64,000 nucleotides of DNA from Chiloscyllium plagiosum. Taxonomy: Eukaryota. The notes beneath the pieces were generated by a model, which was given only the letters and a program-made list of their open reading frames with translations, had not been told where the DNA came from and did not search any database. Position 1 is the stretch's first letter, and every line of letters starts with the position of its first letter. The translations under genes and the position numbers were made by a program. The stretch is taken from NCBI RefSeq assembly GCF_004010195.1, contig NC_057718.1, positions 82,727,122 to 82,791,121 of the forward strand, given 5' to 3'. This document shows positions 1-64,000 of the stretch, in pieces.

Positions 1-3000
1 CCTCAGTGTGGACTCAGACCCCCGGCCTCAGTATGGACTCAGACTCCCGGCCTCAGTATGGACTCAGACTCCCGGCCTCAGTATGGACTCAGACTCCCGG
101 CCTCAGTATGGACTCAGACTCCCGGCCTCAGTATGGACTCAGACTCCCGGCCTCAGTATGGACTCAGACTCCCGGTCTCAGTATGGACTCAGACTCCCCG
201 GCCTCAGTTTGGACTCAGACCCCCGGCCTCAGTATGGACTCAGACTCCCGGTCTCAGTATGGACTCAGACTCCCGGTCTCAGTATGGATGCAGACCCCCC
301 GGCCGCAGTATGGACTCAGACTCCCGGCCTCAGTATGGCGTCAGACCCCCGGCCTCAGTATAGACTCAGACCCCCGGCCTCAGTATGGACTTGAACTCCC
401 GATCTAATTATGGACTCTGATTCCCAGTCTCAGTATGGACACAGACTCCCGATCTCAGTATGGACTCAGACTCCAGGCCACAGTGTGGACTCAGACTCCT
501 GGCCTCAGTGTGGACTCGAACTCCCAATCTTAGTATGGCCTGAACACCCAGCCTCAGTATGGACTCAAATTCCTGGCCTCAGTATGGACTCAGAGCCCCG
601 GCCTGAGTATGGACTCAGACCCCCGGCCTCAGTATGGACTCAGACTCCTGGCCTCAGTATGGACTCACACTCCAGGCCTCAGTATGGACTCAAATTCCTG
701 GCCTCAGTATGGACTCAGAGCCCCAGCCTGAGTATGGACTCAGACCCCCGGCCTCAGTATGGACTCAGACTCCTGGCCTCAGTATGGACTCACACTCCAG
801 GCCTCAGTATGGACTCAAACGCCTGACCTCAGTATGAACTCAGACTCTCGGCCTCTGTATGCACTCAAACTCGCGATCTCAGTATGGACTCAGACTCCCA
901 GTCTCAATTTGGACTCAGACTGACAACCTCAGTGTAGACTCTGACTCCAGGCCTCAGTATGGACTCGAAACCCTGGCCTCAGTATGGACTCAAATTCCCA
1001 GCCTCAGTGTGGACTCGAGCTCCCGATCTCAGTATGGACTCGAACTCCTGGCCTCAGTATGGACTCAAATACCAGGTCACAGTGTGGACTCAGACTCCCG
1101 GCCTCAGTATGGACTCAGATCCCCGGCCTCAGTATGAACTCAGACCCCCGGCCGCAGTATGGACTCAGACCCCCAGCCTCAGTATGGACTCAAACTCCCG
1201 ACCTCAGTATGGACCTGAACTCCCAATCTCATTATGGACTCAGATTCCCAGTCTCAGTTTGGACACAGACTCCCGATCTCAGTATGGACTCAGACTCCAG
1301 GCCACAGTGTGGACTCAGACTCCCGGCCTCAGTATGGACTCAGATACCCGGCCTCAGTATGAACTCAGACCCCCGGCCGCAGTATGGACTCAAACTCCCG
1401 ACCTCAGTATGGACTTGAACTCCCAATCTCATTATGGACTCAGATTCCCAGTCTCAGTTTGGACACAGACTCCCGATCTCAGTATGGACTCAGACTCCAG
1501 GCCACAGTGTGGACTCAGACTCCGGACCTCAGAGTGGACTCAGACTACCGGCCTCAGTATGGACTCGAACTCCCAATCTTAGTATGGCCCAGAACATCCA
1601 GCCTCAGTATGGACTCAAATTCCTGGCCTCAGTGTGGACTCAGACCCCCGGCCTCAGTATGGACTCAGACTCCGGGCCTCAGGGCGGACTCACACTCCAG
1701 GCCTCAGTATGGACTCAAACGCCTGACCTCAGTATGGACTCAGACTCCTGGCCTCAGGATGGACTCACACTCCAGGCCTCAGTATGGACTCAAATGCCTG
1801 ACCTCAGTATGAACTCAGACTCTCAGCCTCAGTATGGATTCAAACTCCCGGTCTCAGTATAGACTCAGATTCCCAGTCTCAATATGGACTCAGATTCCCA
1901 ACCTCAGTGTAGACTCTGACTCCAGGCCTCAGGATGGACTCAGACTCCCGGCCTCAGTATGGACTCAGAATCCCGGCCTCAGTGTGGACTCAAACACCCG
2001 ACCTCAGTATGGACTGTGACTCCCGGCTTCAATATGGACTCGAACTCCCGATCTCATTATGGACTCAGATTCCCAGTCACAGTATGGACACAGACTCCCG
2101 ATCTCAGTATGGACTCAGACTCCAGGCCACAGTGTGAACTCAGACTCCCGACCTCAGTGTGGACACAGACTCCCGGCCTCAGTATGCACTCAGACTTCCG
2201 ACCTCAGTATGGACTCAGACCCCCAACCTCAGTATGGACTCATACTCCCGGCCTCAGTATGGACTCAGACCCCCGGCCTCAGTATGGACTCATACTCCCG
2301 GCCTCAGGATGGACTCACACTACCAGTCTCAATATGCACTCAGACTCTCATCCTCAGTGTAGACTCAGACTCCAGGCCTCAATATGGACTCATACTCCTG
2401 GCCACAGTGTGGACTCGAACTCCCGATCTCAGTATGGACTCAGACTCCCGGCCTCAGTATGGACTCAGACTCCAGGCCTCAGTATGAACTCAAACTCCCG
2501 ACCTCAGTATGGACTTGAACTCCCAATCTCATTATGGACTCAGATTCCCAGTCTCAGTATGGACACAGACTCCCGATCTCAGTATGGACTCAGACTCCAG
2601 GCCACAGTGTGGACTCAGACTCCTGACCTCAGAGTGGACTCAGACTACCGGCCTCAGTATGGACTCGAACTCCCAATATTAGTATGGCCCAGAACATCCA
2701 GCCTCATTATGGACTCAAATTCCTGGCCTCAGTATGGACTCAGATCCCCGGCCTCAGTATGGACTCAGACTCCGGGCCTCAGGGTGGACTCACACTCCAG
2801 GCCTCAGTATGGACTCAAACGCCTGACCTCAGTATGGACTCAGACTCCTGGCCTCAGGATGGACTCACACTCCAGGCCTCAGTATGGACTCAAACGCCTG
2901 ACCTCAGTATGGACTCAGACTCCTGGCCTCAGGATGGACTCACACTCCAGGCCTCAGTATGGACTCAAACGCCTGACCTCAGTATGGACTCAGACTCCTG

Positions 3001-5160
3001 GCCTCAGGATGGACTCACACTCCAGGCCTCAGTATGGACTCAAACGCCTGACCTCAGTATGGACTCAGACTCCTGGCCTCAGGATGGACTCACACTCCAG
3101 GCCTCAGTATGGACTCAAACGCCTGACCTCAGTATGGACTCAGACTCCTGGCCTCAGGATGGACTCACACTCCAGGCCTCAGTATGGACTCAAACGCCTG
3201 ACCTCAGTATGGACTCAGACTCCTGGCCTCAGGATGGACTCACACTCCAGGCCTCAGTATGGACTCAAATGCCTGACCTCAGTATGAACTCAGACTCTCG
3301 GCCTCAGTATGGACTCAAACTCCCGACCTCAGTATGGACTNNNNNNNNNNNNNNNNNNNNNNNNNNNNNNNNNNNNNNNNNNNNNNNNNNNNNNNNNNNN
3401 NNNNNNNNNNNNNNNNNNNNNNNNNNNNNNNNNNNNNNNNNNNNNNNNNNNNNNNNNNNNNNNNNNNNNNNNNNNNNNNNNNNNNNNNNNNNNNNNNNNN
3501 NNNNNNNNNNNNNNNNNNNNNNNNNNNNNNNNNNNNNNNNNNNNNNNNNNNNNNNNNNNNNNNNNNNNNNNNNNNNNNNNNNNNNNNNNNNNNNNNNNNN
3601 NNNNNNNNNNNNNNNNNNNNNNNNNNNNNNNNNNNNNNNNNNNNNNNNNNNNNNNNNNNNNNTATGGACTCAGTCCTCCAGCCTCAGTATGGACTCAGAC
3701 TCCAGGCCTCAGTATGGATTCAAACCCCCGACCAGAGTATGGACTCAGATTCCGGATCTCAGTATGGACTCGAACTCCCGATCTCAGTATGGACTCAGTC
3801 CTCCAGCCTCAGTATGGACTCAGACTCCAGGCCTCAGTATGGATTCAAACCCCCGACCAGAGTATGGACTCAGATTCCGGATCTCAGTATGGACTCAGAC
3901 TCCCGATGCCAGTATGGACTCAGACCCCCAGCCTCAGTATGGACTCGAACTCCCGATCTCAGCATGGACTCAGATTCCCAGTGTCAGTATGGACTCAGAC
4001 CCCCGATCTCAGTGTGGACTCAGACTCCAGGCCACAGTGTGGACTCAGACTCCCGACCTCAGTGTGGACTCAGACCCCCGGCCTCAGTATGGACTCAGAC
4101 TGCTGGCCTCAGGATGCACTCAGACTCCTGGCCTCAGCAGGGACTCAGACCCCCGGCCTCAGTGTGGACTCAGACCCCCGGCCTCAGTATGGACTCAGAC
4201 TCCCGGTCTCAGTATGGACTCAGACTCCCGGTCTCAGTATGGATGCAGACCCCTCCGGCCTCAGTATGGACTCAGACTCCCGGCCTCACTATGGACTCGA
4301 ACTCCCGATCTCAGTATGGACTCAGACTCCCAGCCTCAGTATGGACTCGAACTCCCGATCTAATTATGGACTCAGTCCTCCAGCCTCAGTATGGACTCAG
4401 ACTCCAGGCCTCAGTATGGACTCAAACCCCCGACCAGAGTATGGACTCAGACTCCCGATCTCAGTATGGACTCAGATTCCCGATCTCAGTATGGACTCAG
4501 ACTCCCGATCTCAGTATGGACTCAGAACCCCAGCCTCAGTNNNNNNNNNNNNNNNNNNNNNNNNNNNNNNNNNNNNNNNNNNNNNNNNNNNNNNNNNNNN
4601 NNNNNNNNNNNNNNNNNNNNNNNNNNNNNNNNNNNNNNNNNNNNNNNNNNNNNNNNNNNNNNNNNNNNNNNNNNNNNNNNNNNNNNNNNNNNNNNNNNNN
4701 NNNNNNNNNNNNNNNNNNNNNNNNNNNNNNNNNNNNNNNNNNNNNNNNNNNNNNNNNNNNNNNNNNNNNNNNNNNNNNNNNNNNNNNNNNNNNNNNNNNN
4801 NNNNNNNNNNNNNNNNNNNNNNNNNNNNNNNNNNNNNNNNNNNNNNNNNNNNNNNNNNNNNNNNNNNNNNNNNNNNNNNNNNNNNNNNNNNNNNNNNNNN
4901 NNNNNNNNNNNNNNNNNNNNNNNNNNNNNNNNNNNNNNNNNNNNNNNNNNNNNNNNNNNNNNNNNNNNNNNNNNNNNNNNNNNNNNNNNNNNNNNNNNNN
5001 NNNNNNNNNNNNNNNNNNNNNNNNNNNNNNNNNNNNNNNNACCCCGGCCTCAGTATTGACTTAGACCCCGGCCTCAGTATGAAATTGGACTCCTGGCCTC
5101 AGTCTGGACCCAGAATCGCAGCGTCTGCGTGAAATGGGACTCCCAGCCTCAGTGTGAACT
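1..5160. repeat. 25-bp tandem satellite/minisatellite, consensus CCTCAGTATGGACTCAGACTCCCGG, interrupted by two gaps
   Basis: Continuous 25-nt periodicity is visible. It degenerates at 5041-5160. N gaps at 3341-3662 and 4541-5040. Confidence 0.98.
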
Positions 5161-5214
5161 CAGATTCCTGGCCTTACGGTGAAGCCCAATGCCATCTGGG
5201 TTGGATGGATTGCT

Positions 5215-5400
5215 GTTCTGAACTTTTAATTCTCTATTTTTTCTAATTTATTGCTGGCTTTTTATTTCTTTATTTTTCTAATTTTTTTTCCTTAAGTATT
5301 TGTACTTCCGAATCTGAGCCTAGGTATCTTGGTACCTAAGATGGCGCCGTAGATAATGACCTGTGAACTCATGTAAGTACATGTGACAATAAAGTTAATC
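5215..5400 (+). mobile_element. 3' end of an unclassified dispersed retroposon-like repeat
   Basis: T-rich tract, CCTAGGTA..GTACCTAAGATGGC and ...GTGACAATAAAG end. A homologous copy lies on the minus strand at about 17150-17490. Confidence 0.55.
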
Positions 5401-6440
5401 CTACAGGACAAATTTAAATTAAACATAGTCTTCTTTGTAATGTTGGTCTGTTTCCATATCTGCGGGTGAGGGAGGTAGGACAGAAAGTGACTGGTCCAGT
5501 CATCCTGCCTCTACCAACTCAGCTCATTGAGTTAATCAGCTGATTATTGCCAGTCTAGAGGGAGGGCAGCCAGTTTAGGGTACAAAGGTGGAATCCGCAT
5601 CCAATCAGGAGTCTAGACTGGGCTGTCAGACAGCATCAGAGTTCTGCTGTCAACAGCAAGATAGTCACAGCTACACTTTTGAAGTTCTCCTGCTCTCTGA
5701 ATCTGTCTCCATTGTTTTTTTTTCAGAGCTCAAAAAAGTAAAACAAAATGAACTCAAAGATTATCATGGGTGCAACCAATGGCCAACAGAAGCCTCTGTT
5801 ATTTTCATTGGATGAAAGGCTTTTCACTTCCTTCTCTTGTTCCACTTCATTATCCCTGCCATAAGACACTCCCAATTTATTTTCCATCTAAAATCCAGTA
5901 GACAAAGAAAGATTCCATCCAGTTGACTTCCAAACAAACTCAGTTGCTTGTTAATTGTGATTTAAAAACAGTGATGCATTTTCTGATTTCTGTGTCCATG
6001 CTCTGTAATAGTGATTACTGGAGTGATGATGTTTGAATGGTAACTCAGTTTCATCACACTGCATTTTGTATTTGTATAAGTGGGTGGCCTTAAAATCCAC
6101 CCAAAGGACTCAGAAACAGAATAAATACTAGAGCATTATAATCGAATCCAGGAGGGAAAAAAATACACTGATAAAATAGGAGGGCACCTTGAAACTTAAC
6201 ACAGAGAAGCAAGCCTATAGTATAACTGTGTTCATTATTACCTCTGCCTCTCACTATCTGCTACAGAAACTCTTACCCCTTCCTGATCTTACTAATGTGG
6301 GGTGTGAAAATCTGTTTACTTTGGTCATAAGAAAGGAAAAGCAGAACTTCCAATTTTAAAATATGTAAGAATTGTAAATATGGATATTCAGAGAGAGATG
6401 GGGCTGTGTTCTTACATGGCACACAGAATGTTAGCATGCA

Positions 6441-6668
6441 GTAACAAAAACAGAAATTGCTGGTAAGGTTCAGCAGAGCTGGCAGCATGTGTGGAGAGAA
6501 ATCAGTGTTTACATTTCCGGTCCAGTGACACTTCCTCAGAACTGCTCTGAGAAAGGGCCACTGGACCTGAAACATTAACTCTGGTTTCTCTTCACACATG
6601 CTACCAAACCTGCTGAAGCAGACCTGTTTTTGTTTCTGATTTCCAGCATCTGCAGTTCTTTCGGGTTT
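6441..6668. mobile_element. Penelope pseudo-LTR (family C) in inverted arrangement, with degenerate hammerhead cores
   Basis: Arms at about 6470-6540 and 6546-6616 are reverse complements. CTGAGAA-A-GGGCC ACTG GACCT-GAAA-CA-TT. Ends in TTTCCAGCATCTGCAG like other pLTRs. Confidence 0.65.
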
Positions 6669-7106
6669 TATTTGTGTGAGCATATAGGTACTGCAAGCAA
6701 AAGGCCAAGGTCATTTTGGCCTTTATTGCAAAGGATGTAGCGTGCAAGAAAAAAATCTTGCTACACCTGTGGCCTCTTTTGATCTCCATATTTTGTGGAG
6801 TAAAGGGTTAACAATAGCAATACTATAACAATAGTTACTCAGCATGTACGCAAGAAGCTATTTCATGATGATGTTAAGCATGATGGAAGAAGGCCTTTCT
6901 GAAGTCCTGCTGTGTAATGCCTCTGTGCACAGTTTATAAGCTAGGAATGTTAATGGTTTATGCTCACTTTGGGTTCAGCCCTCATATGTGTCAAACTCCA
7001 AATGATATTCCTACATGGCAGGAAGAGGATACCAGATCCAGAAAAAGGGCAGTAAGTGGCAAGAAAAAGCCAAAAGAGAAGCCCAGCAGCAGCAGACAGC
7101 AATGAC

Positions 7107-8040
7107 TGAGGGATACCAAATCTGGTGACACAGTGGACATTGGAGACGATTATCTAAGATTACAAAAAGATCTTCATCAGTTGGGTCAATGGGTTGAGGA
7201 GTGGCCAATGGATTTTAATTTGGATAAATGCAAAGTATTGGCATTTTGGTAAAACCATTTTTTTTATTGTATAAGATGTTGGTGAGGCCTCTTCTGTAGT
7301 ATCTTTACTCTATGATTCTATAAACAAAGGAAATTAAAAGTAGGGCCATGGATAGTGTTGTAGAACAGAGAGACCTAGGGGTTCAGATAAATAATTCTTT
7401 AAAGTTTAAATCCCATTTAGATTGGGTAGTTAAGAAGTCATTTAGCATGCTTGTCTTCATTGCTTTGAGTATAGAGCTTGGAATGCTATGTTGTGGTTGT
7501 ACAGGATATTGGTGAGACCGCTTCCAGAGTACTGTGTCCAGTTCTGGGCTCCCTGTTACAGGCAGGATATTATTAAGCTGGAGAGGGTTCAGAAAAGATT
7601 TGCCAGGATGTTGTTCGAAAGCAGAATTTGAGTTATAAGGAGAGGCTGGATAAGCTGGGACATTTTTCATTGGAACGTAGGCGGTTGAGAGGCGGTTTAT
7701 AAACCTCTATAAGGTGAATGATCCTAGGTATCTTTTCCCTAGGATTTCAAGAGTAGGTGAGAGGAGAAAGATTTAAAAAAAAGGCATTGGGGCAATTTTT
7801 TGTAAACAGTGAGTGGTTTATGTGGAGAATGAACTTGCAGGTGAAGTGGTGGATGTGGGTGCATTTATAACTTTTAAAAGATATGTAGATAAGTACATGA
7901 ATAAGAAACGTTTGGAGCGATATGAGCTGAGCACAGCAGGTGGGACTAGTTTAATTTAGGATTATGTTCAGCATGGACTGGTTGGACCCATAGGCCTGTT
8001 TCCATGCTGTATGATTCTATCACTCAATGACTCTATGACT
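7107..8040 (+). mobile_element. CR1 (HER1-like) LINE 3' fragment, degraded
   Basis: DTKxG and EYCVQFW-like remnants, (CTATGACT)-type tail. Similar to 28800-29728. Confidence 0.9.
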
Positions 8041-8543
8041 AGCCCAATAAATGGAGCACAAAGGTCTAAAACCATCAGTGATCATGCAGTGTCCGGCAGA
8101 GACAGTTCCTCGGAAGACAGCAGCCTTCAACTCAGGTGAGCAAAGAATTCCACCTTATCCTATTCAGAATGTAAAAGATCCCATACAAGGATCCCTTAGC
8201 AAGGATAGGTTCTGTGTAGGTCTTTTGGTGCCATTCACCTGGGAAGGTAGAGGATTGAAAATGCACCATAGCAGCAACAGGAGAAGCACAGGCGAAAGGC
8301 GACAACAGTCTTTTTACAATGTCCTTTCAATGGAAGAAAGGAAGTCCACAGGTGGGAAGATATTCCCACACCCCACCCTGCCAAAAATCATGGTTGCTAT
8401 AACAATGGAGATTTTAAAACAGTGGATACCTTCAAAACAAAAACAGCCTGCTTTTATAAAGCACAATTGTCTTTAAAGGAAACCCTGAACTATAACTCAC
8501 TTTTCTTGGAGAAGTCACAGATATTGAAAATTAATCGTCAAGA

Positions 8544-8688
8544 TTAGAGTGGCGCTGAAAAAGCAAAGCAGGTCAGGCAGCATCCGAGGAGCAGGAAAAT
8601 TGACGTTTCAGGCAGGAGCCCTTCATCAGGAATCAGCAACTCTAACCTTGACTCTAGTCTCCAATAGCTGTAGTCTTCACTTTTGCCT
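8544..8688. mobile_element. Penelope pLTR (family A) with inverted junction and a hammerhead core on the minus strand at 8602-8629
   Basis: Minus strand reads CTGATGA-A-GGGC TCCT GCCT-GAAA-CG-TC, followed by a plus-oriented pLTR tail. Confidence 0.8.
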
Positions 8689-8878
8689 AATGAAAATGAA
8701 TATTCGAGTGCAAACACTGAAGTCAATGGACATCACACAGATTTAAAAATTAGATGCTGGGCCAAGAGTCATTGCTTTGGCTGATGGATTTATGTGGCTG
8801 CAGTGTAGCATTCAGCTGTCAAACTGCAAGGCCCCCAGCTGGAATTAGCCTCAAAGTCAAAGGTCAAGTTCAGGCAGC

Positions 8879-9216
8879 TTTATTTTGTTCCTTCTCAGAA
8901 AGTGGGTGTCACTGGCAAGGCCAACATTTATTGCCTAATTGCCCAGAGGGCAGTTAAGTACCCACCACATTGCTGTAGGTCTGGAGTCATGTATAGGCCA
9001 GACCAGGTGAGGATGGCAGTTTCCGTCTGGAAAGATATAAGTAAACCAGATGAGTTTTTACCAAACATCAACACGGTCACCATTAAACTCCTAATTTCAG
9101 ATTGTTATTGAATTCAAATTCTGCAGTGGAAGAATTTGAACCTGGGTGCTCAGAATATTACCTGGGTCTCTGGATTAATAGTCTAGTGATAATACCACTA
9201 GGTCATCACCTCCCCC
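8879..9216 (-). mobile_element. Deu-domain tRNA-derived SINE (SacSINE1-like)
   Basis: Minus strand begins GGGGAGGTGATGACCTAGTGG (A box) ... GGTTCAAATTC (B box) and contains GACTCCAGACCTACAGCAATGTGG. Confidence 0.7.
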
Positions 9217-9239
9217 TACGACACAAAGACAACCAAAAC

Positions 9240-10110
9240 CGGCTCCTGGCAACTTCCCATGGATGAGGAATCCAAACTTCTAACAAGCTTGATAACACTG
9301 TTTAGACCTTATTGTCTCAACTGTCCACCTATTGGAATCACATCCACGCAGAATGGACCATGTCCAACAAATGAAAGGATTCCAATGACATTCTGATCCA
9401 TGGATCTGGTAAAGAGTAACATAACAGAATCAGGGAAAGTTTTGAAAATGTTACGTGAGGCTGGGTTGACATTTTAGTGACAAGTGTAAATTTTCAAAAC
9501 CAACGATAACATTTTTAGACCCCCCATTGTCCAGGCTACACAGCAGACACCCACAAAGGGTACGAATTCTTGCCATCCAGGAATATTACAGAACTCAAAC
9601 TATTCATGGTCACCATGAGCCAGGTGAGGAAACATTTTTCCACTTACTCCAGGTCAATGAACCTCTAAGGAAACAAGATCAGTTGCAGTGCAGGACCAAG
9701 CATACACAGACATCATTTAACTGAACTAAGACAATGTTTATGCTTTCAGAGTTCCTTGCATGTAATAACTTTAGCACCACCCACTGGACTGGTAAATTGT
9801 CCTATTCCAGATTGAATGTGATTGGTAAAGAGGACTTACCTATTTTGCTTTATACATTCTTACTGAAACTGATCAGTGATAAGACAGAAGGAAGTGATTG
9901 TGGCAACTTAAGCATGTGAGAAATTTCCTGACAACATCATAGGCCTTTCATTTAAGATTGGAACTGAGCGCAAACCGCTGGTAACATCACAGATCGCAAA
10001 TATACCACCCAGAGCCCAGCAGTACAACACGGTTGCAGAACATGTGCAAGGGACGCAGCAGACTGCTGTGGGTACTCTATCAAGAGCAGCCAGGGAAAAT
10101 GATGAAAATT
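9240..10110 (+). mobile_element. Old Gypsy pol relic (RT/RNase H)
   Basis: GSWQLPMDEESKLLTSLITLF resembles GFWQxPLDEESxxLTTFITPF. A TDHKPL-like remnant (TERKPLV) sits near 9964. Confidence 0.75.
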
Positions 10111-10119
10111 GTCCAGGAA

Positions 10120-10520
10120 TTAATAAAGGCTAGATAGGCTCGGACCTTTTTAACTGGAGTGTAGGAGGTTGAGCGGGGACCTTGTAGAGGTTTATATAAT
10201 CATGAGGGGTTAGGTAAGATTATTGGTAGCTGTCGTTTCTCTGGGAAGGGGGATTTCAAGACTAGGGGGTATTATTTTTAAGGTAAGAGGAGAAAAATTT
10301 AAAAAAAATGTAAGGTAATTTTTTAACACAGAGAGTCGTTCGTGTGTGGAATGAACTGCCTGAGGAAGTGGTGGATGTGGGTACAGTCACAGTGATTAAA
10401 AGACACTTAGATAAGTACATGAATAGGAAAGGTTTGGAGGGATATGAGCCAGGAGCAGGCAGAGGAGGACCAGTTACGTTTGCGACTATGCTCAGCATGG
10501 ACTAGTTAGACCATAAGGTC
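10120..10520 (+). mobile_element. CR1 LINE 3' end
   Basis: RRLSGDLVEVYIIMRG and VRVWNELPEEVV-like sequence plus the CR1 3' UTR. Confidence 0.9.
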
Positions 10521-10524
10521 TTGT

Positions 10525-10745
10525 AATCTAGTCTTGAAATCTCCCATCTGAAGGAAAAGAGCTTATCTATACGCCTCAATTTTATAAACCTCTATAAGGT
10601 CGCATCTCAACCTTCTGTGGTCCAGTGGAAAAATGTTTCAGCCCAGCCAACCTCTCCTTATAAGTCAAACCTTCAATTCCCAGCAACAACCTAGTAAATC
10701 TTTTCTGCACCCTCTCCAGCTTAATAATATACTTCCTATAACAAT
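10525..10745 (-). mobile_element. CR1 LINE fragment
   Basis: Reverse complement of the CR1 C-terminal region seen in other copies. Confidence 0.8.
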
Positions 10746-12023
10746 GTAAATGGAAGAAGGGCTCTTGAAAACCTCACACGGAGCAGGGTCTTTCAGGTGG
10801 AGCCTTTTTTCCCCCTCCTTCCTTTCTAAAAACAATAAATAGTTTGTTTGTATGCCTAGTCTTATTTAAGGTGTTTACTTCTATTTCTAATCTCCCAGCG
10901 TAACAATCCTGTAAGTGACTTTGATGAAATCATGAGTTTGGCCTTGTAATAAGGAAATGCAATTGTCAAATATGGACTAATGTCTTGGTGCCTGGTTCTA
11001 TAACAGATTGAACTCCAAGCTGCAAAAGAAGGCCAGCAATTGCACCTTGAATTCTGGCTAGTACCAGATTTGGGCACCAGTTAGCTCAAACACACAATAA
11101 ACAGATGCCAACACATTTCAAACACTGCTGTCATTGTTTGCAATCCTAAATTGCTTTTTTCAATGGATGGTTAGCGTTCGTTTCAACTGTCAGAGTGCTT
11201 TTGTTTGAAACCATTAGATGCTGGTTAACAAATGATGTTTCTGTCTCGTCTGCAGATATTGTACTTTTGATTTTTGACAATAAGGACCATTTGTTAGTCC
11301 TACAACCCTTTGGTAAGTATTAGAATTCTGCTTAATCACTGGCTATAATTAGTACAGCGACATGTTTATTGCAAGTCAGAAAGTTCATATCTGCTGAGTC
11401 AAAGTGGAAAAGTAACCCCTTAACTAAAGAAAGATAAATCTCAGTCTTCAATCAAGGGCAAGTTAATGAACCACTGAATACATACATTATTGACCATAAT
11501 GTACTTCACTAATCTTTTGTTATAGACAATCCCTAAAAGGTCATTGTGTTCTCGAGCCTTTTTCTGAGTGATGTTCCCACTTGCTGAAAGCATGAAGCAG
11601 TGAGATGACAACAGGATGCACTCTGAATTTGAAATAATCTTGCAGTGAATAATATGTCTTCAAATCGATTAAGTACAAAGTCGCACTGTTAATGGAGCCC
11701 TTTCAGTAACTCTCTAAATGCTGGAAGAGTCCACTGTCCTGACATATTCTGCTACTGCCTTCCATTAGAGAGAACAGAGACCTGTTTGTGCTACCAAAAT
11801 GGGCAATGACATCATTATCACATCATATGTGAACTCTTAAAGTGAAAGCCCACCACACACATAAAATACATCCTTCCTTCCTGCAATGAAAACATTCATG
11901 ATGTTTACAATCATGTGTGCAACAATAGGTCTGGAGGAGGTCCATTCCTGTGTACCTCTGAGTGCACCTCAGACGTCTGTTTATTTTTCTCATTGGTGTT
12001 TTCGGTATACAAGAAACATTATC

Positions 12024-12168
12024 GAGGCAAAAGTGAGGACTGCAGATGCTGGAAACTAGAATTAAGATCAGAGTGGTGCTGGAAAAGCATGGCAGGTCAG
12101 GCAGCATCTGAGGAGTTCCTCGGATGCTGCCTGACCTGCTGTGCTTTTCCAGCACCACTCTGATCTAG
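12024..12168. mobile_element. Fold-back Penelope pLTR (family A)
   Basis: About 50-bp inverted arms at 12065-12114 and 12117-12166. Confidence 0.8.
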
Positions 12169-12451
12169 AAACATCATCTGCCATTGTCTTTTCCTGAGAT
12201 GATTAAATGTTCAGACATTCACACAATGTCATGGTATTATAAACTAAGGTACAGTCTCCCTAAGATGCTCCAGTTACTAAACTGAGGTATATCAGGTCTC
12301 CATTTGGCTCAGTGATTTATAGATCTTCAATTAATGTAGTCCCTGACACATCCACTCTAGTTGCCAAGAGTTGATTAGCATATCTTCTCCATACTACATT
12401 GTCTCTTGTCTGTACAGTATAGGAAACCAGTCCAGTCTGTGTTATAATAAT

Positions 12452-14406
12452 TGAGTTGAAAAATGTGGTGCTGGAAAAACACAGCAGGCCAGGCAGCATC
12501 CGAGGAGCAGGAGAATCGACCTTTCGGGCATAAGCCCTTCTTCAGGAATGAGACTGGTGTGCCAAGCGGACTTAGATAAAAGGTAGCGGGGAGGGAATTT
12601 GGGTGAGGGGCGCTGGGAATACGATAGGTGGAAGGAGGTGAGGGTGACGGTGATAGGCCGGAGAGGGAGTGGGGGCGGAGAGGTCGGGAAGAAGATCGCA
12701 GGTCAAGAGGGAGGTGCTGAATCCGTGGGTTGGGACTGGGATAAGGTGGGGGGAGGGGAAATGAAGAAGCTGGAGAAATCTACATTCATCCCGTGTGGTT
12801 GGAGGGTTCCTAGGCGGCAGATGAGGTGCTCTTCCTCCAGGCGTCGTGTGGCCAGGGTCTGGCGATGGAGGAGGCCAAGGACCTGTATGTCCTTAGCGGA
12901 GTGGGAGGGGGAGTTAAAGTGTTCAGCCANNNNNNNNNNNNNNNNNNNNNNNNNNNNNNNNNNNNNNNNNNNNNNNNNNNNNNNNNNNNNNNNNNNNNNN
13001 NNNNNNNNNNNNNNNNNNNNNNNNNNNNNNNNNNNNNNNNNNNNNNNNNNNNNNNNNNNNNNNNNNNNNNNNNNNNNNNNNNNNNNNNNNNNNNNNNNNN
13101 NNNNNNNNNNNNNNNNNNNNNNNNNNNNNNNNNNNNNNNNNNNNNNNNNNNNNNNNNNNNNNNNNNNNNNNNNNNNNNNNNNNNNNNNNNNNNNNNNNNN
13201 NNNNNNNNNNNNNNNNNNNNNNNNNNNNNNNNNNNNNNNNNNNNNNNNNNNNNNNNNNNNNNNNNNNNNNNNNNNNNNNNNNNNNNNNNNNNNNNNNNNN
13301 NNNNNNNNNNNNNNNNNNNNNNNNNNNNNNNNNNNNNNNNNNNNNNNNNNNNNNNNNNNNNNNNNNNNNNNNNNNNNNNNNNNNNNNNNNNNNNNNNNNN
13401 NNNNNNNNNNNNNNNNNNNNNNNNNNNNNNNNNNNNNNNNNNNNNNNNNNNNNNNNNNNNNNNNNNNNNNNNNNNNNNNNNNNNNNNNNNNNNNNNNNNN
13501 NNNNNNNNNNNNNNNNNNNNNNNNNNNNNNNNNNNNNNNNNNNNNNNNNNNNNNNNNNNNNNNNNNNNNNNNNNNNNNNNNNNNNNNNNNNNNNNNNNNN
13601 NNNNNNNNNNNNNNNNNNNNNNNNNNNNNNNNNNNNNNNNNNNNNNNNNNNNNNNNNNNNNNNNNNNNNNNNNNNNNNNNNNNNNNNNNNNNNNNNNNNN
13701 NNNNNNNNNNNNNNNNNNNNNNNNNNNNNNNNNNNNNNNNNNNNNNNNNNNNNNNNNNNNNNNNNNNNNNNNNNNNNNNNNNNNNNNNNNNNNNNNNNNN
13801 NNGGCCTTTGTGATGGGGGATGGAGGTGTACAGGGACTGGATGTCCATGGTGAAGATAAGGCGTTGGGGGCCGGGGAAGCGAAAATCATGGAGGAGGTGG
13901 AGGGCGTGGGTGGTGTCCCGAACGTAGGTGGGGAGTTCTTGGACTAAGAGGGACAGGATAGTGTCGAGTTATGCAGAGATGAGTTCGGTGGGGCAGGAGC
14001 AGGCTGAGACAATGGGTCAGCCGGGACAGTCAGGTTTGTGGATTTCGGGCAGGAGGTAGAAATGGGTGGTGCGGGGTTGTGGCACCAGGAGGTTGGAGGC
14101 AGTGGATGGGAGATCCCCTGAGGTGATGAGGTTATGGATGGTCTGGGAGATGATGGTTTGGTGGTGGGGGGTGGGGACATGGTCAAGGGGCAGTAGGAGG
14201 AGGTGTCCGCGAGTTGGCATCTAGCTTCAGCGGTGTAAAGATCGGTACGCCAAACTACCACTGCACCTCCCTTGTCTGCCGGTTTGATGGTGAGGTTGAG
14301 GTTGGAGTGGAGGGAGTGGAGAGCTGCGTGTTGTGAGGGTGTCCTTGTCTGCCGGTTTGATGGTGAGGTTGGGGTTGGAGCAGAGGGAGTGGAGGGCTGC
14401 GTGTTG
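12452..14406 (-). mobile_element. Penelope-like element: RT N-terminal part, gap, GIY-YIG C-terminus, 3' pLTR with hammerhead
   Basis: NPNLTIKPADK, FYLLPEIHKPDCPG, MDIQSLYTSIPH, AEHFNSPSHS...LGTLQPHGMNVDF. Hammerhead-like core at about 12518-12545. Gap at 12930-13802. Confidence 0.92.
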
Positions 14407-14463
14407 CCGACCCAACCAGTACCCTTCCACTGACATCCCCCATCACGAAGGCCTCCAAGCCCT

Positions 14464-15220
14464 TACTTATACAGCTGCAACATGACATCCCAATTCCTAT
14501 ACTCAGTGCTCTGACCAATGAAGGCAAGCATGCGAAATCCCTTCTTCACTATCCTGTCTGCCTGTGAGGCCAATTTCAAGGAACTATGTAACTGCATCTC
14601 TTGGCCTCTGTGTTTGACAGCACTCCCCAGGGCCCTACCATTATCTATGTAAGTCCTTCTCTGCTTTGTCTCAAAAAATGTAACACTTTGCATTTATCTG
14701 CATTAAACTTGATCTGCCATTCCTCAGCCCATTTTGTTGATTTTGTATCCAATTGGCTTGGTTTCCCTGGATCCCATATGACCTAGCCTTAGTAACCAGT
14801 ATACCATGCAAAACCTTGCCATACTAAAGTCCATATAGACGAAGTCTACCTTCATCTATCTTCTTGGTCACCTCCTCAAAAAAACCCAATCAAATTTGTG
14901 AGAGATGATTTCCCACACACAAAGCCATGCTGTCTATCCCTAATCAGTCTTGCCTTCCAAAATGCATGTAGATCCTATCTCTCAGAATCCCATCCAGCAA
15001 TTAACCCATTGTTAGGCCCACCAGTCTGTAATTCCCTGTTTTCTTCCTTGCAGCCTTTCTTAAATACTGGCACAAGATTAGCCACGCCCCAGTCTTCCAG
15101 CATCTCACCCATGGCTATCGATGACATAAGTATCTCCGTTAGGTGCCCCGCAGTTTCTTCCCTAGCTTCCCATAATGTCCTGGGATATACGTGATCGGGT
15201 CCTAGGAATTTATCAACCCT
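14464..15220 (-). mobile_element. CR1 LINE RT fragments
   Basis: KFLGPDHVYPRTLWEARE...EDWGVANLVPVFKKG and RMLAFIGQSTEYRNWDVMLQLYK. Confidence 0.9.
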
Positions 15221-15499
15221 TAGGCAGCTATTGTTTTGGTTGAACTGCATAGCTTTTATGCTGTGCAAAATTAAACCAAAAAAGATGGAGGATTTGGGAT
15301 AAGATCGACAATAAATTGAAAGGCGGTAGTGATTAAACAACAAATGTCATGACACAGGACAAAAACAGGGTGACAATGAGACAAGCATTGAAACAAAAAA
15401 GCACATTTCCAGTAACAATACTTAGCAGCAAAACCTCCTGTCTTCTTAGTCCACACACCTCGTCACTTTGAACACCGAGCCAATTTCCTCTTTACATTC

Positions 15500-15655
15500 T
15501 CTTCTTTGAAGAGAACATCATCTTTTCTAATCTCTGTGTTAATGCTGCCCCTCAACCCTGCAACCACTCTCTCCAAAGCTTCCGCATCCTTCCTAATGTG
15601 CACAGTGCAGAATTGAACACAATACTGCAGCAGACATAAAACCAATGTTTCATAA
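15500..15655 (-). mobile_element. Old CR1 fragment
   Basis: LQYCVQFCTVHIRKDAEALERV. Confidence 0.75.
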
Positions 15656-15779
15656 CATCCGGCATAACTTGCTATCGCTTGCTATGCCTCTATTTATAAT
15701 ATTAAATAACTCATAGCATGAAAGAATTTAAATATGTAAAATAAGAATTTTACGCTTGAAGCATTGGAGGGATGAGAGT

Positions 15780-15990
15780 CAATGTTGGTCAGTTTTAACA
15801 ATGGCAAGCAAATCCAAAGAGGATAGAGGATTTCAAAGCCTCCTTGAAAAAGTACCCAACAATATCTGGGAAATCCTGGCTTAAGACCACTCTAAGTGGA
15901 GGGAAAGCAACTGGGAAATATTTGTGTACCTTGAGTTCGCATCACCAAAAACGTGCTCAAGTCAAGCATCAACAGAGAGACTGGGCATTC
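15780..15990 (+). mobile_element. RTE LINE C-terminal relic
   Basis: KASLKK...IWEILA*DHSKWR resembles the RTE C-terminus WExLAxDRxxWR. Confidence 0.5.
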
Positions 15991-17149
15991 AATAGTTGCC
16001 TCTATGCAGATTCTTGAGCAGCAACTGCCAGGCTCACTATTCTGTCCCCATCACACATTTGTCATCAATATAGAACTTGAAGAGATTCTGGAGGGAACCT
16101 TCACATAACTTTGCTTAATGTGGGGACCTTGAGGGGTGGTTGTTAGCAGCATGGTCATAGGCATTGGTCATATGATTCAGGGAACATAGTGAACCATAAA
16201 CCCAGCAGCACTTTACCACTGCTGCCTTTTACCACCTTCACAGTCAGTAAGACACACTATCTTCCTTCGCCTGTGTTGCTATTGAGAACTTATTGGACTG
16301 CACTTGCCCTCTCACCAGTTTTGCTGTCATGGTCATACTAGGAACAAGGAGCTCTCAACAAATTTGGTCCTGGGATAATCAGAGTTCACAAGCCTCTCCG
16401 ATACGTCGAGGCTATGATCTATGGAAGGGGTTTGTTTATAGATCACTTCAATCAAGTAATTTTTAAAAGGGTATGGTTTCAAACAATTTGTGCATATGGG
16501 CAGAATTGAATTGGCGCCAATGTTATATCCTTGCTGCTTTTCTATTCCATTGAGGTTAATGGATATGGAAGTCAGGAGAGGTGCATGCTGGTCCATTGCC
16601 AATGAACCAAAGTCCATCATTCAAAGCTGAAATGACCCTCATGCTGAGTAAATTACTAAAGATTCCTTTGCTTTTCACATAGTCTTCATTCCCTCAAAAT
16701 GTTAACACTTCAGTCAATGATTTGCTGAAATAATCTATTATTTCATGGCTTTCCCGATTCCTCCACAGGACTCCTGTATTGACGGGCTTCACTCAATTAA
16801 GTTGCAGGTGTCAGCAAGTGGTTTACAACACATCTTTAACTAAATTAGCATGTCGTCAAGAGACCAGTGTCAGAGCTAATAAAACAGTTTTTAAAGTAGA
16901 AACTCACAGAGGATGACAGGTGTGGCTTCACTGCTGATAGCTTTCTGAAAGGAAACGCTGTAGCAACATGTTCTGAGTGTGCTGGAGACACACCGCCCTG
17001 GCAGACTGTCTGCATCGGCAGAGATATCTGAGGAGAGTGGGCCAATATAATAAGATAATATGGTCAGGAATAACCAAAAGCAAAATAAAACAAATCAACA
17101 AGTTATAGGGAAAAAATGACTGTAATACATTTTCAGATTTTAGGTTTTG

Positions 17150-17490
17150 ATTTAGACTTTACTGTCACTTGTACTCAAGTACAAAGGAACGGGGCACAGT
17201 GAAAAGTTTTTGAATGTGACCACACACAGCCATGATTTGGAGATGCTGGTGTTGGACTGGGGTGTACAAAGTTAAAAATCACACAACACCAGGTTATAGT
17301 CCAACAGGTTTAATTGGAAGCACTAGCTTTCCGAGCACTGCTCCTTCATCAGGTACACCACACACAGTGCCATCTTAGGTACAAGTACCTAGGTACAAAA
17401 ATTCAGAACAATGTAGAACGAAATAAGGAATAAAGTTAAAAGTTGAACATTATAGTCTTCTTAAAATTAAATTGGAAAATAAGAAATAAA
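17150..17490 (-). mobile_element. Copy of the 5215-5400 repeat family, interrupted by a Penelope pLTR
   Basis: GCCATCTTAGGTACAAGTACCTAGG and CTTTACTGTCAC are reverse complements of motifs at 5318-5394. Confidence 0.6.
17230..17356 (-). mobile_element. Penelope pLTR (family B) with hammerhead core and 11-bp flanking duplication
   Basis: Minus strand reads GTAC-CTGATGA-A-GGAGC AGT GCTCG-GAAA-GC-TA-GTGC. ACCACACACAG occurs at 17219-17229 and 17357-17367. Confidence 0.8.
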
Positions 17491-18591
17491 ACTAGAAGTT
17501 CAACCATTGCAGTCTTTCTCAAATGCTTAGCCATTCTGGATCCGTACTTCCTACGAGGGGGTGATCTCCTCTGCTTTGACACTCTTTCCTCACATTGGCT
17601 AGATCACTTCTGCTTTGGCACACTTTCCTTGTGGTAGCATGATTTCCCCTGCTCTCTTTGTCACTGTAGATGTTAGAGGAATCTCAGTCGCTGTGTTGAG
17701 CTCGCTCCTGGGATCTCAGAGCACCCAAGTCCCCATCCAGGTGCCATCTTTGCCTTAATAGGGGAAACAGAAAACAACAACAGCAAAGAAAACAGGCCAA
17801 TGAATTCAGGTGGATTTCACCAGGGGAGAAAAATACCTATGGAACAAGGAGCTGAAAATGTAACACTCAGCAGCGAATGTTGGGCTGAATTTTACAGAGG
17901 GCTTCGAGGCGTTGACTTTAGGCTGGGAGAAGTTCTTGCGTCCACACCAACCGTGGGATTGGTTCAGCCATTTCCTAACCACAGGCGGTCTCCAATTTGA
18001 GCACAGCTGCTGCTGCCACCCGTTACCTCATGTGGTTGGTGCCATCTCTGAAGTAGCAACAACAAGACCGTTGGGAGAGGTGGGTACCACTGAGGCAGAG
18101 CAGCAAGCTCTTGTGGGTATCTCAAAAGCTGGGGAAGTAGAAAAAAATAACGTTTACGGGGATTCTGCTTTAGCATGCAGTTTAACCCAATACTGTTAAT
18201 CTGCAGAATGAGGTCTCAGTCTAGAGTATTTCAGGCTGTGGATGTGGACTTGCCTTGAAGTTGCTTGCTCCATATCTCAAAGAATGGTTCCTGAAGTCCT
18301 CAAGCATTGTAACACTCCTTTATTTATCTCTGGAAATAATTGGTTCTCAAATGCAGCTGTCTCATGTAGTGTCTTAAACCTCTCTCTCTCTTCATGTTCA
18401 CATTCACAACTGGTCTCTTCTTTCTTACTGATATGAGAGTCTTGTGATTGTGTACAGCGCCAGTGACTTATCTCTTTAGTTCACAGCCATGAGGCTGGTA
18501 CAGTCAGTAGGCAAACCCCTTCAGTAATCATTGGGGCTGGAGCCCACTCTTTAGGTGTTGGATCCTCCTCATGGGCTGCACTGATGTTAGC

Positions 18592-19150
18592 TCCATCATC
18601 ATTGGCGATCCCTCATTGATGAGGATGACTCTCTTCCATTCTCAGGGCGAGTCTGTAGGTGGCTTCAATGTGTCTACTGCAGACACTGCCGCACTTGGGG
18701 CAGAGATGGTTGTGGGAAGGGGTGGGTGGCCTGTTGGTGTAGCAGCATGCTCTAAACGCTGTTATCACCTCGCATTTTCACAACAGCAAGTTCTGCAGGT
18801 GCTCGACGCCTTCCCGGATGCTCCTCCCCCACTATGAACAATCTTGGGCCAGTTATTCCCAGGTGTCTGTGGGAATGCAGCACTTCACTAGTGAGGCCTT
18901 GAGGGTATTCCTGAAATATTTCCTCTGTCTACCTGGGCCTCACCTGCCGTTTCAGAGCCGGGGAGTGTCATGCCGGTCATGTGGACAATGTGCCCAGCCC
19001 ATCGTAGCCGATTAAGGGTGGTCAGTGTCTCAATGCTGGGGATGTTGGCCTGGTCAAGGACGCTGGTGTTGGTGAATCTGCCTTCCCAGCAGATTTGCAG
19101 GATGTTGCGCAGGTAGTGTTGGTGGTACTGCTCCAGCCGATGTCTCAGAG
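18592..19150 (-). mobile_element. RTE-clade LINE 3' fragment
   Basis: Minus translation LEQYHQHYLRNILQICWEGRFTNTSVLDQANIPSIETLTTLNRLRWAGHIVHM, with a (GAT)n-like tail. Confidence 0.88.
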
Positions 19151-19751
19151 CCAGGTATGAATGACCACAGCACTGCTGCTAACAAAATGGCAGTGGCTGC
19201 ATAAAATGGCCCTTAGTAGGGCCTGCAAATATACACCTCTGTACACGGTGGACCAGGTCCTGAGTAACCTCACAATGCGAAGCCTACCTCGATGGTAGAA
19301 CTGCACTGGGAGCCATCCCAACATGGCTTCCCCTAATTTTACTAGCACTTCCACCTTAGATACATTTACACCACCCAGAGGCCAGTAAAATTCAGCGGCA
19401 TCTTTTTGTACCTCTCCTACGTGACTGAGAGACAAGGCTCCATTCTCCATGGCACTCATATCACACTGATTGGGGTTTAACTCCAACACTCCAATTAACA
19501 GCTGTTCCATTTCACAATCCATGCTCTATCATTTAAACAGGAAATTGTACATGTATAGCAATTTTTGCTAATATCCCAAAGTGCCAGTTCCTGCTGTGTT
19601 AGAGGCAATGCAGCAGTCAGCAAGATCCCAGGAACATGATGAAACAGCAGATGCTGTACTGTTTGTTGATGCTGATAAGGAGAAATGTCACCCAGAAAAC
19701 AGGATGATCTCCCTGATTGTCTTTGAAAAGACTGTCCTGCTGACCTTTGCA

Positions 19752-20450
19752 ACCATAGAGTCATACAGCATGGAAACAGACTCTTCAGTCCCACCAGTCT
19801 AACCAAACATAGTCCATTCCTGATGAAGGACTTTTGTCTAAAATGTCAATTTTCCTGCTCCTTGGATGCTGCCTGATCTGCTGTGCTTTCCCAGCACCAC
19901 TGTAATCTAGATTCTGGTTTCCAGTATCTGCAGTCCTCACTTTTGCCTATAATCCCAAATTAAACTAGTCTGACCTGCCTGTGCTTGGCCCATTTCCCTC
20001 CCAACATTTCTTATTCATGTACTTACGTTTTACATATCATAACTATACCCACATTCACTTCTTCCTCTGGAAGTTCATTCCGCGCACAAACCACTCTCTG
20101 TTTAAAATATTTGCCCCTCGTGTCTTTTTAAAATCTTTCTCTTCTCACCTTAAAAATATGTCCCCCTAGTCTTGAAATTCCCCTCAGGAAATGACACCTG
20201 CCATTCATCTTAACCACGCCCCTCATGATTTTGTAAACCTCTATAAGGTCACCCTTCAACCTCCCACGCTCCAGTGGAAAATGTCTCAGCCTAGCCAGCC
20301 TCTCCTTATAACTTAAACCCTCCATTCTTGGCAACATCCAGGTAAATCTTTTCCGAATCCTCTCCAGCTTTATAATACCCTTCTTTTAATAGGGTGACAA
20401 GAACTAGACACAGTATTCCAGAAGAGGCCTCACCAACGTCCTGTACAACT
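19752..20450 (-). mobile_element. CR1 LINE 3' end containing a Penelope pLTR insert (19815-19948, plus strand)
   Basis: MLPRMEGLSYKERL...LKGDLIEVYKIMRG. The insert has CTGATGA-A-GGAC TTTT GTCT-AAAA (degenerate hammerhead). Confidence 0.9.
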
Positions 20451-20511
20451 GAACAGGAAAATGGGTTGAGCTTAATGTTTAATGTTTAATGTTTCATCAC
20501 CGGATAACACA

Positions 20512-20700
20512 AAAAAGACAAACTTGCACTATAACATAATCAAATATCATTGTCAAATCTTCCAAAGCACATCACAAAAAAAAACATCTGAGCCAAAATT
20601 AGCCAATGTACCACATAAGGAGATATTAGGTCAACTGATGGAAGCAAAGGTAAATTCTATCGAGCATCTTAAAGAAAGAAGGAAAGGTAGAGGGATAAAA
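20512..20700 (-). mobile_element. L2 LINE/SINE 3' tail relic
   Basis: Reverse complement resembles the tails at 27560-27665 and 46780-46882. Confidence 0.5.
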
Positions 20701-22287
20701 CAAATGTTAGGGATGTAATTATCTGCAGGGTGACCACTGAGGCAGAATAAAGTATATCACACTTTGGCATGTTAAACGTGTAAGAGGATGGAGGGGCGGG
20801 GTATTGTGAGGGAGTCCTGTTGTGTTTGAAGCAGCGCACCCAGAGATGCAGACTGAGTTCACAAGGACTGGAATGCAGTACCGGCTGCAATCAGTCTGGG
20901 GCACAATCACTCTGAGGAGCACTCACTTCATACATCCCTAAAGCATCCCTGAAGATAGTTATGTGTTTGAAATATGAACATTCAGGTCTGGTCATTGAAT
21001 GGCAGTTAAACCAATGGCACCAGCTGCTGTATTAGGAAGCCATATTCACATGTAGTCTGTACCTCTGTGTTACTTGTTCAGTGACATTACCAGTGTCACT
21101 GTCTCCCTTAGTGAAAGCATAGAAAACAGGGTCAGAATGATGATAGTGAGTATCATTTTCCCTCCACTGGATGTTACTGTGATTGGTGGTTTATTTTGTA
21201 CTGTTCCATTGTCTTCTTAAGAGGCTTGGCTATTATTACAGGATTGGATTGTACACTAAATCTATCAAATCACCCAGTAAAATCCATGGATTCTGTACTG
21301 TAGTGAGTTGATAGTATGTGGATCTGTCTGACTAAGATATTGATAAGTCACGCTGTTGCACAGTTAATAGTTGCATTTATACCATCTGATTTGGGTCAAA
21401 TATTCAAGCAGCCCACCTTAATTTCTAAGCATGCTGACAGAAAACAGTTTATAAAATTCCAGAATTAGTGTCATTGGTAGAATTTAAAGACTATTTCAGG
21501 GAATTACAGCTACTGCAGAAGGCTGCAAAATAAGTGGGCCTTATCATTCCCTGTGATAGACCCTATACCATACCTTCAATTGTAGAGCCTTACGAACTCT
21601 TCTGTATGAGTACTGCAGTGACATTAATAAAATTCAGTGAAATGAGACCCTGAATATGTGATAATTAATTGCACAGTAGAATACATAAACATAATTACCA
21701 CGCCAAATTCTCTCATATGGAAAAATGGCGTTGAATAATTAAAAAACCCACAACCTGTTTAGGCAGAAGGAATGAAGCAAGACACAGTGCAATTGATCTT
21801 TGACCTGTTTCACTGGGATGATTCAGTGAGCAGGATGTGAACATCCAGATTCATTGTCACTGCTCCAAGGCAAGAACACAGATCTGAAACATTTAACTTG
21901 CTCCTGCTGTCTGCCAACACACACTGCCAGATTCACTGAGTATTTCCATCATCTTGTGTTAACCTCATTGTCAGTGGCTCTGGGTAAAAGTTAATCCCCA
22001 AAACCTCACAAAGATTAATGTCAGCTTCTGGAACTTTTATCGCCATTGAGCAGCAGCAGACTGGGACGTGAGGTGTCTTTAATGTAACAAAATATACCCA
22101 GCCGTTTTATTGTAGCATTTCCACTTAAGGACTCTGCAGAATCCCAGGAAATGCCTGGGAAATTAAGCTTTCTGATGGGAAATCCCTTTGCACCTTGAAA
22201 AATCCTGAATGACAGAGCATTTGGAGGGTTCCATTTATGCTAAACTGATAGTCACCCAGGAAAAGTTAGACAATTACAATTAAACCT

Positions 22288-22628
22288 CGGCATGGTGGCA
22301 CAGTGGTTAGCACTGCTACCTCACAGCGCCAGGGACTCGGGTTCAAATCCAGCTGCAGACGACTGTCTGTGTGGAGTTTGCACATTCTCCCCATGTCTGT
22401 ATGGGTTTCGTCCGGCTGCTCTGGTTTCCTCCCACAGTCCAAAGATGTGCCAGTTAGGTGAATTGGCCATGCTAAACTGCCCATAGTGTTCAGGGATATG
22501 TAGGTTAGGTGCATTACTCAGGGATAAATGTAGAGGAATGGGTTTGAATGGGATGCTGTTCATTGGGTTGGTGTGGACTTGTTGGGCTGAAGGGCCTGTT
22601 TCCACACCGTTGGGATTCGAAGATTCTA
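22288..22628 (+). mobile_element. HE1-type V-SINE
   Basis: tRNA head (TGGCACAGTGG, GGTTCAAATCC), V-domain TGTGTGGAGTTTGCACATTCTCCCC, CR1-derived tail. Confidence 0.95.
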
Positions 22629-22677
22629 AAACCCAGTCTAACTCCTGGAAAGCTGTTAAGCTGACCCCCAACTTACT

Positions 22678-23062
22678 ACTCCAACCACAGAGCATCAACA
22701 TCGATTTCACCAGTTTTGTCATCTCCCCTCCCCCCACCTCATCCCAGATCCAACCCTCCAACTCGGCACCGCCCTCTTAAACTGTCCTACCTGTCCATCT
22801 TCCTTCCCACCTATCTGCTGCACCCTCCCCTCTGACCTAACACTATCACCTGCATCTACCTATCACTTCCCTCGCTACCTTCCCTCCATCCCCACCCCCA
22901 CCCTCCTATTTATCCCTTAGACCCCCACATTCCTGATGAAGGGCTTATGCCCGAAAAGTCGACTCTCCTGCTCCTCGGCTGCTGCCTGAGCTGCTGTGCC
23001 TTTCCAGCCCCACACACTCTCTCGACTCTGATCTCCAGAGTCTGCAGTCTTCACTTTCTTCT
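22678..23062 (+). mobile_element. Penelope 3' end with family A pLTR and a hammerhead core at 22933-22960
   Basis: LQPQSINIDFTSF C-terminus, C-rich UTR, CTGATGA-A-GGGC TTAT GCCC-GAAA-AG-TC. Confidence 0.9.
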
Positions 23063-24139
23063 TACAACATACACCTCCAATTACACTTCCCCTGATTCCT
23101 TACACCCTCCCAGACCTCCTGAAAACCACTGTTTGTCTCAGCCTCACCCCAACAGGCCCCACCATCCCGCACAATTCGACCTGATCCTGTACCCGACATC
23201 AAACATCTACTGCCCACAGCTAGCCACATTCCCTGCCCATCAGCCCCAACACTGCTGATAGCCCTTACACATCCACCTGACCTATCCTCATCACAGTATA
23301 CACCCGGCATCCCTATTCACTTGGTACTCTACCCACTTGACATATTAATTACCTGCCACCATACCCATCTGGTACCCTGGCACCGTACCAACCTGGCATC
23401 CTAACTTCCTAACCAACAGCCAGCTCAAACCCATCCTGATCTTACTTATTGAACCTTTCACAGCAGCTCTCTAAAGGTCTAGCTGGACATTTAAATTTCA
23501 GGGCACAATACACTGACTGCTGCAAAATTATAGCAATTTAACTGTGATAGCCACTCCTTGGAAATATCTCATAAAAACATCCATTTTGTCAAAATAACAA
23601 TTTTTAATTCACTGGCTGGAAACCAAAATTTGTTTTTTGTAAAACTAAAACCTTCTTAAAACAGAGACACATTGTACCTTGAGTTTCACAATAAAAGATG
23701 ACGACAAAACTTGCATTTCTCAACCTTTCACTTTGAATCCATTGAGGTGAAACGCCGAGTCTGCAAAGATCGATCAAGGACAATGTCCTCAGGGAAATAT
23801 GAGTGAGTCACATACCCTGCTCCCCATTGACAAACTCATTTGAAATATTCAACTGACCACGATGAGTCAAGACTCACTTACTCCATTCCTGCAGGGTTCC
23901 TTCAGTGTGGTTCAGGTAGCAACCCTTACTTAAGCACCTCAGTGGTCTGTTTGGGCTTCTTGCATATGTGCATGCTGCTCTCAAACTGTCTGAGTTATGT
24001 ACCAATGTTGGGTGATCAGGGGAGAGCTCCTGTTTTCCAATAGCCATCTCCAGTTTCTTACAGCGGCTCAAATGACTCTGGTACAGTGGATTAACACAGA
24101 ATAAAATAATCAGGCATAATCTGGATAATATCCTGCATC

Positions 24140-24250
24140 CGGTAGGCTAATTAATAAAGTTGGATCACATGGGATTCAGGGTGAGCTTGCCAATTGGATG
24201 CAAAACTGGATTGACGATAGGAGACAAAAAGGTGGTGGAGGGTTGTTTTA
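24140..24250 (+). mobile_element. CR1 RT fragment
   Basis: GRLINKVGSHGIQGELANWMQNW. Confidence 0.8.
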
Positions 24251-24965
24251 GGGCAGAATCTTCTGGTTTTTGACTAAGTCTAAGTGTATCGGGTGTTTTG
24301 AAAGAACTTCTGCCGCAAAGCTGAGTAAATACTCTGTCCTATTAGACCAAACCTGAATCATTAACTACTCACTCCTTCCTGTTGTGTACCAGCACAAGCA
24401 CTGTCCACCTGGAGCTGCCCTGCATGGGCATTTGCCAAGGACATGTCACACAGGGAGGAATCAGTGCCGTGCTGTGCTCGTAGGAACCTGGGGTCGTGCC
24501 AACGCAGGGCTTCCTCTTCCTCCCTCCCATACCAGTAGTTTAGGCCATGGCACCTGATCATGCCAGCCTGGTCTGAGGTTGCCACCTGGGTTAAAGCATT
24601 CTTAGCCTCCTGGAGGAATTCGGGGCAATGCAGGAAGAAGGTCATTGACCTTCGCTGTGCCAGTGTAGATGCCACCTACTTCTCTTCAAGAACTTTACGG
24701 AACCCACCTCTCACCGCGGCTCATACTCTACCATTCTCACTACAACCTCAGCCTGCTACCTCATCACTCACTTGCTGGCAACCACTCCAACCCCTCACCA
24801 CTAACCCTGCACATCCTCAGAGCTGGCTGTTCCCTCATCTCAGGACACTTCCTCACCTGAACTAAAAGTAACATTGATCTTTCATCTCCCTCAATACCTG
24901 CCTTTCTCTCATCCCAGGAAAAAATCAGCCCACAAACAGGGGAAAAAGACTCAGGATGGACACTG
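24251..24965 (+). mobile_element. PIF/Harbinger-like DNA transposon relic with a Myb/SANT-like fragment
   Basis: Begins GGGCAGAATC after TTA. PAWSEVATWVKAFLASWRNSGQCRKKVIDL matches the AWxxIAxxVNA..RxxxQCRKKWNDL pattern. Confidence 0.6.
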
Positions 24966-25032
24966 GGCTGTCTGACGCATGACTCCTTGTCCTTTATGAG
25001 ACTCTGACTCTGACTGGGCTGTTGGATGACTG

Positions 25033-25152
25033 TGGTAAAAACAATGACTGCAGATGCTGGAAACCAGATTCTGGATCAGTGGTGCTGGAAGAGCACAGCA
25101 ATTCAGGCAGCATCCGACAAGCAGCAAAATCGACGTTTCGAGCAAAAGCCCT
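25033..25152 (-). mobile_element. Penelope pLTR (family A variant), truncated within the hammerhead
   Basis: Nearly identical to the copy at 52347-52433. Confidence 0.8.
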
Positions 25153-25187
25153 GAATGACTGTTTCCGAATCTCTAAAAGCCCTTGAT

Positions 25188-25760
25188 TTTTTATTTCCAT
25201 TCATGGATGTGGCTGTCATTGGCTGGGTCGGTATTTAGTGCCTGTTTCTAGTTGCCCTTGAGAAGGAGGTGGTGGGGAGCTTTCTTCTTGAACTGCTGCA
25301 GTCCACCTGCTGTGGGTTGACTTAAGGAGGGAATTCCAGGATCTTGATCCGGTGACAATGAAGGAATGGTGATAAATTTCGAAATCAGGATGATGAGTGA
25401 CTTGATGGGAAACTTGCAGGTGGCGTATATATCTGCTGCCCATGTCCTTCTGGATGGAAGTGTTTGTGGATTTAGAAAATGCTGTCTGAGGATCTTTGGT
25501 GAATTTCTGCAGTGAATCTTGTCGATATTACACACTGCTGGGACTGAACGTCAAACGTGGAGGGAGTGGATGCTTATGGATGTGCTGCCAATTAATCGGA
25601 CTGTTTTATCCTGGATGGTGTCAAGTGTTTTGGGGCTGCAATCATCCAGGCAACTGGGGAGTATTCCATCACACTCCTGACTGGTGTCTTGCAGATGGTG
25701 GACAGGCTTTGGGGAATCATGAGGTTCTTGCTGCAGTATTCCGAGCTGTGACATGTCCTT
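25188..25760 (-). mobile_element. CR1-group LINE 3' fragment whose tail matches the Deu-SINE tail
   Basis: TLDTIQDKTVRLIG and WNSL motifs. The 3' end resembles 8880-8950. Confidence 0.75.
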
Positions 25761-26194
25761 ACTGTGCTGGGACCCCCAGAGTGAAGGCTATCCCTTTAGA
25801 TTTGATTGAGGCCTGCTGGCAACAATTTTCCTTCCATTGTGTTTGAGCTAAATAGCAAGGCTGAGAGTGTAAAGCATCAAAGACAAGGCAAGGGAATGCA
25901 AGGTAGGGAAACTGTGAGCAACCAGGTAGGCTCAGAGTGAGCAAGGGCTATGCCAGAGAGTAAAGAGCTGGGAAATACAGCCTGGTCCGGCTCATGAGAT
26001 GTGTGTCTGCCCCTGAGCACACAGTGCCCTTGCTGCAACTTTACAATGATAGATGGCAGTGCAGCTGAGATGTAGCATCGAAGTGTAGATGATCCTGTAA
26101 GTGGAGATGCGTCAAGAATATTCTTAGAGTTTGTCACATGTCAGACATCCATGTCTGTGGATATGACTTATCTGTGATGGGTGTGCACTGACCA

Positions 26195-27208
26195 TACCCT
26201 GACCACAATACTATACAAACATGTCATGGCAACCACTGCAAGACATGTCAGAGTGCTGGCATGTCTCCTACCATTACACGTGGGGACACCACCCACCACG
26301 TACGCAGCAGGTACTGATGTGACTCAGCCAACATTGTCTATCTCATACGCTGCAGGCAAGGATGCCCCGAGGGCATGGTACATTGGCGAGACCAAGCAGA
26401 CGCTATGACAACAGATGAATGGACACCGCACAACAATCACCAGATGGGGTGTTCCCTCCCAATCGGTGAGCTCTTCAGCGGTCAGGGACAATTGGCCTCA
26501 GACATTCGAGTGACCATCCTCCAAGGCGGACTTCGGGATACGCAACAACGCAGAGTGTCCAAGCAGAGGCTGATAGCAAAGTTTGGTACCCTTGGGGATG
26601 GCCTCAAACAGGGACCTTGGGTTCATGTCATACTGCAGATGACCCAACTACACCATACACTCTCACACACAAGCACATATATACACCCCTTCTTACATTC
26701 TCACACACTCATGCAGACCTTCTCTCATGCACACGCTCTCTCTCATACACACACACATGCACCCCCTGACATTCACACACACACACACACCCTCTCACAG
26801 GCTTATACTCCACCACACTCACACACACACTTTACCAAGCATGCACACATACACACACTCTAATGTTCACACACTCACACGCACACACTCACTCTCTCTC
26901 TTTCATGCACGCACACACGGACATAAGTCTATGGGGTGAATTTGAATTTGCAAATTATATTTGCAGATACATTCTATTTTGCTCAAAAACAACGCACAAT
27001 CTGCAGGGAGTCAATGTAGGCAGTCAATCCATGTAATATTTTAATAAATTCCTACTTTGGAAATAGAACCAGTCTGAGTTCTATCGGGACAAGATTGGGA
27101 CACAGACAGACTCTAACCTCACACCTTTAATGTCTGAGCTGAACTGTCACCTTTTTTTAAAAAACATTAAGTTATTTCAAGAAGGTGACTTAGAAGAAGT
27201 TCTGGGTT
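26195..27208 (+). mobile_element. Penelope (family B) GIY-YIG region and CA-rich 3' UTR, left part
   Basis: CHGNHCKTC...CDSANIVYLIRCRQGCP/AWYIGETKQTL...LIAKFGT. Confidence 0.9.
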
Positions 27209-29728
27209 TTGAATAATAGGGTAGTTATGGTAGGGGATTTTAACTTTCCAAACATCGACTTGGACTGCCATAATGTTAAAGGTTTAGATGGAGAGGAATT
27301 TCTTAAGTACGTACAAGACAATTTTCTGATTCAGTATGTGGATGTACCAACTAGAGAAGGTGCAAAACTTGACCTACTCTTGGGAAATAAGGCAGGGCAG
27401 GTGACTGAGGTGTCAGTGGGGGACCCATCATTAGTGGCTACCCCTTCAGCTGCAGAGACACCACCCTCCAGAAAAACTCCCTGAATTTCCACTCTCACCA
27501 CCTCTTTAAGACACTATGTAAAATCCATCTCTCAGTCTACGTTAAGCCATCTCTCCTAAAGCCTCAATGTGTGGCTCAGTGTCAAATTTGATGTGATGGA
27601 ATACATTTTAAAGTGTTTGGGAACTTTTACCTTATTAAAGGCTTTAGTTAAATACAGGTTGTTAGCGTTACATCAGGTATTCATTATAATCATAAAATAA
27701 TAATCATTTTCTCCCCAGGCACAAGGCACATGATGTACAAGGGAACATTGAAAAAATGCTCAGACAAAGGACGGGAATGTTTGGAGTTAAACATTATAGA
27801 TCGAGTGAATCCTTCGAAGAGTATAAAGGAAGTAGGAGTATACTTAAGTGGGAAATCAGGAGGGCAAAACGGGGACATGAGACAGCTTTGGCAAATAGAA
27901 TTAAGGATAATCCAAAGGGTTTTACAAATATATTAAGGACAAAAGGGTAACTAGGGCCCCTCAAAGATCAGCAATGTGGCCTTTGTGTGGAGCCACAGAA
28001 AATGGGGGAGATACTAAATGAATATTTTGCATCAGTATTTACTGTGGAAAAGGATATGGAAGATATAGACTGTAGGGAAATAGATGGTGACATCTTGCAA
28101 AATGTCCAGATTACAGAGGAGGAAGTGCTGGATGTCTTGAAACAGTTAAAGGCGGATAATTCCCCAGGACCTGATCAGGTGTACCTTAAAACTCTGTGGG
28201 AGGCTAGAGAAGTGATTGCTGGGCCTCTTGCTGACATATTTGTATCATCAATAGTCACAGGTGAGGTGCCAGAAGACTGGAGGTTGGCAAACATGGTGCC
28301 ACTGTTTAAGAAGGGTGGTAAAGACAAGCCAGGGAACTATAGACAAGTGAGCCTGAACTCAGTGGTGGGCAAGTTGTTGGAGGGAATCCTGAGAGACAGA
28401 ACGTACATGTATTTGGAAAGGCAAGGACTGATTAGGGATAGTCAACATGGCTTTGTGTGTGGGAAATCATGTCTCACAAACTTGATTGAGTTTTTTGAAG
28501 GAATATCAAAGAAGATTGATGAGGGCAGAGCAGTAGATGTGATCTATATGGACTTCAGTAAGGCGTTCGACAAGGTTCCTCATGGGAGACTGAGTAGCAA
28601 GGTTAGATCTCATGGAATACAGGGAGAACTAGCCATTTGGATACAGAACTGGCTCAAAGTAGAAGAAAGAGGGTGGTGGTGGAGGGTTGTTTTTCAGACT
28701 GGAGACCTGTGACCAGTGGAGTGCCACAAGGATCAGTGCTGGGTCCTCTACTTTTTGTCATTTACACAAATGATTTGGGTGCGAGCATAAGAGGTACAGT
28801 TAGTAAATTTGCAGATGACACCAAAATTGGAGGTGTAGTGAAGAGGGTTACCTCAGATTACAACAGGATCTGGACCAGGTGGGCCAATGGGCTGAGAAGT
28901 GGCAGAGGGAGTTTAATTCAGATAAATGCGAGGTGCTGCATTTTGGGAGAGCAAATCTTAGCAGGACTTATACACTTAATGGTAAGGTCCGAGGGAGTGT
29001 TGCTGAACAAAGAGACCTTGGAGTGCAGGTTCATAGCTCCTTGAAAGTGGAGTCGCAGGTAGATAGGATAGTGAAGAAGGCGTTTAGTATGCTTTCCTTT
29101 ACTGGTCAGAGTATTGAGTACAGGAGTTGGAAGGTCATGTTGTGGCTGTCCAGGACATTGGTTAGGCCACTGTTGGAATATTGTGTGCAGTTCTGGTCTC
29201 CTTCCTATTGGAAAGGTGTTGTGAAACTTGAGAGGGTTCAGAAATGATTTACAAAGATGCTGCCAGGGTTGGAGGATTTGAGCTATAGGGAGAGGCTGCA
29301 CAGGCTGGGGCTGTTTTCCCTGGAGCATCGGAGGTTGAGGGGTGACCTTATATAGGTTTACAAAATTATGAGGGGCATGGATAGGGTAAATAGACAAAGT
29401 CTTTTCCCTGGGGTCGGGGAATCCAGAACTAGAGGGCATAGGTTTAGGGTGAGAGGGGAAAGATATAAAAGAGACCGAAGGGGCAACATTTTCACACAGT
29501 GGGTGGTACGTGTATGGAATGAGCTGCCAGAGGATGTGGTGGAGGCTGGTACAATTGCAGCATTTAAGAGGCATTTGGATGGTTATATGAATCGGAAAGG
29601 TTTGGAGGGATATGGGCCGGGTGCTGGCAGGTGGGACTACATTGGGTTGGGATATCTGGTTGGCGTGGACATGTTGGACTGAAGGGTCTGTTTCCTTGCT
29701 GTACATTTCTATGACTCTATGACTCTAT
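27209..29728 (+). mobile_element. CR1 (HER1-like) LINE: APE remnant, RT and 3' tail, frameshifted, with a foreign segment at about 27423-27710
   Basis: VVMVGDFNFPNID, DFSKAFDKVPH, GVPQGSVLGPLLF, KFADDTK and a (CTATGACT)n tail. Confidence 0.97.
27478..27665 (+). mobile_element. L2-type 3' tail inside the CR1
   Basis: GTGTGGCTCAGTGTCAAATTTG...ATTAAAGGC..AAATACAGGTTGTT, similar to 46780-46882. Confidence 0.55.
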
Positions 29729-29977
29729 GATATATTAATGAACTGAAACTTGCAACCCATTCTAAAAGATGAAAGACTTAACAACAATCTAGGTTTGTTC
29801 GATATATCATTTTAGTTGCATGACATTGTAATCTTTTGCTATAAATTCGGTGTCTTATGATCCTGCTCCACAGCTACCTAATGAAGGAGCAGCGCTCTGA
29901 AAGCTAGTATTTCCAAAGAAACCAGTTGAACTATAACTATAACCTGGTGTTGTGTGATTTTTAACTTTGCACACCCT
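29729..29977 (+). mobile_element. Penelope (family B) 3' end and pLTR, probable continuation of 26195-27208
   Basis: CTAATGA-A-GGAGC AGC GCTCT-GAAA-GC-TA (mutated core) and the family B tail. Confidence 0.8.
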
Positions 29978-30284
29978 GAGACATTGGTGCCTGTGTCCAG
30001 TATGGAAGTTATTTGGACAAGAAGCAAGTTGAATCTTCCAGGTACAGACTCTGATTTCAAAACTGAGCTTTCTCAACATCTAGCTGGTTCGGTGAGATCA
30101 GTAAGACAGGAAGTTAAATATTAATGAGGCAATTCAGGCTGTTAAAAAGGCATTAAAGAAACAATAATCCTCTTTAATTGGCAACTCACCATGGCCTAGC
30201 CAGGAATGCACCATCTCAATGGTCAAAAGCATAAAAGAAAGTAAACTTCTAACTCAGTTTTGCCATGTACCTTACCATAGTCCA

Positions 30285-30650
30285 CGTTACTTTTAAAATG
30301 TCTTTTTTAAATCTTTCTCCTTTCGCCTTGAAAATATGCTCCATTGTCTTGATATCCCCCACCCTAGAGAAAAGGCACCTGCCATTCACCTTACTACAAC
30401 CCTCATGATTATATAAACCTATACAGTGTCACCCTTCCATCTCCTGTGCTCCAGCGATAAAAAGCCCCAGTCTGTCCAGCCTCTCCCTGCAACCCAAATC
30501 TTCCATTCCCAGCAACATCCTTGTAAAGCTCTTCTGAAGCCTCCCCACCTCTACAATATCCTTCCTTCAACAGTGCGACCAAAACTGGACAGAAGATGCC
30601 CCACCAATGTCGTGTACAACCTCAACTTAGCATCCCAACCCCAAACTCAA
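30285..30650 (-). mobile_element. CR1 fragment
   Basis: Similar to 20110-20450. Confidence 0.82.
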
Positions 30651-31310
30651 ACTTCTCCTGTAAGTTTTAAGGTCCTGGGAGAAAGGTACGCATTAGTACT
30701 AGCAAAGTAACCTTAACATCGTGAAGTTGATCATATTTCACTTGCTGTGGAAATCAAATCAACCCTGACTGAATGTCTCATGATGGGTGAATCATTGAGA
30801 TTTAATTGCATCACAAGGTTGTTGGGAGGTTGCCATTTTCTATGCCCAGGGTTGCTGAGGCACCATTGATCACTGACACTTTCTTCCCTACAGTTGTTAG
30901 CCATGTAACCTGTGGAGAATTACCCCCTCCTAACTTACTCGCTCACTCACTCACAGATGAGTGGCAGTGGTGAATGCATGAATAAGGACGTGAGGATGAG
31001 TGTCAAAGGAGGATGCACATGATTGCAAAATAAGAAGGTGTGAGAAATGATGTAAGGGAGCAGGTTTGACAAGGTAGAGGAGGGTGTTATCAATGTCAAA
31101 TTGTTTCAGCCTTCTTCACCCAGATTCAACCACTAAAACGCTTCCTGCACTGCATCCAGGAAGTTGACATAATGTTTTTCTCTAGGTGTTTCTCCCTTGT
31201 GATAACCGTGAGTTTCTTCCTGTGGGAGGATACGACCGTAAGAAATAAGAGGACATGTGGGTGATTCATCCCATCAAGCCTGCCCTGCCATGCTACAAGA
31301 TCATGGCTCC

Positions 31311-31629
31311 AGATTAGATTCCCTACAGTGTGGAAACAGGCCCTTCAGCCCAACAAGTCCACACCAACCCTCTGAAGAGCAACCCACCCAGACCCATTCC
31401 CCTATATTCACCCCTGACTAATGCACCTAACAGTACGGGCAATTTAGCATGGCCAATTCACCTAACCTGCACATCTTTGGACTGTGGGAGGAAACCGGAG
31501 CACCCGGAGTAATCCCAGACACAGGGAGAATGTGCAAACTCCACACAGACAGTTGCCCGAGGCGGGAATTGAACCCGGGTCCCTGGCGCTGTGAGGCAGC
31601 AGTGCTAACCACTGAGCCACCGTGCTGCC
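31311..31629 (-). mobile_element. HE1-type V-SINE
   Basis: Full head, V-domain and tail on the minus strand. Confidence 0.95.
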
Positions 31630-32087
31630 TCACGGTGTCATATTTGAACTCCTCACAGTCCCGACTCTACATCACATTGCTCCCCCAAACCCCTTACTGT
31701 GTCCAGCATGGACTAATACTAGGGCTTTTGGGACCCAGCCCTAAGAGAGAAATGGGTAATAGTTTGAAACTGGTCTGGGTCATACTAAACCACCATTTTT
31801 CAATATATAAGAGGAGTCAGACCAGTACGGCTCATTTGTCAGTTTTCTATCTTTTCCTTCTGAGAATTCATCTGTATCTTCCAAATACACCACATTTAGT
31901 ACAAATCGAGGTAAAAATGATTTAGTTAACTGTCACCGTGTTGATATCCTAGAGACGGATATTGCTAATGATTACTACCCTTGCGGTGCTTATCGAGAAA
32001 GGAATACTCACACCCTGTATAGATAATGGCTTGCAGAGGTTTCTGCTTTGAGGGGAATGATGTCAGTATGCACAGTGCTGCTTGGAG

Positions 32088-32312
32088 TGGCAGCTGGTGG
32101 AACTCAAATTCAGTGAATTAATAAAATCAGGAATCGAAAGCTAAATAAACACCCATCTGTTTCACAAAAGGAATCTGTCACCATTACCTGCTCTGGCCTA
32201 CACAAGAGTCCAGATTCATAGCAATGTACATGCTCTTAACGGCCAGTCACTTCCAGGATTAATAAATACTGGCACTACCAGTGATGCCTACATCCTATGA
32301 AAGAACAATATA
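32088..32312 (+). mobile_element. Deu-domain SINE relic
   Basis: TCTGGCCTACACAAGAGTCCAGATTCATAGCAATGT and CCAGTGATGCCTACATCC match the 8879-9216 element. Confidence 0.65.
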
Positions 32313-33273
32313 ACATTAAAAAAAAGACCACTTGCCAAGGCTGTTCCATTAACCCCTGAGTTTTATCAGTAACCAATTACATATCTATTGTAAAATATTC
32401 TCACTGTTACCTACATTCTTTATATTCGGTGCTAATCTTTGTAGAGCATATGTTTTAATACTGTTGCTGAAATCCACATTTATTGCCTCACCTCTCTCTA
32501 TTTACTGCCTGTCGACAAGAAAACCAGCCAAATAGACTGACAAGATTTCCCCTTTATGAAACAGTATCTTTCACAATTTTATTTCTGGTCAGTGGGTCCA
32601 TGTTCTGATTTTGACCAAAGAGCTCCGCGGCTTTACACACTCATTGGTTTGCACATTCCTGACTTAATTTTGGTATGTTTCTTAACTGTAAGAAAAGGGA
32701 GCAACATCTTGCCTGTTTCCAGTCTCATGGCGCTTCCTGGGTAGACAGGGATCTCTGGGAGATTTGTGCCAGACCTCTTGTAATTTCCTTCAGTATTCTC
32801 AGATATATTGTAACCAGAACCTGAGATATTTTCATCTTAAGTTTACACAGCTGTTTGGCATCCTTGCTGTTAAGAATGCGAATAATGTCACAACTTAGCT
32901 CTGCAGTGCCCTCTAGTATCCTCTTCATATCATGTTACCTATGGTTTTAAAAGACAATTGAATCAAGGAAGCTTACTTTAATAATTTTGTATTGATTATC
33001 ATGGCTTCTACCTGAGTCAAAAACCCCCTTAATGTGGGTGTACTTACTTCCTGAAGACTGCATCAGCTCACCACCATTTCCTCATGAGCAATTAGGGATG
33101 GACAGTATGTGTGTGCTCAAGTCAGTGATGCCTATGTCATGGGAATGAGGTTAAAAAAAACACAACCCTGCTTTCAATGGCCACCAACATCACTTAGTTT
33201 TTGTTTCTTTCTGAATATAGCTGAAAAAAATCATATTTGATGTTAAAAATCACAAAACACCAGGTTATAAAAT

Positions 33274-34500
33274 AGGAGAAAGTGAGGACTGGAGATGCTG
33301 GAGATCAGAGCTGAAAACTGTGTTGCTGGAAAAGCACAGCAGGTCAGGCAGCATCCAAGGAGCAGGAGAATCGACGTTTCGGGCATAAGCCCTTCTTCAG
33401 GAATGAGGAGGATGTGCCAAGCAGGCTAAGATAAAAGGTAGGGAGGAGGGACTTGGGGGAGGGGTGTTGGGAATGCGATAGGTGGAAGGAGGTTAAGGTG
33501 AGGNNNNNNNNNNNNNNNNNNNNNNNNNNNNNNNNNNNNNNNNNNNNNNNNNNNNNNNNNNNNNNNNNNNNNNNNNNNNNNNNNNNNNNNNNNNNNNNNN
33601 NNNNNNNNNNNNNNNNNNNNNNNNNNNNNNNNNNNNNNNNNNNNNNNNNNNNNNNNNNNNNNNNNNNNNNNNNNNNNNNNNNNNNNNNNNNNNNNNNNNN
33701 NNNNNNNNNNNNNNNNNNNNNNNNNNNNNNNNNNNNNNNNNNNNNNNNNNNNNNNNNNNNNNNNNNNNNNNNNNNNNNNNNNNNNNNNNNNNNNNNNNNN
33801 NNNNNNNNNNNNNNNNNNNNNNNNNNNNNNNNNNNNNNNNNNNNNNNNNNNNNNNNNNNNNNNNNNNNNNNNNNNNNNNNNNNNNNNNNNNTCGTGCAGT
33901 TGCCGGGAGTGTAGGTTGGGTTGGTGGGGGGTGTGGACCTGACAAGGGAGTCGCGGAGGGTGGTCTCTCCCAAACGCTGATAGCAGTGGGGAAGGAAATA
34001 TATCCCTGGTGGTGGGGTCTGGGCGGAGGTGGCAGAAATGACGGAGGATGATACAATGTATCCGGTGGTTGGTGGGGTGGTAGGTGAGGACCAGTGGGGT
34101 TCTGTCCTGGTGGCGATTGGAGGGGGCGGGGTTTAAGGGCGGAGGTGGCGGAAATGACGGAGGATGATACAATGTATCTGGTGGTTGGTGGGGTGGTAGG
34201 TGAGGACCAGTGGGGTTCTGTCCTGGTGGCGATTGGAGGGGCGGGGTTCAAGGGCAGAGGTGTGGAAGTGGAGGAGATGCGGTGGAGAGCATCGTCAACC
34301 ACGTCGGAGGGGAAATTGCGGTCTTGGAAGAAGGAGGCCATCTGGGTTGTTTGGTATTGGAATTGGTCTTCCTGGGAGCAGATGCGGCGGAGGCGAAGGA
34401 ATTGGGAATATGGGATGGCATTTTTACAGGGGGAAGAGTGAGAGGAGGTGTAATCTAGGTAGCTGTGGGAGTCGATCGGTTTATAGTGAATGTCGGTTAG
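33274..34500 (-). mobile_element. Penelope-like element (RT thumb to 3' pLTR) with an internal ~117-bp tandem duplication and a gap at 33504-33891
   Basis: LTDIHYKPIDSHSYLDYTSSH...AIPYSQFLRLRRICS and a family A pLTR. Confidence 0.93.
33365..33405 (-). ncRNA. Minimal type I hammerhead ribozyme motif (intact core)
   Basis: CUGAAGA-A-GGGC UUAU GCCC-GAAA-CG-UC, with predicted cleavage after C at 33373 and a palindromic ACGU stem III. Confidence 0.75.
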
Positions 34501-34979
34501 ATTTAATTCCCCCCCACCATTCTCTCTATCCTGCACGTAAACATCTCTATCCCACATTTGTTTCAGAAGTTGAGAAAATCCAGCTTTTGGAACCCTTCCA
34601 CCTCTTTCTTCCCTGATGATCAGCCTTTCGACAGCTTTATAGTTAATTAATCCTCCTCAACAAAGCCATGACCTTTAAATAATTAATGTCCCGGAGTGGT
34701 GACTCAAAAATCTTTATTTAACTAATTATCTCCAGAGAAGCCTTGGGCATTATTTGATTAATTTCCCTAAAGAAGCCACAAGCTTTAACCTAATAATTCC
34801 CAGGAGATATTAAAATCATTGAATAATAGGGCACAGAACGGTGGGCACTTGACATATCACGTCTTTGCAGGCTCTTTTGTAGGGTGTTCCAATTAATCAC
34901 TATCTTCTGCTTCTCCCTTATAACCTTCTATTTCTGTTTCCTTTCAGTCCTTCGCCAATTCTCTTCTGAACATTCCCAT

Positions 34980-35146
34980 TAGAAACATAGAATCCCTATG
35001 GTAAGGAAGCAGGCCATTCAACCCATCGAATGCATATGCCCCTCTGAAGAGCATCTCACCCAGACTTGTCACTCTAACCTGTCTCTGTAACCCTGCGTAT
35101 CCCATGCCGAATCCACCTAACCTGCACATCTTTGTGACTGTGGGAA
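34980..35146 (-). mobile_element. HE1 SINE, 3' part (split by the Gypsy insertion)
   Basis: Ends at CACATCTTTGTGACTGTGGGAA and resumes at 44388 with GGGCGGAAACCAGAGCACC. Confidence 0.85.
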
Positions 35147-35154
35147 TGTAGTGA

Positions 35155-35253
35155 TTGGAACCAGCTGGATCTTGTTGACTACAAGATCCTTGATTGGGGT
35201 TGTTAACTTGTGCCATTCAGGAAAGCCCTGGCTGACAATATAGCCAGGAGATT
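35155..35253 (+). promoter_or_regulatory. LTR U3 promoter-like region (CCAAT boxes and TATA-like motif)
   Basis: GATTGG twice, GCCAATCAG in the 3' LTR copy, and TATATAA directly before CCAGGAGATT in several copies. Confidence 0.5.
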
Positions 35254-35274
35254 GCCCCTCTTCCGCGGTTACGA

Positions 35275-35306
<32 letters not shown>

Positions 35307-35332
35307 AAAAAAGAAAAAAAAAGAAAAAAAAA
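35254..35332 (+). mobile_element. Micro-retroinsertion: 20 nt of Tx1-like ORF2 plus an A-rich tail, 14-bp TSD
   Basis: GCCCCTCTTCCGCGGTTACG is 19/20 identical to the reverse complement of 61078-61097. ATAGCCAGGAGATT occurs at 35240-35253 and 35333-35346. Confidence 0.85.
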
Positions 35333-35336
35333 ATAG

Positions 35337-38300
35337 CCAGGAGATTAGAATCTCCTCATTTGAGGACTGACTGAACAAATATATAAACCAGGAGATTAGA
35401 ATATCCTCAGTTTAGGGACTGAATCTCAACCAGCTGGCTAATAAAAGACAAAAACAATAACCAGGCAAGAAAAAAAATTACCAGGAGATTTAGAATCTCC
35501 TCAGTTCAGATGACTGACTCCAAGCATGCTGGCCTCAGTCTGTGTGTACTAATGTTGTTGGTTTCTGTTGTTTTTTTGGGGGTGAAGCCTCATTCCTAAA
35601 CTGGCTGATCTACTTGGCCAATTTGTTAATTGGTATTCCTTTTTTTTAATTATTGAGGACTGATTTCTAAACTGCCTGATCCACACAGTCAATGTGTTTC
35701 AGATGTATTTCAGTTTTCATTAGGGGACTGTTGTTTCACATGCTGGTTATAACCTGTGTGTTACTCCTTTTCTTTTGAATTTGAGAAAAGGGCTATGCTG
35801 ATTTTATGGTAGGGCTTAGACCTTGCATTCTGGCTTTCTTTCTTTTTTGTATATGTCTTCACTGTTTTTTGGTGTTTGGACTGAGCCCTTGTGAGAAAAT
35901 ACATCTTGCCAGATGAGCTGTTCCTGGAGGTAGGCCAGGCTGTTGGGCTAGGCATCTGTAAAGACTGAACACCTGTGTGTGCGCGCGCTGAGAGGTGAGC
36001 ACTTGCTGCATCCTGGAGTTTGGGAGTAGACCCTGTCTTCAGGAGAGGACCAAACCCCTGTGAGTTAACTGCACCATTACAATTGTGCTGTGTTCCTGTG
36101 AGTGGGCCTGGTTCTCTATGGATGGGCCAGGGCTCTATGGAGACTGAACATCTGTGGGGTGTGCATTTACTGCCTTCAGGAGTGGACTCTGCCCTTGATT
36201 GTGCACTCTGTTTTAAGCAATGGACTCTGCAGTTTGGATGGACTCCATTTCTGACAATGCACTTTGTTTACTGGAGTGGACTCTGTTCCTGGGAATGGAC
36301 TCTATATTTTGAAGAGAACTGTTTATGGTAATGGACTCTGTGTACCGGAAAGGACTCTTTTTGGTAATTGACTCTGTCTTGCTTGTTGGGGTTATCAACT
36401 GCACTGTTGTGTCCCTGGATCTAGCAGGCTTCTCTGTGAGCTGGGAGGTTCATGGGTTGTCCTGAAAGCTGTCAATCTGAGAGCCAAAGAGTGGGTAGGC
36501 TGCCCTTTGAGGGCATGCTTGGTGCTGTCATCCTGGGCAGGTACTGGGGCGGGCTGGCCTCGAGCTGGCCAGAAGTTGTGAAGGGCAGGTAGGGAAGCCA
36601 GAAGATGGGTAGGCTGTCCTGACCGCTGTCATCCTGCGGGGAGGGGGGGGGGATGTTGAGGAAGCAGGACAGGCTGTACAAGAGGTGGCTGGAAGGTGTG
36701 TCAGGGTCGACCGAGAGCCGGAAGGGTCATGGGGTGGACCGAGAGCTGGAAGGGGCATAGGGGCAGGCTGCCTAAGAGTGGCTGGAAGGTAGGAGGGATG
36801 GGTGGCTTGCTGGGGGCTCTGTATTTGATGCATTTTTTTAATGTAATTGGACTGTTCTATATGTATTTGTTACTGTTTTGTGGTGAGTGAAAGTGGGATT
36901 TAAGTTTTGTCCTCATTTCCTGAAAATTGTTTGAACGGTGGGGTTTGGGGCTTGGCTTTGCTGCTCCTCTCCCTTGTAAAATTGCTGTTTCTCTGTATAC
37001 AGCTGTTAATGTTAACTGTTTTGTAAACTGTATTTTTTAAAATTTAAAAAAACAGGGATTAGAATCTCCTCAGTTGAGGACAGACTGAGAAAAAATATAT
37101 ATAAATCAGGAGATTAGAATCTCCTCCGTTCAGGGGACTGACTCTCAACTAGCTGGCTAATAAAAGAAAAGACAAAGAACAATGAGGGAAGAAAAAATTA
37201 CCAGGAGATTTAGAATCTCCTCTGTTCAGGCAACTGACTCCAAGCTTGCTGGCCACAGTCAGTGTACTACTGCTGTTGGATTCTGTTATTTTGGGGGGGG
37301 GAAACCTCATTCCTGAACTGGCTGATCTACATAGCCAATTTGTTAATTGGTATTCCATTTTTATTGAGGACTGATTTCTAATCTGCCTATCAACACAGTC
37401 AATGTGTTTGAGGTATATTTCAGTTCTCATTAGGGAACTGTTGTTTCACATGCTGGTTATAGCTTGTGTTACTCATTTTCTTTGGCTTTGAGAAAAGGGC
37501 TATGCTGATTTTTGTGGCAGGGCTTAGCCCTTGCACTCTGGTTTTATTTCTTTTTTTTTGAATGTGTTTTCACTGTTTGGACTAGGCCCCTGTGAGATAA
37601 TGCATCTTTCCAGATGAACTGTTCCTGTGGATAGGCCTGGCCCTCTGAGTAGACTAGGCCTCAGTAAAGACTGAACAGGTGTGCGTATGCGCATGCATGC
37701 TAGGAGGTGAGCATTTGCTGCCTGTTGGAGTGGACTCTGCCCTGTCAGTTGACTACACCTTTTATAATGAACTGTATTTGTGTGAGTGAGCCTGGTTCTC
37801 TGGATGGACCAGGCCTCTATGGAGACTGAATGTGTGTGTGTGTGGGGTGTGCATTTGCTGCCTTCAGGAGTCGACTCTACACACTGGATTGGATGTTGCC
37901 TTTGGCTGTGGACTCTGTTTCTGACAATGGACTCTGCATGCTGGAGTGGGCTCTGTTCCTAGGAGTGGACTCTGAAGAGAACTGTTTACAGTAATAGTCT
38001 GTATACCAGAAGGGACTCTGGTTGTTGGTAATGGATTTTGTCTGTCTTGTGTCCCTGGGTCTGGCAGGCCTCACTGTAAGCTGGGATGCTCATGGGTCAT
38101 CCTGAAAGCTGTCACCCTGAGAGCCAGAGGGTGGTTAGGCTGTCCTAAGAACCAGAAGGTAGGTAGGCCACCCTGATGCCAGATGCCCCGAGAGCCTGAA
38201 GCCTGAGCACTATCATCCTGACAAGGGGTAATCGGGACGGGCTGTCCTCGAGGTGCTGGAAGCTGTATCAGGGCAGTCGATAGGCCAGATGGCGTGTCGA

Positions 38301-38661
38301 CTTAGACAAGAACCAAATGGTACATAGAGGCAGATCGAGAGCCAGAACGCGAGTAATCCACCCTCAGCGCTGCCACTCCTGGCAGGTACCAGGGTGGGCT
38401 AGCCTAGAGATGGCCGGAAGGTGTGTCAGGGCCACATGGGGCATAGGAGCAGGCTTTCTTTGAGTGGCTGGAAGCTCTGTACAAGCTAAACGCTGCGTGC
38501 AGCCCAGGAGCTCCGTGTGCAGGCCCCTGCTGATGTTTCTATGTGGGAAATGCAAGCAAGCTTCATTAAACTAGTGATGCAATTGTCAATAATGTTGTTG
38601 TTCCATGTATTTTGTGAAAGCAGTTGTGATTTTGCAAGAGGAAGAAAAGAAATGCATATGA
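35337..38661 (+). repeat. Two diverged tandem ~1.6-1.7 kb non-coding units inside the 5' LTR (35337-37052 and 37053-38661)
   Basis: Colinear similarity, e.g. GAGAAAAGGGCTATGCTGATTTT at ~35783 and ~37489. Each unit starts with three partial LTR copies and ends A-rich. Confidence 0.85.
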
Positions 38662-38895
38662 CCAGGAGAGTGGAATCTCCTCTGTTTGAAGGATGGACTC
38701 CACGTTGGCTGGGCAGAGCCAGTGTACTGTGCACTGGTATAATAAAGGGTGATTTGGTGATGAGGAAAAAATATATAACCAGAAGATTAGAATCGCCTCC
38801 GTTTGGGCAACTGACTCCAAGCTGGCTGGCTACTGCCTGTGTACTGTGCACAAGTAACAGGTGATGGGATACCAGCCTCTGTAGCTATTTCAGTG

Positions 38896-39055
38896 TCAAA
38901 AAGCAGGGTGCTGGAAAAGCGCAGCAGGTCAGGCAGCATCCAAGGAGCAGGAGAGTTGCTATTTGGGGCTGATGGATGCTGTCTGACCGGCTGTGCTTTT
39001 TCAGCACCACGCGTTTTGACTCTGACTGTCCAACATCTGCAGTCCTCACTATCTC
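38896..39055. mobile_element. Fold-back Penelope pLTR inserted at the LTR/PBS junction
   Basis: Inverted family A arms, flanked by AG(C/T)TATTTCAGTG at 38883-38895 and 39056-39068. Confidence 0.8.
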
Positions 39056-41753
39056 AGTTATTTCAGTGGTGATGGGAGAAAACAGGACATGCCTGAAGAA
39101 AATTCACTTACAGCAGTCATCTTAGAATTGGGGTAAGCATTTCTGGCTTTATGCCTTTATTTGGGAAGCTTGACTCATTCGATCCTGCCATTGGAGACTG
39201 GGCCCAGTATGTGGGGAAAAAATGCAGTCTTTTCTGGGCAAATGACATTAGGGCAGATGAAAAGCAACAATCCTTCTGACTGCATGTGGATCTGCAGCAT
39301 TTTCAGTTATAAGGGCCTTATGGTTAAGGAATATTATGACCCCAAACCTCCTTTTTAATTCTGAAACTTTATCGGTTTTATTTGGCTGTTGGAGAACCAT
39401 GGGGAATCTGTACCAGGATTTTTGAGGAGACTGGCAGAGGCATGTGACTTTGAGATAATCCTGAATGAGATGCTGAGTGACTATTTGGTATGTGGGATTA
39501 ATGACATAACCATTCAGAAGTGCCTACTAGTTGATGCCCAACTAGACTTCAAACAGGCACTGCAGCTGGCCTTGTCACTAGAAAATGCAGCAAGTGGACT
39601 GTGGGAGCTACAGGACATTCAAACAAAAGTGGACTCCCTCATGTCTCCAACTGAGCTTGGGGAACACCACTTGAGTATAGGTAATCGCAGAGCCTCACAC
39701 AGGGCATGTGTTGAGCAGATGGACCCCAGGCCAACCCACAGCAGAACCCTACAACAAAGCCGAGACTCGGCCAAGTGGCTTATAGGTTCTCCAGCATCTG
39801 GGCCAGCAAGCTCCTGTAGTTGCTGCAGGTACGTGGACTCGAGACAGCAAAGGAGTCCTGCAAGGCCTGACTTGGGTAATAAAACTTGTAGGCTGGTACC
39901 CAGGAGAGGCCACACCCTGTAAAGTCCCTTTGCATGTGGATTGGAACAATTAAATTACTTAGCAACATCCAAATCAGAACTAATCAAAATTAACGTTTGG
40001 TTAAATGTCACCAAGTTCCCACAGAGTTCGATACTGGCGTAGCTGTACCTGTGGTTGCGGAATCTGTCTTTAACAAGATTCAATCAGGACTCTAACTCTT
40101 AAGTTTGTACAATCGAGGTTGAGCGTGTACACTGAGAACCATTGCAAATTAAGAGACTGGAGCTGAAGTCATACCCTTATGAAAAGTAGTTGGTGCAGTA
40201 ACCAGTGATGGTAGTAAAAGGCTCAGGCGCAGGCCTATTGGGGTGGAATTGGTTGAGAAAGATTTGCCTGGATTGGCTCAACATTTTTTTTCAATTAGAA
40301 AATGGCTCTCTGTGTAGTTTTAGTGAAATAACCAGGTGTTTTTCAGGAAGGGTTTTGAACTATCAAAGGGGCCAAAGCCACATTACCTGTTGACTAGGAA
40401 GCAATTTGAAGGTTTTCCAAGGCCCACCTGGTGCCATTTGCCTTGTGGGTAAAAGTAGAGGCAGAAATCTGGAGGCTGAAGAGCAAAGTAATCATCAAAC
40501 CAATGCGTTTGCAGAATGGGCAGGACCGGTCATACTGATTGTGAAGCCTGACCGCTCAGTTCGCCTTTGGGGGGATTTTTAAGCAAACGGTAAACCGCGC
40601 TCTCAGCTTGATAAATACCCGATCCCTCATACAATGCACTTGTACGTAGAGTTTGCAAGGGGGAGGTGGGGTGGGCTATCCTTTAGAAAACTGGACATAA
40701 GCCATACTTGTCAATTGTAACTGGATGAGGAGTTCCAGAAGTATGCTACGATTAATACCCATCAGTGTTGAGATCATGGGGTATCACCAGCCTGTGCCCT
40801 TTTCCAGCAGACCATGGAGAACATTTTACAAGGGGTACCTCGGGTTGCCATTTATCTGGATGGTGTATTAATAACTGGGAAGGCCAATAAAGAGCACTTG
40901 GAGGACTAGGACATAGTGCTTAAGTGCTCCCAGGCAGGCGTATGCCTTAGAAGGTGAAATGGTATGTTTTGGGTGCCCCCAAGTGACCTACTTGGGTTAC
41001 AGAGTCGACAAAACTGAGTTACACCATTTGGAAGAGAAATTGAGAGCAATCAAAGGAGCTCCAGCTCCCAGGTCTGTATCGGAGCTTTGGTCTTTCCTGG
41101 GGTTTGTGAATTATTATGGAAAATTCATACATAACCTGGCCTCCATCTTGGCACCTTACACCTGAAACAGGGAAGTGGCCACACAGCCAAGAAGTATCCT
41201 TTAGGAAAGTGAAAATGCAGCTATTGCCATCTAAGGTGTTGATCACTACCATCAGAAGTGAGAGGTAGTGCTGACATGCGATGCCTCCCCGTATGGTATC
41301 AGGGTGGTGTTGGCTCGCCGGTGACCCAATGGAGAGCTACACCCGATAGCGTCTGCTTCCCGGACATTGGCTGATGCCGAAAGCAAATATGCCCAGATAG
41401 CGAAGGAAGGTTTGGAGGTCATCTTTAATGTGCAGAAGTTCCACTAGTATCTTTACAAATGGGAATTTGTCATTGTAACCGATCACAAACCCCTGCTAGA
41501 CCGACTGAAGGAAGGCAAGGTGGTGACATCTACAGCTTGTGGTAGAATTCAGCATAAGCTCTTCGTCTCAGGGCATACAAGTTAGAACATTATCCAGGAA
41601 GCCAAATGGCTAAGGCAGATCCCTTGAGCAGCCTCCCACTGGCATATACTCCACCTACGGTGCCTCCCCTGGAACAGTCTGTTTGGTTTTAAACTTTCCT
41701 CACACCCTCCACCCCAACAATATCCAACTGTGGACACAAGAAGATCATGTCGT

Positions 41754-42065
41754 TTAGATTAATTACAGTGTGGAAACAGGCCCTTCGGCCCAACAAGTCC
41801 ACACCGACCCGCCGAAGCGTAACCCACCCAGACCCATTCCCCTACATTTTACCCCTTCACCTAACACTATGGGCAATTTAAGCATAGCCAATTCACCTAA
41901 CCTGCACATTTTTGGATTGTGGGAGGAAATCGGAGCAGCCGGAGGAAACCCACGCAGACACGGGGAGAACATGCAAACTCCACACAGTCGCCTGAGGTGG
42001 GAATTGAACCCAGGTCTCAGGCGCTGTGAGGCAGCAGTGCTAACCACTGTGCCACTGTGCTGCCC
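41754..42065 (-). mobile_element. HE1 SINE inserted in Gypsy pol
   Basis: Complete SINE between the RNase H and integrase remnants. Confidence 0.95.
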
Positions 42066-43516
42066 ACAACTGAAACAGCTGGTGGTAATGGGGGATATAG
42101 AAGGGCCATCACAATCAGGGATGAAACTTTTCTGGACCTGGTGAGATGAGGTCACTATAAAGCATGGTATGTTATTGAGGGGCGCATGGGTGACTATCCG
42201 GACACTGGCCAAACTCCACCAGGGTCATCCAAGAGGAAGATGCTAGCAAGAAGCTGTCTGGTGGTCATGGTTGGATGCTGACATTATTGCATTGGTGGGA
42301 CAGCTAACAAGGACAAAACTTGCCACCAGCAGCACCCCCACATCATGGGAATGGCTGGGAAAGCCCTGGGCTCAGTTGCATGTTGACTCCGCCAATCCTT
42401 TCATGGGCTCAATGTTCCTGATAGTTATGGACATCCATTCAAAGTGGTTGGACACACAAAGCTTATCTGGCAAACTCAGGGATAACGATTGAGAAGCTGC
42501 GAGCATCGTTCACAATACACGGACTCCTGGAATTATCGGTCACAGGCAACGGGACACCATTTACCAGCAGGGAGTTTGAATATTTCCTAAAGTCTGATGG
42601 CATTTGACACCTAAGGAAGACTCCATACCATCCATTGTCCAATGGTATCACAAAAGAACCATTTTAGTCAACAGTCCAAACGTTGAAGACAGTCTTAAAG
42701 AAGCAGCCTACATCGTCACTTGATACCAAACTGTCCCAGTTCCTGTTCAATTAAGGGCCATCCCACACACAACAGGGATAGCTCCAGCAGAGTTGCTGAT
42801 GGGGAGAAGACTCCGCACCAGGTTAAACCTGATATTCCCAAATCTGGTGGGTGGGGGGAGGGAGGGTGAAACAGCAGCAGGAAGGCCAATCCAGCCACAT
42901 ACCCCCTCTACGTGAGAGAGACGATTTAGTTCAGGGATGAAATTTGATGGCGGAACCATGGGAATGGCCCTGTATGGGTACGAGGTCAGGTTCTGTGACT
43001 TAGAGTACAGGCAGGTGATACAGTCCTGGACAAACATGTAGATCACCTGAAAGCTGTTACCTCTCAAATGGGGCAGGAGCAAAACATACCTGGCCCCTCA
43101 GACCAGCTGGGAAGCCTGTCAGAAACCAATAGTTCTCCCCCTCCATCTTGTGTCAAGTAAACCTCAGTCTGAGGTGAATGTAGCCTCAATCCTGTTACCA
43201 ACAGAAGAAGAGGAAGAAACTCTCCTGAGATGCTCCAGACACAATATCTGGGCAACAGTCCAGTAAACACCGCCATGTCAGAGTCTGCATCAGTGAAACT
43301 GGACTTGGAGTGGAAGTAGGGCAAGAAAATCTACGAGACAAAGACCAGGCCGATATCCCTGGACTTAGTGATTGGAACCAGCTGGATCTTGTTGACTGAG
43401 ATTCCTGACTGGGGCTGTTAGTCTGGGCCAATCAGGAAAGCCCTGGCTGACCCATATCATGAGATTTTAAAAAACAGGAGAATTCAGAAAAAATGGCAAA
43501 TTATATAACCAGGAGA

Positions 43517-44257
43517 TAAAACAAAAACCATTTACCACAGGGCAGTGGGGATCCCCTGTGGAGGGCTCTCTATGCGGGAGTCCCCCCCCCCCTTTCTCTC
43601 AGGGATCTGGGGTGGAGAGTGCTGCACGCAGCAGTCCCCTGCAACCGCAGATTGTGGTGGTTCACAGACTCCCAGCCCAACTGCTTGTTCTGTGGAGTTT
43701 GTGGACCATGTGTATATATGGGGTGTGGGCGGTTGCTCTTCCTTTTTAGTTTTCTAGAGAACCTTCTCCTCTGCATTTGGTTGCATTTCAGTCCCACACC
43801 TGACCTTTGGGCACCCAATACGGAGGGAGGAGGGTTGGTCAGAGGATCTCCTCGTGGGTCTGCTCCTGGGCCTGGCCAAACTGGCCATAAACAGGTCCAG
43901 GCAGCGGGCCGTGGAGGGGTTCGTTAGGGCCAACTGCCTGCCCCTCTTCCGTGGCTACATCTGAGCTCAGCTGTCCACCAACACCCTCAAGCAGTTCGGG
44001 GAAAGGTGGGCACTGCAGGGAGTGGAGTGCTTTATTTCCCCCTCCAACTCTTTTGATTTAATCCCTGTCCTTTTGTGAGAAGGGCACTGCTTGTCACTGG
44101 CCACTCGGGTGTTTTGTTCTTCCTGGTGGTGGAATATAAATATCATTTTCTGCACTCGTTTTTTCACTGTGTGAAAATGAGCACTCCCACAGTTAGGCGG
44201 TAAGGTGGGTGGGGGCTTTTCAAAAAAAAAATAAGAGAATTAAAAGCAGAAAACCAA
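43517..44257 (+). mobile_element. 5'-truncated Tx1-like LINE inserted in the Gypsy 3' LTR
   Basis: Zinc-knuckle remnant DSQPNCLFCG..VDHVY..C, RSEDLLVGLLLGLAKLAINRSRQRAVEG and a poly(A) at 44222. Flanked by TAACCAGGAGAT / TAACTGAGGAGAT. Confidence 0.85.
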
Positions 44258-44387
44258 TAACTGAGGAGATTTAGGTTTAGAATCTCCTCCGTTCAGGGGA
44301 CTGACTCCAAACTGGCTGGTCACAAACAGTGTCCTGTGTACAAGGAAATGAAGGGTGACTTGGTGACAGGATATTGCTGTTATTTCA

Positions 44388-44533
44388 GGGCGGAAACCAG
44401 AGCACCCGAAGGAAAACCATGCAGACACTGGGAGAATGTGCAAACTTCGCACAGACTGTTGCGCAAGGGTGGAATCAAACCTGGGTCCCTGGCGCTGTGA
44501 GGCAGTTATGTTAACCACGGAGCCACCATGCCA
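44388..44533 (-). mobile_element. HE1 SINE, 5' part
   Basis: tRNA head and V-domain, joining 34980-35146. Confidence 0.88.
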
Positions 44534-45745
44534 TCACATTGAATCTATTTCTACCACCCTTTCAGGCAGTGCACTTTTGATCAAATGTTTACGAGCTACC
44601 AATCCTTCAGCCATTGGATTCTCATTACTTACTCGATAATTGCTACGCGTACCCTTTGAACATCTCTCTTAAATTTCCCCCGAAGCTCCTCTGTTCTAAG
44701 GAGAACAATTCACGGTTTCGCTAAATAAAAATTATTTGTCTATGGTGAGGTGTTAGCCAATGCGCACTGGGAGTAGATGTCACAAAAGGTCAAAGAGCGG
44801 CAGTTACAATGTTGACATGTGTCTGTCAGGAAGTGCTGCATTAAAACCAAAAAACAGCCTTTCTCCTGCATTAAGGCCAGAATTCCAACTATGAATGAAC
44901 AATCAAGTTGAAAGGAATTGGAGGAGAAACATGGTCCATAAAAAATTGATTAGATGAGAACTCTCTGGCTTAGAAATTTTGGAATTTTCAAATTGGATAC
45001 CCAGCAGAGAATTTTGTTTAAAACGAAGTGTAATGAGAAGACAAAGTTTGACCCAATGAATAAGAACAATGTTAAATGTCTATTTGCAGCTGTATTACTT
45101 AGGGATGAAATTACCCGATGAAGTTCACAATAGCACTCCAAGTATCTCACATATGCTTTGCAGTGAAGCTGTCAACAAGTCTGATTAGCACATACCAGGA
45201 TCAAGCTGAGAATTCTGCAATTGTGAATACTGCCAGGAACAGGGAAACAGACAGTGCGATGTTCCTGCCAAGTGAGAGGAATGGAATGATAAGCGTTGTG
45301 AAGGATGTTGGCTGTTTGTCCATACACTTCAGAACTTATTTTTGTTCACTTGCTGCTCTGCATTCGACATTACAAAGTGTTATCAATAAACTTGTAGCTG
45401 TTAATGGTTTTGCATAACACTTGAGAGCTACTAACACTCCCTGACCATTTTGATTACGACCAGGGTTAAATGATTCAGCAACGTTTTCAAGTAATTGCCT
45501 TAAGCAGTTTAACAAATGGTTTTGACTCTTATTGTGGTATTACTGGTGCTTTAATGTTGCAGATTTTAATTTCATAGAAGAGAATGAATGAAGCAGCTAC
45601 TGCCTTTAATAAAAAGGATAATGTTGGACTGTACATTGGACAGCTGGGTCTGATAGGCTGGGAAGTGCATCACACATGGCAGAGATGCTGTTTCTTGAGT
45701 TTCTGTTGAGCTTCAGTCAGGTAGTGCAGGAGGCCAAGGACAGAG

Positions 45746-45960
45746 AGTTAAAAATCACACAACATCAGGTTATAGTCCAACAGGTTTATTTGGAAGCACT
45801 AGCTTTTGGAGCGACGCTCCTTCATGTGGTTGACAATCATCTGATGAAGGAGCAGCGCTCTGAAAGCTAATGCTTCCAAATAAACCTGTTGGACTATAAC
45901 CTGATGTTGTGTGATTTTTTTAACTTTGTACACCCCAGTTCAACACCGGCATCTCCAAAT
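45746..45960. mobile_element. Palindromic Penelope family B pLTR pair with 11-bp flanking duplication
   Basis: About 80-bp inverted arms at 45747-45826 and 45844-45924. CAAGGACAGAG occurs at 45735-45745 and 45961-45971. Confidence 0.88.
45838..45872 (+). ncRNA. Minimal type I hammerhead ribozyme motif
   Basis: CAU-CUGAUGA-A-GGAGC AGC GCUCU-GAAA-GC-UA-AUG, with stem I CAU/AUG and a palindromic AGCU stem III. Confidence 0.72.
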
Positions 45961-46440
45961 CAAGGACAGAGGTCAGAGGTCAAGGACAGAAAATTACACC
46001 ATCAGGGAATTGAAAGCTTCAGATGTATTTGCAAATTGAGCAGAGGTGTTCTGCAAAGTGTCACTCATTCTGTGTTTGGATTCCCTCGCCTCCCAATCCC
46101 ACATGGTAGAGGGTACCACATCATGAGCAGACAGTACAGTATAGGAGATTCCTGAAGAAGGGCTTATGCCCGAAACATCGATTCTCCTGTTCCCTGGATG
46201 CTGCCTGACCTGCTGCGCTTTTCCAGCAACACATTTCCAGCTCGAGATTGATGGAAATGCAAGTAAATCAAGGTTTCGCCTGGAAACTGTGTGTGGGACC
46301 TTGATTGGGGGATAAGGAGGAGGGGATAGGGCCAGCATTGCATTCCTGCACATGCAGGGGACAATGCTGTGCGAGGGGAGAGGCTGTTGGCAGAGTTGAG
46401 GAGTGGCCCAGGTGCTGAGGAAGGAATGTTGAAAACTCTG

Positions 46441-46882
46441 ATCACCCATCAGACTGTGTTCACTGACCCACACTGGCTCGCATTTAAATAAAGCCTCAAT
46501 TTTAAAATTCTCATCCTTATTTTCAAACACTGCTTTCTGCTCCCAATCTACGGAAGCTCCTCAGCCCCATAACCCCCATGATATCCGTGTTTAACTAATT
46601 CTGGTCACTCGAAAATCTCCAGTTCTAGTTTTTCCACCATTGGTATCCATGCATCTAGCTTTTTAAACTCTAAGGTCTGCAGTTCCCTCAGTAAATACCA
46701 CCACCTCATCATCTCTCATTCCATCATTGAGCTGCTCCATGAAGCCAACTTCATTGACCAAGCTTCAGTCACCTGACCTTGCAGGTGACTCAGGGTCATG
46801 TTTAACTTCAATGCTCCTGTGAAGCATCATGGGGCAATTTGTTACATTGAAGGAACTATTTAAATATAAGTTATTGCTGTTT
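46441..46882 (+). mobile_element. L2 LINE 3' fragment
   Basis: TDPHWL...NFKILILIFK resembles the L2 motif LHWLPV..RIxFKIL, with an L2-type tail. Confidence 0.78.
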
Positions 46883-47124
46883 GCAAAGGTTAGGTGTCAG
46901 ATTTGTCGTTTGAGTAGAAGTTGGGTTGACTGGGCCTGAATTTGTTGGTGTTCAGAGGAAAGGGAGAGGACCTCACGGAAACATAACATCCTGGTCAGGC
47001 CTAGATAGGCTGGATGCAGACTTGGTTCCAATTACAACATTTAAAAGGCATCTGGATGGGTATATGAAAAGGAACGATTTGAAGGGATATGGGACAAAAG
47101 CTGGCATATGGGACTAGACCAAAG

Positions 47125-47461
47125 AATCATTGAATCACTACAGTGTGGAAACAGGCTATTTATCTCATTGAGTCCACACTGACTCTCTGAAGAACATCCC
47201 ACCTAGACCCAACCTTTAACTCTGCATTTTTCATGGTTAATGCATCTAGCCTGCACATCCCTGAACACTATGGGCAGTTTAGCATGGTCAATCCACCTAA
47301 GTTGCACATCTTTGTACTACAGGAGGAAACTGGAGCACCTAAAGGAAGCCCATGCAGACACAGGGAGAATGGACATGGAGTTTACATCGTCTCCCAAAGC
47401 TGGAATTGAACCCAGGTCCCTAGCACTATGAGGTAGCAGTGCTAACCTCTGAGCTACCACA
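47125..47461 (-). mobile_element. HE1 SINE (older) inside a CR1 3' tail (about 46960-47525, plus strand)
   Basis: SINE motifs. The CR1 UTR GGGACTAGA..ATTGGGATAGCTGG resumes at 47461. Confidence 0.85.
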
Positions 47462-48175
47462 TTGGGATAGCTGGTTAGTATGAACGAGTTGGACCAAAGG
47501 ATCTGTCTCCATGCTGTATGACTGTATTACGATAAATGAAATCAACAGTTATGGCCTCATGTCATATTAACATTCAGGATACCTTCCATCATGTGTGCCA
47601 ATACTTCCCTGTTCTGCACCAGCATCACACCACAAACCAAAACAGGAGATAAATGCTCAAAATTCTTCCATGTAACTTCCTAGAGCCACAAAACATCATA
47701 ATCTCTGCTGCTGACTACATCTAGGAACAGACTCATCTGAGCCTTGGCTGTTGTGTGGAAGCCCTGAAGTGATGTTACAGCAACAGGCACTGTGGCAGTG
47801 TCACTTGATACAAGGCAAGGCTTGTTCAAGGTGTTACTTGTGGTCCTGAACATTAGGATAGCAAAAGACATTTTCCATTCTTCTATGTATCGGTAATCAG
47901 CAATTGTAAGCATTTTGAGTCTTTTCTGCCTGGCTGACTTTTTTTTTAAAATCATATTATCTACCTTACAAAGCAGTTCATTTATTGTTGCTGCCATATT
48001 GCAAAGTCAGTCAGGAATGATATTTGAGTGTTTTTGCCAGAATAGAGTTTGTAACTATATTAGTGAAAAGTAAAAGTCTTTCTTAATTGTTTACACCATG
48101 TATTGGAGAGGCTCAGAGAGGAGATCTCTAGAATCTTCCGTACTCAGGTTTACTGTGATCTGATATCACTGACGA

Positions 48176-48275
48176 AGCAAAAACAGAAATTGCAGGAGAA
48201 ATTCAACAGCCCTAGCAACGCCTGTGGAGAGAAAGCTGAGTTAACATTTAGGGTCCAGTGATCCTTCTTCAGAAC
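48176..48275 (-). mobile_element. Penelope pLTR family C relic
   Basis: Matches 6445-6542. Confidence 0.65.
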
Positions 48276-48658
48276 AAATGATGCAGTCTAGCTGCGAGCT
48301 AAAGCTACTAATTTATACATGCTATGATCAAAATGTGCAGTGATCCATTCAGATACATCCTAACTAATGTGTCCAGCTCCAGTTCCTGAGAAACAGTGTT
48401 ATTCAAACATTGGGAGGCAGTACAACAAAGAAAGAATGACATGGCTGACCCCTGCTGTCCAGTATTTGAGTTGCAAGGGATGACTGTGGAGGCTTTGCAG
48501 TTTGGATAGGAGGCATCTATGAGGCAATTCTAATGTAAATTAGATTGCAAATGAATGGAAAATGTCACTTCATGCACTAATTTAAAACTCTCAGTGTTAA
48601 GAAAGGGAATGAAGACTCAAAGAGTTAAACATAAATGAGATCTAAGCCTGACAAAATG

Positions 48659-49044
48659 AAGTTAAAAATCACACAACACCAGGTTATAGTCCAACAGGTT
48701 TAATTGGAAGCACTAGCTTTCGGAGCGACGCTCCTCAAGAAGGACGGATACTCAAAAAATACAGTCCACAGATTCCTCAAGAACAAACCACGACAAGCAG
48801 ACCAAACACAGCCAGAAACCCTAACCACCTTACCATACATCAAAGAAGTCTCAGAAATGATAGCGAGACTACTAAGACCTACATCACCACAAACCCCTGG
48901 AACCCCATCCAGGACAAACATATAAATAGAAAGCAGGAGACAACAGCTTCGCTTCACTTGGAGGTCGCCACTGATGATGTTACCTAGCCAGGTAATGAAA
49001 CGTTGGATATAAACCTACAGCTCAGTGAGCAAACCTACACCCTA
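48659..49044. mobile_element. Family B pLTR (minus, 48659-48736) abutting a different Penelope fragment (plus) that ends in a family D hammerhead-like motif
   Basis: GYSKNTVHRFL...TTLPYIKEVSEMIARLLRP and CCA-CTGATGA-T-GTTACC TAGCCA GGTAAT-GAAA-CGT-TGG at 48968-49006. Confidence 0.8.
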
Positions 49045-49499
49045 TGTCTGTGTGGAGTTTGCACATTCTCCCCATATTAGTGGGGTTTCCTATGAGTGCT
49101 CCAGTTTCCTTCCACAGTCCAAAGATGTACAGATTAGGTGAATTGGCCATGCTAAATTGCCCATAGTGTCCAGAGATGTACGCCTGGATATCAAACCTAC
49201 AGCTCAGTGAGCAAACCTACACCCTATGTCTGTGAGGAGTTTGCACATTCTCCCCATATTAGTGGGGTTTCCTATGAGTGCTCTAGTTTCCTTCCACAAT
49301 CCAAAGATGTACAGGTTAGGTGAATTGGCCATGCTAAATTGCCCATAGTGTCCAGAGATGTATAGGTTAGGTGGATTAGAGGTGCAGAGTTACAGGGATA
49401 GGGTAGGGGGTTGGATCTGGATGGAATGTTCTTTGGAGATTCAGTGTGGACTCAATGGTCTTTACTGCCTACTTCCATGCTATAGAGATTCTATGATTC
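49045..49499 (+). mobile_element. Headless HE1 SINE with a ~181-bp tandem duplication
   Basis: 49004-49180 is repeated at 49185-49361. Confidence 0.88.
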
Positions 49500-50152
49500 A
49501 CACACGCAGAAGAGGCAGTAAGCCATTTGGAGCCAGATGTCGTCAAGGGTGAAGTGAAGTAAGGAGGGTTTGATTTGGGCTTTTGGTAGACACGTTAAAC
49601 TGACTGGTTCGACTAGACGCCTTCACTCTCTGACAGGACCCAGCAGGACACCAGGCAGGTGGATAGGAAAGGAGGAACATCACTGATTCTGGTGCATTGT
49701 AATGGCCCACGATTGTTATTGTTCAAAAACTTATTCCCAGGTGAGCAATTGACATGTGCAGAAGTGAATCAAGTTAAAAATCACACAACACCAGGTTATA
49801 GTCCAACAAGTTTAATTGGGGGGCCGCTCCTTCATCAGGTAATCAAGAAGTGAATCAGCAGCTAAAACGCATTGACGCCATATCCGATCAGGTCCAATAT
49901 GAGAAAGCGGTGGTCTTTCTGCAAGATGCTGAAACATTCTGCAAATAAGCGCCTGACAATGAAGAATTTCAGCAATACAGCAACAGATAGCCACTGGAGA
50001 GATATTGATTGGGTGTTTGCTGAATCATTGTACACCATATGACAGGTTGGTTCAGTCAAGGCAATAGGTGAGCATCAGTTCAACATAAAGTGTCAGACAA
50101 GTCCCAGTGCATTGTGCAATGTCATGAACTTCACAACACCTGTATGAATTGG

Positions 50153-50695
50153 TGTGGTGTAAAATTATGTCCCAATACATGTGTGAATCATAATGTAACA
50201 CATGTATTGGGCCAAGCAGTGGAATGTGGTGAAACGGTTAAAAATTATGTCCCAATACATGTGTGAATCTAACCGGAATGGAGGTATTGCTTAGTCCCGT
50301 GTGAATCTTATTACACACCTCCCCGTGTGAATCTTCTTATCTGTATGTAACCAGAATGGAATGTGTTTTTTAGCCTTGCTCTGCTGTTCACATGAATGTT
50401 TATATCTGGAAAAGAGTATATCAGCTGGAAAAGTCTCCAGTTCGGAGAGTCTGCTCCGGGGTTACGTTTAACCGCCGAGCGTGGGTTGTTGGCAACCGCT
50501 CTACGAGAACTGACGGCTCCCAGTTCCGGTAACATGTAGAGTGAGTATAAGCCAGACCCGTTGTAAGTATGAGACCTGGTTGTGGCGACGCTGCGGGGAA
50601 TAAAATGCTCATATTCTAGCAGACTCGCCTCTTGGTCGTTTGTTCTGAGTCAGACTACTCTCCTACGAACCTGACCTTGAGAATTTTTTAAAACA
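50153..50695 (+). mobile_element. Young solo LTR (543 bp) with a perfect 5-bp TSD
   Basis: TG...CA ends. ATTGG at 50148-50152 and 50696-50700. Internal direct repeats, AATAAA ~50599, CpG-rich. Confidence 0.88.
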
Positions 50696-51145
50696 ATTGG
50701 TTCAATAAGGAATCCAAAAATGTAGCACTTGAACATAAAATTAAGAAAAGGTTAACACTATATGATGACACCATACTCATGCTGAGAGGACAGCTCCATT
50801 CCAACAATCTGACTAAGGATCCGAAGTTCCGAATCATAAACCGGCAAGTGAGTAGCAATCTCCTGAACTGGAGCACATCTAAATTTGGACTGGTAACCCT
50901 TAATATACCAAAAGAGATTTGTAATGTGTCATAGGACACCAAACCATTGACCATGGAACACATCCTAGAGAAGTATACAATGCATTAACGGATACGATGT
51001 CTTCAAAGAGAATATCTTTTTTAAAGTAGATAAGAATGCAAGACAATTCAGGATCTGCTGAGGAAAGTTCCTAACTGCCCTTAAGGTCAACCTGAAGATA
51101 CAAGAGCTGGAAATGAAGGGAGTAGTCAAAAAAGCATCATCAGGG

Positions 51146-51769
51146 TGTGAACCATAACCTACACCTGAACCTTTCCTTATTTTAAAGGTAAGTATCAAGC
51201 ATTGCATTCCAGATGCAATTCAGTTGGTCAGACTACCAGTCTTGAAGCAAAACACACTTTATTCATACACTGTAGTTAAAATACAACAAAAGAAAGAATT
51301 GAAATAACTGAACTCTCTTGGAAAACTTAACAAAATAATAGATTATCTAACTACAAAGCGGAAATTGTTCCAATATAGCAACATCCCTTAAACATGCCCC
51401 TGGCAAAGCCAAATTCAGGAAGATAGATGGTCTCACAGGTAATTCTCCAGTCCAGGAGGAAAAACATCAGGAGGAAACTCCTAGAGAGAGAGAGAATAGC
51501 AGGGAGATATATACTACAGCTTCCAAACCCAGCTTCAAGACCCCAGCAACTGCTACTGACAAACAAAAACTAAAAATCCTAGTTCTGTGGGAACTTGACC
51601 CCACCCATACAGAATGCTACTATTGTTCCAACTTAAAAAAAATGCCCAAGGCCTCACAAACTGTCTACTTTATTGGCTCTGAGTAGACCACTCAGTACCT
51701 CTGACTCAACCCTTCTTCTTGAAAAACAAACAGGACAAAATACACCTCTTAAAACCATAGTATCGTCAC
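51146..51769 (-). mobile_element. Probable solo LTR
   Basis: Interrupts the pol remnant. Minus strand begins GTGACGATACTATGG and has AATAAA at ~51258-51263. Left boundary uncertain. Confidence 0.5.
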
Positions 51770-52346
51770 TATGGATTTGCACGAGTACAGGGGCACAGAG
51801 TTTGATTCAGCATTCAACACAGTCAAACAGCCAGTGATGACATGCCAGTGCTGAGATAATGTGATACCAAGGATGAAGTCACTCAGTAATGTAATGGGCA
51901 ATCCTAAAAAGTAGGCTCAACCATTGACTTTTCCTGTGAACATTTTCATTCATACCTCCCTAGAAGACACAAAGTGATTGTCAAATCTGACAACAAGCCA
52001 CTTTGAAGTATTTTCCTCAAGCTGTAACTACCACCTGCTATAAAAGTGTCTTCAAAAAATGTTACTCCAAATGTAGTGAACCCGTCTGGGTGTGGCGCAC
52101 AAACCAAGAAGGCAGTTGTATGTTGCAGATTTACTGTCAAGAGCAGCACTCTCAATGAAGAAAATAGAGGATTCTACGAAACAGTGTGAAATCTTTTGGA
52201 CCTAAAGTGGAACAGCAGCTTTATGTACTCTGGAAGTTGTCAAGCCAGCAGAGACATTGAATATAACAGATAAGTGGTTTGCGAAATCTGGTATAAACTA
52301 CTCAACAAGGTGGAAAACCTCCAGCTGTCACAAGGCGTATTGATAA

Positions 52347-52433
52347 GAGCTTTTGCCTGAAACGTCGATTTTGCTGCTTGTCGGATGCTGCCTGAATTGC
52401 TGTGCTCTTCCAGCACCACTGATCCAGAATCTG
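52347..52433 (+). mobile_element. Short Penelope pLTR insert with 9-bp flanking duplication
   Basis: TGATAAGAG at 52341-52349 and 52432-52440. Confidence 0.82.
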
Positions 52434-52709
52434 ATAAGAGAATAGCCTGATCATAGACATACCTGTTAGTGTAAGAAAATTTGAGCATATTATATAAAGG
52501 AAATAGAGTCATTAGAATTATTATCCCTGAGGAGTTGAGAGAAGATATCATAAAGTGCTTCTGTGCAAAAGAACTAAGTCAAGTCTGAAGAAGGCAAAAT
52601 GCACGCTCAACTGACCAAACCTGAGCAATGAACTTGCACATCATGCAAGTGCAGTGCTTCTAATGAGATCTACACTAAGCAAACTACAGATACAAGACAT
52701 CCCAGAGAA

Positions 52710-52991
52710 GCATGGTGGCACTGTGATTGGCACAGCTGCCTCAGTGCCAGGGACCTGGGTTTCATTCCACCCTTGGGGCCCCGGTCTGGAGTTTGCTGAT
52801 TCTCCCTGTGTCTGTGTGAGCTTTCTCCAGGTGCTCTGATCTTCTCCCACAGCTCAAAGATGTGCAGGTTTAGGTGGATTAGCCATGGGAAATGCAGGGT
52901 TATTGGGTAAGAGTTAAGGATGCTCTTTAAAGGGTTGGTGTGAAAGCAATGGGCTGAATGACCTACTTCCCCATTGGAGGGATTCTATGAA
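52710..52991 (+). mobile_element. HE1-type SINE (older)
   Basis: Degenerate head, V-domain and tail. Confidence 0.85.
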
Positions 52992-53864
52992 ATTTCAAGA
53001 GACCATGGAGATAGTTTTGAAGTTGATCTCTTCACACCTATAGAAGCTAATTATCATGTCGCAGTAGACTATTATTCTGACCAATTGGCTTCAATGACTA
53101 CTAAATTGTCCAATGCCTAAAAACACAGTTCAGCCGATATGGCATGATCATCATTGCCGTGTGCAAAAATGGCCTTCAGTTCACAAGTGCTTAGTTCAGC
53201 CATTTCATGAAGGATTGGAAAATTCAACACCTCTCACTGTACCCAGTCAAATGGAAAGGCTGGGCCTCAGAGAACATTGCCAAAGAAATCAAAGAAATTT
53301 GAGCAAATCCCCGAATCTAGTAGCACACCTACTGAAGTCATGGTAAGTAGTCCAATACAATATGTTATGCTATACACAAACTACACTTTCTGTAGCAAAA
53401 TAAAACTGCTGAATCCACAACTATTAACAGTGTGTGAGTGGAAAAAATCAAAGTTAAATGACAGGAAGTCAAATTTTGTTTCGACAAGACTGGTAGTGAT
53501 TGTCAGAGTATTATAGAGTCAGAATACAAATTTTCAACATCCAGAGAGAAACACTCCAAACATTTGATTTAAATCTTACTTAACTAAAAAAAAGTAACAT
53601 TCAAGCCTATGATGTTGAATCTTTCACTTTGCGTTCATGAGGACAGACACAAAAGAATCAAATTTCAAATGATCACAATAATTTCTAGTGAAGGAGAAAC
53701 TGATGCTGATTGGTTGCAATTCAACACTGATTGGCCCATGGAGAAAGCAGTATATTGATTACATGGGAAACCTGTAGTCGCCCACTATTTTCTCCATGGT
53801 GACATTCTGGCCAATCAGAATCAATTTGCCAAACGAACAATCAGTCTGCTTTTCTCCTGAATTT

Positions 53865-54057
53865 TGTTTTAATGAATAGTCACAGGATGTGGATGTCACT
53901 CGGTAGACCAACATTTAGTGTCCATTCTTAATAGCCCAAGGAGCATTTAGGAGTCAACCACATTGCTGGGGCCTGGAGTCATATGTAGGCCACACCAGGT
54001 AAGGAATGCCATTAGTGAACCGCATGCATTTTTACAACAATCAGCAGCGATCATGTA
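53865..54057 (-). mobile_element. Deu-domain SINE 3' part, with its probable head at about 54985-55083
   Basis: GAGTCAACCACATTGCTGGGGCCTGGAGTCA. GGATTTGAACCC...CCACCACCTCCC at 55024-55083. Confidence 0.65.
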
Positions 54058-54266
54058 AGGCTGAATCTTACATTCCTTTGGCTTAGTGCCAGTTGTGTGG
54101 AAATGTTTTGGAATGTTTTATTGCTGAGAGGCCTAGTAAGCATTCTTGTTGTCTTATCAAAAGCACCTCATTAACTCATCTCCATCGCATCCCTCACATC
54201 TGATTTCTGCCCTGGTTTACCATGCACTGTTCTAGAAACAACTCACCAAAGCTGGGATATACTAGA

Positions 54267-54586
54267 ATTAAGATTAGATTCCCCTACAGTGTGGAAACAG
54301 TCCCTTCGGGCCAACCAGTCCACACTGACCCTCTGAACAGTAACTCACCCAGACCCATTTCCCTCTGACTATTGCACCTAACACTACGGGCAATTAAGCA
54401 TGGCCAATTCACCTAACCTGAACACCTTTGGACTGTGGGAGGAAACCAGAGCACCCGAAGGAAACCCACGCAGACATGGGGAGAACGTGCAAACTCCACA
54501 CAGACAGTCGCCCGAGGCTGGAATTGAACCTGGGTCCCTGGTGCTGTGAGGCAGCAGTGCTAACCACTGAGCCACCATGCTGCCCC
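54267..54586 (-). mobile_element. HE1 SINE
   Basis: Complete SINE. Confidence 0.95.
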
Positions 54587-55234
54587 AATTCACGTCTCTC
54601 GCATCGTCTTTAGAACCCCATTGTGGACCTTGACAAGCAGGTAGCCAGGAGCTGGTGTGCAAGATTCCTGACATCTGCCCTGATTGAGGAATCATAGGAC
54701 TGTATAAAGAAATCGGTGTCTTCCTCCATTCCAGTAGCGTAAGTGTTACCAATATCTCACTCACTCTATCCCTGTACCCACCTCCCACAAGGCTCATACA
54801 CTATCATTCTCACCATCGCCTGCAACACCCTCCCTACTGCCTGTTTCACTCTCCAACCCCCAAATGTTCTTAACATTGAGATGGGCATGACTGGTATTAT
54901 TACACAATTCTGCCTCAAATCTTGCTATTGTCCATCTCTCTCATACCTCTATAAGATTCTGCCCACAGTTCCTAATTGTTTGGCCTTTTTAAATAAAAAG
55001 AAAGTTCAACTTTCAACACAATAGGATTTGAACCCAGGCCACTAGAACTTTAGCCTAGGTCCTCATTGTACCACCACCTCCCCACAAGCTAGTGGTTGAA
55101 ATTCTTGCATTAACCCTGATGAGAGCAAGGTAAAATGTTTAAACAATGTTTCTTTTTCAACAAAATTCAAACACTATCTTTCCTGCAACTATCTCCTATC
55201 AAAACCGTCAACTTCAGTTCCTTCACCAGTAATT

Positions 55235-55645
55235 GTTCCCCATTCTTTTGGTCCAATTCTGGGCTTTTGGAAGCATATGACAACTGCGCAAAGGGCACAG
55301 AGAAGATTTACTGCAATGGCTCCAGAAATGAGCAATTACAAAGAGACAAAAGACTGGAGAACCCGGTGTTGTTCTCCTGAGAGCAGTAAGAGGAATTTAA
55401 TGACGGAGGGTGTTTAAAATCATTAAGGGTTTAGACAGAGTAAGTAAAGGCGAGATCAAGTAAGTCAACAGATTTAAGGTGATTGGTAAAAGTGCCAGAA
55501 GCAACGTGACACATAACCTTTTCATGCACCATTTGGAATGTAGGATTTGAAGCTGATGGAAGCAGAATTGAGAGTCCCCGTGGTGGAAATATTGCAGGGA
55601 GGTAGGGCGAGGGAAGGTGAATGGCACTAACTGAATTGCTCCTTG
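55235..55645 (+). mobile_element. Old CR1 3' relic
   Basis: YCxxFWS-like and LEKxVLFSLEQ..VFKIIKG remnants. Confidence 0.6.
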
Positions 55646-56557
55646 AAACTGGAAGTTTCTTTCTGGTGGGTAAAGTTCAGCGATTCTCATGTAGGGGTGT
55701 ATTTGAGGTTTGATACACACGCAGGTTGTTTAAATAACCTGTGCTGTTTCTTTGAAGATGACAGCAAGTGCATTTCAGCGTTCTACAGAAGACATGCACG
55801 AACATGCAAACACCCAGGGCTGAATTCTACCAGGAATCAGCTAAATGCCATTTCCCTTGTGTTTCACGAAGGATTTCTCTCTGTGAGGTTTTCTCCATCT
55901 ATCGCTCAAATGCACCTATTAACTATGTTCGATGCCTCTATGATGCCCTGCTTGTTCGATGCTAAGCTGATTCTCTCACTTCTCACAGGCAGAAATACTC
56001 AATAGCTCCTGGCGTTAGTGCTGTGTCTAAAAGATCATTGTGCAACCAGTCAAATGTTATCAATCAGGAGCTGTTCTGCACAGTATGTGACATTTCCGAC
56101 AGATGTGGCAGACAGAGGGTAATTGACACCCCACTCTGCAAGCAGGGAGCTGGAAGTGCTCCGAGGCCAGGTGGGTGGCCACTCCCTTTCCCCAGAGCAA
56201 GGAGAGGAGGCCACGACCCCGGACTCCTGGGGCAGCCCCTGGTCAGAAGTGGCACAAAATGGCCACCAGTTGGCATAAATATGGCGGTAGTAACAGAAAT
56301 AGCTTACCTGATCCAGCACCAAAGTGAGGCCATAAGTTAGCACATAGGTAGCTTTGAGAAGCAGGTGACTCAAGGTAACAGGGTCTATTTTCATCAAAGA
56401 ATCATACAAATTAATATACAGGGAGTTCTGTACAAATAATGGCTGTAGATGTCTGTAAGAGACAGTTTGATAAGAAATGTCTGAGAAGAGACAGCTTGAT
56501 GTTTGTAGCAAGCATTCAAAAGAAATGTCGGATACCACAATAACAAAGACAAATGAG

Positions 56558-57905
56558 AGTGTTAGTAGATGGAAAGTATTCAGCCTGGAGCTCGGTGACC
56601 AGTGGTGTTCCACAGGGATCAGTTCTGGGACCTCTGCTCTTTGTGATTTTTATAAGTGACTGGGTTGAGGAAGTGGAAGGGTGGGTTCATAGGTTTGCCA
56701 ATGACACAAAGGTTGGTGGAGTGGTGGACAGTGTGGAGGGCTGTTGTAGATTGCAACAGGGCATTGACAGGAAGCAGAAATGGGCTGATAAGTGGCAGAT
56801 TAGATTAGATTAGATTAGATTACTTACAGTATGGAAACAGGCCCTTCGGCCCAACAAGTCCACACCGCCCCGCCGAAGCGTAACCCACCCATACCCCTAC
56901 ATTTACCCCTTACCTAACACTATGGACAATTTAGCATGGCCAATTCACCTGACCTGCACATCTTTGGAGTGTGGGAGGAAACCGGAGCACCCGGAGGAAA
57001 CCCACGCACACACGGGGAGAACGTGCAAACTCCACACAGTCAGTCGCCTGAGGCGGGAAATGAACCCGGGTCTCTGGCGCTGTGAGGCAGCAGTGCTAAC
57101 CACTGTGCCACCGTGCCGCCCATGGCAGATGGAGTTCAACCTGGAAAAGTGTGAAGTGATTCACTTTGGAAGGTTGGATTTGAATGCAGAATTCAGGGTT
57201 AAAGGCAGGAATCTCGGCAGTGTGGAGGAACAGAGGGATCTTGGGGTCCATGTCCATAGATCCCTCAAAGTTGCCACCCAAATTGGTAGGGTTGTCAAGA
57301 CGGCATATGGTGTGTTGGCTTTCATTCGCAGGGGGATTGAGTTTAAGAGCCGTGAGGTTATGCTGCAACTCTATAGAGCTCTGGTTAGACCACACTTGGA
57401 ATATTGTGTTCATTTCTGGTTGCCTCATTATAGGAAAGATGTGGAAGCTTTAGAGGGGGTGCAGAGGAGATTTACCAGGTTGCTGCCTGGACTGGAGGGC
57501 AGGTCTTATAAAGAAAGGTTGAGGGAGGTAGGGCTTCTCTCACTGGAGTGAAGAAGGTTGAGAGGTGACTTGATAGAGGTGCATAAGATGATGAGAGGCA
57601 TAGATAGAGTAGATAGCCAGAGACTTTTCCCCCGGGTGGAATTGGCTATCACAATTTTAAGGTGATTGGAGGTAGGTTCAGGGGAGATGTCAGAGGTAGG
57701 TTTTTTACACAGAGTGTGGTGGGTGTGTGGAATGCAGTGCCAACAGGGGTAGTACAGATAAATACAGTAGGGACATTTAAGTGACATTTAGGCACACAGA
57801 TGATAGTACAATGTAGGTTAGTCTCATGTTAGAGTAGGATAAAAGGTCAACATAATAGTGAGGGCCAAAGGGCCTGGACAATGCTGCACTGTTATAAGTT
57901 CTGTA
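56558..57905 (+). mobile_element. CR1 LINE 3' half, interrupted by a HE1 SINE
   Basis: GVPQGSVLGPLLF, FANDTK and LEYCVHFW. Confidence 0.95.
56801..57122 (-). mobile_element. Young HE1 SINE with (ATCTA)n tail and 8-bp TSD
   Basis: TGGCAGAT at 56793-56800 and 57123-57130. CpGs are retained. Confidence 0.96.
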
Positions 57906-59629
57906 AGGGTGGGATTATGTCTTGTAAACACTTAAGAGATCATACAAGTTCTTTGAGCTGTGAAAGTGATTAAGTTCTAGTCTTATTAATGAAAAAGATG
58001 TTACCTTATTAGGTAAAGGTGTAGTCAGAGTAGGGGCAGTAAATTTCATCTCAAAAAACAGTATGTGACTGGAATGAATTATCATGCAGCTGCAGGCTAG
58101 AGGGCAGTGTCTAATTGGACCTTCAAAGTCAGATGGGACAGAAACTGCTCACAACTCATTAGCTAAAAATGCTGACAGTAGGTGTAAACATAAAACTTTA
58201 CATTTAACTAAGTATATATTAGAACTAATATTATGAATCTTATACCAATTAATAAGAACTAACCCACTTTTGTATCTCTTGTGATTAGGACAGAGGGAAA
58301 TACAAGATGAGTAACAGAATCTGAGACGGGTAACAATGAATACAATTAATAAGAGATTTTGAGCAGTCCTTTGAGATAAGCAAGTCTGGGGAATGTCTGA
58401 AAAAGAGTACAACCATTAACTTTAGAATGTGGATTAATGGGATACATTGTCAAATCCCAAGGCCTGATGATTAGGATGTCTGGTAAACATCGTGAGGTCA
58501 TGAGGAGTCTAGGGCTGTCTATAGGGGTATCCATTATTGATCAGGTGTTTCACAGGATTGGATGCATAGATTAAGGGGGAAGGAATAATGACAATGTTGC
58601 ATGTAATTACTGTAACCCAAAATGTATAAAAATGCTGTATCCCACTGGGGAAACCAAAATATAATTGATTGTCTTCCGAGCTGAGCTGTATTAAGAGGGC
58701 GACTAGGCCCCACGTGAAAGTCAGACTTGGAGCATTCTAGATCTTTCTCACACCAGTGGTAAAGAGCTCAGATAAAGATTGATTATACCTCTGCAGACAG
58801 AACTCGAGACTGCTTGTTGACATCTCTCCCCAACAAGGCCCTGCCAGCCTGGTCTGAGGTTCTACCTGGGTCAGTGCGGAGAAATGCACAATCATGAAGG
58901 GAAAAAGACAATAAGCTTCTCTGCTCCACCAGGGTAAGTGCAACCATCGTCTCTCATCTACCTAACATTCAGTCTGTCTCTGCTACTGCACCCATCTCCC
59001 ACCAAGAATCACACTCATTGCCAAATGTACCATTGGCAGCTCTGGACTAAAGGCTGTGCCCTAGCTTGACTGAAGAATATTACTGAGACTTTGTGGCATG
59101 ATCATTTGCTTGAAGCATGAACAGCATGTATATGTGGCTGACAGATAGTTCAGGTGCAACACAAATGTAGCAGAGTGCCATAGAAAAACATATCTTGACT
59201 GATCAATTCTTACTGCTCCCTATCACTTTGTGTCTGTGCTAAAAGGCTGTGCATTTTGGTGTACTGTTAACACTAAAAGGCTAAGCAAATCATAGATGCT
59301 CTGAATATTTAAAGAGACAAAGTGAGTGAGTGAATCTTCAGCTCAGTGAGCATTAAGAGGGCACAGGAAGATCCCGAAGACCATGGGGATTAATATGTGT
59401 GAGACGACCTGGTCCAACTTTTTCTAATTGTATTCTGGAACGGTAGTTATCAAAGACCTTTCACTAATGAAAAATTCTCAGATCTATCCCTCTTAAGTCC
59501 AAAATGGGTGGCCACACACTTGCTTTTGTTGAGATAATTGCTCATCCACTCAATGTATTAATGTTTCTTTGCCATTTTATGCTCCTGTCCAAACAATTTA
59601 CAATGGCACCAATCATAGCGCCATATGAC

Positions 59630-60140
59630 AAGGAGAAAGTGAGGGCTGCAGGTGCTGGAGATCAGAGTCGAGAGTTTGGTGCTGGAAAAGCACAGCAGGT
59701 CAGGCAGCATCCGAGGGGCAGGAGAGTCAATGTTTCGGGCATAAGACCCTCATCAGGAATCTATAACCGGAGTCCATGGGGGGAATCAGTCGGTTCCGTA
59801 GGCAGGTGCTGAGAAAGGAGATATGGCTGTAATAGTGAGTCTGCTTCAGGACATGGCAGAAGAGCTTCGGGGCAGAGGAGGTGACCAGGGTGGGGTGTGG
59901 GGTGGTATGCAGTGAGAGATAGACTCACTGAGATTCTTGTAGATAGAGGAGGTGAGCTTCTTCCAAGTAGGCATCCTTGAAAAAGGCTTTGCAGTAGGGT
60001 TGAAATCAACTAGGAGAAAGTGAGGACTGCAGATGCTGGAGATCAGAGTCGAGAGTGTGGGGCTGGAAAAGCACAGCAGGTCAGGCAGCATCCGAGGAGC
60101 AGGAGAATTGACGTTTCGGGCATAAGGCCTTCATCAGGAA
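59630..60140 (-). mobile_element. Miniature Penelope derivative: pLTR, 250-bp spacer, pLTR in direct orientation
   Basis: Family A pLTRs at 59630-59760 and 60011-60140, each with a CTGATGA...GAAA core. Confidence 0.85.
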
Positions 60141-60685
60141 GCTTAGATACATTGTTTTTTTGCTATGTTATTTAAATAATCAATCAGTACATCAAATATT
60201 TGAAGAGGAGACCTTGTGTACATTAGTGTGTATACGGTCTTTATTAAAACAGGGGAACTATGGGAAAAGATCTGCCACCCTGCCCATCCACAGCACAGCC
60301 ACATAAGAAACACAGAAGCTGGCCTGTAAAACACAGACATCAAGCCTGCCAACACATACAGAACACACCCACAATGCCCCAGTCAAACAGGCTAACAAAG
60401 AAACCAGACATGGTCAAGCTATTCCCAGACCAGAGAATACACTTCCCAAAAACCTTCAGAGTAAAACTCCCAGCCCTGGTTAACACTGTGGTCCCAATAA
60501 CCTTAGGGCAGGCTCGATTCCCAGTGAAACCGATATCGCACAAACAAACAGGCCGACCGAGAGACCCTGGAAGATTTCACTCGCAGGAGGAGCGCACTGG
60601 GCACATCTGAATGATAGGAGAAGGCACATTTACACATATTCGCATGGACGGGTAATACAATAAACAATCCTTTGGAAGACATTCA

Positions 60686-63600
60686 CTTTTTTTTCTTCTT
60701 TCTTTTTTCTTTTCTTTTTTTCTTTTTCCCCACACTACCACCTGACAGCGATTAGTGCTTATTTTTCCCCAGTACCCATGTCACATGTGTGCAGGTGTCA
60801 GTCACAGTGAAAAACAACAAGTGTGTAAATCTTTATTCAATTCCCAACACCAGGAAGAAAGGAACCACCCAAGTGGCCAGTGACAAGCAGTGCCCTTCAC
60901 ATCAAAGGGCAATGCTGTGTGATCAAAACAGTGAAGGGGAGGACAGGGATTAAATCAAAATAGAGTTGGAGGGAGAAATGATGCACTCCACTCCCTGCGG
61001 CACCCACCTCTCCCTGAACAACTCCAGGGTGTTGGTTGACACCGCGTGCTGTTTTTCCAGAGACACCCGGGCTCTAACGTAATCGCGGAAGAGGGGCAGG
61101 CAGTCGGCCCTAACGACCCCCTCCACGGCCCGCTGCCTGGACCTGTTTATGGCCAGTTTGGCCAGGCCCAGGAACAGACCCACAAGGAGGTCCTCTGACC
61201 GACCATCACCCCTCTGCACCGTGTGCCCAAAGATCAGGAGTGTGGGACTGAAATGCAGCCAAAATCAGAGGAGAAGAACCTCTAGAAAACTGCAAAGGGA
61301 GTGTAGTTCCCACACCCCATATATACACATGGTCCACAGACTCCACAGAACAAGCAGTTGGGCTGGGAGTCTGTGAACCACCGCAAAGGATAGAAAGGGC
61401 AAAAGGTAGGAAGGGCAAGATTCGTGAACCGTGGATGACAGGAGAAATTGTACGACTAGCCAAGAGGAAAAGGGAAGCGTACATAAGGTCCAGACAGCTA
61501 AGAACAGAACCGTCCCTGGAGGAATATCAGAAGAGTAGGACCAGTCTTAAAATTGGAATCAAGCGGGCTAAAAGGGGTCATGAAATAGCGTTAGCGAGCA
61601 GAATTAAGGAAAATCCCAAAGCATTTTATTCTTATATAAGAAGCAAGCGGGTAACTAGAGAAAGGATTGGTCCACTAAAGGATAATGAAGGAAGGCTGTG
61701 TGTTGAACCTGAGAGAATGGGTGAGATTCTGGATGATGACTTTGCATCAGTGTTCACGGAGGAGAGGAAATGAATCTTGAGATTAGAGATAGAAGTTTGA
61801 TTAGTCTGGATCACATTGGCATAAGTAGGGAAGATGTGTTGGGTATGCTAGAGATTATTAAGGTGGACAAATCCCTAGGATGGGATGGGATCTATCCCAG
61901 GTTGCTGAGGGAGGTGAGAGGAAAGAGCTGGGACCCTGACAGATATCTTTGTGGCATCCTTAAGTACAGGTGAGATGCAGGAGGACTGGAGGGTAGCTCA
62001 TGTTGTTCCCCTGTACAAGAAGGGTAGTAGGGATATTCCGGGTAACTACAGACCAGTGAGCCTGACATTGGTGGTGGGGAAGTTGCTGGAGAAGGTACTG
62101 AGGGATAGGATCTATTTATATTTAGAAAAGAATGAGCTTATCAGAGATAGGCAACATGGTTTTGTGCGGGGGAGATCGTGCCTTACCAACTTGATAGAGT
62201 TCTTCAAGGAAGTGACCAAGTTGTTAGGTGAAGGGCAGGCTGTTGATGTCATATACATGAACTTTAGTAAGGCATTTGACAAGGTTCCCCATGGTAGACT
62301 AATGGAGAAAGTGAAGTTACATGGTGTGCAGGGTGTTCTAGCTAGGTGGATAAAGAACTCATTGAGCAACAGGAAACAGAGAGTAGTGGTTGAAGGGAGT
62401 TTCTCGAAATGGAGAAAGGTGACCAGTGGTGTTTCACAGGGGTCAGTATTTAGGCCACTGTTGTTGGTAATATACGTAAATGATCTAGAAGAGGGCACTG
62501 TTGGTATGATCAGCAAGTTTGCAGATGACACAAAGATTGGTGGAGTAGCAGAAAGCATAAGGGACTGTCAGAGAATACAGGAGGATATAGATAGACTGGA
62601 GAGTTGGGCGGAAAAGTGGCAGATGGCTTTCAATCCAGACAAATGTGAGGTGATGCATTTAGGCAAGACTAATTCTAGAGCGAATTATACAATGAGTGGA
62701 AGAGCCTTGGGAAAAGTTGATGGGCAGAGAGATCTGGGAGTGCAGGTCCATTGTACCCTGAAGGTTGCTGCACAGGTGGATAGAGTGGTCAAGAAGGCAT
62801 ATAGTATGCTTGTCTTCATTGGACGGGGTATTGAGTATAAGAACTGGCAAGTCATGTTAAAATTGTACAAGGCATTGGTTCGGCCACATTTAGAATACTG
62901 TGTACAGTTCTGGTCGCCACATTACCAAAAGGATGTGGACGCTTTGGAGAGGGTGCAGAGAAGGTTTACGAGGATGTTGCCTGGTATGGAAGGTGCTAGC
63001 TATGAAGAGAGGTTGAGTAGGTTAGGTTTATTTTCACTAGAAAAAAGGAGATTGAGGCGGAGATCTGATCGAGGTTTACAAAATCATGAAGGGTATAGAC
63101 AGGGTGGATAGAAACAAGCTGTTTTCCAGGGTGAAGGATTCAATGAGAGGTCACGCTTTCAAGGTGAGAGGTGGAAAGTTTAAGGGGGATACACGCGGCA
63201 AGTACTTCACACAGAGGCTGGTGGGCGTTTGGAACCTGTAGCCAGCAGAGGTGGTAGAGGCAGGCATGATAGATTCATTTAAGATGCGTCTGGACAGATA
63301 TATGAGTAGGTGGGGAGCAGAGGGATACAAATGCTTAGGAATTGGCCGAAAGATTTAGACAGTACATTTGGATTGGTTCAGGCTTGAAGGGCCGAAGGAC
63401 CTGTTTCTGGGCTGTAAATTTTCTTTGTTCTTAACCTGCGGTCGCAGGGGACGGCTCATACCAGATGCCTGAATGAAACGGGGAGGACTCCCACGTAGAG
63501 AGCCCTCCACTGGGGATCCCTACTGCCCGGTCGCAAGACGTGTCCGGGCGGTGGATGAGGGAGAAGAGGTGGACGGTGTGCAGCAGCAGTGTGTACAGGG

Positions 63601-63790
63601 CCCGACTTTTTACGGGCAAAAAAGGGACAAAACTAAAATTCCGGAGGCGGCTCAGGTTGTGGGGCACAGGTTCCCGGGGGAAGTACGGGACCTTGGGGCC
63701 AATGTGAAATTCCGTCCGGGCTGGGGTGAGCGCGGACGGGATCCCACCGCACACCTGAGTGTCCTCCAACTGGTCCGAGCACTGCGGTTT
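60686..63790 (-). mobile_element. Tx1-like LINE 3' fragment (60686-61386 and 63433-63790) split by a CR1
   Basis: RSEDLLVGLFLGLAKLAINRSRQRAVEG...FRERW and an A-rich tail at 60686-60727. The halves join colinearly with the copy at 43540-43680. Confidence 0.88.
61387..63432 (+). mobile_element. CR1 LINE (386-aa RT ORF remnant) inserted in the Tx1-like element
   Basis: NYRPVSLT, FSKAFDKVPH, KFADDTK and LEYCVQFWSP. Confidence 0.97.
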
Positions 63791-63842
63791 TATTTTTGTT
63801 TCTTTTAAACAAGGGGGGAAAGACAAAGAAACTCTCCTCCTC

Positions 63843-64000
63843 TTTAACAGCAGGAGCACACTGACTGTAGCACCAGTCAGCACAGAGTCAGTCCCCTGAA
63901 CTGAGGAGATTCTAAATCTCCTGGTTATTTTTTTACCCCCACACTGTCGCCTAACAGCATTAGTGTTTTATCTTCCCCAGCATCCACATTGTTTTTTCTC
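63843..64000 (-). mobile_element. 3' tail of another Tx1-like copy followed by the LTR target motif
   Basis: 63935-63990 resembles the 3' UTR at 60727-60785. On the minus strand the poly(A) is followed by TAACCAGGAGATTTAGAATCTCCTCAGTTCAGGGGACTGACTC. Confidence 0.8.

Follow-up and report, generated by a model that had tools for sequence, protein, structure and literature searches.

A Tx1-like LINE of the shark Chiloscyllium plagiosum prefers the TATA box of Gypsy LTRs and may re-acquire their promoter upon insertion

Aimed landing of LINEs in LTRs has precedent, as Tx1 families that prefer LTR retrotransposons, Tx1-8_Crp and Tx1-4_AMi, have been reported from crocodilians (Kojima 2015, PMC4494074); the main text of that paper gives no site, TATA box or LTR-derived head for them, which its supplementary figures may show. 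The same text describes the crocodilian SINEU/Tx1-Mar system, in which non-coding elements share the target of a Tx1 LINE, with movement in trans proposed for them, and for which the author speculates that transcription comes from the flanking target transposon. There, a Mariner DNA transposon serves as the target and the heads come from U1/U2 snRNA (PMC4494074), whereas the shark LINE analyzed here has a head from the R region of its own target, in register with the TATA box of that target. In Xenopus laevis, the LINE Tx1L likewise combines an APE endonuclease with a defined insertion site in another transposon, but its target is the DNA transposon Tx1D, and its specificity was proven biochemically (PMC1950540), while that of the shark LINE is deduced. 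R2 elements, as in the model proposed here, are described as being co-transcribed from the promoter of their target, and the target sequence that begins their RNA is proposed to base-pair with the insertion site, yielding full-length junctions. They insert into rDNA by means of a restriction-like nuclease, possess a ribozyme and retain target sequence from upstream of the site (PMC6895275), whereas the shark LINE uses an APE nuclease on a Pol II-type LTR and retains target sequence from downstream. Finally, TART of Drosophila repeats subterminal 3′ sequence at its 5′ end, for which template jumping has been proposed (PMC1636488, PMC5537684), and thereby resembles a second head type of the shark LINE, but it is telomeric and of another clade, and evidence that the shark LINE regenerates its repeat is weak (3/9 copies). 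Our literature search, conducted outside Repbase and Dfam, returned no description of the shark family or of any LINE with an LTR-R head.

The window, a 64,000-nt stretch of contig NC_057718.1, contains a degenerate Gypsy-type internal region with many stops (39080-43360, plus strand) that is interrupted by a SINE-like insert at 41754-42066. A natural ORF piece at 40917-41162 had its best match in Ty3 RT (E 6.8e-8), and Pfam searches with eight short Gypsy ORF pieces gave zero matches. Downstream of the RT, at 42247-42604, are what we take, by eye, to be integrase-like motifs; neither a PDB search with this piece nor the Pfam search of the Gypsy ORF pieces returned an integrase match. Paired LTRs surround the internal region, their upstream parts differing by 12%, and these together with the Ty3-like RT identify a Gypsy LTR element. 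The LTRs targeted by the LINE belong to two related Gypsy families, namely A, present in the window, and a sister family, B, without a hairpin. In 16 intact B LTRs, a TATA-like T is located 29 nt ahead of the A of a word that is initiator-like by the Inr consensus.

All parts of the two LTRs and their inserts lie on the plus strand. In the 5′ LTR, the upstream (U3-like) family A part (35147-35240; 12% different from 43362-43455) runs up to the TATA-like site and is followed at 35241-35346 by a target duplication, the end of LINE ORF2, an A-rich tail and the second duplication copy. The 13-nt duplication is exact (35241-35253 and 35334-35346), with a variant base present on both sides, and the LINE part is only about 20 nt long, matching the ORF2 end of a full-length copy (L089) at 21/21 positions. 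Its end differs from the normal LINE 3′ end, and 0 further cases of such premature ending were seen among the fetched loci. The next stretch (35347-35477) consists of short pieces of LTR R among A-rich tracts and further copies of the motif (35385, ~35460), a block that recurs at 37045-37197; the second copy of this motif/R/A-tract block (37047-37197) separates two copies of a non-coding passenger (35478-37046 and 37198-38645), and the downstream half of the 5′ LTR, with two motif copies and R-U5 sequence, lies at 38659-38891. The 3′ LTR comprises an upstream part with three motif copies and short A-rich inserts between them (43362-43518), a 5′-truncated LINE copy with ORF2 end, 3′ UTR and A-rich tail (43519-44258) and a target duplication with the R-U5 half (44259-44387). 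This LINE copy matches the LINE 3′ region over 43528-44142 (79% to L089) and 44180-44209. Thus, where the sequence-only reading saw two Tx1-like inserts with tails and duplications, that description holds for the 3′ LTR, but the 5′ LTR insert has only 20 nt of LINE plus a tail.

The roughly 14 motif copies of that earlier reading were recovered as 12 copies at ≤3 mismatches (35242-44260) and two recognizable partial copies (~35460 and 37053). Across the window there were 13 matches at ≤2 mismatches versus 2.2 expected, a number reached in 0/100 shuffles. These copies do not equate to 14 independent insertions because a three-copy block was duplicated as a unit (35329-35560 and 37045-37280, with a difference of only 11.6% of aligned sites). 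On the minus strand, a 5′-truncated LINE copy (60686-63774) has an opposite-strand insert inside it (~61390-63428) and, as already recognized, a tail without the motif after it. A third LINE insertion (63915-63978, minus strand), overlooked previously, consists of the LINE 3′ end (63978-63937), an A tract and then the exact motif (63927-63915).

The inserting element is an APE-type LINE of about 7.3 kb that likely belongs to the Tx1 clade. ORF2 of one copy (L142) encodes an N-terminal APE endonuclease (PF03372, E 1.3e-11) followed by RT (PF00078, E 4.1e-12), aligns with human L1 ORF2p with catalytic positions matched, and has a zf-RVT hit (E 9e-4) that falls short of the curated cut-off; a CCHC-like knuckle was seen by eye in ORF1 translations. 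Poly(A)-type tails, 5′ truncation and target duplications are all present in the family. The target-contacting hairpin loop resembles at its start the loop of Tx1L that PDB 2v0r contains as a graft, which lends slight weight to the Tx1 assignment. The closest named relatives were unannotated whale shark and horn shark proteins (64% APE), followed by sturgeon (50% APE, 62% RT) and turtle (45% APE, ~55-60% RT) relatives, with no named Tx1 sequence among the protein relatives returned. Because the copies are ~10% diverged and no fully open ORF2 was found in a set of ~60 long loci, where N gaps explained several lengthy "open frames", the system may be extinct.

The 5′ end of full-length copies is ~35-45 nt of LTR R sequence, whose first bases correspond to the initiator-like site of the LTR; its junction with the target TATA is usually seamless. 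LTR-B similarity directly upstream of the LINE 5′ UTR was significant at 29/30 loci (≤3/300 shuffles), and a GT-rich spacer marked the head at 27/30. An extra T near +12 was found in 11/39 heads versus 1/29 plain LTRs, indicating that the head segment travels with the LINE. Inspection by eye of 34 further heads placed 29 behind the target motif and three at foreign junctions, where they start at ~-3 to +1; one head was joined to a complete 5S rRNA copy. At two loci (L133 and L136), private target variants were duplicated over ~30 nt, as far as the initiator-like site. The sequence-only reading had the targeting right but contained neither this LTR-derived head nor the passenger family.

Our preferred explanation, to which we assign a probability of roughly 0.6, is that every insertion supplies the LINE anew with an LTR promoter. 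At the TATA box in LTRs of the two related Gypsy families, its APE would nick the bottom strand, reverse transcription would be primed at the nick on the poly(A) tail, and the second cut would usually fall 12-17 nt downstream of the first. LINE RNA would start at the LTR initiator, and the copied head would pair with matching target sequence to give the seamless TATA-initiator-head junction, with each well-placed copy inheriting the LTR promoter. Since the LINE lands at the LTR TATA box and carries the LTR transcription start, it probably lives off the promoter of its host transposon; the head might instead act as an ordinary internal promoter without a TATA box. RNA data for one locus (L132), from two single-cell poly(A) runs and a pair of contig sets, were of low depth, with zero reads in one run and no position at which many molecules start, and were left out of the evidence.

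An alternative that we consider unlikely accepts the targeting but takes the head to be a one-time ancestral capture, now an internal promoter or neutral, with the seamless junctions a by-product of homology. Internal promoters starting at +1 are common in LINEs, and the upstream LTR part directly adjoins only ~3-6/34 heads, most seamless heads following the A tail of an earlier insert, at a distance from that part. Deeper in the 5′ UTR there is also a weaker, older-looking LTR-A-like layer, whose similarity was significant with one LTR copy of the window and not with the other; it hints at repeated passive captures. What a passive capture leaves unexplained is the exact register of capture and target (TATA at -29, head from ~+1), the start of foreign-junction heads at the initiator-like site, and the passenger's possession of its own head, from LTR family A.

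Genome-wide, the LINE family strongly prefers the LTR site, in sense orientation. Among 1,902 exact LINE 3′ ends, the LTR core 8-mer followed within 35 nt in 384 (20%) versus 5 for a scrambled control. The motif was present in 35/57 LINE flanks versus 4.6 expected by shuffling and 3/65 unrelated A-tracts, and a sense LTR half was present at 43/57 loci versus 1/18 window tiles outside the region of the finding; six of the 57 copies had neither, so that specificity is incomplete. Both proportions lie above the >20% of flanks taken to denote target specificity (text of PMC4494074), although the locus counts are not fully independent because some sampled loci share arrays. Conversely, a LINE sat 4-20 nt behind the anchor in 9/40 sampled LTRs. 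Among the 100 exact matches listed, ~8 carried the window's A-type motif and the others were family B. The TATA site was upheld as the target, while the hairpin that had been proposed alongside it was rejected as a recognition signal, since the main target family, B, has none.

It is improbable, in our assessment, that the endonuclease simply prefers a short A-rich/GGAG sequence, with the LTR TATA merely its commonest good match and the family undedicated. Off-target duplications do exist (L012, L022, L042) and are only loosely motif-like (L012, L022, L038, L039, L042, L048), and the exact 8-mer follows just 20% of 3′ ends; yet chance alone would produce such an 8-mer ~200,000 times in a genome of 3.56 Gb, whereas LTR copies probably number tens of thousands (from 1,967 exact 23-mers in the genome), and neither the excess of LTR-anchored loci over background tiles nor the target-derived sequence at the LINE 5′ end fits so loose a preference.

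The 12-17-nt target duplications copy site-private variants, found on both sides of the insert at five loci (L030, L032, L040, L043, L049), and the motif therefore derives from the target. As each duplication rebuilds the target site, arrays grow head to tail, as the sequence shows. A rival in which the LINE itself supplies the motif as part of its 3′ tail, or in which the arrays arose by local tandem duplication or misassembly, is scarcely credible. The duplicated window block and a few near-duplicate loci in the sample (L007/L010 and L053/L054) speak for it, but it is largely refuted by these private variants, the single motif in 27/40 uninterrupted LTRs, the differing 5′ truncation points of array members and the presence of three cargoes (LINE, passenger and 5S copy) at the same site.

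The 1.5-kb passenger family has 2,338 first-look candidates in the genome. It is non-coding (longest Met-ORF 101 aa); the first of its two window copies has an LTR-A R-derived head, separate from that of the LINE, a unique body and an A-rich tail, and the second differs from it by 14.5% over the aligned body. Derivation from the LINE was rejected, as the passenger shares no DNA similarity with full-length L089 and lacks a long ORF. Passenger flanks lie at the same LTR site, with the motif at 12/20 loci, the LTR 3′ half at 11/20 and either at 18/20, and passenger RNAs would be carried there in trans. A SINE-like insert in another locus (L189) had no Rfam match.

Site choice by target-specific LINEs is usually explained as sparing the host. 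Here, site choice and LINE 5′ end fit base for base, pointing to a second reason for targeting, namely promoter access. The wider picture, which we advance tentatively, at a little under even odds, is that of a vertebrate LINE as promoter parasite of an LTR retrotransposon. With its RNA starting at the initiator, it would lose the TATA box in every round and have to regain it by in-register insertion at another LTR; a sub-lineage would protect its 5′ end with a TART-like repeat, passengers with LTR heads of their own would use the same route, and the host LTR would be split at its core promoter in about one-fifth of copies. If true, the 9/40 interrupted LTRs would show, on a large scale, how one transposon can disable another at the core promoter. 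With its natural APE nuclease and thousands of target sites in the genome, the family also lends itself to studies of how such enzymes gain specificity.

In another large class of heads, represented by 91 exact junctions and examined at 20 loci, the LINE's own 3′ sequence replaces the start of the R head; this second type does not directly fit the seamless-junction model. The own 3′ region was the best match of the 5′ repeat in 3/9 copies and not in the other six (L148, L076, L121, L147, L122, L143), and the tree gave no resolution. In the former three (L089, L078, L158), private variants were common to the 5′ repeat and the copy's own 3′ end.

Flanking sequence across the genome pointed to the TATA-box site of the Gypsy LTR as the target of the Tx1-like LINE. 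Specifically, a 17-mer of the LINE 3′ end occurred 1,902 times in the 3.56-Gb Chiloscyllium plagiosum genome (the window being on contig C9), and the core of the LTR motif, A[AC]CAGGAG, lay 5–35 nt past it in 384 cases, versus 5 for a scrambled 8-mer control. Among the 57 of 60 loci kept for scoring (the query and two near-duplicates were left out, and several of those scored came from the same head-to-tail arrays), the motif was found within 80 nt at ≤1 mismatch in 35, versus 4.6 expected by shuffling, and 43 had a sense LTR half inside the 3-kb locus. Within the window, the motif followed 3 of 65 unrelated A-tracts, and of 18 tiles taken from outside the finding, one held LTR sequence. Tabulating flanks past the LINE tail, as the sequence-only reading had proposed, revealed strong motif enrichment. 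Target duplications were mostly 12–17 nt and reproduced site-private variants, so that the motif is part of the target, as had been claimed, rather than an internal part of the LINE. Specificity was rightly anticipated to be incomplete: six of the 57 LINE 3′ ends had neither motif nor LTR, and off-target duplications resembled the motif only loosely. We place the probability that this targeting is real at about 0.95. At one locus (L047, C1:34691836-34694852), the ORF2 of one LINE copy was interrupted by LTR R sequence and short 3′ pieces of the same LINE family.

The recurrence of the motif described for the window was confirmed, with 13 matches at ≤2 mismatches versus 2.2 expected; the two LTRs (the 5′ from 35147, the 3′ ending at 44387) held 12 copies at ≤3 mismatches and two partial copies seen by eye. 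These are not all separate hits, because two blocks of three motifs each, differing by 11.6%, were evidently copied as a unit. The upstream parts of the two LTRs differed at 12% of sites, and a natural ORF piece from the internal region had Ty3 RT as its best match. Both inserts read as Tx1-like, with tails and duplications, are indeed LINE-derived, but only that of the 3′ LTR is a substantial truncated copy (740 nt), the 5′ LTR insert comprising just 20 nt of the ORF2 end plus a tail within an exact 13-nt duplication. A third target hit was on the minus strand (63978-63915), and the LINE copy ending at 60686 lacked the motif, as noted earlier. Additionally, a short, presumably MITE-like element with inverted ends (38892-39055), repeated many times in the window, breaks up the end of the 5′ LTR, and the LINE copy ending at 60686 contains an opposite-strand insert (61390-63428; 397-aa open frame at 61918-63111) that may be another LINE, CR1/L2-like.

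Seen from the LTR side, a 23-mer from the upstream part occurred 1,967 times in the genome. In the first 40 of these on contig C1, with classes assigned by eye and LINE pieces searched on the sense strand, 27 LTRs were uninterrupted, nine (one weakly) had a sense LINE piece 4–20 nt past the anchor, one bore a SINE-like insert plus duplication, and three broke off near the site. The hairpin, formerly considered part of the target site, is not what determines targeting: most hits were in the sister LTR family B, which is without a hairpin, while the window's type (family A) made up ~8 among 100 matches listed. In 16 intact B LTRs, a TATA-like T was located 29 nt upstream of the A in what is presumably an initiator-like word.

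The same LTR site carried a 1.5-kb passenger family, with 2,338 first-look candidates in the genome. Two copies in the window (35478-37046 and 37198-38645) had a start derived from LTR-A R sequence and an A-rich tail. The family is non-coding, its longest Met-ORF being 101 aa, and no similarity to the LINE was found. The best 20 other copies were followed by the motif in 12 cases, the LTR 3′ half in 11, and either in 18. Passenger and LINE pieces were intermixed in the same arrays, and the passenger would be moved in trans by the LINE's enzyme. A second non-coding unit, ~150–250 nt long, recurs in arrays (window 63927-63790, minus strand; also at loci L011, L017, L023, and L027); it starts with sequence derived from LTR R, ends A-rich, and is possibly another passenger family. 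A short SINE-like insert with an A tail and target duplication occupied the same LTR site at L189 (C1:13822971-13823351), and an Rfam search with it gave no match.

At full length the LINE spans ~7.3 kb and comprises a repetitive 5′ UTR, ORF1, and ORF2. The copy at locus L142 had a 622-aa open frame covering endonuclease and RT, which could be aligned to human L1 ORF2p with catalytic positions matched; its hairpin loop resembled, at the start, the Tx1L loop used for the graft in PDB 2v0r (PMC1950540). Named relatives were unannotated shark, sturgeon, and turtle proteins, the closest from whale shark and horn shark, in keeping with a cartilaginous-fish genome; the protein search returned no named Tx1 sequence. 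The LINE likely belongs to the Tx1 clade.

Full-length copies began with LTR R-region sequence. In 30 loci gathered via the 5′ UTR, the 75 nt preceding the unique 5′ UTR matched LTR-B R sequence beyond shuffles in 29, and a GT-rich spacer was present in 27. This head travels with the LINE, given the spacer and an extra T near +12 (11/39 heads versus 1/29 plain LTRs, in overlapping loci). The exact head pattern occurred 109 times; in a second sample (34 among 100 listed, picked for a short spacer, junctions read by eye), 32 were of this first type, of which 27 ran on seamlessly from the target motif across the initiator-like site, two were truncated past a motif, and three had foreign junctions, starting at about -3 to +1. 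Three further foreign junctions started at about -7 to +1. One of the former three joined a complete 5S rRNA copy at the target motif to the head (L233:90-207, C15:53164035-53164295); it is likely a template-switch chimera, of the kind that an RT jumping after copying to the RNA 5′ end would be expected to leave. At L133 and L136, private target variants were duplicated across ~30 nt, as far as the initiator-like site. Directly past the head (e.g., L113, L102), ~50 nt of 5′ UTR resembled LTR-A R sequence, significantly against one window LTR copy only, and may represent a head captured earlier.

At the sequence level it is evident that the LINE prefers this site, in sense orientation, that insertion duplicates the target and lets arrays grow, and that the LTR-derived head is in register with the target. 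Target specificity would reside in the LINE's enzyme, the LINE RNA may start at the LTR initiator, and the LINE would depend on the LTR promoter; the copied head would pair with the target, following the idea proposed for R2 (PMC6895275). Counting against the promoter reading, most seamless heads lay past the A tail left by a previous insertion, and the LTR upstream part immediately preceded the head in only ~3–6 of 34. RNA reads on head locus L132, at low depth, displayed no transcription start. On balance, we lean modestly towards the full promoter-borrowing model. The finding itself is real, and the in-register head and passenger take it beyond targeting alone. Preference for LTR retrotransposons is shared with Tx1-8_Crp and Tx1-4_AMi, and SINEU shares its target with a Tx1 element as the passenger does with the LINE, in an account that also speculates on transcription out of flanking target (Kojima 2015, PMC4494074). 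A literature search, with Repbase and Dfam outside its scope, found no description of this shark family or of an LTR-R-headed LINE.

Finally, in 91 exact cases the head front gave way to a copy of the ORF2 end and 3′ UTR of the LINE itself, variable in length (up to ~630 nt). This resembles the direct repeats of TART, which were proposed to arise by a template jump (PMC1636488). The same copy's 3′ region was the best match to this 5′ repeat in only 3/9 cases and the tree lacked clear branching, so that this is at most a hint of regeneration from the copy's own 3′ end. Elsewhere, the window opens with a long tandem array of 25-bp units (1-5100), and a second stretch poor in stops (~12600-14400) has open frames on both strands. 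Abundant SINE-like repeats presumably resemble shark HE1.
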